Source: an uncultured Chloroflexia bacterium (GTDB taxonomy: Bacteria; Chloroflexota; Limnocylindria; Limnocylindrales; CSP1-4). From it: a DNA stretch of 64,000 nt. The notes below the pieces were generated by a model, which had not been told where the DNA came from, did no database searches, and saw only the letters and a program-made list of their open reading frames with translations. Numbering within the stretch: position 1 is the stretch's first letter; each line of letters opens with the position of its first letter. The stretch is taken from contig CAVRGP010000011.1 of NCBI GenBank assembly GCA_963720755.1, forward strand, positions 608,001 to 672,000, read 5' to 3'. Both the position numbers and the translations under genes were made by a program. Of the stretch, positions 1-64,000 are shown piece by piece.

Positions 1-485
1 AGGGCCACGATGCCCCCCGACAGGAGCGCCCCGAATGCGATGGCCAGGCTCAGCACCGTGCTTCCGGCGCTCAGGCCCTTCTCGATCTCGTTGTCGGGAT
101 CGGCGACCAGGGTCGCATCGACATACCACGCCTCGAGCGGCCCGCTGTCGAGTGCCCGGTAGACGCCCATCAGCGCCATGGCCGCCGCGAACAGCCCGAC
201 CGAGTCGGCGCTGTAGAACAGGCCGAGCGAGAGCAGCCCGATGACGTTCGCCAGGATCAGGACGGGCCGGCGCCCGAGCGCGTCCGACAGGCCGCCGGTC
301 GGCAGTTCGAGGAAGAGGACGACGAGGCCCTGGATGCTGAAGACCAGGCCGATCTCGGTCAGCGACAGGCCGCGTGACAGCGCCAGGAGGACCATGACCG
401 GGATCAGGAGGCCCGTCGACAGCCAGCGCAGGGCGACGAGGACGAGGTAGCGGCGGCGGGCGGCGCGGACGTCGAGCGTGGTCAT
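1..485 (-). CDS. MFS transporter (partial, runs off window)
   Basis: Manual translation from ATG 485 (ATGA overlap with upstream stop): MTTLDVRAARRRYLVLVALRWLSTG...ELPTGGLSDALGRRPVL (MFS motif A), hydrophobic. Confidence 0.85.
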   Translation of the reverse strand, partial: MTTLDVRAARRRYLVLVALRWLSTGLLIPVMVLLALSRGLSLTEIGLVFSIQGLVVLFLELPTGGLSDALGRRPVLILANVIGLLSLGLFYSADSVGLFAAAMALMGVYRALDSGPLEAWYVDATLVADPDNEIEKGLSAGSTVLSLAIAFGALLSGGIVA

Positions 486-1081
486 CGTGGTCGCGCGTCC
501 ATCGGGAACGCGAAGACGTAGACCTGCACACGCTCCTCGTCGGTCGGGACGTCGGTCGGCGTGGTCGCGTCGGGATCGGGCAATTCGCGGTATCGCCCGA
601 TGAGCGCCTCGACCTCGGCGTTGAAAGCGGCGAGCCGAGCCGCCGAGACGTGGAGCGGGTAGTCACTGGAGCCGGCGGCGTCGCGCCACTCGATCGGCCA
701 CGTGCGCTGGACCTCGAGCCAGCCCTCGTAGCCGTCGACGAAGAAGCGCAGGTAGGTCCGGCGGAGCCACGCGGTCGCGGCCTGGCCATCGGGATCATCG
801 ACGACGTCGCTCTCGTCCCACGCGTGCATCTGGGTGGCGGCCTGCCAGCGTCGCTCGCGCCGCTGGCCACCCTCGACCTCTTCGACCAGGCCCACCGACG
901 CGAGCTTGCGCAGGTGGTAGCTCGTGGCCCCGGTATTGGTCTCGAGCGAGCGGGCCAGGTCGGTCGCCGTGGCCGGACCGTCGATGCGGAGGGCCGTGAG
1001 GAGCCGCGCCCGGAGCGGGTGCGCGAGCACCCGGAGGCCGGCCGCGTCGAGGTGGAGGATCGAGGGCTGTTCGGTCGTCAT
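482..1081 (-). CDS. ArsR-like winged-helix transcriptional regulator
   Basis: LAHPLRARLL...ATATDLA...TSYHLRKLA wHTH; TAACAT 6 nt before ATG (leaderless). Confidence 0.85.
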   Translation of the reverse strand: MTTEQPSILHLDAAGLRVLAHPLRARLLTALRIDGPATATDLARSLETNTGATSYHLRKLASVGLVEEVEGGQRRERRWQAATQMHAWDESDVVDDPDGQAATAWLRRTYLRFFVDGYEGWLEVQRTWPIEWRDAAGSSDYPLHVSAARLAAFNAEVEALIGRYRELPDPDATTPTDVPTDEERVQVYVFAFPMDARPR

Positions 1082-1101
1082 GGAGGCATGTTACCAGGCA
1101 C

Positions 1102-1132
1102 ACTTGGTGTGCACAAGTAGTATGCACAAGAC
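1102..1132. promoter_or_regulatory. Putative operator of the wHTH/MFS operon
   Basis: TGCACAAG direct repeat (1110-1117, 1123-1130) plus ACTTG..CAAGT dyad in an AT-richer patch over the predicted -35 region. Confidence 0.45.
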
Positions 1133-1360
1133 TTATGGCACGGATCCAGGGACCGGGATCCGTGCGATGTCGGCCGACGGCACGGGCGTGGCCGGCGCCT
1201 CCGGACTGACGCTGATGACGCCGCGGCCCGACACCCAGGCGAGGAAGACCATCGAGGCGATGATCAGCACCACGAGCGCGATGGAGGCAGCGCGACGGAG
1301 CCGGCTCGGTGGTGTCGTCGGGGGCGGACCGGGATCGTCGAAGTCGAACGATGCGGACAT
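1133..1360 (-). CDS. Small single-TM membrane protein (75 aa)
   Basis: MSASFDFDDPG...RRAASIALVVLIIASMVFLAW; TATCGT 6 nt upstream of ATG 1360. Confidence 0.6.
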   Translation of the reverse strand: MSASFDFDDPGPPPTTPPSRLRRAASIALVVLIIASMVFLAWVSGRGVISVSPEAPATPVPSADIARIPVPGSVP

Positions 1361-1503
1361 GGCGACACGATACGGGACCGGTCGGATTCGATGGTCTCGG
1401 AGGTCTTCAGACATATGCGGCAGTGCCGGATGTTGACGACTCGATGTAGCATCCGCCTCGCGCCGCGCGATCGAGTCGCGGCCCAAGGAGGGCTTCAGCC
1501 ACT

Positions 1504-1821
1504 GTGGCGACACGCAAGCGAAAGACCGTCTACCCCCCGGCGCGGACTGATACCAAGCCGACCCAGCGGCCAGGGGCAGGGCCTGAACCATACGTGCGCC
1601 CGACTGTGGCGACGATCGATCTCACCGCCGGTAGCGGCAGGGCTGGTCTGGCGGTCGGGGATCGGGTCAGGATCTCTGGCGGGGGCCTCTACGCCGGCGA
1701 AGCGGCGGTGATCGAGAAGCTGACGTCCGGCGTCATCCCCGCGGCCCTCGTCCGCACCGAGGCTGGGCGCTCCCGCCAGGTGCGAACGATCGACCTGGAG
1801 CCCATCGCCCGCGACGCCTGA
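1504..1821 (+). CDS. Small KOW/SH3-like domain protein
   Basis: GGAGG SD before GTG; KOW-like motif VGDRVRISGGGLYAGEAAVIE. Confidence 0.65.
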   Translation: MATRKRKTVYPPARTDTKPTQRPGAGPEPYVRPTVATIDLTAGSGRAGLAVGDRVRISGGGLYAGEAAVIEKLTSGVIPAALVRTEAGRSRQVRTIDLEPIARDA

Positions 1822-2083
1822 CCACCCGATCGTACCGGAGGCAGCGGTACCTTCGGACCGTGGCTGTCTCGTGGCCCGGATGGCACTTTTTCGGCAGACG
1901 ATCACGGGCCTAATGGACGGACCGGCTTGGGCCTGGGCGATCGTCGCCGGAGGTTCTTGATGGGTGGAGCACGGTCATCCGTAGGTCGTGGATCGGACGG
2001 GTGGGCGTGGAAAACCCATTGACGATGAGTGATGCTCCTCCTCCGACGAGGCAGGTGGCGTTTCCGGATCCACGGCGTCCCCT

Positions 2084-3490
2084 GTGACGGATCAGGGACA
2101 GCTCTCGGCCGACGGATGGGATGACGCCATCACGCTCCGGCACGGTGCGAGCCACTCGACCACCCTTCTGTTCGTGTTCACCGGGGTCGAGATCATCGCG
2201 GGCCTGGTCGCTCTCTTCTGGGCATCGTTCGCGTTCGACATCTGGCCAGGGATCTCGCTGACATTGGCGGGCGGCAGCGAGGGGATCCTCCTCGGCCTGG
2301 TCTTCTGGATCCTCCTCGGCCTGCTCGGTGGGATGCGGGTCCAGCATCTGCACGGATACGGCGTCCTGACCTTCCACCTGCCGTTCATCATCGCGGCCAC
2401 GGCCCTCGGCGGCCCGGCGGCCGGAGGCTGGGTGGCGATGATCTCGACGATCGAGACCCGGGAGATCCGCGAAGTCCCGTGGTACGGCACGTTCGCCAAT
2501 CACGCTGCGATGGCGCTGTCGGCCGTTGTCGCCGGCGTCGTCTTCGATGTCGTCAGGAACCACGCACTGGTGACGGTGACGGACCAGCCCCAGGCCGTCG
2601 AATTGATCGCGATCGTGCTCGCAACGTTTGTCATGGCCGGGCTGTCCTCGGGCCTGGCCACGGTGACCCGGATGCTCCGCGACGGCCTGACCCTGCACCA
2701 GGCGACCAGGCTCATGGACACGGCCTTCCGCGCGACGTCGGCCAGTGAGATGATCCTGGGTTGGGTGTTGATCATCGCCTACAGCACGATCGGCTGGTGG
2801 GCGGCGTTGCTGTGCTCGTCGCTCGTGCTCATCATCTGGCAGGCGCATGACTACAGGGAGATGGTCAGACACGATGAGATGACCGGCCTGCTCAGTCGTT
2901 CGGGGTTCGACGCCCGCCTCGAGGAGGTAGCACAGCGGATCCATCGCGGGGGCGGCCGGGCCGCGCTGCTGGCGATCGATCTGGACGGGTTCAAGGCGGT
3001 CAACGACACCTTCGGCCACGAGACCGGCGACGACGTGATCCGGGAGGTCGGCAGGCGACTGCGCGACTCCGGTCGATTGACCGACTCCGCGGTCCGTCGA
3101 GGTGGCGACGAGTTCGGCGTCCTGCTTGCCGGCGTCTCCGATGCCGCGGCAGCGGAACATCTGGCGACTCGGATCTGGGAGCAGCTGTGCGAGCCGATCG
3201 ACACTGGCGCCGGCGAACTTTCGGTCGGAGCGTCCGTGGGGGTGACCCTGATCGAAGCCGGCGGTCCCTTGTTGACCGTAGACCGGCTCCATGCCCTCGC
3301 GGATCGTCAGATGTACCTGGCCAAGGACGGAGGCGGGGGCGTGCGCATCCAGCAGCCAGGGACCGCCCAGCCGGCGATGTCGCGAAGACCCGCAAGCCGC
3401 GGTCGGCCGGCCAAGCGCAAACGGAAGGTATCTGCGACGTCCGAACCCTCCGCGTCAGCGGTCACCCGTCGGGCCGAGGGTTCCAACTGA
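2084..3490 (+). CDS. Membrane-anchored diguanylate cyclase (multi-TM sensor + GGDEF)
   Basis: Several TM segments, DLDGFKAVNDTFGH, RLTD I-site and intact GGDEF. Confidence 0.9.
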   Translation: MTDQGQLSADGWDDAITLRHGASHSTTLLFVFTGVEIIAGLVALFWASFAFDIWPGISLTLAGGSEGILLGLVFWILLGLLGGMRVQHLHGYGVLTFHLPFIIAATALGGPAAGGWVAMISTIETREIREVPWYGTFANHAAMALSAVVAGVVFDVVRNHALVTVTDQPQAVELIAIVLATFVMAGLSSGLATVTRMLRDGLTLHQATRLMDTAFRATSASEMILGWVLIIAYSTIGWWAALLCSSLVLIIWQAHDYREMVRHDEMTGLLSRSGFDARLEEVAQRIHRGGGRAALLAIDLDGFKAVNDTFGHETGDDVIREVGRRLRDSGRLTDSAVRRGGDEFGVLLAGVSDAAAAEHLATRIWEQLCEPIDTGAGELSVGASVGVTLIEAGGPLLTVDRLHALADRQMYLAKDGGGGVRIQQPGTAQPAMSRRPASRGRPAKRKRKVSATSEPSASAVTRRAEGSN

Positions 3491-3505
3491 CGGTATCCTG
3501 ACGCG

Positions 3506-4333
3506 ATGCCGAATACCTTCGTCGACGTCCCGGGTGGCCGCCTCATGGTCGCGGAGGAGGGGACCGGACCGCCGATCGTCCTGCTCCACGCGGGCGTCGC
3601 CGACCTTCGCGCCTGGGACGACATGGCGCCGCTTCTCGCAGAGGCGGGATACCGGGTCGTCCGATACGACGCCCGCGGGTTCGGTGGATCCACGTCCGAG
3701 GACGTCGCCTTCTCGCCTCGAGCCGACCTGCTCGCGGTGCTCGAGGCTGTCGGCGTCGGTCGGGCCGCCCTGGTCGGGAATTCCCTCGGCGGCATGGTCG
3801 CGTTCGATACCGCGATCGAATCGCCAGACCGGGTCATCGGCGTCGTCGGCGTCGGTGCCGGCCTGGGCGGCTTCGAGACCGGGCCGTCACCCGAGGAGCA
3901 GGCCATCGTCGAGGAGTACGAGCGGGTCGACGAGGCAGAGCCCTTCGATGCCGCCGCCCTGACCGAGTTCGAAGTCCAGGTCTGGGGCAACGGTCCGGGC
4001 CAGCCGCCCGATCGCCTCGCCCCGGCGATCCGCCAGAAACTGTTTGAGATGGGCCTGCCCCTCAATCAGCCCGGCCGGGTGTCCGGTCAAAGGGTCGACC
4101 TCGACCCACCGGCCGAGGCGCGACTCGGAGACCTGCGATGCCCGGTCCTCGCGGTAGCCGGCCGGCTGGACTTCGACGAGGTCGTCGCCACGGCGCAACA
4201 CCTCGAGGGCGACGCTCCGAATGCGCGCGCGCTGATCTGGGACGACGTCGCCCATATGGTCGGGATGGAGCAGCCGGAGCGCCTTGCGGCGGCGATCGTC
4301 GACTTCCTTCGCCCGCTCGGCAGCTGGGCCTGA
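3506..4333 (+). CDS. Alpha/beta hydrolase
   Basis: GNSLGG nucleophile elbow, YDARGFG, C-terminal AH catalytic His. Confidence 0.9.
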   Translation: MPNTFVDVPGGRLMVAEEGTGPPIVLLHAGVADLRAWDDMAPLLAEAGYRVVRYDARGFGGSTSEDVAFSPRADLLAVLEAVGVGRAALVGNSLGGMVAFDTAIESPDRVIGVVGVGAGLGGFETGPSPEEQAIVEEYERVDEAEPFDAAALTEFEVQVWGNGPGQPPDRLAPAIRQKLFEMGLPLNQPGRVSGQRVDLDPPAEARLGDLRCPVLAVAGRLDFDEVVATAQHLEGDAPNARALIWDDVAHMVGMEQPERLAAAIVDFLRPLGSWA

Positions 4334-4363
4334 CGGGAAGGTCGCGGGCGATCGCCGGTCCGG

Positions 4364-4678
4364 CTACATCATCTGGTGCACTTCGGCCAGCTCGATGTCG
4401 GAGCCGCCGTCGAGGACAGGGCAGCGTTTCGCCAGCTCCACGGCGGACTCGAGATCGTCTGCCTGGATGATGACGTAGCCGTTGACCGTTCGGCCGTCAC
4501 CGGACCCGACCGTTCGATCCGGGGCGATCGTCCGCTCGACCGAGAGCGGGTTCCCTCGGTCGACCACCGCGGCACCGAGGTCCGCGTACCAGTCCGTCCA
4601 GGCCTGCATGAACTTGGCCCCGGCCTCGGGGCTCTCGGGCATGCTGCCGCCGTGACTCAGGATCAGGAAGTTCGCCAT
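4364..4678 (-). CDS. YciI family protein
   Basis: WTDWYADLG...GNPL...GYVIIQADDLESAVELAKRCP; GGAGG SD. Confidence 0.8.
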   Translation of the reverse strand: MANFLILSHGGSMPESPEAGAKFMQAWTDWYADLGAAVVDRGNPLSVERTIAPDRTVGSGDGRTVNGYVIIQADDLESAVELAKRCPVLDGGSDIELAEVHQMM

Positions 4679-4978
4679 GATCGGCCTCCGATCTACGGAC
4701 GCGCCAGCGGCGGTCTGCCGATGAGCCGCGCCATCCGACAGGACGACGAACGACGTTGTGCGAATCGACAGGATGTGACCGAACTTCTCAGTATCTTCTC
4801 AGGGTTCGGGCCCAATATCGGACATGTTCTCTCCTCCCAGCGAACGAACGCCGAAGGCTCCGGATCATGGTGACGATCTCCTCCCTGTCGCCAGCGATCG
4901 GCCGCCTTGCGGCGTTCGTTGTTTCATGGGCGGAACGGTCCGCTTGACCGGGATCGCTGCCTCCACCACGCTACCGTC

Positions 4979-6199
4979 ATGACCCGACGGCCTCTGCTCG
5001 GCGTCGGTGTCGTCGCCGTCGCACTTACCGCCATCATCGGCTTCAACCTCGCATCGACGCCCGATCCGAAGGGGCCTGGGCCGACAGCGACGCCCGCGGG
5101 GAGTCCAGCGGCCATCCTGGAGCCGACCCCGCGACCCACACCCCGGCCGGACCCTGGCCACGAGCTGTATGGGTTCGTCCCGTACTGGGAGATGACGCCA
5201 GGGATCGCCGAGGATCTCCGAGCGGCCTCCCTGACCACGGTCGCCCTGTTCTCCGTCACCAACACGAAGAAGGGCGCGATCAATACGTCCCAGAACGGCT
5301 ACAAGCTGATCACCGGGCCACTCGGCCGGCAGCTGATCCGGGAGGCGCACGATCGAGGATCTACCGTCCAACTCGTCTACACGAGCTTCGGGACGGCGCG
5401 CAATGAGCGTCTGTTCACCGACCCGGCCCTTCAGGATTCGACTATCGCGTCACTCGTGGCGCTGGTCGGGGACCTTGGTGTCGATGGCGTGAACGTGGAT
5501 GTCGAGCAGGTGCGAGCAGACGTCATCCCCGCATACGGCCAGTTCGTGGCCGGCCTGCGCGAAGCCCTCCGGGCGGTCGACCCGACGGCCCAGGTATCGG
5601 TGGCGACCGGCGCCGGGCGGACCGGGGCGGCGATGGCCCTGGCCGCATCCACGGCCGAGGCCGATCGGATCTTCTTGATGGGATACGACTACCACTACGG
5701 GACCGGCGATGTCGGCGCTTCGGCGCCGATGGATCGTCGCGACGGCGCGGATGCCGACCTGGTCTGGTCGCTCGACCTGTACGAGGCGCTCGGTGTGCCT
5801 GTCGAGCGGACGCTCCTGGGCCTGCCGCTGTACGGCTATCGGTGGCGCGTGACCGGACCAGAGATCGGCGCGCCCAGGCTCGGGAACGGGGTCGATTGGG
5901 TGCCGGGGGACAACCCCAACTTCCTTGCGAACCCGCCGATCCCGGCCGAACTCGACCCGATCGAGGTCGTCGAGTTCTACGCCGTGCCGCCGACGGTCAG
6001 CCCGAAGCCAGGTGATTCGCGGGCGACGGCCGGATGGCAGGCGATCTACGTCAATTCGCCGCGCACCCTCGCCCCGAAGCTTGCCCTAGCCGACGATCGC
6101 GGACTCGCCGGGGCCGGCTTCTGGGCGATGGGCTACGAACGCGGGTTGCCCGGCTATCCGGAGCTCTTCAGCAGTTTCGCCGCGGGCACGCTCAAGTAG
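4979..6199 (+). CDS. Secreted/anchored glycoside hydrolase family 18
   Basis: N-terminal signal/TM, Pro-rich linker, DGVNVDVE catalytic motif, MGYDY, LGLPLYG, GAGFWAMG. Confidence 0.85.
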   Translation: MTRRPLLGVGVVAVALTAIIGFNLASTPDPKGPGPTATPAGSPAAILEPTPRPTPRPDPGHELYGFVPYWEMTPGIAEDLRAASLTTVALFSVTNTKKGAINTSQNGYKLITGPLGRQLIREAHDRGSTVQLVYTSFGTARNERLFTDPALQDSTIASLVALVGDLGVDGVNVDVEQVRADVIPAYGQFVAGLREALRAVDPTAQVSVATGAGRTGAAMALAASTAEADRIFLMGYDYHYGTGDVGASAPMDRRDGADADLVWSLDLYEALGVPVERTLLGLPLYGYRWRVTGPEIGAPRLGNGVDWVPGDNPNFLANPPIPAELDPIEVVEFYAVPPTVSPKPGDSRATAGWQAIYVNSPRTLAPKLALADDRGLAGAGFWAMGYERGLPGYPELFSSFAAGTLK

Positions 6200-7298
6200 C
6201 GACGGGTCGCGCGATCACGACGTCGGGGTCGAGCCCCGCTGCGATGAAGGCCAGGAGGCGAGTGCCTTCCTCGTCCAGGTCCACGCGCTCCCGATCCGGG
6301 ATCGGCGCGAAGGGTTCGATGGTCAGGGTCGCGGCGGAAGTCCCGATCCGTGTCCGCCAGATGCCCGCCAGCATCCCGTCGACGAGGACGGTGCCTTGTT
6401 TCGCGCCATTGCCTGGGAGCAGCGGGATCGACCGCCCCGGCGGGATGATCCTGGAACGGTCCGCATGGCCGATCAGGATGTTGTCGTATTCCGGCAGGAA
6501 GCGGATCGGCACGGGCGTGTCGGGATCCGGTCGCGGGGCGTCGGGCAGGTCGAACACCTCCCGGCCGCGATCGTCCTGGAACGTGATCAGGCTCGGCCGC
6601 AGACGTTCGAACACGTCGCGAAGGCGGGTCATCCCGGACCAGGCCTGGGCGTCGCGTACGGTCGCCGGGCCGAAGGCTCCGAGGTAGCGCAGGACGATGG
6701 CATCCGGTGATGGGTCTTGCTCCAGGCCCCGGCCGAGCCACGACGTCATCGGCGCTCGAGCGGCTGGCCCCGACGTACCCCAGACGCCGCGTGGCGGAAC
6801 CTGGACGAGCGGGCTGAGGTAGGCGACGGCTGTGGCCATCGACGCCGGATCGTACGACGGCCATCGGCGGGAAAGCTCACGACCGAGCTCGACGTTGGTC
6901 CGCGGCCGCTCGTCCAGGAGGTCCCGGCCGGCGCTGACGAGCTGCTCCAGGTCGATCCCGGCGATCTGCCGTGCGAACGGGCTGCTTGCGAACCCGCGCC
7001 TGACGACCGGCTCGATCCAGGGACGGAGCGCGAGGGCATCGCCCGCCGTGACCAGGTGGACCGTGGCGCGCATGAGCGTGGCCCGAACGACGGTTCGCTC
7101 GACGAGCGTCGTCGCCAGTGTGTCTGGGTCGAAGGCATGCAGCCTTGACCAAAGCCCGACATAGGGCGCCAGTGGTGCCTGCGACTGCAGGCCGACGAGA
7201 CGCTCGATGGCGGTCACGGTCGAGACCGTGTGCCGCTCGATCAACATCTGTCGGGCAAGCAGCGCCCGATCGAGGGCGCGCGGACTCAATACCGTCAT
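6192..7298 (-). CDS. HTH_42 / AlkZ-like DNA glycosylase
   Basis: GLQSQ (QxQ), MRATVHLV, RYLGAFGPAT, FLPEYDN motifs. Confidence 0.85.
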   Translation of the reverse strand: MTVLSPRALDRALLARQMLIERHTVSTVTAIERLVGLQSQAPLAPYVGLWSRLHAFDPDTLATTLVERTVVRATLMRATVHLVTAGDALALRPWIEPVVRRGFASSPFARQIAGIDLEQLVSAGRDLLDERPRTNVELGRELSRRWPSYDPASMATAVAYLSPLVQVPPRGVWGTSGPAARAPMTSWLGRGLEQDPSPDAIVLRYLGAFGPATVRDAQAWSGMTRLRDVFERLRPSLITFQDDRGREVFDLPDAPRPDPDTPVPIRFLPEYDNILIGHADRSRIIPPGRSIPLLPGNGAKQGTVLVDGMLAGIWRTRIGTSAATLTIEPFAPIPDRERVDLDEEGTRLLAFIAAGLDPDVVIARPVAT

Positions 7299-7328
7299 TG
7301 GGGGTGTCGGGGTCGACGGGTGCCGCGC

Positions 7329-7733
7329 TCAGGGCAGCGGCGACGTCACGCCGGGCGGTTTCGGCTGGATGATCGACAGGGCGTTCCCGCTCGGGTCGAT
7401 GAACCATGCCGCCCAGGCGAAGCCCATGTCGGCGACCCCGTCCGTGGTCTTCGGGTCTGGTTCCTCGTACTCCTCGATCCGGACGCCGCGCGCCCGAAGG
7501 TCCGCGATCTCGGCCCGGATATCCGACACGCGCCAGGCGAGCTGGGTCTGACTGTCGGCCGTCCCGACCGTCGATCGGGTCACGCTGATCTGCGAGCCAC
7601 CGCCACATCGGAAGATGACGCGCTCCTCGTCCTCTCGGAGGATCTCGAGGCCGAGCGCGTCGCGGTACCACAGCCGGTCCCGGTCGAGGTCCCTGGAGAG
7701 GAGGATGGGGAAGACGAGATGATCGGCGAGCAT
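7329..7733 (-). CDS. VOC/glyoxalase family protein
   Basis: WYRDALGL...AAWFIDPSGNALSI. Confidence 0.85.
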   Translation of the reverse strand: MLADHLVFPILLSRDLDRDRLWYRDALGLEILREDEERVIFRCGGGSQISVTRSTVGTADSQTQLAWRVSDIRAEIADLRARGVRIEEYEEPDPKTTDGVADMGFAWAAWFIDPSGNALSIIQPKPPGVTSPLP

Positions 7734-7867
7734 CGGCGGGACTCCTCTGGTCGGATCGGAAGCGATCGACGCAAGTCTGGCCCACCTTGGGTCGCGGCGT
7801 CGTCCTCTCTGCCGTCGTCTAAGCTGGCGACGTCAACTAGGCCCCGTTGACTCTGGGGGTAGACCAG

Positions 7868-8263
7868 ATGGGCGAACGACGGAACGTCAAGGACTTGCTC
7901 GCGGCGTCACGCTCGAAGATCGAGCGACTCGATCCGGACGCCGTGCTCCCTGCCACGCGAGCAGGCGCGATCGTCATCGATACGCGGTGCGCCGAACAAC
8001 GACGGGAGACGGGCGTCATCCCCGGCTCGATCCACGTCCCGCTGTCCGTCCTGTTCTGGCGACTCGATCCGGCGTCAGGCTTCGAGGACGAGCGGCTCGC
8101 CGATCTCGATCGGCAGGTCATCCTGGTTTGCGCGCATGGCTATTCGTCCAGCATCGCCGCCGCCACGCTCCACGACCTCGGGTTCGCCCGAGCCTCGGAC
8201 CTCGACGGTGGCTTCGAGGCGTGGCAGGCCGCCGGCCTGCCGATCGAGGCGGCCGCTGACTGA
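7868..8263 (+). CDS. Rhodanese-like domain protein
   Basis: IDTR...IPGS...CAHGYSS...DLDGGFEAWQAAGLP. Confidence 0.85.
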   Translation: MGERRNVKDLLAASRSKIERLDPDAVLPATRAGAIVIDTRCAEQRRETGVIPGSIHVPLSVLFWRLDPASGFEDERLADLDRQVILVCAHGYSSSIAAATLHDLGFARASDLDGGFEAWQAAGLPIEAAAD

Positions 8264-8271
8264 CCCGGGCA

Positions 8272-9492
8272 TCAGGTTCTGACGAGGGTCTCCCGCATCC
8301 TGACCAGGACGAGAACGCCCGATCCGGCGGTCAAGGCCGCGACGGCGACGATCGCCGCCGGCATACCGAAACGATCGGCGAGCAGGCCCGCCATGAGCGC
8401 TCCGAACGCGAACCCAAGATCGCGCCAGAGCCGGTAGACGCCGATCGCCGAACCGCGCCAGGCGGGGTCGGCGGCGTCGGCGACGGCCGCCAGCAGCGTC
8501 GGGTAGACCATCGCCGTCCCGAGCCCGAGGGCCGCCGATGCGACCAGCCAGACCGCGAACGTCGACCCAAGGGCGATGACCGCGATCGCACAGGCCTGGA
8601 GAAGCATCCCCCCGACGATGAGCGGCTTGCGTCCGATTCGATCCGACAGGCCCCCGGTCCCGACCTGGGCGACCGCCCAGACGGCTGGATAGACGGCCGC
8701 AAGGACGCCTACCTCCCCGATGGACAGGCCCGCGGCGACGTAATAGAGCGGGAGGAGGCCCCAGGCCATCCCGTCGTTGAGGTTGTTGACCAGGCCGGCC
8801 TGCGAGGCGGCCGAGAGACTTCGGTCGTGGAGTGTCGTCCTCCAGAAGACGTCGCGCCACGGCGGGGCGTCCGGACGATCGATCATCCGCTGCTCGAGTT
8901 CGACGTGAGCGCGGGTCTCGTGGATGAGGAACACGGACATGCCCAGGCCGAGGATGGCGTAGGCGAGTCCGAGGAGGAAGGGCCCTGGTCGGAGGCCGTA
9001 CTCGGCCGCGATCCATCCCGTGGCCAGCGCCGTCAACGCGACCGCGCCGTAGCCGGCGGCCTCGTTGAGACCCGTGGCCAGGCCGCGTCGGACCGGGCCG
9101 ACGAGGTCGATCTTCATGATCACGGTCGTGGACCAGGTCAGCCCCTGGTTGATGCCGAGCAGCACGTTCGCCACGATCACCCACGACCATGCCGGCGCAA
9201 GGATGATCAGGAGCGGCACCGGAAGCCCGACGAGCCATCCGGAGACGAGGACCGGCTTGCGGCCGAACCGGTCGGCGAGTGCCCCAGCCGCGAGGTTCGT
9301 GAAGGCCTTGGCGATCCCGAACGCGACGACGAACGTGAGTGCGGCTGTGAACCCCGTGAGCCCGAAGACATCCGTCGCGAGGAGCGGGCCGACGGTGCGC
9401 TCCTGGCCGATCATCCCGCCGACCAGGGCGTTCACGACGAGGAGCAGGGCGAACTGGCGGGCGTTGGCGCGCAGCCCCAGGACGACGCTCAC
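8272..9492 (-). CDS. MFS transporter
   Basis: GALADRFGRKPVL and GGLSDRIGRKPLI motif A copies; about 12 TM. Confidence 0.9.
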   Translation of the reverse strand: MSVVLGLRANARQFALLLVVNALVGGMIGQERTVGPLLATDVFGLTGFTAALTFVVAFGIAKAFTNLAAGALADRFGRKPVLVSGWLVGLPVPLLIILAPAWSWVIVANVLLGINQGLTWSTTVIMKIDLVGPVRRGLATGLNEAAGYGAVALTALATGWIAAEYGLRPGPFLLGLAYAILGLGMSVFLIHETRAHVELEQRMIDRPDAPPWRDVFWRTTLHDRSLSAASQAGLVNNLNDGMAWGLLPLYYVAAGLSIGEVGVLAAVYPAVWAVAQVGTGGLSDRIGRKPLIVGGMLLQACAIAVIALGSTFAVWLVASAALGLGTAMVYPTLLAAVADAADPAWRGSAIGVYRLWRDLGFAFGALMAGLLADRFGMPAAIVAVAALTAGSGVLVLVRMRETLVRT

Positions 9493-9697
9493 CGGCGCCG
9501 GGCCAGGACGGTCGGGATCGGCGGATCGACGGTCACGGTCGGAGCGTACGCCCTCGCGACTGGTGGATCGCCACGCGAAGCGGTCCGCGACCCATGTCGG
9601 GGTTCAGCGGAAGTACGCACATGCAACTGACCATTGACCGGTGGGTCGAGCCACCGCATCCGGTCATGATCGAACGACCGCCACTATCGAAGGAGCC

Positions 9698-11758
9698 ATG
9701 CCCCGATCAAGCCGACACCGAGTCGCCGTCGAGCGCGCTCGACCGTCCGAAGACGGCAGAGCCGAGCAGGACCATGCCCAACGCGTCGAGTCGGCGATCC
9801 TCGCGGCGATCCCGGATGCGGTCGTGGTGACCGACGTCGACGGCACGATCACCTACTGGAATGATGGTGCCGCGTCACTCTTCGGATACACGGCAGCGGA
9901 GATGCTGGGCCGGCCGGCCGATGTCGTATATCCGCCCGAGGACCCCGATCTCCCGAATCGGATCGGCGATTCGTTCACGGGCGAATGGCGAGGTCTCAAC
10001 AAGGATGGCGAGAGCGTCTGGATCCAACTTCACGCGCAACCTCTGGTCGATGAGGACGGGGTCACCGTCGGCGGCATCGGGATCGCGACCGATATCACCG
10101 AGCGCAAGCAGCGCGACGAGGAGCGCCAGTGGCTGGCGACCGCGGTCGCCCAGGCCGCTGAATCCGTCGTCATCACCGACCGCGACGCCCGTATCGTTTA
10201 CGTGAACCCGGCATTCGAGCGCCTGACCGGCTACAGCAGCACGGAAGTCCTCGGGGAAAACCCGCGGATCCTCAAGAGCGGCGTCCAATCGACCACCTTC
10301 TATCAGGCGATGTGGGCCGCGCTCTCAAGCGGGATCCCGTGGATCGCCGACATGACCAATCGACGCAAGGACGGCTCGCTGTTCCAGGAGTCCGGCGTCT
10401 TTACGCCACTCAAGGACGAGGCGGGCTCCATCACGGGATATGTCGCCGTCAAGCGAGATGTCACCCGGGAGCGCGTGCTCGAGGCGGAAGGGGCGGCCGC
10501 TGGTCGCGAGCGAGCGCTCATCGCGGAAACGCTCAGGAGCCTGCCGGCCGGGATGTCACCGGAAGCGACCGGGTCGGCGGTCTGCCGTCAGGTGCTCAGC
10601 ATGGCCGGTCTGACCCACGCTCATATGTTCCTGTTCGCAAGTGACGGTCGGGCCACGCCGATCGGCCTGGCCACCATCGATGACCACCCTGTCGATGCCC
10701 GACGCCTCCCGGTGGGGCGGAGCCGAGTCCTGCATGCCAAAGCCTCCGCAGGGCCATGGATCGAGCCATGGTCGCCCCGCAATGGACACCCGTTCAACCA
10801 GTTGATCCAGGACCTGCAGGTCGGATCGGCAGCCTATGTGCCGATCGGTTCGGGAGAAGGTCTGATCGGGATCCTGATCGCGGGGACGCGGGGGGATGAC
10901 GGGACGATCACCCTATCAGCCGCGTTGCCGGGCCTGATGGAGTTCGCAAGCGTCGCCGGAACCCTTCTGGATCCGGCTCTGACCGCAATCGCCGCGGCCG
11001 CAAGCGAGTATGAACGGATCGCCGGCGTGATCGATCAGCGAGCGTTCGCGACGGTCTTCCAGCCGATCGTCGACCTCGAGACCGATCGGCCGGTCGGGTT
11101 CGAGGCATTGTCCCGATTCGGCGACGGGACGCGACCTGATCTGGTATTTCAGGCTGCCCGGCGAGTCAACCTCGGGCGTGAGCTCGAGTTGGCCGCGATC
11201 GACAGTGCCCTGGGAGCGGCGCGGGTCCTGCCGGAGACCGCCTTCCTGAGCCTCAACGCATCACCTGATCTGATCCTGGCCGGTTCGGAGCTGTCTGCCA
11301 TGATCTCGGGCTGGGAGGGTGCGGTCGTGCTTGAGATCACCGAACACCAGCCGATCGCCGACTACGACCGCCTGCACACGGCGCTCGATGCCCTCGGACC
11401 CGCCATCCGGCTCGCGGTCGACGATGTCGGTGCCGGGATCGCGAATTTCGACCACCTGATCGGCGTTCGACCGCAGTTCATCAAGGTCGACATCGGTCTG
11501 GTCCGCGGCGTCGACGCTGACCTCGCTCGACAGGCCCTGATCGTCGCGCTCCTCCATTTTGCCGAGACGACCGGCGCTCAGGTCATCGCGGAAGGGATCG
11601 AAACAGCCGCGGAACTGGCGACATTGCGCAGGCTCGGCGTGCGGCTCGGACAAGGCTTCTACCTTGGCCGGCCCGCCGAGGCTCGCACATTCACGCGGCG
11701 ACCCACGGCGCCTTCGCGGGGTCGTCGGGCGACCCGGGTCGGTGTGACCGCCGGCTGA
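9698..11758 (+). CDS. PAS-PAS-GAF-like-EAL c-di-GMP phosphodiesterase
   Basis: Two PAS/PAC repeats, FQPIV, EAL, EITE, DDVGAG, KVD, AEGIE, GQG. Confidence 0.9.
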   Translation: MPRSSRHRVAVERARPSEDGRAEQDHAQRVESAILAAIPDAVVVTDVDGTITYWNDGAASLFGYTAAEMLGRPADVVYPPEDPDLPNRIGDSFTGEWRGLNKDGESVWIQLHAQPLVDEDGVTVGGIGIATDITERKQRDEERQWLATAVAQAAESVVITDRDARIVYVNPAFERLTGYSSTEVLGENPRILKSGVQSTTFYQAMWAALSSGIPWIADMTNRRKDGSLFQESGVFTPLKDEAGSITGYVAVKRDVTRERVLEAEGAAAGRERALIAETLRSLPAGMSPEATGSAVCRQVLSMAGLTHAHMFLFASDGRATPIGLATIDDHPVDARRLPVGRSRVLHAKASAGPWIEPWSPRNGHPFNQLIQDLQVGSAAYVPIGSGEGLIGILIAGTRGDDGTITLSAALPGLMEFASVAGTLLDPALTAIAAAASEYERIAGVIDQRAFATVFQPIVDLETDRPVGFEALSRFGDGTRPDLVFQAARRVNLGRELELAAIDSALGAARVLPETAFLSLNASPDLILAGSELSAMISGWEGAVVLEITEHQPIADYDRLHTALDALGPAIRLAVDDVGAGIANFDHLIGVRPQFIKVDIGLVRGVDADLARQALIVALLHFAETTGAQVIAEGIETAAELATLRRLGVRLGQGFYLGRPAEARTFTRRPTAPSRGRRATRVGVTAG

Positions 11759-11847
11759 CGACCCGGCGGTCAGGAGGGGCCGATCGGCCCAATGCCGATG
11801 ACACTCGGCATCTGTGACATCTCAGCGTTCAGTGTGATGTTGATCGC

Positions 11848-12177
11848 ATGAGCCAGCCTCTCCCGATGTTCCCGGAGCCGCGCCTCGATCTGACCGCCCC
11901 TGACGTGACAGATGCCGCTGCGATCGCCGCGATCCTGGCCGACCCCATCCGGGCCGGCATCCTCCGACTCCTGGCCGACGGGCCTCACTGCGTCTGCGAG
12001 ATGGCAGCCGCCCTGGGTGCCCGCGAAAACAACGTGAGCAACCACCTCGCCCGGCTCCGCGAGGCCGGTCTCGTGCGCGCCAGCCGGCACGACGCGAACG
12101 GCCGGTATCTCTACTACGAGCGCGACGAGACGGCCGTGGGCCGGGCTCGTGCGGCCGTTGCCGACGTCCTCCGATGA
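11848..12177 (+). CDS. ArsR/SmtB metalloregulator
   Basis: LADPIR...HCVCEM...VSNHLARLREAGLV; ACATC-N14-GATGT dyad at 11817-11840. Confidence 0.9.
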   Translation: MSQPLPMFPEPRLDLTAPDVTDAAAIAAILADPIRAGILRLLADGPHCVCEMAAALGARENNVSNHLARLREAGLVRASRHDANGRYLYYERDETAVGRARAAVADVLR

Positions 12178-13214
12178 CATCCGCGACACTGCATCGGGCC
12201 CAGCCACCGATCGGACTCGCGATCGCCGTGGGGACGGTCATGTGGCTGGTAGCCTGGTTCCTCGCCTTGCCAGCCGCCGACTGGGCAGCGTACGGGGCCC
12301 TGGGCTTCGAGCGGGGCTCGCAGGCAGGCGACTCGATCGCGTTCTTCCTGTATGACGTGCCCAAGGTCCTGCTGCTCCTCACCGGCGTCGTCACCCTCGT
12401 GTCGTTCCTGCGTTCGTTCGTGTCGCCTGAGCGCGTTCGGGCGGCCCTCGCAGGTCGGGGTGTCCTGCCGGGGACGATGGCCGCTGCGGGCTTCGGCGTC
12501 ATCACCCCCTTCTGCTCCTGTTCCGCGGTGCCGTTGTTCATCGGCTTCGTGGAAGCCGGTGTCCCGCTCGGTGTGACCTTCGCCTTCCTGGTCGCCTCAC
12601 CGATGGTCAATGAGGTCGCCATCGTCCTGCTGTGGGGCCTGTTCGGCCCGGGGATCGCGTTGACGTACATCGGCGCGGGTCTCACCGTTGCCGTCGTCGC
12701 CGGTCTCGTCATCGGCCGGCTGCACCTCGAGCGATATGTCGAGGACTACGTGTGGCAGATCCACGCCTCAGGTTCGACCGTCGACATCCGGCCGACCCTC
12801 GACGAGCGCGTCCGCGACGCCTGGCGCTCGACCCTGGATATCGTCAAGCGCGTCCTGCCATACGTGCTCGCCGGGATCGCGGTCGGCGCGCTCATCCACG
12901 GTTTCGTGCCGACGGACGTCGTCGTCTCGGTCGGCGGACGCGAAAACCCACTCGCCGTTCCGGCGCTGGTCATCCTCGGGATCCCGCTCTACGGCAACGC
13001 GGCCGGGACCATCCCGATCATCGAGGCCCTGCTCGCGAAGGGCCTTCCGGTCGGCTCCGCGCTCGCCTTCATGATGGCCATCACGGCCCTGTCCATCCCC
13101 GAAATGGTGATCCTGCGTCGGGTCATGAAGCCACGGCTCATCGTCACGTTTGCATCGATCGTAGGCGCCGGGATCCTCCTGGTCGGCTACGGCTTCAACC
13201 TGTTCCTGTCCTGA
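12174..13214 (+). CDS. DUF318/ArsP-type permease
   Basis: TPFCSCSAVP motif, multi-TM, in operon with ArsR. Confidence 0.85.
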   Translation: MTSATLHRAQPPIGLAIAVGTVMWLVAWFLALPAADWAAYGALGFERGSQAGDSIAFFLYDVPKVLLLLTGVVTLVSFLRSFVSPERVRAALAGRGVLPGTMAAAGFGVITPFCSCSAVPLFIGFVEAGVPLGVTFAFLVASPMVNEVAIVLLWGLFGPGIALTYIGAGLTVAVVAGLVIGRLHLERYVEDYVWQIHASGSTVDIRPTLDERVRDAWRSTLDIVKRVLPYVLAGIAVGALIHGFVPTDVVVSVGGRENPLAVPALVILGIPLYGNAAGTIPIIEALLAKGLPVGSALAFMMAITALSIPEMVILRRVMKPRLIVTFASIVGAGILLVGYGFNLFLS

Positions 13215-13227
13215 AGGGAGTCCTCCT

Positions 13228-13467
13228 GTGCACGTCATCGAAGTCCTCGGCCCCGGCTGCCAGAAGTGCCAGTACACCGAGAAGGTCGTTCGGGAGGTCG
13301 TCGAGTCGGCCGGCATCGCGGCCGAGATCACCCACGTCACCGACTACGCGGAGATCGCCCAGCGAGGCGTGATGTCGACGCCCGGCCTTGTCATCGACGG
13401 CACCGTCGTCCTTGCCGGTCGCGTCCCGACCCGTGATCAGGTCGCAGCCTGGCTCGGAGTCGCTTGA
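13228..13467 (+). CDS. Small thioredoxin-family redox-active disulfide protein
   Basis: LGPGCQKC, GVMSTPGLVIDG. Confidence 0.9.
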   Translation: MHVIEVLGPGCQKCQYTEKVVREVVESAGIAAEITHVTDYAEIAQRGVMSTPGLVIDGTVVLAGRVPTRDQVAAWLGVA

Positions 13468-13546
13468 TCGCAGTTCGGAGGCTCGGCGGCGCCGGCGGAT
13501 CGACCCGATGCCGCCCCATCCAGCCGTCGATGGATACCCACCTGGG

Positions 13547-13626
13547 GTATTGACAAAGTATTGACAAATGCCGCCCTGGGGTGGCAAGATATCGCTACTT
13601 GGGCTTGTCAAGACTTGACAGGCCCA
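13547..13626 (+). promoter_or_regulatory. Sigma70-type promoter region of dnaG-rpoD with downstream palindrome
   Basis: TTGACA 13561-13566, 18 nt, TGn-CAAGAT 13585-13590; second TTGACA 13550; 27-bp dyad 13600-13626. Confidence 0.6.
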
Positions 13627-13655
13627 CAGGCATGTCCGGGTCCAGGAGGCGCTGT

Positions 13656-15575
13656 TTGGCGGTCGGTGTCGCAGCCGAAGTGAAGAGCAAGCTGTCGGTC
13701 GTCGATGTCGTCGGCGAATCGGTCAGCTTGAAGAAGGCCGGCACCACCTACAAGGGTCTCTGCCCGTTCCACGGTGAGAAGACACCTTCGTTTGTGGTGA
13801 CCCCGCACCGCGAGACCTGGCACTGCTTCGGGTGTGGGCTGGGAGGCGACATCTTCAGCTTCGTCATGCAGCGAGACAGCGTGACCTTCCCGGAGGCGTT
13901 GCGGACACTTGCCCAGCGAGCCGGGGTCGAGATCGACGAGCGAACGAAGCGAGAGGATGCCCATCAGGCACGGCTTCGTCAGGTCCTCGATAGCGCGATC
14001 GCCTTCTACCATGCCGTCCTGACATCGTCGAATGCCGGCAAGGTCGCGCTCGAGTACCTCCATGAGCGTGGTTTCACGGACGAGACCATCGCCGCGTATC
14101 AACTCGGCTGGGCGCCTGCTGGTTGGGACCAGATGACCCGGACCCTGGGCACGAAACGCGATGTGCGCCCGGAGGAACTCGTGGAGGTCGGTCTCGCCTC
14201 GCCTCGGCAGGGGGGCCGGGGCGGTGTCTACGACAAGTTCCGTTCACGGGTGACGTTCCCGATCCGCGACCAGAACGGCCACGCCGTCGGACTCGGGGGC
14301 CGTCTGCTCGAAGGCGACGGGCCGAAGTATCTGAACTCACCGGCGACCCCGCTGTTCGACAAGAGCCGGACGCTATATCTCATCGACAAGGCCAAAGGGC
14401 CCATCCGCAAGTCCGGCCAGGCCGTCATCGTCGAGGGTTATACGGACGCCTTGATGGCGCACCAGGCCGGGTTCGACAACGTCGTGGCCAGCCTCGGGAC
14501 GGCCCTGACGGCCGGGCAGGTCGCCCTGTTGACTCGGTATGCCAGCCGGATCGTGCTCGCCTACGACGTCGACGCGGCTGGCGAGAAGGCGGGCCAGCTC
14601 GGGGTGACCGCGCTGACCGGGCTGATCGGCCAGCTGCAGGCGGATACCTCCGGGGTCAAACTCGAGGACGTGCGGGTCGCCCGGCTGCCGGACGGCAAGG
14701 ACCCGGATGACGTGGTCCGCTCCGATCCGGCCGGGTGGGCGTCGGCGGTGGCGGGAGCGAAGCCGCTCGTCGAATACCTGATCGAGCATCACGCCGGGCG
14801 CTTCGACCTCAAGACTTCGTCGGGCCGGATCGGCTTCGTCGAGGCCGTCATGCCGGCCATCCGCGACATCGCCGATCCACTCCGCCGCGATGAGGCGCTC
14901 GGCGAGGTCCGGCGCGTGTCGGGAGTGGAGGACCGGGTCCTGCGCCAGGTCCTTGAGCGACCGGCGCGCAATCCGATCAGCCAGGGTCGCAACGGACGAG
15001 ATGGCGACACGCGGATGAGCGCGGACGCGGTCATCGGCTCACCCGATGCGCTGCCCATCCATGACATCCTGCGTGCGATCACCCCGGTCGAGTCAGAGCT
15101 GCTCCGCCTCCTCCTGCTCGTCCCGGACCAGCAGCTGCGGGTCGTCGACGAACTCGGCCCCGACCGCCTGCCGAGCACGGTCGCTCGTGAATTGTTCCGC
15201 GCCATCGTCCTGCAGCGTGCCCCGGACGATGCCGGTGTCCATCCGTCGTTCGACGGCGCCGCTCTCCTGCTCTCGGTCGACGATGAAACGGCAGCGCTCG
15301 CTCGAGCGTTGTATGCAAAGGCGGGTCCGGACCCTCGTGGCCTGACCGCGTCCCAGCTCGACTACGAGGTCGCCCGTCTGCTCCTCGAGCTGGAGGATGA
15401 CCAGTTGCGTGAGCGGAGTGACTACAACGAGGCCGCCCAGGGGGAGGCCGAACGAGCCGGTGATCATGAGGCGATGACCCGGCTGATGCTCGAACGACGC
15501 CAGATCAACGAGATGCGCCTGTCGCTTGACCGGCGCCGAGACCAGACCCGGCTGCTCGCCAGCCACCGGAGGTAA
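13656..15575 (+). CDS. dnaG: DNA primase
   Basis: CPFH..E..PSF..CFGC zinc finger, PKYLNSP, VEGYTD Toprim, DVDAAG, KDPD; TTG start 6 nt after AGGAGG. Confidence 0.95.
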   Translation: MAVGVAAEVKSKLSVVDVVGESVSLKKAGTTYKGLCPFHGEKTPSFVVTPHRETWHCFGCGLGGDIFSFVMQRDSVTFPEALRTLAQRAGVEIDERTKREDAHQARLRQVLDSAIAFYHAVLTSSNAGKVALEYLHERGFTDETIAAYQLGWAPAGWDQMTRTLGTKRDVRPEELVEVGLASPRQGGRGGVYDKFRSRVTFPIRDQNGHAVGLGGRLLEGDGPKYLNSPATPLFDKSRTLYLIDKAKGPIRKSGQAVIVEGYTDALMAHQAGFDNVVASLGTALTAGQVALLTRYASRIVLAYDVDAAGEKAGQLGVTALTGLIGQLQADTSGVKLEDVRVARLPDGKDPDDVVRSDPAGWASAVAGAKPLVEYLIEHHAGRFDLKTSSGRIGFVEAVMPAIRDIADPLRRDEALGEVRRVSGVEDRVLRQVLERPARNPISQGRNGRDGDTRMSADAVIGSPDALPIHDILRAITPVESELLRLLLLVPDQQLRVVDELGPDRLPSTVARELFRAIVLQRAPDDAGVHPSFDGAALLLSVDDETAALARALYAKAGPDPRGLTASQLDYEVARLLLELEDDQLRERSDYNEAAQGEAERAGDHEAMTRLMLERRQINEMRLSLDRRRDQTRLLASHRR

Positions 15576-15578
15576 GCC

Positions 15579-17294
<1,716 letters not shown>

Positions 17295-17340
17295 GGCGAG
17301 GGTGCCGGGATTGGACGGACTCGCTTCGCGGGTGGCCACC

Positions 17341-18669
17341 ATGCGCTTCCTGAGCCAGTGCATCGGCCTGCCGGTTCGCGACCCGTCCGGCGAGCCGATC
17401 GGCACCATCGCGGACCTGATCGTCGCCATCGGCGACCGGTACCCGCCCGTGACCGGGCTGGTCGCAAAGACCGACCGCCGTGAGATCTTCCTGCCCTGGC
17501 GCAACGTCGAGGTCTTCGACGATGGCGGGGCCCGTCTGCGAGTCCCGACCATCGACATCGGCGTGTTCCAGCAGCGCCCAACCGAGATCCTGCTCAAGGC
17601 CGATCTCCTCGACAAGCAGATCGTGGATATCGAGGGGCGCAAGGTCATCCGGGTCAATGACGTCAGCCTGGACGAGATCGATGGCCAGTTGCGGGTGGTC
17701 GCCGTGGACGTGGGTGCCGCCGGGCTGCTCCGTCGGCTCGGGATCGAGGGTCGGCTGCGAGGCGTCGCCCGCAACCTCAAGGTGGCGGTGCCGGAGCGCT
17801 ATATCGACTGGGAGGACGTCGACCCGCTCGAGAGCACGATCGCCAGCGTCCGGCTGCGCGTTCCCCACGCCAAGCTGGCCGAGCTCCACCCCGCGGACCT
17901 CGCCGCGATCATCGAGGAACTCACCCCGCGCGACCGCCTGGGGGTCCTGTCCTGGCTCGACGACGAGGCGCTTGCCGACGTCGTCGAGGAGATGGAGCCA
18001 GATACCCAGGTCGAGGTCCTCGAGGACCTCGAGCCCGGGCGGGCCGCCGACATTCTCGAGGAGATGAGTCCGGACGACGCGGCGGACCTGGTGGCCGACC
18101 TGTCGGACCGGAGCCGCGCCGAGATCCTCGCCCTGATGGAGGCCGGCGAAGCCGACGAGGTGCGCGACCTGCTCGCCTTCCCGGAGGATTCCGCGGGCGG
18201 GATGATGACGACCGAGTTCGTGGCCGTGGGAGCGACCCTCACGGCGGCCGAGACGATCGAGCGATTGCGCGAGTTGGAGCCGGACGCCGAGACGATCTAC
18301 TACGTCTACGTGGTCGACGACGTCGGCCGATTGGTCGGGGTCCTGTCGCTCCGCGACCTCATCGTCGCCCAGCCGGACACCCGGCTCAGTGACGTCATGA
18401 TGGACGAGCCCGTGGCCGTCGGCGTGCTCGAGCCGGCCGAGTCCGTCGCCGAGACCATCGCCCACTACAACCTCCTCGCCGTGCCCGTCATCGGCGACTC
18501 GGGCCGCCTGATCGGGATCGTGACCGTCGATGACGCGATGGACACGGTGGCCCCGTCCGCCTGGCGACGCCGGCTTCCCCGGGTGGTCGCCCGACCCGAT
18601 CGTGATGGCGTGCCGGGCGAGCCGATGGCCGCCCAGGCGCAGCCGCCCGACACCGATCCGCCCCGGTGA
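17341..18669 (+). CDS. PRC-barrel + MgtE N-domain + CBS pair protein (no TM domain)
   Basis: LHPADLA, MSPDDAADL, DSAGGMMTTEF, YVVDD, GIVTVDDA; ends without TM helices. Confidence 0.85.
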   Translation: MRFLSQCIGLPVRDPSGEPIGTIADLIVAIGDRYPPVTGLVAKTDRREIFLPWRNVEVFDDGGARLRVPTIDIGVFQQRPTEILLKADLLDKQIVDIEGRKVIRVNDVSLDEIDGQLRVVAVDVGAAGLLRRLGIEGRLRGVARNLKVAVPERYIDWEDVDPLESTIASVRLRVPHAKLAELHPADLAAIIEELTPRDRLGVLSWLDDEALADVVEEMEPDTQVEVLEDLEPGRAADILEEMSPDDAADLVADLSDRSRAEILALMEAGEADEVRDLLAFPEDSAGGMMTTEFVAVGATLTAAETIERLRELEPDAETIYYVYVVDDVGRLVGVLSLRDLIVAQPDTRLSDVMMDEPVAVGVLEPAESVAETIAHYNLLAVPVIGDSGRLIGIVTVDDAMDTVAPSAWRRRLPRVVARPDRDGVPGEPMAAQAQPPDTDPPR

Positions 18670-20015
18670 CGCACGGTCGGGGCCTGCGCGACACCGTGGT
18701 CGCGCAGCGTCGGCGCGTCGCGTCGCGTCTGCCGCGGATCCCGGTCCCGCGTCTCCGCGGTCGGTTCAGGCGTCGTGGCCTGCTCGCGTTCCTCGCGGTC
18801 ATGGGTCCAGGGATCATCGCGGGTGTCGCCGGCAACGACGCGGGGGGCCTGACGACGTACTCGGTGATGGGCGCGGAGACGGGGCTCAGCCTCCTGTGGA
18901 TCTTCCCGATCACGATCGTGATCCTCGCCGTCGTCCAGGAGATGGTCGCCCGCCTGGGGGTGATCACCGGCCAGGGCCTGTCCGATCTGATCCGCGAGCG
19001 GTTCGGCGTTCGCTGGACCGTCTTCGCGATGGTGGTCCTGCTGGTCGCGAACATCGCCAACACCATCGCGAATCTGGCCGGGGCGGCGGCAGCTCTCGAC
19101 ATCTTCGGTGTTCCGAAGTGGCTGACCGTCCCCATCGTGGCGATCTCGATCTGGGGGCTGGTCCTGTTCGCCAGCTATCGGAATGTCGAGCGGGTCTTCC
19201 TGGCCGTCATGCTCGTGTTCCTCGCCTATCCGATCGCAGCCGTGATGGCCACCCCGGACTGGACGCCCGTGGTCCACGCCTTCGTGTCCCCGTCCTTCGC
19301 CCTCGACCCGGCGGTCATGCTGCTGCTGGTCGCAGTCGTCGGCACGACGATCACGCCGTACATGCAGTTCTACCTGCAATCCGCAGTTGCGGAGAAAGGC
19401 ATCGGCGAGGAGGAACTTCGCCTGGAGCAGGCCGATGCCGTCGTCGGGTCGGTGTGGACGAACCTGATCGCGGTGTTCATCGTGGTCGCGACTGCGGCCG
19501 CGGTCGGTGTCGCCGGCGGGGCGACGATCAATTCGGCCGCCGACGCCGCCCAAGCCCTGGAGCCGGTCGCAGGACCGTGGGCCGAAGCGCTCTTCGGGAT
19601 CGGGTTGTTCGGGGCGTCCGTTCTGGCGGCAACGATCATGCCGATCTCGACCGCCTTCGTGATCTGCGAGGCGTTCGGCTGGGAAAGCGGCGTCGGCAAG
19701 CGCTTCGGGGATGCCCCGATCTTTTTCGGCGTCTACACCTTCATGCTCGCGCTCGGGGGCATCGTGGTGCTGCTCGTGGCGGACAGCGCCCTGGTCCCGA
19801 TCATCGTCGGCAGCCAGTACCTCCAGGGCATCCTGCTGCCCGTCGTCCTCGTGTTCGTCGTGCTCCTGGTCAACGACCGCCGCCTGATGGGCAGGTACGT
19901 CAACGGCCGGTGGGGCAACGTGCTCGCCTGGGGTGCGGTCGCGGTGGTCGTCGCACTCAACGTGGTGGTACTCGGCGTGGCGTTGCTGGGCGTCTTTGGG
20001 ATCACCATCGCCTGA
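18666..20015 (+). CDS. NRAMP-related divalent cation (probably Mg2+) transporter
   Basis: MGPGII..GNDAGG, QEMVARLG..TGQGL, GTTITPYMQF. Confidence 0.85.
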   Translation: MTHGRGLRDTVVAQRRRVASRLPRIPVPRLRGRFRRRGLLAFLAVMGPGIIAGVAGNDAGGLTTYSVMGAETGLSLLWIFPITIVILAVVQEMVARLGVITGQGLSDLIRERFGVRWTVFAMVVLLVANIANTIANLAGAAAALDIFGVPKWLTVPIVAISIWGLVLFASYRNVERVFLAVMLVFLAYPIAAVMATPDWTPVVHAFVSPSFALDPAVMLLLVAVVGTTITPYMQFYLQSAVAEKGIGEEELRLEQADAVVGSVWTNLIAVFIVVATAAAVGVAGGATINSAADAAQALEPVAGPWAEALFGIGLFGASVLAATIMPISTAFVICEAFGWESGVGKRFGDAPIFFGVYTFMLALGGIVVLLVADSALVPIIVGSQYLQGILLPVVLVFVVLLVNDRRLMGRYVNGRWGNVLAWGAVAVVVALNVVVLGVALLGVFGITIA

Positions 20016-20186
20016 CCGGGTCATCCAGGGCGGGCCGTCCCGCTGCCCCGAAGGTGACTCATGGCCCTACGCACCGGTGCCGAATGGGGCGAGAGTCATG
20101 GTTGGATCGTGGCGCGAGTGTGCGCCGCGCTAGACGAAGACGACATGAACGCAGGGATCCTGCAGGACGATGGTGAGGTGGCTCCG

Positions 20187-20894
20187 ATGATGACCGTTCG
20201 CGATGTGATGACCAGTCCGGTGGTCTCGGTCCTGCCGTCGACGCCCCTCAAGGAGGTGGCGATCCTGCTGATCGACAACCGGATCAGCGGTCTGCCCGTG
20301 GTCGATGCCGAGGGCACGCTGCTCGGGATCGTTTCCGAGGCGGATTTCCTGATGAAGGAGCAGGGTGCCGAGGCGATCCGCCACCGGCGACTTGCCCGGT
20401 TCATCGGCGAGTCGCGCGAGTCCCGCGAGCGGCTCGAGAAGGTCGAAGCGATCACCGCCGCCGACGCGATGACGTCGCCGGCCGTCACGATCGCGTCGCG
20501 GAGCCGGATCAGCGAGGCGGCTGCATTGATGACCTCGCGGAAGGTGAACCGCCTGCCCGTCGTGGACGACGGGACCCTGGTCGGGATCGTGACCCGCGCG
20601 GACCTCGTCCGAGCCTACGTCCGCACCGACGAGGAACTGGCGACGACGATCCGGGAGGAAGTCCTGCTTCACGTCCTGTGGCTCGACCCGACGACGTTCA
20701 AGGTCTCGGTGCGGGGCGGCGTGGCGTCCATCAGCGGACACGTCGAGCGCCACTCGACCGCCGGGATGGTCGAGCAATTGTCGGCCATGGTCCCGGGGAT
20801 CATCGGCGTCCATACCGACATCACCTGGGCCGTTGACGATAGCCAACTCACCCCGGCCTCGAGCGATCCGGTCTTCCCGTTCGGCCAGCGCTGA
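20187..20894 (+). CDS. CBS-pair + BON domain protein
   Basis: VRDVMT, ISGLPVVD, GIVTRADL, C-terminal BON-like VSVRGGVASISG. Confidence 0.85.
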   Translation: MMTVRDVMTSPVVSVLPSTPLKEVAILLIDNRISGLPVVDAEGTLLGIVSEADFLMKEQGAEAIRHRRLARFIGESRESRERLEKVEAITAADAMTSPAVTIASRSRISEAAALMTSRKVNRLPVVDDGTLVGIVTRADLVRAYVRTDEELATTIREEVLLHVLWLDPTTFKVSVRGGVASISGHVERHSTAGMVEQLSAMVPGIIGVHTDITWAVDDSQLTPASSDPVFPFGQR

Positions 20895-20909
20895 TCGGGG
20901 TTCCGGGCT

Positions 20910-21806
20910 TCAGCGAGTCGACGTGTTGCCGGGCTGCCCAGGTTCAGGGTCCCCGAACGCACCCGGCTCCGGTCCCGTGGCGATGGGCATGCCGGCCTGC
21001 GTCCAATCGGAGTAGGAACCGGGGTAGAGGATCGGATCCGGCAATCCGGCCAGCCGCATCACGAGGCTGTTGAAGCAGGCATTCACGCCACTGCCGCACG
21101 AGGTCACGACCGGGCCCCTCGACCCGTCCGCGCCGGCCGCCGCGAACCGCGCCGTCACGTCGGTGGCCCCGAGGATCCGGCCGTCGGGATCGAGGCTGTC
21201 CGCGGTCGGCACGTTGATGGCTGTCGGGATGTGGCCCGGGACGCGGTCGATCGGTTCGGTCTCCCCGAGGTAGCGCGGCCCGGCCCGCGCGTCGAGCAGG
21301 ACGACCGATCCAAGCTTCGCGGCGAGCTCGTCGCGGTCGATGACGTTCGACCAGTGGTCGCGGAGGTGGAGATGCCCGCGCGGCCGAGGCGTCGCTGCTT
21401 CGATGCTCATCGGCAGGCCGGCCGCCAGCCAGCCCTGGATCCCGCCATCGAGTACCGCGACACGGTCGTGCCCGAGGTCGTCGAGCATCCACCACAGGCG
21501 GGCCGCGATCGTGCCGCCGCTGTCGTCATACGCGACGACCGTGTCCTCGCTGCCGATCCCGGAGGTCTCGAGGCGATCGCGGAACGCCGCCGGGGTCGGC
21601 AGGGGATGGCGACCCGGTCCGGTGGGGGCAGCAAGATCGATATCCACATCCAGGAAGATGGCGCCCGGCAGGTGACCGGCGTCGTAGGCCGCTCGACCGC
21701 CGCCCGGGGTCCCCAGGACCCAGCGGACATCGACGAGTCGAACGTCGTCTCGCCCAAGCTCGGCAGACAGGGCACCGGGCGAGATGATCGGGGAGCGCGT
21801 CCTCAT
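20910..21806 (-). CDS. Tandem-rhodanese sulfurtransferase (SseA-like)
   Basis: GHLPGA, GRHPLP, CGSGVNAC active loop, LYPGSYSDW. Confidence 0.9.
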   Translation of the reverse strand: MRTRSPIISPGALSAELGRDDVRLVDVRWVLGTPGGGRAAYDAGHLPGAIFLDVDIDLAAPTGPGRHPLPTPAAFRDRLETSGIGSEDTVVAYDDSGGTIAARLWWMLDDLGHDRVAVLDGGIQGWLAAGLPMSIEAATPRPRGHLHLRDHWSNVIDRDELAAKLGSVVLLDARAGPRYLGETEPIDRVPGHIPTAINVPTADSLDPDGRILGATDVTARFAAAGADGSRGPVVTSCGSGVNACFNSLVMRLAGLPDPILYPGSYSDWTQAGMPIATGPEPGAFGDPEPGQPGNTSTR

Positions 21807-21947
21807 GGGACCTCGAGTATGAACGACCCTTGGCCGCTCGATCTGGCCGGACCTTCAGGATGCCGTGCTATCCTTTCGCGCGGCGTCCGACAGGGGCGCC
21901 CGCGACGCCCGCGATCCGGCCAGGTCCGCGATCGGGCGCCTCTCCGC

Positions 21948-22022
21948 TCCGGCGTAGCTCAGTGGTAGAGCGGGCGGCTGTTAACCGCTTGGTCGTAGGT
22001 TCGAGTCCTACCGCCGGAGCCA
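21948..22022 (+). tRNA. tRNA-Asn(GTT)
   Basis: TCCGGCG acceptor stem, AGTGGTAGAGC D-arm, CTGTTAA anticodon loop, GGTTCGAGTCC T-arm, encoded CCA. Confidence 0.97.
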
Positions 22023-22077
22023 ACTTCTCCTCGTGGATCGTCATTCCCGGTCGCGCGAACCGTGCGAGACTTCGTCG

Positions 22078-23241
22078 ATGGCCACTGAGCCGGCGTGTCT
22101 TCTGATCGCCGATATCTCCGGGTACACGGGCTACCTCGCTGCGGTCGAGCTCGATCATGCCCAGGACATCCTCACCGACCTGATGGGGACCATCGTCAGT
22201 GCCCTGCGACCCGGTCTACGGCTCGCAAAACTCGAGGGTGATGCGGCGTTCATGTACGCGATCACCGACAAGCTCGACGGATCGCTGCTCCTCGACACGA
22301 TCGAGCGGTGCTACTTCGGCTTCCGACGGCGACGCCGCGACGTTCGCCAGGCGACGTCGTGCGAATGCAATGCCTGTGTCCGGATCCCGGATCTCAACTT
22401 GAAGTTCGTCGTGCATCACGGGACGGTCCTGCGACAGCGCATCGCCGGCCGCGACGAGCTGCTCGGGACGGACGTGATCGTCGCGCACCGCCTGCTCAAG
22501 AACGAGGTGGTTGCGAGCACAGGGATCGAGGCGTACGCCCTGTTCAGCCAGGCCTGCGTCGACGCGATGGATCTGGACGTGTCCGTACTCGGTATGCGGT
22601 TGACCAGCGAGACGTACGAGCACATCGGCAACGTGTCGGTCTGGGTCCACGATCTGGAACTGCGCTGGCAGGAGGAAGAGGCGCGCACCCGGGTCTTTGT
22701 CGATCGTGATGAGGCCGTCTACGAGGCGGAAGCGCCGACGTCGGCCCCGCCACAGGTCGCCTGGGAATTTGTGACCACGCCGGGGCGGCGCGTCTCCTGG
22801 CAGCTCGGGGTCACCGGGGTGGAGGTGATCGCCCCCGGGAACCGCCGTGGCGTGGGCGCCACGAACCACTGCGCGCACGGCGAGGGTGTGAGCATCGAGG
22901 AGCTGCTCGATTGGCGCCCACACGACTACTTCACCTTTCGCAATACGGTCCCCACGCCGATGGGTCCGGTCACCTTCCTGGTCACGACGGAGTTCGAGCC
23001 GACGCCGGGAGGGACCATCATCCACGAACGGTTCGCGCCGCCCGCGACCCCGAAAGAGCGGGACGTGATGGACCAGATGGCGGGCTGGATCGATGAGGCG
23101 ATGCGGACCAGCACCGACCGCCTCATGGAGCAGATCGACCAGGAGCTTGAACGCCGCCGGTCGGACGCTCCCGAAGAGCCGGATCTGCCACAGCCCCGCC
23201 GGGACGGCGTGCTGGCCGGCCTGTCAGCCGGCGACGCCTAA
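22078..23241 (+). CDS. DUF2652 (class III cyclase-like) + SRPBCC domain protein
   Basis: IADISGYT, KLEGDA, CECNAC, KFVVHHG, HRLLKN; C-terminal SRPBCC-like APPQVAWEF..W. Confidence 0.75.
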   Translation: MATEPACLLIADISGYTGYLAAVELDHAQDILTDLMGTIVSALRPGLRLAKLEGDAAFMYAITDKLDGSLLLDTIERCYFGFRRRRRDVRQATSCECNACVRIPDLNLKFVVHHGTVLRQRIAGRDELLGTDVIVAHRLLKNEVVASTGIEAYALFSQACVDAMDLDVSVLGMRLTSETYEHIGNVSVWVHDLELRWQEEEARTRVFVDRDEAVYEAEAPTSAPPQVAWEFVTTPGRRVSWQLGVTGVEVIAPGNRRGVGATNHCAHGEGVSIEELLDWRPHDYFTFRNTVPTPMGPVTFLVTTEFEPTPGGTIIHERFAPPATPKERDVMDQMAGWIDEAMRTSTDRLMEQIDQELERRRSDAPEEPDLPQPRRDGVLAGLSAGDA

Positions 23242-23300
23242 GCTCGACGACGCATACGCTCGACCGAGCGGACATCCCAAGCGATCGAGCGCGGATCCCG

Positions 23301-23927
23301 TCAGCGCGCGGCGGTCGGGACCGGAGGCTGGCTGTAGCCGCGTTCGGCGATCTCGCCGGCGCGCGCACGATAGGCCTCGGGGCTCGGTGCCGTCTGGGCG
23401 CGGAGCCCATCGACCATCCGGTTATACATCGAGAAGGCCGCCGCGATCAGCACCGCGAGCTGGACATCGGCATCGGTCGCGCCCGCGTCGACGGCGGCAG
23501 CCACATCGTCCGTGGTCAGATCGCGCGGTTCTCGCTGCACGGTTCGCGCGACATGAAGGAGCGCACGCATCTTGGCGTCGAACCCCTCCGACGAGCCGAC
23601 CTTGATCACGTCGATGAGGGGGGTTCGCTCGGTCGCGCCGGTCCGTTCGAGCAGGGCCGTCGCGAACGCGCCATGCGAATCCATGCAGAAGAAACAGTCG
23701 TTGGCCGCCGACACCGCGGTCGCGAGCATCTCCCGCTCGGCGCGTTCGAGCGTGGCGCCCGGAAAGTCCTTGACCAGCAGTTCGTCGGCCAGGCCCCGCA
23801 GATGGGTGCCGAGACCAGGCGTCAATCGCATCGCCACGTTGATCCCGGGGGCGTCGGGCAAGCTGCCCACGATCGGGGCTTCCTGGGAGCGGGTCAGGCG
23901 CTCTTCGTCACGTGCCATGGTGGCCAT
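23301..23927 (-). CDS. AhpD/carboxymuconolactone decarboxylase-family peroxidase-like protein
   Basis: EREMLATAVS..NDCFFCMDSH, FSMYNRMVDGL. Confidence 0.85.
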   Translation of the reverse strand: MATMARDEERLTRSQEAPIVGSLPDAPGINVAMRLTPGLGTHLRGLADELLVKDFPGATLERAEREMLATAVSAANDCFFCMDSHGAFATALLERTGATERTPLIDVIKVGSSEGFDAKMRALLHVARTVQREPRDLTTDDVAAAVDAGATDADVQLAVLIAAAFSMYNRMVDGLRAQTAPSPEAYRARAGEIAERGYSQPPVPTAAR

Positions 23928-23986
23928 CTCCTGTCGTACTTCGAGCGTGCCGGACCAGTATGGCGCACAACCGGACGCCGGGCCGT

Positions 23987-25591
23987 TCAGCCGCCGGACC
24001 CCGGTGGCAGGACCGCGACATTGAGCCAGCGATCCCCGGTGGCGCGGCGCAACGCGAAGGTGAGATCGAACGGGATCTTCCGGCTCGACTGGAGCGTTCC
24101 CGATGCGTCGTAGGTCTCCTGGGTCAGCGTTCCCTTGGAGGCGAATCCGAGGCTGAGGCCATCCTGCTTCCCGAACGGGACGAGCAGGGAAACGTCCATC
24201 GAATCGAACTGGTAGCGGGCGATGACGGTGGTGCCGGTCTCGATGGCCCGTTGAAGTCGATCCTGCATCTCCGCCAGGCGGTCGCCGTGATCGACCGCGG
24301 TCAGGATCTGCGGATCGTGCCGAAGCAACGCCTGGTTCTCCAGCTCGAGGTTCTCGGCCAGCGTGAGCACGATCGCCTGCATCCCCGGACCCGCGATCTC
24401 ATGGTCCCAGTCGGCGACACCCTGGTCGACGGTGATGGTCGGGAACGTCGACGGATCGAGGTTGTGCGGGACGCGCTCGAGGATCGCGGCGGTGTCGACG
24501 GCGGCGACACCGCGGGCCGGGGTACCGGCCGCGACGATGCCGACACCGACCATCAGCACGGCGGCGCCGACGATGCCGACCCGCAGCGCTGCGCGGACGA
24601 TGCCGGCCCCGGCGCCAGCGCTTGCCCGGCCGATCGTCCATCCGGTGGCGAACCGACGGATGTCGTCCGCTGCGGATCGAGGTTCGGGCAGCAGCCGGTC
24701 CAGGATCGGCCGAGCGGCGCACACGACGATCAGGCCGGCCAGCAGCCCGACCTTGGCGCCGTACTCGTCGGTCTGCGGTGCCATCAGGAGCGTGCTGGCG
24801 ACGGCGACGAGGATGCCGAACACGATCCGGCCGACGCGCCCGGCCGGGACGGTCTTCGGGTCCGTGATCATGAAGAACAGGAAGATCAGGACCTCCGGTG
24901 AGATGATGATCACCCGCCAGAAGTCGAACCCGCAGACCGGGGCGAACGCCCAGCGGGCGGTCATGCAATGGCCCGAGCCCGCCAGGATCCCGACCCCGAT
25001 CGCGAGCGCGACCCAGAACGTCGCCGCCAGGGCCAGGAGGTGCAGGCGCCTGGTGATGAGCAGGCCGCCGGTGATGATCCAGGCATACGCGGCGATCATC
25101 CAGGGGTCGCTCAGCGGGGCCCACCAGAAATCCAGTGGCTCGACCCGTGAACTGCCGAGGACGACGAACGCGACGACCAGTCCGAGGTTGGACGGGTTGA
25201 AGACGTGGGAGCCGCGGTAGCGGATGAGATATTTGGTCAGGAGTGAGAAGCCCGCGACCCCAGCGAACACGTACCACCCATAGGTGGTCCAGTGGTCATC
25301 GAGAGGCGTTCCCACCACCCGCAGGATGAGCGCGACGCCGCTGCCGGTGAGCATCGCACTGGCGGGCCACACGAACGACCGGGTCTGGCGAAAGGTGATC
25401 GCGACCTCGATGACGGCGCAGGTCAGGATGGCCGCGAGGATCTGCGGCACGCTGACCTCGAAACCCAGGCCGACCTGCCCGAGGATATGGATGGTGATGA
25501 TGACCGCCGCGACGTGGAGGCGGGGATCGCGGATGTTCGGCAGGATCAGCGGATACTGGCTGGCCCCGAACGTGACCGACCGGCTAGTCAC
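23987..25591 (-). CDS. RnfD/NqrB-like (UnbU-like) membrane protein with C-terminal extracytoplasmic domain
   Basis: RDPRLH, SAMLTG, KYLIR..HVFNPSN, FFMITDPKT motifs. Confidence 0.7.
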   Translation of the reverse strand: MTSRSVTFGASQYPLILPNIRDPRLHVAAVIITIHILGQVGLGFEVSVPQILAAILTCAVIEVAITFRQTRSFVWPASAMLTGSGVALILRVVGTPLDDHWTTYGWYVFAGVAGFSLLTKYLIRYRGSHVFNPSNLGLVVAFVVLGSSRVEPLDFWWAPLSDPWMIAAYAWIITGGLLITRRLHLLALAATFWVALAIGVGILAGSGHCMTARWAFAPVCGFDFWRVIIISPEVLIFLFFMITDPKTVPAGRVGRIVFGILVAVASTLLMAPQTDEYGAKVGLLAGLIVVCAARPILDRLLPEPRSAADDIRRFATGWTIGRASAGAGAGIVRAALRVGIVGAAVLMVGVGIVAAGTPARGVAAVDTAAILERVPHNLDPSTFPTITVDQGVADWDHEIAGPGMQAIVLTLAENLELENQALLRHDPQILTAVDHGDRLAEMQDRLQRAIETGTTVIARYQFDSMDVSLLVPFGKQDGLSLGFASKGTLTQETYDASGTLQSSRKIPFDLTFALRRATGDRWLNVAVLPPGSGG

Positions 25592-25600
25592 ATCGGTTCG

Positions 25601-25633
25601 GAGTCGCGAAACCGCTCAGAGTCGCGAAACCGC
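25601..25633. repeat. Tandem 15-bp direct repeat GAGTCGCGAAACCGC (18-bp period)
   Basis: Exact copies at 25601-25615 and 25619-25633; degenerate third copy follows. Confidence 0.8.
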
Positions 25634-25651
25634 GCGCGGACGAAACCCGCC

Positions 25652-26329
25652 TCAGACCTGACCATCGCCGAAGTGTAGCCGGACCCGTGATTCCGGCTCC
25701 TCGGTCGTCCCCACCGGTCGGTCGCAGGTCACGTTCCAGGTCTCGACGACTCGTTCGGCCCGGTCCCATCCCAGGATGGATATCGTCGCCGTGCCCAGCG
25801 CGAACATGCCGCCCGACGTCGGCGGCAGGTCGAGCCAGCGCGCCGCCAGGATCCGCAGCAGGTGTCCATGCGCGAACACGAGCACGTCGCCGTCGACCTT
25901 GTCGATCCGTGCGAGGACCCGGTCGGCCCGAGCACCGACCTCGTCGATGGTCTCGCCACCGGGCCACGGTCCACGCCAGATCGCCCAATCCGGGTGGCGC
26001 TGTCGGATCTCAGCCGTGGTCAGCCCTTCCAGGTCACCGTAATCCCACTCCTGGAGATCCGGATCGGCCACCACGTCCGCTGTCGGGACCGCGATGGCCG
26101 CGGTATCCCGTGCACGCAGCAACGGACTGCTCAGGATCTCCGCGAAGGCGTGCCCGGACAACCGATCGCCGAGGGCCCGTGCCTGCGCCCGTCCGATCTC
26201 GGTCAACGGCACATCCGTCCGGCCGGTGTGGCGCCCGGTGCGGGCCCATTCGGTCTCCCCGTGGCGCACGAGCCAGAGCTGCCGGGGGCGTGGCGCCGGC
26301 TCGTCGTCGTCCGGTCGGTCGCCGGTCAT
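25652..26329 (-). CDS. Histidine phosphatase family protein
   Basis: RHGETEW, SSPLLRA, EWDYG, FAHGH. Confidence 0.9.
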   Translation of the reverse strand: MTGDRPDDDEPAPRPRQLWLVRHGETEWARTGRHTGRTDVPLTEIGRAQARALGDRLSGHAFAEILSSPLLRARDTAAIAVPTADVVADPDLQEWDYGDLEGLTTAEIRQRHPDWAIWRGPWPGGETIDEVGARADRVLARIDKVDGDVLVFAHGHLLRILAARWLDLPPTSGGMFALGTATISILGWDRAERVVETWNVTCDRPVGTTEEPESRVRLHFGDGQV

Positions 26330-26904
26330 CCGGGGGACCGGAGGTCCGTGTCCGGGCGGGCCAGGTCTGCGGCGTCCGCGGCGAAGAATTCGCGTGCCTG
26401 CCAGCCGAACACGGGTGCCAGGAGCAATCCCGGCAGCTGGATGATCCGCGTGTTGTAGCGGTAGACCTGGTCGTTGTAGAGCTCCCGCCGGTCCGCGATC
26501 ATGCCTTCCAGCCGCTCGATCTCGTCCTGCAGGTCCAGGACATTGGCCGCCGACTTGATCTCCGGATAGCGCTCGACCACGGCGAAGAGCGAGCGGACGG
26601 CGGCCGTGGTCGCCTCGGACGTCGCCGCCTGGTCGTGGATCGGCGCATTCGGCGCGTAGGCCGCCCGGGCCTCGGTGACCCGGACCAGGACGTCGCGCTC
26701 GTAGGCCATCAGGTCCCGGACGGCGGCGACCAGGTTCGGAAGCTGGTCATGGCGCTGGCGGAGGACGACGCCGATATTCGACCAGGCCTTGTCGATCCGC
26801 TGCCGGAGATCGACGACGGCGTTGTAGGTGACCAGCGCGACATAGCCGACGACGACCACCACCAGGCTGACGGCGAAGATCGCAGCGACCCCAGCCGGGC
26901 TCAC
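26326..26904 (-). CDS. lemA: LemA family protein
   Basis: N-terminal TM, YN..V..AWSNI..QRHD, ERYPEIK, RELYND. Confidence 0.9.
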   Translation of the reverse strand: MSPAGVAAIFAVSLVVVVVGYVALVTYNAVVDLRQRIDKAWSNIGVVLRQRHDQLPNLVAAVRDLMAYERDVLVRVTEARAAYAPNAPIHDQAATSEATTAAVRSLFAVVERYPEIKSAANVLDLQDEIERLEGMIADRRELYNDQVYRYNTRIIQLPGLLLAPVFGWQAREFFAADAADLARPDTDLRSPG

Positions 26905-27968
26905 GCCGCCATCCGTTCGCTCAGGCTGAGGGCGAGGACCATCGCAGAGGCGATCGCGAGCACCGCCCCGAGCAGCCCGACGAGGAAGGTCGTCTGGCTG
27001 CGCCCGACGACCGCACCGGGAGCCCCGTGGGCGATCAGGAGGGGCACCTCGGCGGACGCCGCCACGACCAGCGTTTCGGGTTCGATCTCGAATGTCCGTT
27101 CGGCTTCGGCCGCCTGAGCCGGGGTGGCCAACGACATCGGGCGGGCAGACGGGTCGATGACGGGTGCGGTGACCGGCCGGCCGATGCCGAACCCCGGGAT
27201 CGCCGCGTTCCCCCAGGCAGTTTCGGCATCCCGGGCCAGCGTGCCCGCCGCGCGGGCGGCCGCCAGGTCCGCGGCGATCTCCGGGTCGTCCAGGAGAGGG
27301 TCGGACCCGGAACCGATGTCGGCCGAGGTCGGATCGGCCAGGTCGGAGAAGGGGAGGGCCCGCCCGATGATGGTGACGGCATCGCCGGGCTCCAGGCGAG
27401 ACTCCCGGTAGTGGTGCCGGTCGTGCCGTTCCCTGGAGGACAGGCCGAAGTCCGGGGGCGCTTCGTCGTGGACCCGGAGCAGCGCGGCGATCGCCAGGTC
27501 GCGATCGAGTTCGCCGACCTGGGTCGAGCCCCCGCGCCGGATGGCCAGGCCCGTCGGTTCATCGCCGCTGATGCTCGTCTCCGCCTCGTAGCGGACCGGG
27601 GCATCGAACCGGGCGCCACGCGGGAACACGCGGAGGCTGCCCGTCTCGTCGCGGATCCGAAAGCCGATCGATCGTTCTTCCGCGTAGGCGGGGTTGTCCC
27701 CCAGGCCCTCGAAGCGAGCATCGATCGTCGAGCGGTAGTACACGCACGGCATGCTCTGGAGGAGCGACACGAGGGTCATCTCGGCCGGCTCGATGACACC
27801 GCTGACCCGGACCTCGCCGGCCGCCAGTGACCCGATCCTCGATGTGGAGATCCCCGACACGCGGACGAGTCCGCGGTAGCCGGCCATGCCCCGGGCCAGG
27901 ACGAACAGGCCCGCCGCCACGCCCACGCCGGCCAGGATGGTGATGTTCGGGTCGGCGAACGAGTCCAC
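26901..27968 (-). CDS. GIDE-domain-like membrane protein
   Basis: TM at both ends, TSRIGSL..GEV.VSG, PCVYY, FRIRDETG, ESRLEPGD.VTIIG; coupled to lemA. Confidence 0.65.
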   Translation of the reverse strand: MDSFADPNITILAGVGVAAGLFVLARGMAGYRGLVRVSGISTSRIGSLAAGEVRVSGVIEPAEMTLVSLLQSMPCVYYRSTIDARFEGLGDNPAYAEERSIGFRIRDETGSLRVFPRGARFDAPVRYEAETSISGDEPTGLAIRRGGSTQVGELDRDLAIAALLRVHDEAPPDFGLSSRERHDRHHYRESRLEPGDAVTIIGRALPFSDLADPTSADIGSGSDPLLDDPEIAADLAAARAAGTLARDAETAWGNAAIPGFGIGRPVTAPVIDPSARPMSLATPAQAAEAERTFEIEPETLVVAASAEVPLLIAHGAPGAVVGRSQTTFLVGLLGAVLAIASAMVLALSLSERMAA

Positions 27969-27991
27969 CCGCCCATCCTACGTGACGGCCA

Positions 27992-29389
27992 TCAGGCCAG
28001 GGTCACGACCAGGTTCGGGCGGAGCAGGAACGGCGGCAGGCACGCCGGGATGTTCGAGAATGGCAGGACGTCCGGATGCAACTCGATCCCGAGGACCTTG
28101 GCCATGAACCGCCGCCGGGCCTCGATGCGAGCCCATGCCCCTGGATAGCGAACTGCGAGTAGCGCCCGGAGCGTCTCGTCGGCCAGCGCGATCCCGTCCT
28201 CGATGTTGGTCGTGAAGTAGGGCGTGCCGGTCGCCGGGATGATGTCGACCTGGAGGGCCATCCCGGACCGCAACTCGATCGCGGAGCCCGGTCCCACGGG
28301 CGAATTGACCCACTCGTCCAGATGGAGCTGGTGTCCGGGGTTGAGGAAGATCCCGAAGAACGGATCGCCAAGGTGGCGGTCGATGATCGCCTGGAGCGCC
28401 CCACCCGTCTGCCCGATATGGAGTGCCTCGTACCAGTCGGCGACCGCGCTGAAATACGGACCCACGAGTCGGTCGACATAGTCGCGGATCGGTGGCGGCA
28501 TCTCGGCCGCCTCCTCGACCACGAAGCCGGCGCGACAGGTCAGGGCACCCCAGATCCCGAACGCCACGGTGAAGGGGTCCCCGCGCTCGATGACCCGATC
28601 CCCGGGGCTGAGCAGGCCGAGCGCGGCCCGCGGCCCCGCCGTCAGCATCAGATGGCACGACAGCGGTGTCCCGTCCCAGCCGAGCCATCGCACGGCCTCC
28701 GACTCGCGCATCCCCGGTCGCAGGTCCCGGAGCAATCGGGACACCCCTGACGAGGTCTGGCACGATGCGAATTCGAATGCGGCCAACTGGTCGACATCGT
28801 TGATGACCCGAAGACCGTCGGCGGCGTCGATCATGAGATCGCCGGCATTCTCGACCAGGCCCGTGCCGCCGACGAGCTCGCGGAGTGCATCGACGATGAA
28901 GGCCGGCGCCTCCATCGTGGCCCGCGTCGCGTAGGTCTTCCAGCCGATGACCCCGACTCGGCTGCCGCGTTCGATGCCCTGGTCGCCGAGGATCTCCTGA
29001 AGGGGTCGGGATCGGTCCCGCGGCTGACCCGGCAGGCTGAAGTCCTGGAACCGGTATCGCTCCATCGGCAGCGGGGCGGCGTCGGCCATCCCCCAGCACT
29101 CATTGCCCACGAGCAGGCCCGGCCGGCCCGTCCAGCCAAGCACGAGCAGCGCCTCCTCGAACCGGGGATCGAACCCGGACAGGAACGACAGGTTCGCACT
29201 GTGCTCGCGATCCGCGTAGACGAGGAGATGGTCGTAGCCACGCTCCTCCGCCCGGGCGCGCAGGGCCTCCACCCTCGCCGCGTACGTCGCGGTCGGCAGT
29301 TCGGGCCGGATCTCCGGCAGGCCGAACTCCGGCAGCTCGACTTCGGCCAGGTGGACCGCCTGCGATGCCGTCCGTCGGGTCGCGCTCAC
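27992..29389 (-). CDS. M24 (Xaa-Pro aminopeptidase-like) protein; in-frame fused to upstream ORF in this sequence
   Basis: YADREH..FLSGFDPRFEE, NPGHQLHLDEW, IEDG; probable native GTG start at 29389. Confidence 0.65.
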   Translation of the reverse strand: MSATRRTASQAVHLAEVELPEFGLPEIRPELPTATYAARVEALRARAEERGYDHLLVYADREHSANLSFLSGFDPRFEEALLVLGWTGRPGLLVGNECWGMADAAPLPMERYRFQDFSLPGQPRDRSRPLQEILGDQGIERGSRVGVIGWKTYATRATMEAPAFIVDALRELVGGTGLVENAGDLMIDAADGLRVINDVDQLAAFEFASCQTSSGVSRLLRDLRPGMRESEAVRWLGWDGTPLSCHLMLTAGPRAALGLLSPGDRVIERGDPFTVAFGIWGALTCRAGFVVEEAAEMPPPIRDYVDRLVGPYFSAVADWYEALHIGQTGGALQAIIDRHLGDPFFGIFLNPGHQLHLDEWVNSPVGPGSAIELRSGMALQVDIIPATGTPYFTTNIEDGIALADETLRALLAVRYPGAWARIEARRRFMAKVLGIELHPDVLPFSNIPACLPPFLLRPNLVVTLA

Positions 29390-31105
29390 GGTCGCGGGAC
29401 CCAGGGCACGATCGACGGCGGGGTCCCGCGACACGATCGCGTACTCGTTGGCGGCGATGTCCTGCCAGGGCCCGAACGATCCATCGGGCCACTGCACGCG
29501 AACCTGGGCGGTCGAGGCAGGACCGAGCCCAAAATGGATCCAGCCGAGCTGGCCGCCGGCGTGACCACCGCCGATCGTCACCTCGCGCACGACGACGCGA
29601 TCCCCCGTCTTGACCTGGATCCACGATCCGATGGCGTCACGATTCGGTCCCGGCTGGACGAGTCGGAGGCCGATCCAGCCACCCATCGCCGCCGGTGCGG
29701 CGGCATCGCCCCAACCGACATCGCGCCAGAGCTTGACGTCCGACATCCGCTTCACCTCGACGAGATCCACCATCCCGTCCATGTTGAGGTCGACCAGGGC
29801 CGCACCGCGGCCGCGTTCGAAGTCGACGATCCCGGCCTGCTGGGCCACCTCGACGAACGAACCGTCGGCCTGGCCCAGGAACAGGTTGCTGGGGTCCCTG
29901 GCGGCGAAGTCGGGCATCGCCTCGACGTTCCCCTTCGAGATGTACAGGTCCATGTACGTGTCGTTGTTCACGTCCTCGAACTCCGGGTGCCAACCGGTGG
30001 ACCCGAGGGTCGTGTCACCGACGAACGGTCGATTCGCGGTCACGCCATCGCGCAGGGCGATGTCCTGATAGGTCGGGCCGGTCGCACCGCTCGAGAGCGT
30101 CTGGAGCTTGTTGTCGTTCTGGCTGGTGAGGAAGATCTCCGGACGTCCGTCCCCGTTCAGGTCCTGGCTCGCGATACCCATGCCCCAGATCTTGACGGGC
30201 TTCCAGCCGTCGGCCTCCGTGTACAGCCGCGGCGGCTGTCCGGGGAGGATCTGCCACAACTGCTCCTCGCCACCACTGTTGTCGCGGTAATAGTGGCGAT
30301 CGTTCGAGATCCGCAGGTCGGTCTGTCCGGAGTGGCTCCAATCGCTGAACAGCATCGACAGGTCGCACCAACTGGGCGACAGGGGCACCGGAGGGCCATA
30401 GCCGTTCCCGGTGGAGGCCGGACGGATCAGAACGTTGCCGGCACAGCGCTCGATCCCGTCCGCGGCCGCCGGCCGCTGCAGGTAGTCGCCGACGGCGAGC
30501 GTCGGGAGGGTCGCCCCCTGTTCCCAGGTGGCACTGAAGGCGGTCGTCCAGCCGTCGCCGCCGTCGAAATGCCAGGCCTCATTGGCACGCTCGAACCGGC
30601 AGTCTCCCAGGCCCCGGAGGAGGACGTTCTCGCCGTTCCGGAGCACCGCCAGATCCGTCTTGCCGTCACCGTCGATGTCGATCGGGTACGCGCCGGTCAC
30701 CGCATCCATGTCGGTGGTGGTGGCAGGCACGACCTGGAACCTGAGTGGACCGCCGACCGTGCTTTCGTTGCGATACAGCGCGGCCTGACCGCTGCCGCCC
30801 GCGAGGTAGAGGTCCGGCCGGCCGTCGTCGTTGCAGTCGAGGACGGCGACGCCGCCACCGACGTAGTAGTCGAAGTCCCCGAGATACTTCTGGGCGACAC
30901 CTGACGCGGTCGTCTCATCGATGAACCGCGGGGGATCCATCGCCGACCCCCCGTTTGCGATCACGCCGGCGCCGACCGCGATCAGGCTGCCCCCGATGAC
31001 CACGACCGCGATGGCCAGGACGAGCCAGACGACCCTGGGCGCCCGGCGCACCCCGTCGGTGGCCGTGGCGCGCGTCGCGGGGAATGGGTCCGTCACGCCG
31101 GGCAT
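29386..31105 (-). CDS. CRTAC1/ASPIC-UnbV family secreted FG-GAP repeat protein (probable frameshift near 3' end)
   Basis: N-terminal TM, DCNDDGRPDLY, DIDGDGKTDL, DLNGDGRPEIF, NRDAIGS, HFGLG, VRVQWPDG. Confidence 0.75.
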
Positions 31106-31186
31106 TGTGCCGCAGACCCGCTCGAACCGTCGGTCGGCGCGGGCCTGCGACGTCCCGGTGCGCCCGACCCGGGGTGCGCTTGGAGC

Positions 31187-32176
31187 CTACGCGCCGTCGC
31201 CCGCCGTGAAGATCCGTTCGATGACCCGCAGGTTCGCCACGGCATCCTGGGGTGGGGTCGGGACCCGCCTGCCGTCGAGGATCGCCGCCGCGAACCGGTC
31301 GGCCTCGACGGTATAGGGATCGGCGGTCGGGAAGGTCAGGACCTCGATACCTGGGGCGACGGGCGGGTCGCCGCCAGCCACGATCGAGATCCTGGTCGGC
31401 CGGTCGGGCGGGATATTGAACGGGATCTGGATCGAGATCCGGCCAGTCGTCCCATAGATGTCGACCCGCTGGTCACTCTCCATCCGGGTCGAGCAGGTGA
31501 ACGTCGCGACGCCGTCCGGGAACGTCAGCATGGCACTGGTGACGATGTCGACGCCACTGGATGGGTCGCGGGTGACGACCGCCTTGACGTCGATCGGCTC
31601 GCTCCCGAACAGCATCCGCGACAGGTTCACGTTGTAGCTGCCGACGTCGTACAGGGCGCCGCCACCGAACGCGGCGATGTTCCGGATGTTGTCGGCGTCG
31701 TCGTTGAAGTACGAGAACCAGCTATCGACGGCCACGAGGCGTCCGATCCGGCCGGAGGCCAGCAACCCTCGAGCAGCATCCCACGACGGATGGAGGCGAT
31801 ACATGAACGCCTCCATCAGCTGGACACCTTCGGCCTCGCAGGCATCGACCATCCGCTGGGCGTCCACGGCAGTCATTGCCAGCGGCTTCTCGCACAGCAC
31901 GTGCTTGCCGGCGCGCGCGGCGGCGATCGTCCACTCGGCATGGAGGTGGTTGGGCAACGGGATGTAGACGGCATCGACCTCCGGATCGGCCAGCAGCGAC
32001 TCGTACGAGCCGTGCGATCGTTCGATGCCGAGCCGGTCGGCCACCCGACGGGCCACGACCGGATCGCGAGAGGCGATCGCGAAGACCTCGACGCGAGGAG
32101 CCTTCTGCATCCCCGGGATGACCTTGCTGATCGCGATATCGGCCGTGGACAGGATCCCCATCCGCAGGACGGTCAT
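31187..32176 (-). CDS. Gfo/Idh/MocA oxidoreductase (sugar dehydrogenase-like)
   Basis: GILSTADIA, YIPLPNHLH, HVLCEKP, GGGALYDVG. Confidence 0.9.
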   Translation of the reverse strand: MTVLRMGILSTADIAISKVIPGMQKAPRVEVFAIASRDPVVARRVADRLGIERSHGSYESLLADPEVDAVYIPLPNHLHAEWTIAAARAGKHVLCEKPLAMTAVDAQRMVDACEAEGVQLMEAFMYRLHPSWDAARGLLASGRIGRLVAVDSWFSYFNDDADNIRNIAAFGGGALYDVGSYNVNLSRMLFGSEPIDVKAVVTRDPSSGVDIVTSAMLTFPDGVATFTCSTRMESDQRVDIYGTTGRISIQIPFNIPPDRPTRISIVAGGDPPVAPGIEVLTFPTADPYTVEADRFAAAILDGRRVPTPPQDAVANLRVIERIFTAGDGA

Positions 32177-32183
32177 GGTTCGC

Positions 32184-32891
32184 TCAGCCCCACGAGGTTT
32201 CGGTGACCGGTCGCTGGGCGAGTTCCAGCATCCGGAAGGTCCGCGGCCGGGTCAGGACGAACATCACGGTCTCGGCGACGTCTTCGGGATCCATCATCCC
32301 GGCCAGGGCGGGCATGTCGGGGGTCCGGCCGCGGCCCATCGCGAAGTCCGTCGCCACGCCACCCGGGCAGACGTTGGTGCAGCGCACGCCCTGCTCCCGC
32401 AGTTCGTGGTCGAGGGCCCGGGTCAGGCCGACCTGGGCGAACTTCGATGAGCAGTAGACCGCTTCGAGGGGGAGGCCGCGTCGACCGGCCTCGCTGGCGA
32501 TCATGACGATGTCCGCCGCCTCGCTGCGGACGAGGTGGGGGAGTGCGGCGCGGATGGTATAGATCGCCCCCTTGACGTTGATATCGATCATCTCCTCAAG
32601 CTGGTCCATCGGCAGGTCCAGGAACGGCCCGTAGGCGCCGACCCCGGCATTGACGACGAGGATGTCCAGGCGACCGAAACGCGCGATCGTGGCGGCCACC
32701 ATCGCTTCGACCGACGCCGGGTCGCGGACGTCGCATGGCTGGGCGACGGCGTCCCCGATCCCGAGATCGTCACCGCTTCGGGACGCCAGCCCCAGGTGGA
32801 CACCCACCTCGTCGAGTGCGTGGGCGATGCTCGCGCCGATCCCGCGGCTCGCTCCGGTGATCAGGGCGACTCGCCCGTCGAGTGACTGCAT
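32184..32891 (-). CDS. Short-chain dehydrogenase/reductase
   Basis: TGASRGIG, NAG, YCSSK; GGAGG SD. Confidence 0.9.
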   Translation of the reverse strand: MQSLDGRVALITGASRGIGASIAHALDEVGVHLGLASRSGDDLGIGDAVAQPCDVRDPASVEAMVAATIARFGRLDILVVNAGVGAYGPFLDLPMDQLEEMIDINVKGAIYTIRAALPHLVRSEAADIVMIASEAGRRGLPLEAVYCSSKFAQVGLTRALDHELREQGVRCTNVCPGGVATDFAMGRGRTPDMPALAGMMDPEDVAETVMFVLTRPRTFRMLELAQRPVTETSWG

Positions 32892-32993
32892 GTCGTTGTT
32901 CCTCCGTCGGTCGATCCATCCCGCTGTTCGCGGGCGGCGTTTGTGCGTTTCGGCTCTTGACAACCAAGCGTCCCTCATAGAGTCTCACACGAG

Positions 32994-33018
32994 CGTTTGG
33001 AAGAGAGGACAACAAACC
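32994..33018. promoter_or_regulatory. Putative XylR(ROK) operator upstream of xylR
   Basis: CGTTTGGAAGAGAGGACAACAAACC; GTTTG..CAAAC dyad, 17/25 identical to the xylA site; TTGACA at 32957. Confidence 0.6.
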
Positions 33019-33019
33019 A

Positions 33020-34258
33020 TTGGAGATGGTCCTTCGCGGCGTGTCCGGGCAACGCAGCGGAACGATCCGCCGCGCGAACCTGAGTACGATCGTCACGGAA
33101 CTCCACCGGAGTGGTCCGTTGTCTCGATCCGAATTGGTCGCGCGGACGGGGCTGACCAGGAGCGCGATCCGGTCGCTGATCGGCGAACTTGCCGCCTCCG
33201 GCTTCGTCAGCGAGACGACATCCGTTCTTGACGGAACGCCCGGCCGGCCATCAGCGCTGGTGCGCCCGGAGCCCTACGGGGCGGTCACCCTGGCGCTCGA
33301 CGTGGCCGTTGAGTCCCTCGACGCGGCGATCGTCGGCCTGGGCGGCGAGGTCCTCGACACCGCCCGGATCGATCTGCGTGCGGACCGTTCGAGTCTGGAT
33401 GACGTCGTCGACGCGCTGGCGGGCCTTGCCGCACCACTGCTCGATCGGGCTGGACGGGAGCGCCAGATCGTCGGCGTCGGCGTCGCGGTCGTCGGGCTCG
33501 TCCGCCGGCGCGACGGGATGGTCGCCATGGCACCGAACCTGGGCTGGCACGATGCGCCCCTCGGGGCTCGCCTGAGCGACATCCTCGGGCCTGAGGTCCC
33601 GGTCACGGTCGCCAACGAGGCGGATCTGGCCGCCCTGGCCGAGTCACGCCGTGGCGTCGGGCGCGGCGTGGACGATTCGATCGTCGTCTGGGGCTCCGTC
33701 GGGGTCGGGGGTGGCCTGATCGTCGGAGGACGACCGCTCACCGGGATCGAGGGCTACAGCGGCGAGATCGGGCACCTGCCGGTGGATCCGGACGGTGACC
33801 CATGCTCCTGCGGATCGACCGGCTGCTGGGAAACGAAGGTGGGCACGCGAGCGATCCAGCGTCGGGCCGGTCGCCCGGTCGACGACAGCCTGGGAGCGTT
33901 CGACGCACTGGTCCGCGACGCGGAGGCCGGAATACCGGAGGTCATCGATGCCCTGGCCGAGACGGGACGCTGGCTGGGGATCGGCCTGGCCGGCCTGATC
34001 AACGTCTTCAATCCGGGGTTGATCGTGCTCGGCGGCCGGCTGGCCGAGATCGAGCCCCACGTGCGGCCCGCGCTCGAGGCTGAGCTCGACCGCAGGGCGA
34101 TCGCGCCATCCCGCCGCGCCGTCTCGATCGTCCCGGCCGACCTCGGATGGACCGCCCAGCTCCTTGGAGCCGCCGAGCTGGCCTTCGACCCACTACTCGC
34201 CGACCCTGCGGCATGGCTGCGCTCGCGCACGCCCGATGCTGCGCTGGCAACCGCCTGA
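33020..34258 (+). CDS. xylR: ROK-family transcriptional repressor (XylR-like)
   Basis: N-terminal HTH (SRSELVARTGLT), GRP, NEAD, GEIGH, CSCGSTGCWE. Confidence 0.85.
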   Translation: MEMVLRGVSGQRSGTIRRANLSTIVTELHRSGPLSRSELVARTGLTRSAIRSLIGELAASGFVSETTSVLDGTPGRPSALVRPEPYGAVTLALDVAVESLDAAIVGLGGEVLDTARIDLRADRSSLDDVVDALAGLAAPLLDRAGRERQIVGVGVAVVGLVRRRDGMVAMAPNLGWHDAPLGARLSDILGPEVPVTVANEADLAALAESRRGVGRGVDDSIVVWGSVGVGGGLIVGGRPLTGIEGYSGEIGHLPVDPDGDPCSCGSTGCWETKVGTRAIQRRAGRPVDDSLGAFDALVRDAEAGIPEVIDALAETGRWLGIGLAGLINVFNPGLIVLGGRLAEIEPHVRPALEAELDRRAIAPSRRAVSIVPADLGWTAQLLGAAELAFDPLLADPAAWLRSRTPDAALATA

Positions 34259-34373
34259 CGGAATTCAGCAGCAGAAGGAGGAGCCCACGATAGACATTGC
34301 GGGGGTGGTAGCCTATGTTGCCCCCGGGGGGAGCCGGGGTCGTCTCGTTTGAACGTATGGAGGAGTACTGAGC

Positions 34374-35531
34374 ATGTCCATCAAGAGGTTGACTGCGCTC
34401 TCTGCGAGCGCCGTCATCTTGCTCGCTGCGTGTAGCAGCGGCGGCTCGAGCACCGCGCCATCGGCTGCGGCGTCGACCGCGTCCGGGGCCGGTTGCACGG
34501 TCGGTGTCTCGTGGAACAACTTCCAGCAGCCGCGCTGGGCCGCACACGACGAGCCCAACCTGAAGGCCACGGTCGAGGACGCTGGCGGCAAGTACATCAG
34601 CGCCGACGCGAACCTCAGTGCTGAGCAGCAGCTCACCGACGTCGACACCCTGATCTCGCAGGGCGCGAAGGTCCTGGTCCTGCTTGCGCAGGACAACAAG
34701 GCCATCCTGCCGGCGGTCCAGAAGGCCAAGGATGCGGGCATCCCGGTCATCGCCTACGACCGCTTGATCGAAGATCCGACCATCCTCTACATCACCTTCG
34801 ACAACGTCGCCGTCGGCAAGGCCGAGGCTGACGCGGTCATCGCCAAGGTCCCGAAGGGCAACTACGTCCTGATCAAGGGCGACCCGGGCGACCCGAATGC
34901 GTCCACGTTCCTGCCGCAGGGCTGGGACGACGCCGGCCTGAAGGACAAGGTCGCCTCCGGCGACATCGTCCTCCTCAACGGACCTGATGGGACGTTCACC
35001 GACGCCTGGAAGACCGAGAAGGCGCAGTCCAACATGGAAGCGATCATCGACAAGGCCGTCGCCGACGGCACGAAGATCGACGCGATCCTCGCGGAGAACG
35101 ACAGCACCGCGCTCGGTGTCGTTGGTGCCCTCACCGCCAAGAGCTACGGCTTCCCGCCCCTGAGCGGCCAGGATGGCGACACCGCCAACCTGAACAACGT
35201 CGCCCTGGGCAAGCAGTACGTCGACGTCTGGAAGAACGCCAATGAGCTGGGCAAGGCGGCCGGCGCCGCAGCCCTCGCACTGTGCAATGGCACGGCCATG
35301 GCCAGCCTCACGCTTCCGAGCGGCCTGATCGACGCTTCGGTCGCTCCGGTCGCCGGTCTGTCGGCCCAGCCGTTCACGACCCCGGACGGGACGAGCGTTT
35401 CGTCCTTTATCCTCCAGCCGACCCCGCTCACCGCGGACAACCTCCAGGTGGCGGTTGACGGCGGGCAGATCACCAAGGAAGAGCTGTGCAAGGGTGTCGA
35501 CGCCGCGTCGGCGCCGACCGCTTGCCAGTAA
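34374..35531 (+). CDS. xylF: Xylose ABC transporter substrate-binding lipoprotein
   Basis: Lipobox LAAC, RW..DE, IAYDRLI, FDN, NDSTA, SGQDG. Confidence 0.85.
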   Translation: MSIKRLTALSASAVILLAACSSGGSSTAPSAAASTASGAGCTVGVSWNNFQQPRWAAHDEPNLKATVEDAGGKYISADANLSAEQQLTDVDTLISQGAKVLVLLAQDNKAILPAVQKAKDAGIPVIAYDRLIEDPTILYITFDNVAVGKAEADAVIAKVPKGNYVLIKGDPGDPNASTFLPQGWDDAGLKDKVASGDIVLLNGPDGTFTDAWKTEKAQSNMEAIIDKAVADGTKIDAILAENDSTALGVVGALTAKSYGFPPLSGQDGDTANLNNVALGKQYVDVWKNANELGKAAGAAALALCNGTAMASLTLPSGLIDASVAPVAGLSAQPFTTPDGTSVSSFILQPTPLTADNLQVAVDGGQITKEELCKGVDAASAPTACQ

Positions 35532-35556
35532 GTCGCCGATAGCAACCGAGTAATCT

Positions 35557-35589
35557 GCGACCTGCGGGCCCCACGGACCCGCAGGTCGC
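35557..35589 (+). other. Intercistronic stem-loop after xylF
   Basis: GCGACCTGCGGG / CCCGCAGGTCGC 12-bp perfect stem; typical mRNA stabiliser or partial terminator after binding-protein genes. Confidence 0.7.
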
Positions 35590-35635
35590 TCAGTATCTGG
35601 GACAGTGATCGGATCCACGTGGCCGGAGGATTGAC

Positions 35636-36955
35636 GTGACGAACGCGGCAGGCGCCGTTCCAGGTCAGACGCAGGCCCCCAAGCGGACGTCGGTCCGCGG
35701 TTTGTTGGCCGCGACAGAGATCGATCTCCGACTGTTCGGGATGCTGATCGCCCTCGCGGCGATCCTGCTCACATTCAACATCCTGAGCGGGGGCAAGTTC
35801 TTCCAGCCGAACAACATGATCACTCTGGCGGTGCAGGCGACCGGCATCGCCATCATCGCGACCGGGATGGTCCTGGTCATCGTGTCGCGGAACATCGACC
35901 TTTCCGTCGGTTCGCTGGTCGGGGTCATCGCCATGACCTACGCCATCCTGATGACCGACTGGATGCCGAACATCCTCGGCATGGGGGCGGATTTCCCGTT
36001 CCGATGGCTCATCGCCCTCGGTCTCGGCATCCTCCTCGGAGCGCTGATCGGCGCCCTCCAGGGGTTCATCATCGCCTACGTCGGGGTGCCGTCGTTCATC
36101 GTCACCCTCGGCGGGTTGTTGTCGATCCGAGGGGCTGTCTGGTATCTCTCCAGCGGTGCATCTGTGTCGGGGCTCGACCCGATCTTCCAGCTCATCGGCG
36201 GCGGGGCGCAGGGCTCGCTCGGGGGCACGCTGACGTGGGCCCTCGCGATCGTGGGATGTATCGCCATCATCTGGCTTCTCTTCAACGGCCGGCGTCAACG
36301 TCGCCGATTCGAGTTCCCGGTCAGGCCGATGTGGGCCGAGGTCCTGATCGGCGTCGTCGGGTGCCTTGCCCTGGTCGGGGTCGCCGCATTCGCCAATGCC
36401 GCCCTGTGGCCGGAGGGTCTCGCGAACCGCATCGCGACAGAACAGAACTGGGGCCCGAGACCAGAAGGTGGCTGGAACGTCCCGACCGGGATCCCGTTCC
36501 CGATCATCCTGTTGCTGGGCGTGACCCTCGTCATGACCTGGATGGCCACGCGCCGCAGGTTCGGGCGATACGTCTACGCGTACGGTGGCAATCCTGACGC
36601 CGCCGAGCTCGCCGGCATCAACACGAAGTGGACGATCCTCAAGACCTACGTCGTGATGGGGATCCTGTGCGCGCTCGCCGCTGCCATCGCGTCGGCCCGG
36701 CTGAATGGGTCCACCCTTGACATCGGCGTCAGCTACGAGCTGTATGTGATCGCGGCGGCGGTCGTCGGTGGGACGTCGTTCTCCGGGGGCATCGGCACGA
36801 TCCCCGGTGCGGTCATCGGTGCCTTCGTGATGCAGTCACTCGCTTATGGACTGAGCTTCATGGGCGTCAACTCTCCCGGTCAGAACGTCGTGGCCGGAAT
36901 CGTGCTGGTCGTTGCGGTCGGCTTTGACACCTTCAACCGCCGGCGCGGATCCTGA
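35636..36955 (+). CDS. xylH: Sugar ABC transporter permease
   Basis: [37 protein letters not shown]. Confidence 0.88.
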
Positions 36956-36974
36956 GCGGCAAGGAGGCATGACG

Positions 36975-37769
36975 ATGACGGTCGAGACGAGCGCTCCGCT
37001 GGTCGAGATGCGCAATATCAGCGTCGCGTTCGGCGGCGTCCACGCGGTCAAGGATGTGACCATCGACCTCAATGCCGGTGAGGTCATCGGTCTCGTCGGC
37101 GGGAATGGGGCCGGCAAGTCCACCCTGATGCGTGTCCTGTCCGGCGCGCACCCGGCCGATAGCGGGAATATCAGCATCAACGGGAAGCCGGTGACCATCT
37201 CCAACCCGCGCGACGCGAAGCACTACAACATCGAGACCATCTACCAGACCCTCGCTCTCGCCGACAACATCGACACGCCGGGGAACCTCTTCCTGGGCCG
37301 GGAGAAGACGACCCGCCTCGGGAGCCTGGACGACACCGCGATGGAGGCGGAGACGCGAAAGGTCATGGGCCGGCTCAACCCCAACTTCACGAACTTCAAG
37401 ATGGCGGTGAAATCGCTGTCCGGCGGCCAGCGTCAGGCAGTCGCGATCGCGCGGGCCGTCTACTTCAACGCCCGGATCCTGATCATGGACGAACCCACGG
37501 CTGCGCTCGGCCCCGCCGAGACCGCTCAGGTTCGCAATCTGGTGCGCCAACTCAAGGACGAGGGCATCGGGATCTTCCTGATCAGCCACGACATCCACGA
37601 TGTCTTCGACCTGTCGGACCGGATCAGCGTGATGTATCACGGCGAGGTCGTCGACACCGTGCGCAAGAGTGACGTCACGGCGGACGACGTCCTGGGGATG
37701 ATCATCCTTGGCAAGAAGCCGGACGAGGTCACCGATACGGACAAGGCCGCGATCGAGCTCCGCGGCTGA
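36975..37769 (+). CDS. xylG: Sugar ABC transporter ATP-binding protein (single domain)
   Basis: [21 protein letters not shown]; AAGGAGG SD. Confidence 0.85.
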
Positions 37770-37782
37770 CGCTCGACGCGGA

Positions 37783-39267
37783 TCAGAGTCGAGGGAAGAT
37801 CGGAGCGAGGGCCGGATAGAGTCGGCCGTACGTATCGTGGATGTCCGCGTATCGAGCCGCATCGGGTCCCGGGTCGGCGACGGGTGTGGCAACGACGAGC
37901 GCGCTCGTCGCGCCCTGTACCGTGGTGAACCAGCCGGCAGCGACCGTGGCCAGCAGCCCGGCACCGTAGGCCGCTCCCTCCGACGTGTTGACCGTGGCCA
38001 CCTCGGCGCGGAGGACGTCGGCCAGGATCTGCCGCCACAACGGGCTGACGATCCCGCCACCGGATGCCCGGACCTGGGTCGGTGCCGCCATGCCAGCGCC
38101 GATCATCTGATCGAGGCCGTCGCGAAGTCCGAAGGCGACGCCTTCGAGCACCGCCCGGGTCAGGTGCCGGCGATCGTGCGTCGCGGTCAGCCCGACGAAT
38201 GCCCCGCGGGCCAATGGATCGGGATGTGGACTGCGCTCGCCGGTGAGGTAGGGGAGGAAGAGCAGGCCGTCGCTCCCGGGCGGGATTTCGGCGGCGGGAG
38301 CGACGAGGTCTGCGAACTCGACCCCGGGCGCCAGTGCGTCGCGGAACCAGCGAAGGCTTCCGGCCGCGGACAGCATGACCGTCATGAGATGCCATCGATC
38401 CGGGATGGCGTGGCAGAAAGCGTGGACCTGTCCAGCCGGGTCGCGGATCGGCTGGTTCGTCGTTGCGAAGACGACGCCCGATGTCCCGAGCGACAACGCC
38501 ACGGTCCCTTCGACCGTCGCACCGACACCGACAGCATTGGCCGACTGGTCGCCGCCGCCCGCGACGACCGGGGTCCCGGCGCGCAGGCCCGTCACTGCTT
38601 CGGCGGCACGACTCACCGTGCCGGTGATCTCCGGACCCTCGAAGGTCGGCGGCATCCAGGCCGGATCGATCTGCAGGGCCGCCAGCACCTCGGGTGACCA
38701 GTCCCTGGCGGCCAGGTCGAACAGCAGGGTACCGGCGCCGTCGGCCTTGTCCAGGGCGTGTTCCCCGGTCAGTCGCAGGCGAACGTAGTCCTTCGGGAGG
38801 AGGACGTGGGCGGTCCGCTGCCAGACGTCCGGCTCGTGATCGCGGACCCAGACAAGCTTCGGCGCGGTGAAGCCGGTCAGGGCGTCGTTGCCCGTGAGTT
38901 CGATGAGCCGCTCAGGCCCGACCGCCGCCCGGATGGCATCGCACTCGGCCGCGGTCCGCTGGTCATTCCACAGGATGGCCGGTCGGAGGATGCGGTCGCT
39001 TGAATCGAGCAGGACGAGCCCATGCATCTGTCCCGTCAGACCGATCGCAGCGACGGTCGACGGGTCGGTACCGGACGAGCGGAGGACCAGACCGATGGCG
39101 TCGACCGCCGCGTCCCACCACAGGGCAGGGTCCTGCTCGCTCCACAGAGGCCGAGGCTGGTCGTACCCATACTCCGAGGCTGCGATGCCGACGACGGAGC
39201 CGTCCTCGCCGACGAGGACGGCCTTCGTGGCCGTGGTCGAAACGTCGATGCCGAGCACGACGCTCAT
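37783..39267 (-). CDS. xylB: Xylulokinase
   Basis: GIDVSTT, TGQMHG, ILWNDQR, GGGDQ, PYLTGER. Confidence 0.93.
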   Translation of the reverse strand: MSVVLGIDVSTTATKAVLVGEDGSVVGIAASEYGYDQPRPLWSEQDPALWWDAAVDAIGLVLRSSGTDPSTVAAIGLTGQMHGLVLLDSSDRILRPAILWNDQRTAAECDAIRAAVGPERLIELTGNDALTGFTAPKLVWVRDHEPDVWQRTAHVLLPKDYVRLRLTGEHALDKADGAGTLLFDLAARDWSPEVLAALQIDPAWMPPTFEGPEITGTVSRAAEAVTGLRAGTPVVAGGGDQSANAVGVGATVEGTVALSLGTSGVVFATTNQPIRDPAGQVHAFCHAIPDRWHLMTVMLSAAGSLRWFRDALAPGVEFADLVAPAAEIPPGSDGLLFLPYLTGERSPHPDPLARGAFVGLTATHDRRHLTRAVLEGVAFGLRDGLDQMIGAGMAAPTQVRASGGGIVSPLWRQILADVLRAEVATVNTSEGAAYGAGLLATVAAGWFTTVQGATSALVVATPVADPGPDAARYADIHDTYGRLYPALAPIFPRL

Positions 39268-39272
39268 CCGCT

Positions 39273-40622
39273 TCAGCCTTGCGCGTCGCGATCGGCGGCC
39301 CAGATCCGCTGGTTGACGAGTCCCTCGAGGCGTTCCTGCTCCCCGGACACCGGCCGCGGGTCGATCTCGCCGGTGGCGACCCGTGCCTCAAGGGACGCCA
39401 GCGTCTCCGAACCGCTCAGGATCGCGCTCCCGAGTTCGCCACTCCAGCCCGCGTAACGCGCCTCGACGAGGGTCGACAACGTGCCGCGCTCGAGCATGTC
39501 CGCCGCGACGAGAAGCGCCCGAGCGAGCGTGTCGATCCCGCCGATGTGCGCGTGGAACAGATCCGTTCGGTGCAGGCTCTGCCGACGCAACTTGGCATCG
39601 AAGTTGAAGCCGCCTTCGGTGAACCCGCCGGCCTTGAGGATCTCGTACAGCGGCAGGGCCAGATCCTCGACCGAATTCGGGAACTGATCGGTGTCCCAGC
39701 CGTTCTGCGGATCGCCGCGATTCGCATCGATACTCCCGAGGATCCCGTGGGCAACGGCGTACGCGACCTCATGGTGGAAGCTGTGGCCGGCCAGCGTCGC
39801 GTGGTTCGCCTCGATATTCACCCGATACTCGCCATCGAGCCCGTTGGCCACCAGGAAGCCGTGAACGGTCGCGGTGTCGAAGTCGTACTGGTGCTTCGTC
39901 GGCTCCATCGGCTTGGGTTCGATGAGAAGTTGCCCCTTGAACCCGATCTTGTGCTTGTGCTCGGCGACCAGATGGAGGAACCGGGCGAGCTGCTGGCCCT
40001 CGCGCCGAAGGTCCGTGTTGAGGAGGGTGTCGTACCCTTCCCGGCCGCCCCACAGGACATAGTTCGTCCCACCGAGGCGCTGGGTGATCTCGAGCATGTT
40101 CTTGACCTGCGCGGCCGCGAAGGCAAAGACCTCGGGGTCCGGATTCGTCGCGGCGCCGGCGGCGAACCGAGGATGGGTGAACAGGTTGGCGGTCCCCCAG
40201 AGGAGTCGGACACCGGTCCGTTCCTGGTACTCGGCCGCATCGTCCGCGATGGCGTCGAGGTTGGCTCTGGTCTCCGCGAACGACGCGCCGTCGGGCGCGA
40301 CATCGCGGTCGTGGAAGCAGTAGTAGGGGACACCGAGCTTGGTGAAGAACTCGAACGCCGCCGCCAGTTTCGCCCTGGCCGCCGCCATGGGATCAGCCGA
40401 CGTCGTGATCCACGGGCGATCGAGCGTTCCGGCCCCGAACATGTCCGTGCCCGGCCAGGCGAACGAATGCCAGAAGCACACGCCGACCCGGAGGTGGTCC
40501 TCCATGCGCTTGCCCAGGACGAGTCGGTCCGGCTGGTAGACCTTGTAGGCGAGCGGCTCGTCTAATTCGAGGCCGCCGAACGGGATCGGCCCCGTAACGT
40601 CCGCGAAGAAGTCCTCGCTCAT
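39273..40622 (-). CDS. xylA: Xylose isomerase (class II)
   Basis: WHSF, FHDRD, WGGREGY, IEPKP.EP, EANHA, GWDTDQF, NFDAK. Confidence 0.97.
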
Positions 40623-40704
40623 GACCAGAGCCCTCCTGTGCCGGCCGCGACGGCCGTCCGATGTGAATCACCCGGTGATCTGTGGGTCCGACGAGCATAT
40701 CGTA

Positions 40705-40729
40705 GTTTTGTGCGAGAGGAACACAAAAC
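40705..40729. promoter_or_regulatory. Putative XylR operator upstream of xylA
   Basis: 25-bp dyad GTTTTGTG-N9-CACAAAAC. Confidence 0.7.
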
Positions 40730-40797
40730 CGGTACGGCCGCGATGGGCGCGGTTCTCGGGATCGCATCCGGACCGGCAGATCCGTAGCGGCGCGGCC

Positions 40798-41352
40798 TCA
40801 ACCTCCCCGGCGACCAGGCATGACCGCCACGACGATCAGGATGACGCCGAGCCCGATGAGGATCAACGGCCACCACGAGCCGTAGTCGATGGCGGGGACG
40901 AGTTGGCGAACGAGGAAGGCCGCCCCCAGGAGGATGAGGATCAGGCCACCGATCAACCCGCCCTGGCCCTGACGGGCCGGGTCGCGGCGGGCCCGCCGGG
41001 TCGCTGTCGGAGCTGCCATGCCCGGGGAAGCGGGGGCGGTGCCGGCGCTGGCGACGCGGGCGGTTTCGGTGCCCGCCGGATCGGCACTGCCCGGTACGGC
41101 GCCTTGGTTCGGGTCGGCAGCGGTGGTCGATGCCCCGCTGGACGCCAGTCCGTCGAGCGGTTCGCCCTCGGGCACGACGATGGCCATCACGATGTACACG
41201 AGGAGCGCCAGGCCACCGGTCAGGAAGATGAGCACCGCCCAGACGATCCGGATCAACGACGGGTCCGCGTCCAGATGTTCGGCGAGACCGCCCGCCACAC
41301 CGGCGATCATCCGGTCGTCCGGGGAACGGTAGAGACGATCAGCCACAGCCAT
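40798..41352 (-). CDS. PspC domain + LiaF-like TM domain protein
   Basis: RLYRS.DDRMIAGVAGGLA, C-terminal WWPLILIGLG. Confidence 0.85.
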   Translation of the reverse strand: MAVADRLYRSPDDRMIAGVAGGLAEHLDADPSLIRIVWAVLIFLTGGLALLVYIVMAIVVPEGEPLDGLASSGASTTAADPNQGAVPGSADPAGTETARVASAGTAPASPGMAAPTATRRARRDPARQGQGGLIGGLILILLGAAFLVRQLVPAIDYGSWWPLILIGLGVILIVVAVMPGRRGG

Positions 41353-42316
41353 CCTCCGGGTCGAGCTGGATGGATCCCGCATTCGCAGTGGTTTCTAGGT
41401 CGATTCGCACCGTCGCGTCATCGAAGCCGGGTGTGGTCCACGTGGTGCCGTCCTGGACGAGTCCGTGGCCGCCGAAGTCATAGCTGCCAAGGAAGCTATC
41501 ACCCGTCCGGAATCGGAGGCCGGCAGCGGGTGGGGCACAGATCCGAGCACTGCCCGCGTTCAGGTGGATGGATCCGGTCATCGACACGTCCGGGAGAGTG
41601 ACCCCGATCGAGCCGGCATTGAGCTCGAAGTCGATGTCGTCGATGGCCCCGACCGAGGTCAGGTCCACCGTCGCCGAGCCGGCGTTCGTCTGCAGGTCCA
41701 TCGTCCCGAGGGTCGCGCCGGCCAGGACGAGCTTCGCCTCGCCGGCATTCACCTGCACGTCGAGGTCGAGCCGCGGGCCTCCCGGGAGGGTCACCTGCCA
41801 CGTCTCGCGCGTGGCCGCGAGCCAGAATGGACCTTGCTGGTCCGCGCTGCGGATCCGCAGTGACGAGGCGTCCGCACTGACGTCCGGCCCATCGCCATCG
41901 GCACTCCGGCCGGCGATCTGCCACGCGTCACCCGAGGCTGCGGTCACGTCGATGGTTCCGCAGTCGAGCTGGAGATCCACGGTGCCCGAGTTCGAGATCG
42001 ACCCCTGCCGCTCCGGGAAGGCGACGGTCCCGGTCGTGGATCCGCACGACGCGACGGAGGTCGAGGCGACCCCTCCGCTGAGCAGGCCGCCGACCATCAG
42101 TCCGAGGGTCACCGCCACGATCACGCCGCCGATCAGGCCGAAGCGGGTGCGAGAGAGGACCAGCCCGAGGCCGATCCCGATCAGGATCAAGGGCCACAAC
42201 TGCCACCAGCCGGATACCTGCTGCTCAGTCAGGTAGCCGGCCCGGACCGCGAGGGGGATCCCCCCGGCCAGGATCAGGAAGATGCCCCAGCCGAGGAACG
42301 ATCGCCGGATGCGCAT
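41339..42316 (-). CDS. LiaF/LiaG-like membrane protein with toast-rack repeat domain
   Basis: WQLWPLILIGIGL TM block; repeated NAGS/NAGE beta motifs; TAACCT 6 nt before ATG. Confidence 0.7.
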   Translation of the reverse strand: MRIRRSFLGWGIFLILAGGIPLAVRAGYLTEQQVSGWWQLWPLILIGIGLGLVLSRTRFGLIGGVIVAVTLGLMVGGLLSGGVASTSVASCGSTTGTVAFPERQGSISNSGTVDLQLDCGTIDVTAASGDAWQIAGRSADGDGPDVSADASSLRIRSADQQGPFWLAATRETWQVTLPGGPRLDLDVQVNAGEAKLVLAGATLGTMDLQTNAGSATVDLTSVGAIDDIDFELNAGSIGVTLPDVSMTGSIHLNAGSARICAPPAAGLRFRTGDSFLGSYDFGGHGLVQDGTTWTTPGFDDATVRIDLETTANAGSIQLDPEDGCG

Positions 42317-42417
42317 GGGCAAAGGTTAGCGAACGCGTCCAGTCCCAGGACGGGCCGAATGGCACCGATTCGGACCGATTCGGTGTGCTAGCCTCGAACC
42401 CTGTTCCGGAGGTTCCC

Positions 42418-42939
42418 GTGCGGCTCAGTGGTTGGCGAGCGAGCGCTCCGTTCAAGGACTCCGTCTCGCCCAAGGTCCTTGCGGTCGTTGGCGAGTCCCT
42501 CGCCTTGCTCGGTGCGGATGCCGATCCGGAATGCTGGGTGGTCTGGGGCGACGACCCTGCGGTGCGATACCTGCTGTTCGTCCCGACGGCGAGCGGACTG
42601 GTCCAGGTGAATGTCCGGGTCAACGTCCCAGGCGAGGGGCCCAGAAGCAGCGGCAAGATCGTCCGCTGGAACCGCACCCAGTTCGGTGAACTCGCGGTCG
42701 AAATCCACGGCGGGCATCGGCTGGTCACGTTCCAGGTCGAGGCCCAGGCGCTGCACGGCGCCGACGACGACGCGGATGCCATCTCGACGTTCGCCCAGAC
42801 CCTGTTCGCGGCCGTCGACGGGCGGCCGATCCAGGCGCCGACCATCCCGAAGAGGCCGCGGCGGTCGTCGATCCCGAAGAGTCGAGCCGTTTCCACTGCC
42901 GGGAAGTCCGGCCGCCCGTCGGCCAGCCAGGGGTCGTGA
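42418..42939 (+). CDS. Hypothetical protein
   Basis: GGAGG SD before GTG 42418, good codon usage, GTGA overlap with next gene. Confidence 0.65.
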   Translation: MRLSGWRASAPFKDSVSPKVLAVVGESLALLGADADPECWVVWGDDPAVRYLLFVPTASGLVQVNVRVNVPGEGPRSSGKIVRWNRTQFGELAVEIHGGHRLVTFQVEAQALHGADDDADAISTFAQTLFAAVDGRPIQAPTIPKRPRRSSIPKSRAVSTAGKSGRPSASQGS

Positions 42940-43640
42940 CACCGGTCGAAGCGGTCATCTTCGACCTGGATGGTGTCCTCGTCGACTCCGAGATCTGGTG
43001 GGACGAGATCCGGATCGCCTTCGCCGCGCGCTACGGCCGGTCATGGGGTCGGGCTGACCAGGCAGCCGTCATGGGGGCCAACTCGGCCGCCTGGGCGCGG
43101 ATCATGCGTGAACGTCTCGACCTTGATCTCGATGGATCCATGATCGAGCGCGAGATCGTCGACAGCGTGGTCGACCGATATCGGCGGGAAGGCCCACCGG
43201 TCATCCCCGGGGCGGCCGAGACCGTGCGCCGGATCGCCGGCGGCTGGCCGGTCGCCCTCGCGTCATCCGCCCACCCCGCGGTCATCGCGGCCGCCCTGGA
43301 CGCGAGTGGTTTGACGGACGTGCTGCGCGTCGCCGTCTCGTCCGATGAGGTCGCCCACGGGAAGCCGGCTCCGGATGTCTACCTCGAAGCCGCTCGCCGT
43401 CTCGACGTCCGCCCGGCCGGTTGTCTCGTCATCGAGGACTCGTTCAACGGCGTCCGCGCCGGCAAGGCTGCCGGGATGACGGTCGCCCTCGTGCCGAACG
43501 CAAGCGTGCCGCCCGCCCCGGGCACCGCGGACCTGGCCGACGTCGTGCTGGAGCGGCTGGCCGACCTGGACCCTGCCGCGATCGCGGCCGAACCTGCCCC
43601 TGGCGTGGCGGGTCTGGCATACTTCGACCGGCCCGACTGA
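42936..43640 (+). CDS. HAD-family phosphatase
   Basis: FDLDGVLVDSE, GKPAPDVY, EDSFNG. Confidence 0.9.
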   Translation: MTPVEAVIFDLDGVLVDSEIWWDEIRIAFAARYGRSWGRADQAAVMGANSAAWARIMRERLDLDLDGSMIEREIVDSVVDRYRREGPPVIPGAAETVRRIAGGWPVALASSAHPAVIAAALDASGLTDVLRVAVSSDEVAHGKPAPDVYLEAARRLDVRPAGCLVIEDSFNGVRAGKAAGMTVALVPNASVPPAPGTADLADVVLERLADLDPAAIAAEPAPGVAGLAYFDRPD

Positions 43641-43652
43641 GCAGGAGGAACC

Positions 43653-44018
43653 GTGGCTGCGACCGGCCTTTCCGCAGATCCGACCGAATACCGAGCACGG
43701 CTCGCCGACCAGGATGACGAGCAGATCGACGCCTGGACGGCGGAGTTGATGCGGGATGTCGTCATCCGGCGGGGGATCGTGAAAGTCGTCGACGATTTCC
43801 GGCGCGCCACCCGACTCGATGAACCCGGATTCGAACGCGTGTTCGCTTCTGGGGGTGGACCCCCGGCTGTGATCGGTCGAGACCGGGCTGGACGACTGGT
43901 GGTGCCGGCGACGACGCTGTTCGCCCTCGTGCCCGGGATCCGAGCGCAGGTGCCCGACGGGCGCGAGCGACTGATCGAATACCTGGCCGAGAACTTCGAC
44001 GAGATCGTCTACGTCTGA
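43653..44018 (+). CDS. Hypothetical protein
   Basis: AGGAGG SD, GTG start, operonic position. Confidence 0.7.
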   Translation: MAATGLSADPTEYRARLADQDDEQIDAWTAELMRDVVIRRGIVKVVDDFRRATRLDEPGFERVFASGGGPPAVIGRDRAGRLVVPATTLFALVPGIRAQVPDGRERLIEYLAENFDEIVYV

Positions 44019-44859
44019 GCGGGGAGTCGGTGGCCTGATCCGGCTGATCCACCCCTTTCCCTCGATCCTCGACGGTGTCGTCGTCGCCGCGGTCGCGCTG
44101 GTGGCCGGTGCTGACACCGGTACCGCGTTCCGGCTCGCTGTCTCCATGGTGGCCCTGCAGGGCTCGATCGGCGCCCTCAACGACCTGATCGACGCGAGGA
44201 CCGATGCCGAGCAGAAGCCGGGCAAGCCGATCCCCGCCGGTTCGGTCAGCACCCAGGGCGCCGGCGTCGTCGTCATCGTCGGCGCGGCCGTGGGACTTGG
44301 CCTCGCGCTCCCGTCCGGTCCCGCGCTTGTCGTCCTGGCCGTGATCGGCCTCGCGATCGGCTACGGCTACGACCTTCGTTTCAAGGGCACGGCCTGGTCC
44401 TGGGTGCCGTTCGCGGGCGGGATCCCACTCCTGCCCATCTACGGCTGGCTCGGGGTGACGGGGTCGATGGCCCCCTGGTTCATGATCCTCGTGCCCCTCG
44501 CCGTGGTCGCGGGAAGCGCACTGGCGGTGGCCAACGCCCGCGCGGATGCCGATCGCGACCGGTCGGCCGGGCTTGACTCGGTGGCCATCCGCCTCGGTCC
44601 CGATCGATCGTGGTCGGTCAACGCGGCGTTGCTTGCCGTGGTGGTCGTGGTCGCGGTCGGGTCATCGGTCGTCAGCGGGGCGCCATGGCCGGCTGTCCTC
44701 GGGGCCGGGGCCGGCGCCCTGGTGGTGGCCGTCGGCGTGGTGGTCGGCCGGTCGTCGGACCCACATCGACAGGAGCTTGCGTGGGAGGTCGAGGCGATCG
44801 GGCTCGGGATCCTCGCGACCGGTTGGCTGGCGGGCGCGGTGACGGCCGGACTCGCCTGA
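44011..44859 (+). CDS. UbiA-family prenyltransferase (start uncertain: ACG 44011 or GTG 44101)
   Basis: LIHPFPS, NDLIDARTD..KP.KPIP, second acidic motif NARADADRD. Confidence 0.75.
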   Translation, partial: TSERGVGGLIRLIHPFPSILDGVVVAAVALVAGADTGTAFRLAVSMVALQGSIGALNDLIDARTDAEQKPGKPIPAGSVSTQGAGVVVIVGAAVGLGLALPSGPALVVLAVIGLAIGYGYDLRFKGTAWSWVPFAGGIPLLPIYGWLGVTGSMAPWFMILVPLAVVAGSALAVANARADADRDRSAGLDSVAIRLGPDRSWSVNAALLAVVVVVAVGSSVVSGAPWPAVLGAGAGALVVAVGVVVGRSSDPHRQELAWEVEAIGLGILATGWLAGAVTAGLA

Positions 44860-44869
44860 CCGTCCTCGG

Positions 44870-45907
44870 TCAGTACCCGGCGTCGTCGCTTCTGACGAGG
44901 GCGATCGCGTTCTCGAGTCGGAGCTTCGCGATGGTCAGGTACTTGGCGAGGTTCGCCCGGTCTGTCGCTCCGATGGCCCCACGGACCTCCGGGCTCGCCA
45001 GGACCCCGACCAACTCCTCGACCGCATCGGCCAGGCCCTGCTTGGCGACCACGAGCGAGTCGTCGCCGATGAGTCGTGGCGCGGCGTCGTCCGAGCGCCA
45101 GGTCGGCCCTTCCGACGACTCGGCTTCGCTCGGGGTCGTGTCCGCCGAGTCGATCTCGTCACTGATGGCGATCTCCATCGTGGGATCGGCGACGGCATCC
45201 TGCCGCGGTCGGCGTCCCTCGATCTTGTCTCGAAGCTTGATCAGGGTCAGCTCGCCTCGGGCGACCTGCTCCGCAAGGCGACGCCGCTTCCTCGGGTCGG
45301 TCACCTTCATCAGCTCGTACGCATGCGACAGACTGTCCTTGCGCAAAGACACGAGTTCGCGGACCTCGGGCGGCGCGTCCGCGAGCCGGAGCCGGTTCTC
45401 GAGATAGCCCTTGTCCTTGCCCAGCTTGTCGGCGAGCTTGCGGATGCTGTAGCCATGCTCGTGGACCATTCGGTCGTACATGGCCGCTTCATCGAGCGGC
45501 GTGAGGTCCTCTCGCTGGAGGTTTTCGATGATCGCGATCTCGAGGGCCGTGTCGTCGTCGATCTCCTCGATGAGGGCCGGGATCGTGGTCAAGCCGGCCT
45601 GCCGTGAGGCTCGCCACCGACGTTCGCCGGCGACGATCTGGTAGGTATTGGGACCGAGCGGTCGGACGAGGATCGGTTGGAGGACGCCGTGCTCCCGGAT
45701 CGATGCCGACAGTTCGTCGAGGGCATCCTGTTCGAAGAGCATCCGCGGTTGTTCCGGGTTCGGTTCGATATGGTCGATCGGAACGACGCGAACACCGACC
45801 GACCGGGTCGGGCTGTCGGGCGTCAGCAGGCTGACGATGGCGGGGGAGAGGGCCGTGTCCTCGGACAGGCGTCGGGCGGCTGCCGCGCGGAAATCAGTGC
45901 GAGCCAA
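44870..45907 (-). CDS. parB: ParB/Spo0J partition protein
   Basis: PNPEQPR, GVLQPILVR, GERRWRA, ENLQREDL, HTH. Confidence 0.92.
   Translation of the reverse strand: MARTDFRAAAARRLSEDTALSPAIVSLLTPDSPTRSVGVRVVPIDHIEPNPEQPRMLFEQDALDELSASIREHGVLQPILVRPLGPNTYQIVAGERRWRASRQAGLTTIPALIEEIDDDTALEIAIIENLQREDLTPLDEAAMYDRMVHEHGYSIRKLADKLGKDKGYLENRLRLADAPPEVRELVSLRKDSLSHAYELMKVTDPRKRRRLAEQVARGELTLIKLRDKIEGRRPRQDAVADPTMEIAISDEIDSADTTPSEAESSEGPTWRSDDAAPRLIGDDSLVVAKQGLADAVEELVGVLASPEVRGAIGATDRANLAKYLTIAKLRLENAIALVRSDDAGY
45335..45350. repeat. 16-bp palindrome copy 1 (candidate parS), inside parB
   Basis: GTCCTTGCGCAAAGAC. Confidence 0.6.
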
Positions 45908-46664
45908 GTTCGATCACCTCCCGGGCAAGCTGGCGATACGTCCTCGCCGCGTCCGTGTTGCTGGCATACGTCGTGATCGGCCGTCCGACCAGTGGCGCCT
46001 CGCCCAACTTGACCGTGTTCCGAACGATGCTCGTGAAGACGTGGTGATCGCCGACGGTCCGCAGTTCCTCGAGCATGTCCTTGGCCAGATTGGTCCGTCC
46101 GTCAAAGAACGTCGGCAACAAGCCGAGGATCCGGAGGTCGCGATTCAGTTTGAGGCGGATGGCGTTGATGACCTTGACCAGGTTGTTGAGGCCCTTCATC
46201 GCGTAGTACTGCGTCTGGACCGGGATGATGACCCCGTCGGATGCGACCAGCCCGTTCACCGTCAGCAGGCCGAGGTTCGGCGGGCAATCGATGAGGACGT
46301 AGTCGTACACCGCGATCTGCCCATCGAACGCTTCACGCAGGATGCCCTCGCGGCCGAGTGCCGTGAACAGTTCGCCTTCTGTGGAAGCCAGGTCGATGTG
46401 TGCCGGGGCGACGTCGATGCCTTCTGTCCCCGTGGCGATGATCACGTCGCTGAGTGACGACCGACCATCGGCCAGTACATCGGCCATCGACTGCTCGACC
46501 GTATTGAGGTTGATGCCGAGCCCGGCGGTCAGGTTTGCCTGCGGATCCATGTCGACGCACAGGATCCGGTACCCCTCTTCCGCAAGCGCGCCGGCCAGAT
46601 TGATCGCCGTCGTGGTCTTGCCGACCCCGCCCTTCTGATTGGCGATCGCGATCACGTTCGTCAC
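45894..46664 (-). CDS. parA: ParA/Soj ATPase
   Basis: [29 protein letters not shown]. Confidence 0.93.
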
Positions 46665-46768
46665 CTGGGCTGCACCTCAAGTTGTCGTGGAGGCGGCACA
46701 TCGGCCGTCGGGTCCCGGAATGGATTCGTGCCATGGTACCCCCGCGGCGTGCACCCAGGGCACCCTGG

Positions 46769-46811
46769 TTATCCACACGCTTTGGAAGTTGTTCACCGAA
46801 TTTGTGGATAT
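46769..46811. promoter_or_regulatory. DnaA boxes upstream of parA
   Basis: Perfect TTATCCACA 46769-46777; TGTGGATAT (1 mismatch, opposite strand) 46803-46811. Confidence 0.6.
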
Positions 46812-46856
46812 CCCGAACGTCGCAAGTGGGGCGGTCGGGGCAGATATGATGGTCGC

Positions 46857-46872
46857 GTCCTTGCGCAAAGAC
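46857..46872. repeat. 16-bp palindrome copy 2 (candidate parS)
   Basis: GTCCTTGCGCAAAGAC in parA/pccB intergenic region. Confidence 0.6.
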
Positions 46873-46895
46873 AGTCGATAAGGAGCGCCGAACGC

Positions 46896-48440
46896 GTGTC
46901 GACGAACGCTGAACGGTTCGCACGCCTGGATGCGATGCGCGCGTCGTCACGATCGGGTGGCGGTGTCGCGCGGGTCAAACGGCAACATGATGCAGGCAAG
47001 TTGACTGCTCGGGAGCGCCTGGAGCTGCTGCTCGATCCGGGCTCCTTCGTCGAACTCGGTGCGTTCGTGATGAACCGTGATCCAGGCAAGTCCGGATCGT
47101 TCCTTGGCGATGGCGTCGTGACGGGTCACGGCGAGATCGATGGCCGAACAGTCTTCGTCTTCAGCCAGGACTTCACGATCTTCGGAGGCTCCTTGTCGGA
47201 GGCCTACGCCGAGAAGATCTGCAAGGTGATGGATCTGGCGACGCGGGTCGGGGCGCCGATCATCGGCCTGAACGATTCGGGCGGCGCCCGGATCCAGGAA
47301 GGGGTCGTCTCGCTCGGCGGATATGCGGATATCTTCCTGCGCAACGTGCTGGCGTCCGGGGTCGTGCCACAGATCTCGGTCGTCCTCGGACCATGCGCCG
47401 GTGGCGCGGTCTATTCGCCGGCGATCACGGACTTCACGATCATGGCCGAGACAACGAGCTACATGTTCGTCACCGGACCAGGTGTGGTGAAGACCGTGAC
47501 CCACGAGGATGTCGATGCGGAGTTCCTCGGCGGCGCGGTGACTCACACCACGCGCAGCGGAGTCGCCCATTTCGCCGCACCCGATGAAGCCCATGCGCTC
47601 GACACGGTTCGCGACCTGCTCGCCTATCTGCCGCAGAACAACATCTCGTCGCCGCCGATCGTGGCGACCCAGGACCCGACCGATCGGGCCGATGTGTCGC
47701 TCGACTCCATCGTCCCGGACGATCCCCGGATGCCGTACGACATGCATGACGTCATCGAGCCGATCATCGATGACCGGGTCTTCCTGGAGGTGCAGCCTGA
47801 TTGGGCGCAGAACATCATCATCGGTTTCGCGCGCCTGGGTGGCCGAAGCGTCGGCGTCGTTGCGCAGCAACCGGCGGTCCTCGCTGGCGCCCTGGATATC
47901 GATGCGTCGGTCAAGGCCGCCAGGTTCGTCCGAACCTGTGATGCGTTCAATGTGCCGCTCGTCACGTTCGTCGATGTGCCGGGGTTCCTGCCGGGCGTGG
48001 ACCAGGAGCACGGGGGCATCATCCGACACGGGGCAAAACTGCTGTACGCGTACGCGGAAGCGACCGTACCCAAACTGACAGTCATCACACGCAAGGCGTA
48101 TGGGGGCGCCTATGACGTCATGAGCAGCAAGCACATCCGCGGGGACATGAATCTCGCCTGGCCGACGGCAGAGATCGCGGTGATGGGCGCGGAAGGGGCG
48201 GTCAATATCATCTACAAGGATGCGATCGCGAACGCCGCCGACCCGGAAGCGGAACGCGAACGACTCGTCTCGGAGTACCGCACCGAGTTCGCGAACCCAT
48301 TCATCGCGGCGGCCCGGGGGTACGTCGACGACGTGATCAAACCTTCTGAGACCCGACCTCGATTGATCCGCGCGCTCGCTCTGTTGGCGGACAAGCGCGA
48401 CAGCAACCCGCGCAAGAAGCATGGCAACATCCCGCTTTGA
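46896..48440 (+). CDS. pccB: Acyl-CoA (propionyl-CoA) carboxylase beta subunit
   Basis: [53 protein letters not shown]. Confidence 0.92.
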
Positions 48441-48458
48441 CCTGGCAGCGGGCAAGCC

Positions 48459-48474
48459 GTCTTTGCGCAAAGAC
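48459..48474. repeat. 16-bp perfect palindrome copy 3 (candidate parS)
   Basis: GTCTTTGCGCAAAGAC (18 bp with C/G flanks), intergenic. Confidence 0.6.
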
Positions 48475-48486
48475 GCGGGCAGCTGG

Positions 48487-50055
48487 ATGACGGGCCAGGT
48501 CCGTCCGTTCGAGCGCGTCCTGATCGCCAACCGAGGTGAGATCGCCGTGCGGATCATCCGCGCGTGCCGGGACCTCGGGATGGAATCGGTCGCGGTGTAC
48601 AGCGACGCGGACGTGGACGCCCGACATGTTCGGATGGCCGATCGGTCCGTGCGGATCGGCCCGGCACAGCCATCGGAGAGCTACCTTCGGATCGAGGCGA
48701 TCACCGAAGCCGCGGTCGCCAACGATGTCGACGCGATCCATCCGGGTTACGGGTTCCTGTCAGAGCGGGCAGCCTTCGCCCGCGCAGTCGAGGATGCAGG
48801 TATCGCGTTCGTCGGTCCGCCATCGGCTGCCATCGATGCGCTCGGGGACAAATTGCACGCCCGGCGGGTCGCTCGGTCGGTCGGCGTCGCCGCGGTGCCG
48901 GGTACGATCGATCCAGCAGCGGTCGAGCGCGCCGACCAGGTCGACGCGATCGTCGCCACGGCGGAGGAGATCGGGTTCCCGCTGCTGGTCAAGGCGGCGG
49001 CCGGCGGCGGTGGTCGTGGCATGCGCCGCGTCGCTGATGCGGCGGGGTTGCCGGCGGCACTCGCCGCCGGGGCGGCGGAGGCGCAGGCGGCCTTCGGTGA
49101 TGGAGCGGTCTATCTCGAGCGAGAACTGCGCCCGGCCAGGCATATCGAAGTCCAGCTCCTCGCTGATACCGCCGGCCAGGTGGTGGCGATCGGGGAGCGG
49201 GACTGCTCGCTGCAACGGCGTCATCAGAAGCTCCTCGAGGAGGCGCCGGCGCCAGGACTGTCGGGCGAGGAGCGCCGACACCTCCATGAACTCGCGGTAC
49301 GGCTTGCGGACGCGGCCGGCCTGCAGAATGCGGCCACGGCCGAATTCCTGCGAACCCCGGACGGCGCGTTCTACTTCCTTGAGGTCAATACGCGGCTGCA
49401 GGTCGAGCACGGCGTGACCGAGCTCGTGACCGGGCTCGACATCGTCAAGGAGCAGTTCTGGCTCGCCGCCGGATACCCGATCTCGCCCGCCGTGCTGAGG
49501 GCCGCCGACGCCGCCACGAACCCGGGCCGGCACGCCATCGAAGTCCGTGTCGCGGCGGAGGATCCCGGCCGAGACTTCGCGCCGGCTCCCGGCGTGGTCA
49601 CCCGATGGACGATGCCGGCCGGCCCCGGGGTCCGAGTCGATACGGGGATCGGATGGGGCGACCGCGTCCCGCCGGAGTACGACAACCTGATCGCCAAGAT
49701 CCTGACCGATGCGGGGGATCGGAATGGTACGATCGATGCCCTGAGGCGCGCACTCGATGAGACCGAGATCGGCGGCTTCCAGACGACCCTGCCGTTCCAT
49801 CGCTTCGTGGCTCGACACGCAGGGTTCCGGGCCGGCGATCTCTCGATCGATTGGGTCGCCGAGCATTGGGACGGCGCCGGAGAACGAGCCCAGGTCGCCC
49901 ACGAGGCGGCGGCTGCTGCCGCGGCTGCCTTCGCGGGTGACGGCCGGTTCGGAGGTGCGGCCGGCCCGGGCGCCGAACCCGGGCCCGGGGCAGCCCTCAG
50001 CGCGGAGTGGGGGAGGCGCGGCCGAATGGACGCCGTCGACCGGTGGCCCCGATGA
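48487..50055 (+). CDS. accC: Biotin carboxylase subunit
   Basis: ANRGEIA, HPGYGFLSE, GGGGRGM, RDCSLQRRHQK, EVNTRLQVEH. Confidence 0.9.
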   Translation: MTGQVRPFERVLIANRGEIAVRIIRACRDLGMESVAVYSDADVDARHVRMADRSVRIGPAQPSESYLRIEAITEAAVANDVDAIHPGYGFLSERAAFARAVEDAGIAFVGPPSAAIDALGDKLHARRVARSVGVAAVPGTIDPAAVERADQVDAIVATAEEIGFPLLVKAAAGGGGRGMRRVADAAGLPAALAAGAAEAQAAFGDGAVYLERELRPARHIEVQLLADTAGQVVAIGERDCSLQRRHQKLLEEAPAPGLSGEERRHLHELAVRLADAAGLQNAATAEFLRTPDGAFYFLEVNTRLQVEHGVTELVTGLDIVKEQFWLAAGYPISPAVLRAADAATNPGRHAIEVRVAAEDPGRDFAPAPGVVTRWTMPAGPGVRVDTGIGWGDRVPPEYDNLIAKILTDAGDRNGTIDALRRALDETEIGGFQTTLPFHRFVARHAGFRAGDLSIDWVAEHWDGAGERAQVAHEAAAAAAAAFAGDGRFGGAAGPGAEPGPGAALSAEWGRRGRMDAVDRWPR

Positions 50056-50525
50056 CCCGGCTCCGAGTCACCGACCGGGTAAGCGGCGAGGTCCTCCTCG
50101 ATGACGAGGTCGATGGCGATGACCACGGGATCATCTCTCGGCCCGATGTCCGCGCAGTCGTCCTCCCGCTCACATCGTCGGGCATGCGTGGCCGGTCGGC
50201 AGTCGAGGTCGTCGTCGAGGGTTGGCGCTTCGAGCTGGAGGTCGAGGACGCGTCGATCGCCGACCTGCGCAGGCGTGCGACAAGCGAGCGAACCGGGTCC
50301 AGCGACCACGGCCCGATCGAGGTTCGTGCCATCATCCCTGGACGAGTCGTCTCGATCGCCGTGGAGATCGGCTCATCCGTGGAACAGGGGCAGCGGCTCC
50401 TTGCCGTGGAGGCGATGAAGATGGAGAACGAGTTGCGTGCGCCGCGGGCCGGGGTCGTCGAGCGCGTGGCGGTCGTCGTCGGGCAGAACATCGAGCTCGG
50501 AGAGATCCTGGTGGTGCTGCGATGA
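50052..50525 (+). CDS. Biotin carboxyl carrier protein
   Basis: EAMKMEN biotinylation motif. Confidence 0.9.
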
Positions 50526-52216
50526 CTGGATCGTCGAGGCCGGATCGCCGAGTCGGGGAGGCGTCGGACCCGGGCCGCGAGCGTTGGCGGGAAACCGTCC
50601 GAGCCCGCGCGCTCAAGGGCGCCCCGGAACGGCGTGAGGCATTCGAGACAAGCTCCGGCCTCGTCATCCGTGACCTCTACACCGCGGCGGACACGGCGGC
50701 CATCGACGAGGATCGCGACCTCGGGCGTCCGGGGGACTATCCGTTCACGCGCGGCGTCCAGCCGACGATGTACCGGAGCCGCTTCTGGACGATGCGCCAG
50801 TACGCGGGGTTCGCCACTGCCGAGGAGACCAACGAGCGGTTCCGCTACCTTCTGGCCCAGGGCCAGACCGGCCTGAGCGTGGCGTTCGACCTGCCGACCC
50901 AGATGGGCTACGACTCGGATGCACCGGATGCCGAAGGGGAAGTCGGCCGGGTCGGCGTCCCGATCTCGAGTCTGGCCGACATGGCGGTCCTGCTCGACAG
51001 CCTGCCGCTCGGCGAGGTCAGCACATCGATGACCATCAACGCCACGGCCCCGATCCTCCTGGCCCTGTACGTCGCCGCGGCCGAGGCCCAGGGCGTCCCG
51101 CGCGGGTCGATCGCCGGGACGACCCAGAACGACATCCTGAAGGAGTACATCGCCCGCGGGACGTACATCTTCCCGCCGCGCCCGTCGATGCGGCTGGTCA
51201 CCGATGTCTTCGAGTTCTGCGCGGCCGAACTCCCGAAGTGGAACACGATCTCGATCTCCGGCTACCACATGCGCGAGGCGGGCGCGACCGCCGCCCAGGA
51301 ACTCGCGTTCACGCTGGCGGACGCGATCGCCTACGTCGAGGCGGCCGTCGCTCGCGGCCTGGACGTCGACGACTTCGCGGGTCGGTTGTCGTTCTTCTTC
51401 GCGGCCTGGTCGGAGCTGTTCGAGGAGGTCGCCAAGTTCCGGGTCGCCCGACGGATGTGGGCGTTCATCATGAAGGAGCGCTTCGGGGCAACCAACCCGC
51501 GCTCGATGGTCTGTCGGTTCCACGTCCAGACCGCGGGGTCCAGCCTGACCGCCCAATCGGTCGACAACAACGTCGTCCGGACCACGATCCAGGCGCTCGC
51601 CGCGGTGCTCGGGGGCGCCCAGAGCCTCCACACGAACTCCCGGGACGAGGCGCTCGCGCTCCCGACCGAGGAGGCCGCCCGCCTTGCACTTCGGACGCAG
51701 CAGATCCTTGCCCACGAGTCGGGCGTGACCGAGACACCGGATCCATTGGCCGGCTCGTTCTACGTTGAGAGCCTCACCAATGAACTCGAGGCCGCCGCCT
51801 GGGCGTACCTCGACGAGATCGAGTCGATGGGTGGCACGCTGGCCGCCATCGAGGGGGGGTTCCAGCAGCGCCAGATCCAGGAGGCGGCCTATCGCGTGCA
51901 GCGGGCGATCGAGACGGGTGATCAGATCGTGGTCGGAGTCAACCGGTTCCGCGACGACGAGTTCACGACGCCGCCGATCCATCGGATCGACCCGGAAGGG
52001 GAGCGACGCCAGATCGAGCGCGTCCTGCGGGTCCGGGCCGAACGGTCCGGCGCGGACTGGTCCGCCGCCATGGACCGGCTCGAGCAGATCGCTCGAAGCG
52101 ACGGCAACCTGATGCCGCCGATCCTGGAGGCGGTCCGGGCCTATGCGACCGTCGGCGAGATCAGTGACCGGCTCCGGGCCGCGTGGGGCGTGCACCGCGA
52201 ACTGATCACGGTCTGA
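50522..52216 (+). CDS. Methylmalonyl-CoA mutase, catalytic (large) subunit
   Basis: [37 protein letters not shown]; lacks B12-binding domain. Confidence 0.92.
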
Positions 52217-52252
52217 CGGGCTGGGGCACGCTGTTCGAACCCTGATCCAGCC

Positions 52253-52777
52253 TCAGCGTTCGTCGCCGAGCCGAAGGCGCCAGCGTGGATGCCACAGGTC
52301 GTCGTCGCCCTCGCCGAGCACCTCCAGGGTGTCGACCCGGTGGCTGAACGGCAATGCCATCGCGGCCTGCCCGGCGATCACATCGAGCGGAGCGTCGTCG
52401 GATTCGCACACCGTCAGGTGCGGGACGATCTCGTCGAACACACCTTCGTATGGCGGGAACTCGGGAAATCGCGCGACGATGGCCTCGGTCAGTTCCACGA
52501 ATGGCGCCGCGGGCTCAGGGGCGAGGTAGACCGCCGTCGAGAACCGTCCGACTCGTTCGAAGGTCACCACGAATGGCCGATGGCGCTCCGCGATCGAGGC
52601 CAGGTCGCTGCGAACCTCGGGCCCGAGACGGTCGACGGGCAGGTACGGGAACAGGATCGTGACGTGGGGTGGCACGCCCGCCGCAGCCATCGGATCCCAC
52701 CGGGCGCGCAGGCGGCGGAGGGCGCTCGGCAGCGGGATCCTGGCGACCACGGCGCTGCGTGGCTCGGTCGCGACCAT
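52253..52777 (-). CDS. 2H phosphoesterase (2'-5' RNA ligase family)
   Basis: Two HxT motifs PHVTI and PHLTV. Confidence 0.85.
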   Translation of the reverse strand: MVATEPRSAVVARIPLPSALRRLRARWDPMAAAGVPPHVTILFPYLPVDRLGPEVRSDLASIAERHRPFVVTFERVGRFSTAVYLAPEPAAPFVELTEAIVARFPEFPPYEGVFDEIVPHLTVCESDDAPLDVIAGQAAMALPFSHRVDTLEVLGEGDDDLWHPRWRLRLGDER

Positions 52778-52799
52778 GCCGAGAGAGTACGCTGACCGC

Positions 52800-53264
52800 A
52801 TGGCATCGACGCCGCCCATCCCCACGCACCTGCGCCACCTCGGCAAGATCCATCACGTGGCGCTCATCGTCGACTCGATCGATTCGGCCCTGGTCCTGTG
52901 GCAGGACGCGCTCGGCCTCGAACTGGAAACGATCATGGATATCCCGCAGGATCGGGTCCGGATCGCCTTCCTGGGTGTCGGCGACTCGAAGATCGAACTC
53001 GTCGAGCCGACGGACGAGTCCACCGGCGTCGCCCGCTTCCTCGCCGCCAAAGGTGAGGGGTTCCATCACGTGTGCTTCGAGGTGGCCAACCTGGCCGAAG
53101 CCCTCCTCCACCTCGAGATCGATGGCATCGAGCTGATCGACACCGCCCCACGAAAGGGTGCCGAGGGACCGGTCGCCTTCCTCCACCCACGATCCTGCCG
53201 GGGCGTCCTCGTCGAGCTGATCGAGGCGCCGGGTGGACCGGCCTGGGCGTCGCTCGGCTACTGA
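52800..53264 (+). CDS. mce: Methylmalonyl-CoA epimerase
   Basis: IHHVA, IELVEP, GEGFHHVC, FLHP..GVLVEL. Confidence 0.9.
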   Translation: MASTPPIPTHLRHLGKIHHVALIVDSIDSALVLWQDALGLELETIMDIPQDRVRIAFLGVGDSKIELVEPTDESTGVARFLAAKGEGFHHVCFEVANLAEALLHLEIDGIELIDTAPRKGAEGPVAFLHPRSCRGVLVELIEAPGGPAWASLGY

Positions 53265-53282
53265 GCGGACGGCCGTTCGGGA

Positions 53283-54125
53283 TCAGGCCGGTTTCGTGGC
53301 CAGGAGCGAGAACATCAACGGCAGCTCGCCAGGGCCGCCATCCGGTGGCCACCGCCAGGTGCCGTCGGGCGATTCGACCAGGAAATCGACCTTCCAGTCG
53401 AGGAATGGGTGCTCGACCAGCGATCGGATCTCAAGCCCGGCATCGATCAGCGCGCTCACGATCTCGCCGAGGCCGTGATCCCAGGAATGCTCGGTCTGGC
53501 CAACGACATCGGCGTCCGGGTCGGCGTACGAGCCCTTGACCTCGAACCGGAAGGGATCCTCGTGCTCCCAGTACGGATAAACGAGTCGGAGCTCGCCAGG
53601 GGCCACCCCTTCGTTCTCGAAGGCCATGATCACCGGGTGCGATTCAGTGATGAAGAAGATGCCGCCCGGAGCGAGGAAATGGGCCACGACGCGGGCCCAG
53701 GCCCGAATGTCCGGGAGCCAGCCGAGGACGCCGCGGGACGTGTAGACGACCTCGAACCGATCCTCGAGTGCGTCCGGCAGGTCGTACAGGTTGGATCGGA
53801 TGAACCGGGCTTCAGGGAAGCCGAGATCGACGGCGAGGTGGCGCGCCAGGTCGATCGCAGCGGGCGACAGGTCGGTTCCGGTGACCCGTGCCCCGAGTCT
53901 GGCCCACGACAGCGTATCGATCCCGAAGTGGCATTGGAGATGCAACAGCGACTTGCCGGTGACGTCGCCGATCATCTCGATCTCATACGGGCGGATCCGG
54001 ATGCCTCCGGTGCGGAAGCCATCGAGGTCGTAGAAGCCGCCCTTCGCGTGGACGGCCGTCCACGCATCCCAGAGTGCCTCGTTGGCCGCGAACGCGTCGT
54101 GATGCCGGTCGCCGGGTCCGCTCAC
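53283..54125 (-). CDS. Class I SAM-dependent methyltransferase
   Basis: LHLQCHFGIDT, GVLGWLPD, LAPGG; GTGA overlap start at 54125. Confidence 0.85.
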   Translation of the reverse strand: MSGPGDRHHDAFAANEALWDAWTAVHAKGGFYDLDGFRTGGIRIRPYEIEMIGDVTGKSLLHLQCHFGIDTLSWARLGARVTGTDLSPAAIDLARHLAVDLGFPEARFIRSNLYDLPDALEDRFEVVYTSRGVLGWLPDIRAWARVVAHFLAPGGIFFITESHPVIMAFENEGVAPGELRLVYPYWEHEDPFRFEVKGSYADPDADVVGQTEHSWDHGLGEIVSALIDAGLEIRSLVEHPFLDWKVDFLVESPDGTWRWPPDGGPGELPLMFSLLATKPA

Positions 54126-54595
54126 CGCAGCGACCAGGCGAACAGCACGTCCGGGGCTCGATCGGCCGACTGACAGAACGCCACGATCCGGCCGGCGAGC
54201 TCGCGGATCCACGGCTTCTCCTCGCGGGGCAGGTGCCCGAGCTCGTCTTCGACGAGTTCGATCCATCGGCCGGCGATCGCCGAGATGTGGTGCTCCGGGA
54301 TCCGGGCTACGGCACCGATCCAGCCGCTGTCCACCCGCTCGATCGTGCAAGCCCCTTCCAGCTCCGGTCCGTCGATCTCGAAGCGGGCGTCGATGAAGTC
54401 GGCCGGCGCCTCGCCCCCGGTGACGGTCCGGGCAGCCTCGGAGAACAAGTCGAGCCAGGTCGGATCGAGGCCGCTTCCAAGGGCCAGGTGGGCACTGAAT
54501 CGCGTTCGATCGTCGAGTGCCGCCAGATCGTCCAGGCCGATCGCCATGAGGATGTCCGGTGCATCGCCCGCGACGAGGTCCATGAGTCGGCTCAT
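54122..54595 (-). CDS. Hypothetical protein
   Basis: Translationally coupled at both ends, typical codon usage. Confidence 0.65.
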   Translation of the reverse strand: MSRLMDLVAGDAPDILMAIGLDDLAALDDRTRFSAHLALGSGLDPTWLDLFSEAARTVTGGEAPADFIDARFEIDGPELEGACTIERVDSGWIGAVARIPEHHISAIAGRWIELVEDELGHLPREEKPWIRELAGRIVAFCQSADRAPDVLFAWSLR

Positions 54596-55074
54596 CCGTC
54601 GGTCGCGCTCGCGGATCCGGCGAAATCGATGAAGTCGAGGTCACCGGGGGAGTGCCCGGCGGCCGTCAGCAGGACGGCGGCCTCGGAGCGATGCTGGGTC
54701 CCGTGATTGACGACGTGTGTCAGGACGTGCCAGAGCGCGATGCCGTGCTCCGTCTGGTGAAGCCAGGCGGGGTCCATGGCATCGAACCACGCGTCGTACC
54801 CAGCCCACTCGCGATCCCATGCCTCGCGCAGCGCACCAAGGTCGGGCAGCGGGCCGCGCTCGGGTTCAGGTGCCTCGCCGGACCCGCCGGTCAGCATGTG
54901 CCGCCAGCGCTGGGACGCTCCGAGGTGGTGGATCAGGATGCCGCCCAGACCGCGTGCGTCGATGACATTCGTGGCCGACCAGGTGTCGTCGTCGACCCCG
55001 GCGGATGCGTCAAGGATCCTGGTCGTCGCCCAGCGATCGAACGCGAACAGGAACCGGATGTCAACGAGATCCAT
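54592..55074 (-). CDS. DinB family protein
   Basis: WAT.RIL, HVVNHGTQHRSE. Confidence 0.85.
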   Translation of the reverse strand: MDLVDIRFLFAFDRWATTRILDASAGVDDDTWSATNVIDARGLGGILIHHLGASQRWRHMLTGGSGEAPEPERGPLPDLGALREAWDREWAGYDAWFDAMDPAWLHQTEHGIALWHVLTHVVNHGTQHRSEAAVLLTAAGHSPGDLDFIDFAGSASATDG

Positions 55075-55085
55075 TCGACGCCCTC

Positions 55086-55970
55086 CTAGCCCCGGTAGCC
55101 GGCGTCACGCAGCAGGCCCGGCAACTCGGTCGGTGAGCCCGCGACCCGGAACCCGGCTGCTTCGAGGGCGGTGACCTTGGAGGCGGCCGTCCCTGAACCG
55201 CCCGAGATGATCGCTCCCGCATGGCCCATCCGCTTGCCTTCGGGGGCCGTCCGCCCGGCGATGAAGGCGACCTTGGGGAGGTGGGCGAGGTGCTCCGCCG
55301 CCCAGGCTGCGGCCTCTTCCTCCGCTGCGCCGCCGATCTCCCCGATGAGGACGATCGCCTCGGTCTCCGGGTCCTGGGCGAAGAGCTTCAGGACGTCGAG
55401 GTGGGTCGTCCCGATGATCGGATCGCCGCCGATCCCGATACAGGTCGACTGGCCGACCTCGGCATCGGTCATCGCCTGGACGGCCTCGTAGGTCAGCGTC
55501 CCCGAGCGGCTCACGACGCCGACCCCACCCTCGCGATGGACCGAACCGGGGATGATCCCGACCTTGGCACGTCCCGGAGAGGTGGCACCCGGGCAGTTCG
55601 GCCCGATCAGCGTCGCCCCGGCTCGCTTGACCTGCTCGACGGCCGCGATCATGTCGAGGGCGGGGATCCCCTCCGTGATGCAGAAGATGGTCGCGATCCC
55701 GGCGCTCGCGGCTTCCATGACCGCATCCGGGGCGCCAGCCGCCGGAACGAAGATGCACGATGTGTTGGCGCCGGTCTCGCGGACCGCATCCGATACCGTG
55801 TCGAAGACCGGGACGGCGCCATCGAGCGCGGTTCGGCCGCCCTTGCCCGGGGTCACCCCGGCGACGATGTTCGTTCCGTATTCGGCCATCGCGCGACTGT
55901 GGAATTCACCTTCTCGACCGGTGATCCCCTGCACGATCAGACGAGTGTCACGCCCGACGAGGATGCTCAT
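55086..55970 (-). CDS. sucD: Succinyl-CoA synthetase alpha subunit
   Basis: [29 protein letters not shown]. Confidence 0.96.
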
Positions 55971-57142
55971 GCCGTCGCTCCCCGGGTTGCCGCAACGGCC
56001 TTGGCCGCCGCGTCGTCCAGGGACGATGCGGTCGCGAATCTGGCCTTCTCCAGGAGGGTCGCCGCCTCCTCCGCATTCGTCCCGACGATCCGGACGACCA
56101 TCGGAACGTCGCGCGTCTGTTGCGCCCGAGCCTCGATGAGACCGAGGGCGACCTCGTCACCCCGGGTGATCCCGCCGAAGATGTTCACCAGGATGGCTTC
56201 GACCTTCGGGTCGGCGAGGATGATCTGCATCGCGGTCGCGACCCGGTCGGAGCGCGCCCCGCCGCCGATGTCGAGGAAGTTGGCGGGCTCGCCGCCGGCT
56301 CGTTTCACGAGGTCCATCGTGGTCATGGCCAGGCCGGCGCCATTGACCATGCAGCCGATCGTGCCGTCCAGCTTGATGAAGGTCAGGCCGGCCTCACGCG
56401 CTTCGCGATCCGCCGGGTCCTCTTCGTCCGCATCGCGCAGCGCCTCGAGCTGGGGATGTCGGGCGAGGGCGGAGTCGTCCAGGGTGACCTTCGCATCGAG
56501 GCAGACGAGCCGCTCGACGGCCGTCCCGTCGGGTCCGGCTTCGCGGATGATGGCGAGCGGGTTGATCTCGACCAGGTCGGCATCGTAGGCCACCATCGTC
56601 CTGACCAACCCCTCGGCGATCCCGACCGCCGCCTTGAGGTGGGCGCGGAGTCCCATCGAAAAGACGAACTCGCGCGCCTGGAAGTCCAGCAGCCCGAGCA
56701 TCGGATCGGCGTGGTGACGGACGATCGCCTCCGGGTGATCCACGGCGACTTGCTCGATCTCGACGCCGCCTTCTGCCGAGCCCATGAGCAGGATCCGGCC
56801 GGCGGCCCGGTCGAGCACTGCGGCCATGTAGAACTCGCTGACGATGTCCGCGGCGGCCGCAACGAGCACCTTGCGGACGGTGATGCCCTTGATGGTCATG
56901 CCGAGGATCGAGCGCGCCACGCGTTCCGCCTCGTCCGTGGTCGAGGCGAGCTTCACACCTCCGGCCTTGCCGCGACCCCCGACCAGCACCTGGGCCTTGA
57001 TGACCACCGCCGAAGCGCCCGTGGCCAGGATCCTCTCCGCGGCGGCCCGGGCCTGCGCGGGCGTGTGGGCGACCTCCCATCCGGGGACCGGGAGACCCTG
57101 CGCGACGAGCAGCGTCTTGGCATCGGCTTCCTGGATCTTCAC
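55967..57142 (-). CDS. sucC: Succinyl-CoA synthetase beta subunit
   Basis: [38 protein letters not shown]. Confidence 0.96.
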
Positions 57143-57279
57143 CTGGTCAAGGGCTCCTTCAGTGTGGACGAGGCGGTCGGGGGCGGTCGTCGGCCGGGGA
57201 GACGATGGTAGACCAGCGGGACCGTGTCGCGCCGCGGAGCGAGGTCAACCGGAGGCGTCGCGCGGCTTACAATCGGGTC

Positions 57280-58302
57280 ATGACCCACACGATCACGCTC
57301 ATCCCCGGCGACGGCATCGGTCCCGAGCTGGCGGAGGCGACCTGTCGCGTCCTCGATGCGACGGGCGTGGCCTTCGAATGGGAGACGGTCGTGGCGGGCG
57401 AGGCGGCCATCGAGCGCCACGGGACGCCGCTCCCGGAGTACGTCCTGGAGTCGGTGACCCGCAACGGCATCGCCCTCAAGGGTCCGATCACCACGCCGGT
57501 CGGGGCGGGCTTCCGGAGCGTCAACGTCGCGCTTCGCCAGGCACTCGACCTGTACGCCAACCTGCGACCCGCCCGCTCCATGAAGGGACTCGATACCCGG
57601 TACGAGAACGTCGACCTGATCATCGTCCGGGAGAACACCGAGGACTTGTACGCCGGCATCGAGCACATGGTCGGGCGCGATGCTGCGGAGAGCATCAAGA
57701 TCATCACCCGGGCTGCATCCGAACGGATCGCCCGGTTCGCCTTTGACTACGCGGTGGCCAACGGTCGGAGCAAGGTCACGGCCGTCCACAAGGCCAACAT
57801 CATGAAGCTCTCGGACGGCCTGTTCCTCGAGAGTTGCCGAACGGTCGCCGGCGAATTCGCCGGTCGGGTCGAATTCGAGGACCGGATCGTCGACAACATG
57901 TGCATGCAGCTCGTCCAGAAACCGGAGCTCTACGACGTGCTCGTGCTGCCGAACCTGTACGGCGACATCGTCAGCGACCTGTGTGCCGGATTGGTCGGGG
58001 GCCTCGGCGTCGCGCCGGGTGCCAACATCGGGACCACAGCCGCCGTCTTCGAGCCGGTCCATGGGTCGGCGCCGAAATACGCGGGTCAGGACAAGGCGAA
58101 CCCGACCGCCATGATCCTGTCCGGCGCCTTGATGCTGCGTCACCTCGGCCACCCGGACGTGGCGACTCGCGTGGAGGCAGCCGTTCGCGAGGTCATCGCC
58201 GAGGGGACGGCCACGACCTACGACCTCGGCGGATCGACCGGCACCGCGGGTTTCGCCGACGCGATCGTCGAGCGCCTCACCACCGGGTCGAACGCCCGAT
58301 GA
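57280..58302 (+). CDS. icd: Isocitrate dehydrogenase (NAD-type, IDH/IPMDH family)
   Basis: [44 protein letters not shown]. Confidence 0.85.
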
Positions 58303-59114
58303 CAGGCTGGCCGGCAAGCATCCGTGGATCCCGGCCGCCCGCCAAGCCGGCCGGGACGGCATCGATCGGATTCGGCCAGACGAGCCGGCTCGATGGCTGG
58401 TGGTGGGCACCTCTCGGCGTCGGGTTCTGGCTGGCGGTCCTCGTGCTGTACTCGTTCTTCAGCGCGCTGCTGTGGCGACAGCTGTTCGGTACGGACTACG
58501 AGAGCGATGGCTACACGTCCCCGTTCTTCGCGCCGTTCTTCCGCGATGCGCCCCTGCCGGCGTGGCTGTCCCCGGCGATCCTGACCCTCTGGATCCCGAT
58601 CGGATTCCGAACGACCTGCTACTACTTCCGGCGCGCCTACTATCGGGCCTACCTGGTCGATCCACCCGCCTGTGCGGTCGGTGAGCCGACGGTCCATCGC
58701 CGCTATCGGATGGAAGCCGCCCTCCCGTTCATCCTCCAGAACCTGCATCGGTTCTTCCTGTACCTCGCGGTCGTGCTCCTGGTGATCCACTGGACCGAGG
58801 TCGTCGGGACGTTCAGCGTGGACGGCCGGCTCCGCCTGGGGCTCGGCAGCGTCATCCTGCTGACCGACGTCCTGCTCCTGACCGGATACGTCTCCTCCTG
58901 CCACTCACTCCGGCACATGGTCGGCGGTCGGATCGACTGCTTCTCGTGCACCCGACGCAACCAGGTCCGTCACTCGGCCTGGAAACGGCTGAGCGGCCTC
59001 AACGAGCGCCACATGATCTGGGCCTGGGCGAGCCTGGTCTCGGTCGTCGTCGCCGATCTGTACATCCACCTGCTGGCATCCGGCGTCGTGACCGACCCGG
59101 CCGTCTGGTTCTAG
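58299..59114 (+). CDS. Succinate dehydrogenase membrane anchor (Sdh1/Rv0249c-like)
   Basis: [37 protein letters not shown]. Confidence 0.8.
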
Positions 59115-59134
59115 GCGCGAGGGAACGAGGCGCG

Positions 59135-60949
59135 ATGACGACCTTCGATACCCACGGCCACGATGTGCTGGTCATCGGCGCCGGTGGCGCCGGGCTGCGG
59201 GCCGCGATCGCGGCCAGGATGGCCGGCGCCGACGTCGGGCTGGTCTGCAAGTCCCTGTTGGGCAAGGCCCACACGGTCATGGCCGAAGGCGGCATGGCGG
59301 CGGCTCTCGGTCACGTCGCACCGGCGGATTCGTGGCAGGTCCATTTCCGCGACACGATGGTCGGCGGCAAGTTACTCAACAACCCGCGGATGGTCCAACT
59401 ACACGCGACGGAGGCGCCGGACCGTGTCCGCGAACTCGAATCGTGGGGCGCCGTCTTCGACCGGACACCGGATGGCCGGATCCTCCAGCGGCCGTTCGGG
59501 GGCCACTCGCATGCGCGCCTGGCGCACGTCGGCGACCGGACGGGCCTCGAGATGATCCGGACGCTCCAGGATCGCGCGGTGGCGCTCGGGATCAAGGTCT
59601 ACATGGAGTGCACGATCAACCGGCTCATCAGCGGACACACCGGCGTCACCGGGGCGTTCGGGTACTGGCGAGTCACCGGTGAGCCGGTCCTGTTCAGCGC
59701 CAGATCGGTCGTTCTCGCGACGGGCGGCATCGGTCGAGCGTTCGAGATCACCTCCAACTCGTGGGAGTACAGCGGTGACGGCCAGGCGCTCGCCTATGAC
59801 GTGGGCGCGGAGCTCATCGACATGGAGTTCGTCCAGTTCCACCCGACCGGGATGGTCTGGCCTCCCGGCGTGCGTGGACTGCTGGTCACCGAAGCCGTCC
59901 GCGGCGAGGGCGGGATCCTCCGCAACAAGGACGGCGAACGGTTCATGTGGCGGTACCTGCCGGAGGATCGACGAGCCGAGTACGCCGCGACCGACGAAGA
60001 AGCGGCACGTTGGGTGGCCGCGCTCTCGCAGGGCCACCAGACCGATGCACGACGACCGCCCGAACTGTCCACTCGCGACAATGTCGCTCGGGCCATCTAC
60101 ACGGAGGTCAAGGAGGGCCGCGGCAGTCCCCATGGCGGCGTCTTCCTCGACATCAGCTACCTGCCTCCAGAGACGGTCAAGCGCAAGCTGCCGTCGATGT
60201 ACGAGCAGTTCAAGGAACTCGCCGACGTCGACATCACGAAAGGCCCGATGGAAGTGGGGCCGACGACGCACTACGTGATGGGCGGGATCCGGGTCGAGGC
60301 CGAAACGGGCGCCACGACCGTGGCCGGCCTGTACGCTGCCGGCGAGGTCGCGGGCGGGATGCACGGCTCCAACCGTCTGGGCGGAAACTCGTTGTCGGAC
60401 CTGCTCGTGTTCGGGGCCAGGGCGGGGGCGGCCGCTGCCGCGCACGCCGGCGAGACCGCGGACCCGTACCTCGATCCGGTCCAGGTCCAGACGGCGATCG
60501 CCGATCTCGTGGTCCCGCTCGACCGACCCGATGGCGAGGATCCATACGCGATCCAGCGCGACCTCCAGGCGATGATGGGTCGGCTGGTCGGGATCTTCCG
60601 GGAGGAGGCCGACCTCGATGCGGCCCTGGCCGCCCTTGCCGAGCTTCGTCGACGCTGGGCGAATGTCCGGGCGGTCGGTGGCCGGAGCTACAACCCGGGT
60701 TGGAACCTCGTTTTCGAGCTCGACCATCTCCTGACCGTGTCTGAGGCGATCACTCGGAGTGCCCGGCAGCGGACCGAGAGCCGAGGCGCCCACAGCCGAC
60801 TCGACTACCCGGACACCGATGACGCCGGTTGGGGCCAGGTCAACAGCGTCATCGTCCGTGGCATCGATGGCTCGATGACCGTTCGGACCTCACCGCTCAT
60901 CGAGATGTCCGATGAGATGCGCGGCCTCCTCGGCAGCGCCGGCCATTGA
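59135..60949 (+). CDS. sdhA: Succinate dehydrogenase flavoprotein
   Basis: GAGGAG, AHTVMAEGG, QFHPTG, EAVRGEG, HYVMGG, HGSNRLGGNSL. Confidence 0.93.
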   Translation: MTTFDTHGHDVLVIGAGGAGLRAAIAARMAGADVGLVCKSLLGKAHTVMAEGGMAAALGHVAPADSWQVHFRDTMVGGKLLNNPRMVQLHATEAPDRVRELESWGAVFDRTPDGRILQRPFGGHSHARLAHVGDRTGLEMIRTLQDRAVALGIKVYMECTINRLISGHTGVTGAFGYWRVTGEPVLFSARSVVLATGGIGRAFEITSNSWEYSGDGQALAYDVGAELIDMEFVQFHPTGMVWPPGVRGLLVTEAVRGEGGILRNKDGERFMWRYLPEDRRAEYAATDEEAARWVAALSQGHQTDARRPPELSTRDNVARAIYTEVKEGRGSPHGGVFLDISYLPPETVKRKLPSMYEQFKELADVDITKGPMEVGPTTHYVMGGIRVEAETGATTVAGLYAAGEVAGGMHGSNRLGGNSLSDLLVFGARAGAAAAAHAGETADPYLDPVQVQTAIADLVVPLDRPDGEDPYAIQRDLQAMMGRLVGIFREEADLDAALAALAELRRRWANVRAVGGRSYNPGWNLVFELDHLLTVSEAITRSARQRTESRGAHSRLDYPDTDDAGWGQVNSVIVRGIDGSMTVRTSPLIEMSDEMRGLLGSAGH

Positions 60950-60965
60950 AGCGACGGAGGATCGG

Positions 60966-61787
60966 ATGCCCGACGCACACCTGAAGGTCTTCCGTGGCGG
61001 CCCGGGCGAAGAGGGTCGGTTCGAGTCGTACGACGTGCCCGTCGAGGAGGGGATGGTCGTCCTCGACGCCCTCCATTGGATCCAGGGCCATGCGGCGCCC
61101 GATCTCGCCGTGCGCTGGAACTGCAAGGCGGCCAAGTGCGGCTCGTGCAGCGCCGAGGTGGATGGGCGCCCCAGTCTGGCCTGCAAGACGCGACTGTCCG
61201 ACTTCGATCTGGAGCAGACGATCACGGTCGAGCCGATGCGCGCCTTCCCGTTGATCCGCGACCTCGTGACCGACGTGTCCTGGAATTACGAGGTCAACAA
61301 GACGATCGAGCCATTCACGCCGCCCGACGACGTGCCCCAGACGGATTGGCGCTGGCAGCAGCAGGACATCGAACGCGTCCAGGAATTCCGCAAGTGCATC
61401 GAGTGCTTCCTGTGCCAGGACGTCTGTCACGTCCTGCGCAGCCACGAGACGGACCGGCCGTTCATGGGGCCGCGCTTCCTGGTTCGCGCCGCTGGCCTGG
61501 AGATGCACCCGATGGACCAGGCCGACCGACGCCAGTACCTCAAGGAAAGCGGCGGCGTCGGTTTCTGCAATATCACCAAGTGCTGCACCGAGGTCTGCCC
61601 GGAGCACATCCGGATCACCGACAACGCGATCATCCCGCTCAAGGAGCGGGTGGCCGATGCCTACTACGATCCGGTCCAGTGGGCCTGGCGGAAGTTGCGC
61701 GGCCGGGGATCGGGCTCTGGCAAAGGCACGGAGTTGCCGGTCCTCCCGGGATCGCCGCCGCCGGTCGACCGCGACGCACCGGATTGA
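60966..61787 (+). CDS. sdhB: Succinate dehydrogenase iron-sulfur subunit
   Basis: CKAAKCGSC, CIECFLCQDVC, CNITKCCTEVCP. Confidence 0.93.
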   Translation: MPDAHLKVFRGGPGEEGRFESYDVPVEEGMVVLDALHWIQGHAAPDLAVRWNCKAAKCGSCSAEVDGRPSLACKTRLSDFDLEQTITVEPMRAFPLIRDLVTDVSWNYEVNKTIEPFTPPDDVPQTDWRWQQQDIERVQEFRKCIECFLCQDVCHVLRSHETDRPFMGPRFLVRAAGLEMHPMDQADRRQYLKESGGVGFCNITKCCTEVCPEHIRITDNAIIPLKERVADAYYDPVQWAWRKLRGRGSGSGKGTELPVLPGSPPPVDRDAPD

Positions 61788-62317
61788 GCGACCGGTTGTT
61801 CCCGGATCTGGAGGCTGATCCCGGGTCGACGGACAAAGGTCCGGCGGCGGGATCGGGCTTTGTCATTCGGACGGACGGCGCCGCCCGAGGGAACCCGGGA
61901 CCGGCGTCGCTCGGAGCTGCGCTGTTCGATCTCGCCCGGCCCGACGCGCGTGACGATCGAGCCGTGCCGGACGCCTCGATCTCGGACTACCTGGGGATCC
62001 AGACGAACAACGTCGCCGAGTACACGGGCGTCGTTCGGGCGCTGGACCTGGCCGCGGAGTTGGGGGCTCGGGAGGTCCATCTGCTTCTCGATTCGAAGCT
62101 GATCGTGGAACAGCTTGCGGGTCGGTGGCGGGTCAAGGATGCCAAGCTCATCCCGCTCTGGTCGGCCGCCCGGCGGACCCTGGCGGGGTTCGATCGTTGG
62201 TCCGCGGCGCACGTCCCACGGGCCCGCAACACCGTCGCCGACGCGCTGGCCAATGAGGCGATCGATCGAGCCCACGCCGGCGGTCCGGCCTCCGTGGTGC
62301 GTCGCCCGGGAGGGTAG
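61784..62317 (+). CDS. rnhA: Ribonuclease HI
   Basis: TDGAARGNPG, TNNVAEY, DSKL, HVPR..N..AD.LAN; TTGA overlap start. Confidence 0.9.
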   Translation: MSDRLFPDLEADPGSTDKGPAAGSGFVIRTDGAARGNPGPASLGAALFDLARPDARDDRAVPDASISDYLGIQTNNVAEYTGVVRALDLAAELGAREVHLLLDSKLIVEQLAGRWRVKDAKLIPLWSAARRTLAGFDRWSAAHVPRARNTVADALANEAIDRAHAGGPASVVRRPGG

Positions 62318-62328
62318 ACTCGGCAGGT

Positions 62329-62702
62329 CAGCGAGGTGGTCGGATGGTCGCGCGTCGTCCTGGGGTGACCCAGGGTCGGCGTGAGGAAAGTCCGAGCTCC
62401 CCAGCGCAGGGTGGCGGGTAACGCCCGTCCGCCGTGAGGCGAGGACCAGTGCCACAGTGACGATGCCGTTCCGTGGCGCGAGCCGCGGATCGGAGTGAAA
62501 CGGGCAAACTCCACCCGGAGCAAGGCCAAATAGGAGGGCGCAACCCAACGGCGGGCGACCGTCGATGGGGGAGAGGTGCGCTGCCCAGCCCTCGGGTCGG
62601 CCGCAAGAGCCGTCGGGTGACCGGCGGCCCCAGATGGATGGCCATCCCCGTTCCGCCGACAGGCGGAGCGGGACAGAACTCGGCTTACAGACTGCCTCGC
62701 TG
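62329..62702 (+). ncRNA. rnpB: RNase P RNA
   Basis: GAGGAAAGTCC, AGTGCCACAG, GAGCAAGGCCAAATAGG, ACAGAACTCGGCTTA; P1 CAGCGAGGTGGTC/GACTGCCTCGCTG; TAGACT -10 at 62315. Confidence 0.96.
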
Positions 62703-62954
62703 GCGTCTTCGCCGATGGCCGACCAGGAGGATCACCGCCCAGCCGAGAACCAGCGCCACGGCCAGCGGTCCGGGGCCGGCCAGGAAGCGATCGAGATCCG
62801 TCTCCGGCGGGAGCCCGAGGGCGGCTCGACACTGCTCCGGCGTGACGTCGAGCGGACCCAGGCACGCTTGGACGTGGCCGCCGTACGCGAACAGGAACCA
62901 GAGCGTGGCTGCCGCGGTCCAGATGCCGAAGGCGACCGCGACGCCGCACGTCAT
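62685..62954 (-). CDS. Small two-TM membrane protein
   Basis: Two hydrophobic segments flanking a C-x10-C loop, basic tail. Confidence 0.5.
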   Translation of the reverse strand: MTCGVAVAFGIWTAAATLWFLFAYGGHVQACLGPLDVTPEQCRAALGLPPETDLDRFLAGPGPLAVALVLGWAVILLVGHRRRRQRGSL

Positions 62955-62958
62955 GCCC

Positions 62959-63201
62959 TCAGTCTTCGTCGGGCCGGAAGATGTGCGGAGCGACGCAGGC
63001 GTTACAGATCGGCGTGGCCGATTCGAGATCGCCGAGCGGGATCGGGACCTTCCGGTCCGGGAACAGGCATTCCACGTCGTACACCCGCTGGGCACCCAGC
63101 TCGACGTTGATCAGGCGGCGGAATGTGCAGCGCTTGATCCGGTGTGGCGCCAGGTGGAAGGCGTCGGGTTGCGGAGGGATCACGGGCAGTGGAAGAGCCA
63201 T
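62959..63201 (-). CDS. Small Cys-containing hypothetical protein (80 aa)
   Basis: MALPLPV...RCTFRR...VECLFP...ICNAC...FRPDED. Confidence 0.6.
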   Translation of the reverse strand: MALPLPVIPPQPDAFHLAPHRIKRCTFRRLINVELGAQRVYDVECLFPDRKVPIPLGDLESATPICNACVAPHIFRPDED

Positions 63202-63352
63202 CGCAGGGGCTGAGGATGCCTCGCTCTGGAGGTCGGCCGGTGGGTCCGGTCGACTCTGGCGGCGCAGCCTAGCACCGCTCGTTCCGATGCGGCAACCAAC
63301 GAAAGGTACTAGACTCCGCGCCGATCCACCCAGGCCGGCAGATGGAGCGAGC

Positions 63353-64000
63353 GTGCACGACGAATCACCGACGACGATGCCGTGGGAGGCCCACGAGCCG
63401 GCCGATGATCGCGCCACCATCTCCTCGACCGCTGACCCGCGTCCCACCACTGGAGCCGACGGTCCCCTGGAGCCGATGCTCTGCCCATTCCTCCGGTCGG
63501 CCTCGGGTAAGGCAGGGTTCGGGACCCCGATCGCCTCGCCCGATCCGGCGAACCGCTGTGTCGCTTTGCGAGAGGCGATCCCGCAATCGCTCCGTCAGCA
63601 GGAGTTGGTCTGCCTGACCAGCGGTCACGTCAACTGCCCGCGCTATCTGCGTGGATCCCCGGTCGTGGCCGAGCCGGAGCTCGAGCCGGTGGCCGGGATC
63701 AGCCTCGGAAGGCCCGCCGTCGTCGCCTCGCTGCTGGTGTTGGCAGCGGCCTTCCTGATCTCGGTGGCGTTCGTGGTGAACAACGGCGGCCTCGTGTTGA
63801 CCGCCTCGGGGCCATCGCCGTCGCCGTCGGCGTCCGAGGGCGGGCTGGGCACCACCACCGGGGGATCGCCGCTTCCGTCCGCGACCCAGCTCCCGACCGC
63901 TTCGCCCGAGGTGACACCGAGCCCGATCGTGACATCAAGCCCCGGTCCGACCCCCAGCCCGACGCCGGCCTCGACCGCCACACCCGAGCCGACCGCGACA
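63353..64000 (+). CDS. Membrane protein: Cys-rich cytoplasmic domain, TM, Pro/Thr/Ser linker (partial)
   Basis: Manual translation, absent from ORF track because unterminated: CPFL..NRC..QQELVCL..HVNCPRY, TM, PT repeats. Confidence 0.75.
   Translation, partial: MHDESPTTMPWEAHEPADDRATISSTADPRPTTGADGPLEPMLCPFLRSASGKAGFGTPIASPDPANRCVALREAIPQSLRQQELVCLTSGHVNCPRYLRGSPVVAEPELEPVAGISLGRPAVVASLLVLAAAFLISVAFVVNNGGLVLTASGPSPSPSASEGGLGTTTGGSPLPSATQLPTASPEVTPSPIVTSSPGPTPSPTPASTATPEPTAT

Follow-up and report, generated by a model that had tools for sequence, protein, structure and literature searches.

Changes in the DNA specificity of ParB are known from Noc and from plasmid and secondary-replicon systems. 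Noc, the ParB paralogue of Firmicutes, lacks a dedicated ParA and binds at sites scattered along the chromosome. The ParABS systems of Burkholderiales secondary replicons (Bsr) are described as using private 16-bp palindromes with a 2C/2G/1A/1T core and a central CG that prevent cross-reaction between Par systems, with one naturally asymmetric parS being kept (PMC5450999). The Streptomyces plasmid SCP1 is reported to combine two ParB-CTPase systems of type I, each of which has distinct parS sites (bioRxiv 10.64898/2025.12.10.693275).

Here we describe a ParA-ParB pair encoded in a 64,000-nucleotide stretch of DNA (the window) from an uncultured soil bacterium. It was closest in sequence and fold to the chromosomal ParABS systems (Soj/Spo0J-parS; Caulobacter ParB, 6T1F), with which it shares a ParA, a ParB with ParB_N, HTH and CTP motifs, and a palindrome of 16 bp, T-rich in its arms and CG at its centre, present in few copies around parAB including one inside parB. 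The palindrome sequence and the DNA-contact and specificity residues of ParB differed from those of such systems, its C-terminal domain was modelled as a new helical hairpin, and the pair was not origin-proximal and coexisted with a canonical ParABS on the same chromosome. Like Noc, this ParB is a lineage-specific duplicate with a switched DNA specificity, the latter being predicted here from the protein sequence. Noc gave the best PDB and NCBIfam similarity, yet the score of 191.3 bits was below the TIGR04285 cut-off of 315; unlike Noc, the system had a single cluster of two to five sites and an adjacent ParA. The design of the palindrome fits the description of chromosomal parS and that of Bsr parS in PMC5450999, where the Bsr systems serve separate replicons or an integrated plasmid, whereas both Limnocylindria systems are long-standing residents of one chromosome. 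Unlike in the SCP1 case, the replicon here is the main chromosome, the arrangement is class-wide, and one system is at the origin and the other mid-arm. Our searches of the open-access literature yielded no report of a chromosome that carries, beside its canonical system, a further ParA-ParB pair with a site cluster of its own, class-wide and far from the origin.

Palindrome copies in and around parAB

The parB paralogue (44870..45907, minus strand) encodes 345 amino acids with ParB_N and HTH_ParB domains, and its first codon was TTG in 112/112 orthologues having an aligned first residue. The parA paralogue (45894..46664, minus strand), which overlaps the start of parB by 14 bases, encodes a Soj-type Walker ATPase of 256 amino acids (Pfam AAA_31, 209.9 bits, and CbiA) that shares 46% identity with the canonical ParA (contig C2). 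The Pfam domains thus confirmed the ParA/ParB gene pair recognized in the initial annotation of this DNA. On the plus strand follow pccB (46896..48440), encoding a carboxyltransferase subunit (Carboxyl_trans, 653.6 bits), a gene for an accC-type biotin carboxylase (48487..50055; CPSase_L_D2, Biotin_carb_N and Biotin_carb_C), and mcm for methylmalonyl-CoA mutase (50222..52216; MM_CoA_mutase, 748.1 bits). The coordinates of mcm are those of the longest ORF; since the MM_CoA_mutase domain begins at residue 142, the true start is probably further downstream.

A pattern scan of the window found GTC(C/T)TTGCGCAAAGAC at 45335, 46857 and 48459, against an expected 0.02 occurrences, and 0/100 shuffles reached this count. 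The palindrome is 16 bp long; its arms are rich in T, and they flank a core of 6 bp, TGCGCA, that has CG at its centre. Copy 1 (GTCCTTGCGCAAAGAC, 45335..45350) lies inside parB; it spans the third base of Val186 through Asp191 and therefore encodes (V)SLRKD, as had been noted earlier. Copy 2 (GTCCTTGCGCAAAGAC, 46857..46872) lies in the divergent parA-pccB intergenic region, between a -10-like hexamer and the ribosome-binding site of pccB. This hexamer, TATGAT (46845..46850, plus strand), was conserved in most aligned relatives; copy 2, already seen to follow it closely, begins 6 bases past it and stops 23 bases short of the pccB start, placed at GTG 46896 behind AAGGAG (46880-46885). No full match to the sigma-70 consensus promoter was found in the intergenic region, which is an uninformative result for this phylum. 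Copy 3 (GTCTTTGCGCAAAGAC, 48459..48474) is perfect and occupies the pccB-accC spacer, downstream of the pccB stop codon (48438-48440) and ahead of ATG 48487, the most likely start of accC; if the in-frame ATG 48421 is the start instead, copy 3 would occupy the first accC codons.

The initial annotation had placed three copies within about 3.1 kb and had seen no further one by eye. All three coordinates were recovered by the scan, and in the whole assembly (3,010,706 bases, 15 contigs) the window copies were the sole matches at 0, 1 or 2 mismatches; at 3 mismatches, 4 extra matches appeared on other contigs. Scattered sites of the Noc type were rejected, as this genome scan gave 3 sites in one 3.1-kb cluster. 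The absence of canonical parS, also noted before, held for the window at up to 3 mismatches but not for the genome, in which two near-canonical parS lie on another contig (see below). The palindrome has the architecture of a parS.

Three boxes resembling DnaA boxes lie beside copy 2 (46769..46811): TTATCCACA at 46769-46777, TTGTTCACC at 46789-46797 and TGTGGATAT at 46803-46811. Column conservation exceeded 90% over 40 aligned genus-level loci, and the genome holds only 3 perfect TTATCCACA boxes. Family f4 had one perfect box about 19-20 bp from copy 2 in 6/7 loci.

Conservation of the sites in relatives

Within the genus, 24/24 other genomes held 3-4 copies at no more than 1 mismatch, compared with 0-1 for the reversed control, and among the matches listed, those on the same contig as parB were all within about 10 kb of it. 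The in-gene copy was found at 80/80 related loci. At the 49 loci with full flanks, site 1 was present in 49/49, site 2 in 49/49, site 3 in 48/49 and an additional, fourth site close to the end of accC in 18/49. Beyond 18 bp, the flanks of the palindrome were not conserved. The same three or four positions were kept in two families, family f4 having an identical layout even though its ParB is just 50-54% identical.

The codons covered by copy 1 were then compared among 122 distinct parB orthologues. Val186 was GTG in 121/122, compared with 18% at 12 other conserved Val columns. Ser187 was TCT or TCC in 119/121 (elsewhere, TCT 1.5% and TCC 25%), Leu188 was TTG in 103/109 (6.3% elsewhere), Arg189 was CGC in 121/122 (46% elsewhere), and Lys190 was AAA in 75/121 (3.1% elsewhere). 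DNA-level selection, acting through rare codons, thus holds the palindrome inside parB. In family f3, which has no in-gene copy, the codons at these positions were ordinary (Val was GTC in 17/21), and a codon scan of the f3 parB genes revealed no constrained stretch. These data support the view that strong selection acts on the palindrome as a genuine element, parS-like in design and clustered in and around parAB.

The co-occurrence of motif and ParB in relatives, proposed at the outset as a check, held for the genus, family f4 and genus g5 and failed in genus g2 of family f2 and in families f3/f5, where no motif adjoins parB. The family tallies are based on the strict pattern, as a broadened one (K/M at positions 5 and 12) admitted GC-rich chance matches. 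Genus g2 gave 23 matches compared with 14 for the control in 21 genomes at up to 2 mismatches, i.e., no excess signal; ParB was retained there, and some members had lost ParA. In families f3/f5, no motif was found within 10 kb on either side of parAB at 5 loci at up to 3 mismatches, and no conserved palindrome was present from -3.5 to +3 kb at 21 loci. De novo palindrome and k-mer searches near parAB in g2 and f3/f5 gave only GC-rich coding palindromes, and a different palindrome was rejected for these groups. Family f3 instead had clusters of the motif, devoid of DnaA boxes, at a helicase-pepA-MFS locus; the only genome that allowed a measurement placed this locus and parAB about 50 kb apart. 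The initial annotation had also named tracking of pcc genes by the motif as an outcome that would speak against a centromere. Genus g5, with no pccB/accC between parA and mcm, nevertheless kept the in-gene and parA-upstream copies, and the pccB-accC-mcm clusters of family f3 had 0 copies (3 genomes). On this evidence, the motif goes with parAB and not simply with pcc.

The ParB paralogue and the canonical system

The paralogous ParB scored 126.9 bits for ParB_N (PF02195; Pfam cut-off, 26.3) and 63.2 bits for HTH_ParB (PF17762; cut-off, 22.6). Its nearest solved relatives were ParB and Noc (E 1e-43 to 1e-39), and KorB of plasmid RK2 (PDB 8QA8) was a distant match at E 1.4e-15. The AF2 model (pLDDT 79.8) matched 6t1f_D with a target-normalised TM-score of 0.81. 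The motifs of the CTP pocket were kept in 33 orthologues: G94, E95, R96, R97, R99, E128-E133, P54 and R55 were invariant and Q53 was present in at least 90%, so that GERRWRA and ENLQRED were invariant and QPR nearly so. Judged from these motifs and the model, the protein is plausibly a clamp. Behind a disordered linker (residues ~236-280), a helical hairpin was predicted at residues 282-340 with pLDDT above 90. Pfam found no canonical C-terminal domain, and a Foldseek search with the whole model returned only the N-terminal and DNA-binding regions of ParB, Noc and KorB, with nothing matching the hairpin. When modelled as a homodimer, the hairpin scored 0.57, a mark met by 20/30 solved one-chain pairs and 1/23 single chains, compared with 0.02 for the best control; at least 86% of the contacts were common to all runs, with pLDDT of at least 75. 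We infer from these models that the hairpin may be a new helical dimerisation domain.

The residues likely to read DNA were compared by a HMMER alignment to 6T1F, using the list of Caulobacter ParB specificity positions (173/179/184/201) in PMC7383237. At positions 162/172/173/179/184/201/204, the paralogous ParB had I/D/K/R/D/S/Y, compared with Q/S/R/T/A/G/R in Caulobacter ParB, and the K/R/D/S assigned earlier to the four specificity positions agreed with this alignment. Compared with canonical ParB, the protein is therefore changed in its specificity residues and in three DNA contacts that are conserved elsewhere, and, judging by these residues, it should not read canonical parS (the TGTTTCACGTGAAACA type). 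The recognition helix, GKDKGY-ENRLRL, was identical across all five families.

A canonical parAB with two adjacent near-canonical parS was found on another contig, 33 kb from dnaA. The window ParAB is therefore a second, class-specific paralogue and not a chromosomal centromere system in the usual sense. It was present in 145/151 sampled Limnocylindria (Chloroflexota) genomes. In 7/10 genomes with long contigs, the paralogue shared a contig with dnaA and the canonical parB at a distance of 0.8-1.7 Mb, about 35-45% of the chromosome. A second replicon was rejected on this basis, the seven including a single-contig assembly of 2.09 Mb. In the genome studied here, no switch in cumulative GC skew or in gene strand was found at the locus, with the skew being weak and the genes called by a GC3 heuristic; both trends continued unswitched, and an origin or terminus at the locus was rejected for this genome. 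The clustering near oriC that the initial annotation had proposed as a check was thus not found, as the locus lies away from dnaA in relatives. Its proposal that this ParB recognises a new centromere was supported in part: a conserved palindrome surrounds the genes, the specificity residues of the protein are changed, and binding is probable; the pair is not the main partition system, and two lineages with an identical recognition helix have no motif beside parB.

Candidate roles of the locus

We consider YGTCYTTGCGCAARGACR (16-18 bp) most likely to be the paralogous ParB's own loading site, a private parS, with a probability of roughly 0.6 given the sequence features described above. A second, Limnocylindria-specific ParA-ParB pair would then coexist with the origin-proximal ParABS on one chromosome. 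Its ParB, keeping the CTP-clamp hallmarks and the helix-turn-helix together with altered DNA contacts and a putative new helical C-terminal dimerisation domain, would nucleate as dimers on 2-5 copies of the palindrome, about 1.5 kb apart. The dimers may close as CTP clamps and slide across the ~3-6 kb of parB-parA-pccB-accC(-mcm), and the paralogous ParA would act on the resulting ParB-DNA complex, with the positioning of a mid-replichore locus as the putative outcome. ParB may also damp the divergent promoters of parAB and pccB-accC-mcm in the manner of KorB, given that copy 2 is flanked by the -10-like box on one side and the start of pccB on the other; the role of ParB at the locus may be positioning, KorB-like silencing of pccB-accC-mcm, or both. 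Three points count against a private parS: all five families have an identical recognition helix, but some lack the motif beside parB; an ordinary repressor would be an equally good fit for copy 2 at the 5' end of pccB and for the copies at gene junctions within one operon; and we know of no rationale for a mid-chromosome centromere alongside a working origin-proximal one. We put forward only tentatively, at less than even odds, the fuller proposal that two orthogonal ParABS operate on one Limnocylindria chromosome, the universal one at the origin, and that the class-specific one, with its private parS and new dimerisation domain, marks a mid-replichore locus and actively moves it into place, perhaps with a link to DnaA via the neighbouring DnaA boxes.

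Among the alternatives, ParB could bind the palindrome mainly as a KorB-like CTP-dependent silencer or autoregulator of nearby promoters rather than for segregation, with ParA accessory or vestigial. KorB is a ParB-family clamp that acts from its sites to repress promoters (PMC11790492). These sites are palindromes at or near the promoters, a possible parallel for copy 2. KorB is also a distant, plasmid-borne protein with many operators, and it needs the clamp-locking partner KorA. The location of copy 2 relative to pccB, the spacing of the sites (~1.5 kb) along one operon and the part of genus g2 that has ParB without its ParA are consistent with silencing. In the three Atlas clusters that matched best, which are probably the paralogous ParB's own family, 27-87% of members also gave weak KorB-domain matches. 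However, ParA is kept next to ParB in f1, f3, f4, f5 and part of f2, the f3 sites are at a pcc-unrelated locus ~50 kb from parAB, and the paralogous ParB itself had no match to the KorB domain (PF08535) at E up to 0.001 and was much closer to ParB/Noc (E 1e-43) than to KorB (1e-15). No KorA/TrbA-like partner was identified, although this did not involve a systematic search. We therefore regard silencing as the main function as rather unlikely.

The palindrome could instead be the operator of an ordinary transcription factor for the propionyl-CoA to succinyl-CoA genes (pccB-accC-mcm), with parAB incidental. A comparable AT-rich half-site is bound by ScfR-family short-chain acyl-CoA regulators. 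An operator would suit copy 2, which is preceded by the TATGAT box and followed by the ribosome-binding site of pccB, and at most of the pccB-matched loci listed for the genus, the far edge of copy 2 was 11-20 nt from the position aligned to 46887 (up to ~53 nt in a few), while its distance from parA varied by ~90 nt. Copies 3 and 4 at junctions within one operon, and the f2 and f3/f5 ParB orthologues without an adjoining motif, also fit. In family f4, however, copy 2 is mid-intergenic, ~120-135 nt from both starts. The copy inside parB is held by rare codons in 122 orthologues and is therefore not explained by a pcc operator; genus g5 retains sites without pccB/accC, and in f3 the pcc cluster is siteless in 3 genomes while the motif occurs at an unrelated locus. 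No DNA-binding gene other than parAB was conserved in the locus, and an ScfR/PccR operator was rejected, as PF09856 (ScfR) and PF06114 (M78-type) gave 0 matches in the 93.6% complete genome. An operator is thus improbable. Finally, we consider very unlikely a replication-linked control element, in which the DnaA-box trio, ParAB and the sites would link ParA/ParB to the availability of DnaA, whether the locus titrates DnaA, is regulated by it or serves as a secondary origin. In its favour, the perfect box and two near-boxes are strictly conserved in the genus at 45-100 bp from copy 2, perfect boxes are scarce in the genome and f4 keeps one. However, there are just 1-3 boxes and none in the f3 motif clusters, the unswitched GC skew and gene strand mean that the locus is not an origin, and the boxes would account for regulation of parAB, not for the palindrome.

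If the paralogous ParB binds the palindrome as its private parS, the system would provide a natural third specificity class, beside those of parS and of the Noc site, in which the evolution of ParB recognition can be studied, and a new orthogonal ParB/parS pair for DNA-labelling tools; one would also have to ask what use a partition complex is to a locus in mid-arm. Were positioning by two ParABS true, a single bacterial chromosome would have a second centromere. The in-gene copy shows clearly how a binding site can impose the choice of codons on the gene of its putative binder, and it probably also dictates ParB residues 187-191. Co-variation of these residues with the motif was set aside as evidence because their codons are the motif. 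As a separate observation, all three copies at one locus (L100) had a GTAC-type arm, a concerted half-site change seen in one genome that is no evidence of co-evolution.

A paralogous ParAB pair at a mid-replichore locus

The window carries a ParB ORF with ParB_N and HTH_ParB domains (44870-45907, minus strand) and a Soj-type ParA ORF (45894-46664, minus strand). The genes for pccB, biotin carboxylase (accC) and methylmalonyl-CoA mutase (mcm) are divergent from this pair, with a glyoxalase-family (epimerase-like) gene and sucDC farther along, beyond mcm. A second ParB_N gene was found on contig C2, encoding a ParB of 286 aa that has both the GLGRGL N-terminus and the C-terminal domain usual for ParB. 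It lies downstream of its own ParA gene; this parA-parB locus (C2:89180-91092, or L004:7181-9093) is 33 kb from dnaA (C2:122828), and two near-canonical parS, CGTTTCACGTGAAACG and TGTTGCACGTGAAACA, are located 35 bp apart upstream of that ParA gene. Since C2 holds its own ParB, ParA and near-canonical parS, the window pair is a paralogue. The two ParB proteins are 43% identical over 184 residues, and the two ParA proteins are 46% identical. No DnaA-box cluster was seen adjoining dnaA on C2; one cluster of three 1-mismatch boxes was found at C2:427183-427572.

The relatives belong to Candidatus Limnocylindria of the Chloroflexota. A full-length ParB orthologue (E <=1e-55) was found in 145/151 sampled genomes of the class, covering 35/35 genera and five families; five genomes in this count are flagged as unpublished. 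In a phylum-wide sample, the orthologue was present in the window's own genome and in all 22 other class members, and 5 of the 178 Chloroflexota outside the class gave a match at E <=1e-45, with 39-46% identity over just the N-terminal part and the HTH. A canonical-type ParB (35-50% identity to the query) was also found in 40 of the 41 genomes of the first sample (own genome and 40 relatives).

We examined the position of the paralogue in 10 long-contig genomes, and in 7 of them dnaA, the canonical parB and the paralogue were all on one contig. A single-contig assembly of 2,086,592 bases has the canonical parB at 253 kb and dnaA at 275 kb, with the paralogue at 1,077 kb, a separation of 39% of the contig; in the remaining six, the separation came to some 35-45% of the genome size (rounded). 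The clustering near oriC that the initial annotation had anticipated was thus not found, the paralogue lying about 35-45% of the genome away from dnaA in these 7 of 10 genomes. Neither the cumulative GC skew nor the GC3-based gene-strand profile of the window's own genome showed a switch at the locus. Therefore, the shared contig rules out a second replicon, and the lack of a skew or strand switch argues against an origin or terminus at this site in this genome; the paralogous parAB is a mid-replichore locus.

The palindrome is kept as DNA

A pattern search of the window recovered the palindrome at exactly the three positions annotated initially. Copies 1 (45335-45350, inside parB) and 2 (46857-46872, between parA and pccB) are both GTCCTTGCGCAAAGAC, and copy 3 (48459-48474) is the perfect GTCTTTGCGCAAAGAC. 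The chance expectation was 0.02, and 0/100 shuffles equalled the observed count. When the whole assembly (15 contigs, 3,010,706 bases, 68% G+C) was searched at 0, 1 or 2 mismatches, only these three copies were matched, which bears out the earlier impression that there is no other; four more matches at 3 mismatches were unrelated and all on contigs other than that of the window. The window itself corresponds to C11:608001-672000 of this assembly. Copy 1 extends from the third base of Val186 through Asp191, and so does cover the VSLRKD stretch as had been proposed. Copy 2 begins six bases past a TATGAT sequence (46845-46850) and ends 23 bases ahead of the putative pccB start, which we place at GTG 46896, downstream of AAGGAG. 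Copy 3 is located past the pccB stop and ahead of the accC start, for which ATG 48487 is the likeliest position.

The palindrome was then followed in relatives with a strict motif, GTCYTTGCGCAARGAC, allowing <=1 mismatch and using the reversed pattern as a control. All 24 other genomes of the genus had 3-4 copies, compared with 0-1 for the control, and the in-gene copy was kept in 80/80 related loci. Full flanks were available for 49 loci; site 1 was present in 49 of these, site 2 in 49 and site 3 in 48, and a fourth site was found near the accC end in 18. Columns 1-3, 5-7, 10-12 and 14-16 of the motif are almost invariant, columns 0 and 17 are Y and R, and the sequence outside is unconserved. 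In family f4, with a ParB of only 50-54% identity, gene order is unchanged and 2-3 copies occupy the same places. Site 1 was asymmetric at positions 4/13 in 48/49 loci and site 2 in 47/49, always as T/G or C/A and never as C/G, and the deviating arm of both switches sides between lineages; site 3 was a perfect palindrome in 36/48 loci and site 4 in 18/18. We infer that one perfect arm is required and that the other drifts towards a G+C-rich alternative. At one locus (L100:3453-6573), all three copies share a variant arm with a GTAC-type core instead of TTGC, which changes Leu188 to Val in the gene; this could be a concerted change or gene conversion among the sites.

In 122 distinct parB orthologues, each codon beneath copy 1 was tallied and its frequency compared with that at other conserved columns. 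Val186 was GTG in 121/122 (18% elsewhere, at 12 Val columns), Ser187 was TCT or TCC in 119/121 (1.5% and 25% elsewhere, respectively), Leu188 was TTG in 103/109 (6.3%), Arg189 was CGC in 121/122 (46%), and Lys190 was AAA in 75/121 (3.1%). The five codons are thus rare ones that spell the palindrome. Family f3, which lacks the in-gene copy, has ordinary codons at the same positions (for example, Val is GTC in 17/21). Together, these two observations are our strongest single result: the palindrome in parB is kept as DNA, not as protein. It is almost certainly a functional protein-binding site.

Association of the palindrome with pcc genes and parAB

A role tied to the pcc genes would make the palindrome track them, and this was not seen. 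In genus g5, parB-parA adjoins mcm without pccB or accC, and the in-gene and parA-upstream copies are still present. In three f3 genomes, the pccB-accC-mcm-epimerase clusters had no copy, the sole match being a 3-mismatch one inside a second mcm gene. In families f3 and f5, parAB stands beside a tRNA gene, apart from pcc; the motif was absent within +/-10 kb of it in 5 loci, and no conserved palindrome was found from -3.5 to +3 kb in 21 loci. The strict motif was nevertheless present in 21/41 f3 genomes (one flagged as unpublished; control non-zero in 1/41), where it forms a small cluster of its own around genes for a UvrD/PD-(D/E)XK helicase, pepA (M17) and an MFS transporter (L209:1462-6519, L210:4134-9068, L211:5345-9595, L212:3377-3421 and L213:7051-7066), with one copy inside the helicase gene. 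Genus g23 of this family has three copies spaced 2.4-2.6 kb apart, in another genome two copies are separated by 29 bp, and yet another has a perfect copy. In the one f3 genome with both on one contig, the cluster is about 50 kb from parAB; in families f1 and f4, the helicase orthologue is about 0.5 Mb from parAB. In genus g2 (family f2, streamlined genomes of about 1.1 Mb), ParB adjoins mcm (L116:9756-12522), pccB and accC having been lost between them; all members have ParB, and the paralogous ParA is kept in some and lost in others. The motif signal in g2 was not above the control (23 vs 14 matches over 21 genomes, two mismatches). Checked for co-occurrence with this ParB subtype, the motif clusters at parAB in two families and away from it in f3, and f2 shows none. 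Given the g5 sites and the f3 cluster, the motif tracks neither pcc nor immediate proximity to parAB; it occurs as one cluster per genome, in three of the five families carrying the paralogue.

The candidate binder and neighbouring elements

The paralogous ParB is the predicted binder of the palindrome, at a probability of about 0.6. In two families, the sites form a cluster at parAB, both around the genes and within parB; the palindrome has a parS design; the DNA-contact residues are altered in an otherwise intact clamp apparatus; and the locus holds no other regulator, nor was an ScfR-type regulator found in the genome. Against this, the recognition helix is identical across all five families, yet the f3 sites are tens of kilobases off and f2 shows none. 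If ParB binds, its role may be to form a partition-like complex positioned by the paralogous ParA, to silence the divergent parAB and pccB-accC-mcm promoters in the manner of KorB, or to do both.

QPR, GERRWRA and ENLQRED show little or no variation among 33 orthologues from all five families. The paralogous ParB was mapped onto 6T1F, with residue roles taken from the part of PMC7383237 that describes them. Specificity positions 173/179/184/201 are K/R/D/S, as initially read, and those of the canonical ParB of the same genome are R/T/D/G. Of the six DNA contacts which that part describes as conserved in both ParB and Noc, three are altered: positions 162, 172 and 204 carry I, D and Y in place of Q, S and R. 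In an AF2 model (pLDDT 79.8), the ParB_N and HTH domains are followed by a disordered linker (236-280), and residues 282-340 form a confidently modelled helical hairpin that replaces the usual C-terminal domain. A two-copy model of residues 276-345 scored 0.57 (best control, 0.02), a mark attained by 20/30 solved one-chain pairs and 1/23 single chains; its runs had >=86% of contacts in common and a pLDDT of >=75. This modeling supports the prediction that the hairpin dimerises.

The palindrome is 16 bp long; its arms are T-rich, and its six-base core, TGCGCA, has CG at the centre. PMC5450999, in its sections on these sites, describes this overall design for universal parS as well as for the private sites of Burkholderiales secondary replicons, and mentions one parS whose natural asymmetry is maintained. 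Judged from its sequence, the window system belongs to the ParB-CTPase superfamily and is predicted to work like a ParABS. It differs from canonical chromosomal ParABS in its site and chromosomal position. Unlike Noc, its ParB scores below the Noc cut-off and has clustered sites and its own ParA; unlike KorB, it has no KorB domain match and is only distantly related (E 1.4e-15). The closest solved structures were Noc, Caulobacter ParB, Myxococcus ParB and Thermus Spo0J (E 1e-43 to 1e-39). The plasmid SCP1 (bioRxiv 10.64898/2025.12.10.693275) is the nearest precedent, a single replicon carrying two ParB-CTPase systems that have distinct parS. Noc is the sole chromosomal ParB paralogue named in the relevant part of the review PMC7022226, and the main texts of open papers yielded no literature on Limnocylindria ParB or a second chromosomal ParABS.

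A trio of DnaA-box-like sequences was found between parA and pccB (46769-46811), 45-100 bp from copy 2: a perfect TTATCCACA, then TTGTTCACC, then an inverted TGTGGATAT. Because the trio is strictly conserved in the genus, the whole genome has only 3 perfect boxes including the one in the trio, and a single perfect box stands about 19-20 bp from copy 2 in 6/7 loci of family f4, these elements suggest that DnaA may also act at this region. No DnaA boxes were found near parAB in f2, f3 or f5. A second conserved intergenic block, GCCATGGTAC-like, is located at about 46725-46745, some 65-80 bp ahead of the parA start; on the minus strand, it may represent the -10 of the parA promoter. Downstream of parB, a 337-aa ORF without a Pfam family (43263-44276, minus strand) and a UbiA prenyltransferase ORF (44101-44859, plus strand) overlap in the coordinates given here, and the start of one of them is probably misplaced. 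Both adjoin parB again in genus g4 (L158), and one or the other is beside parB at two g5 loci (L159 and L160).
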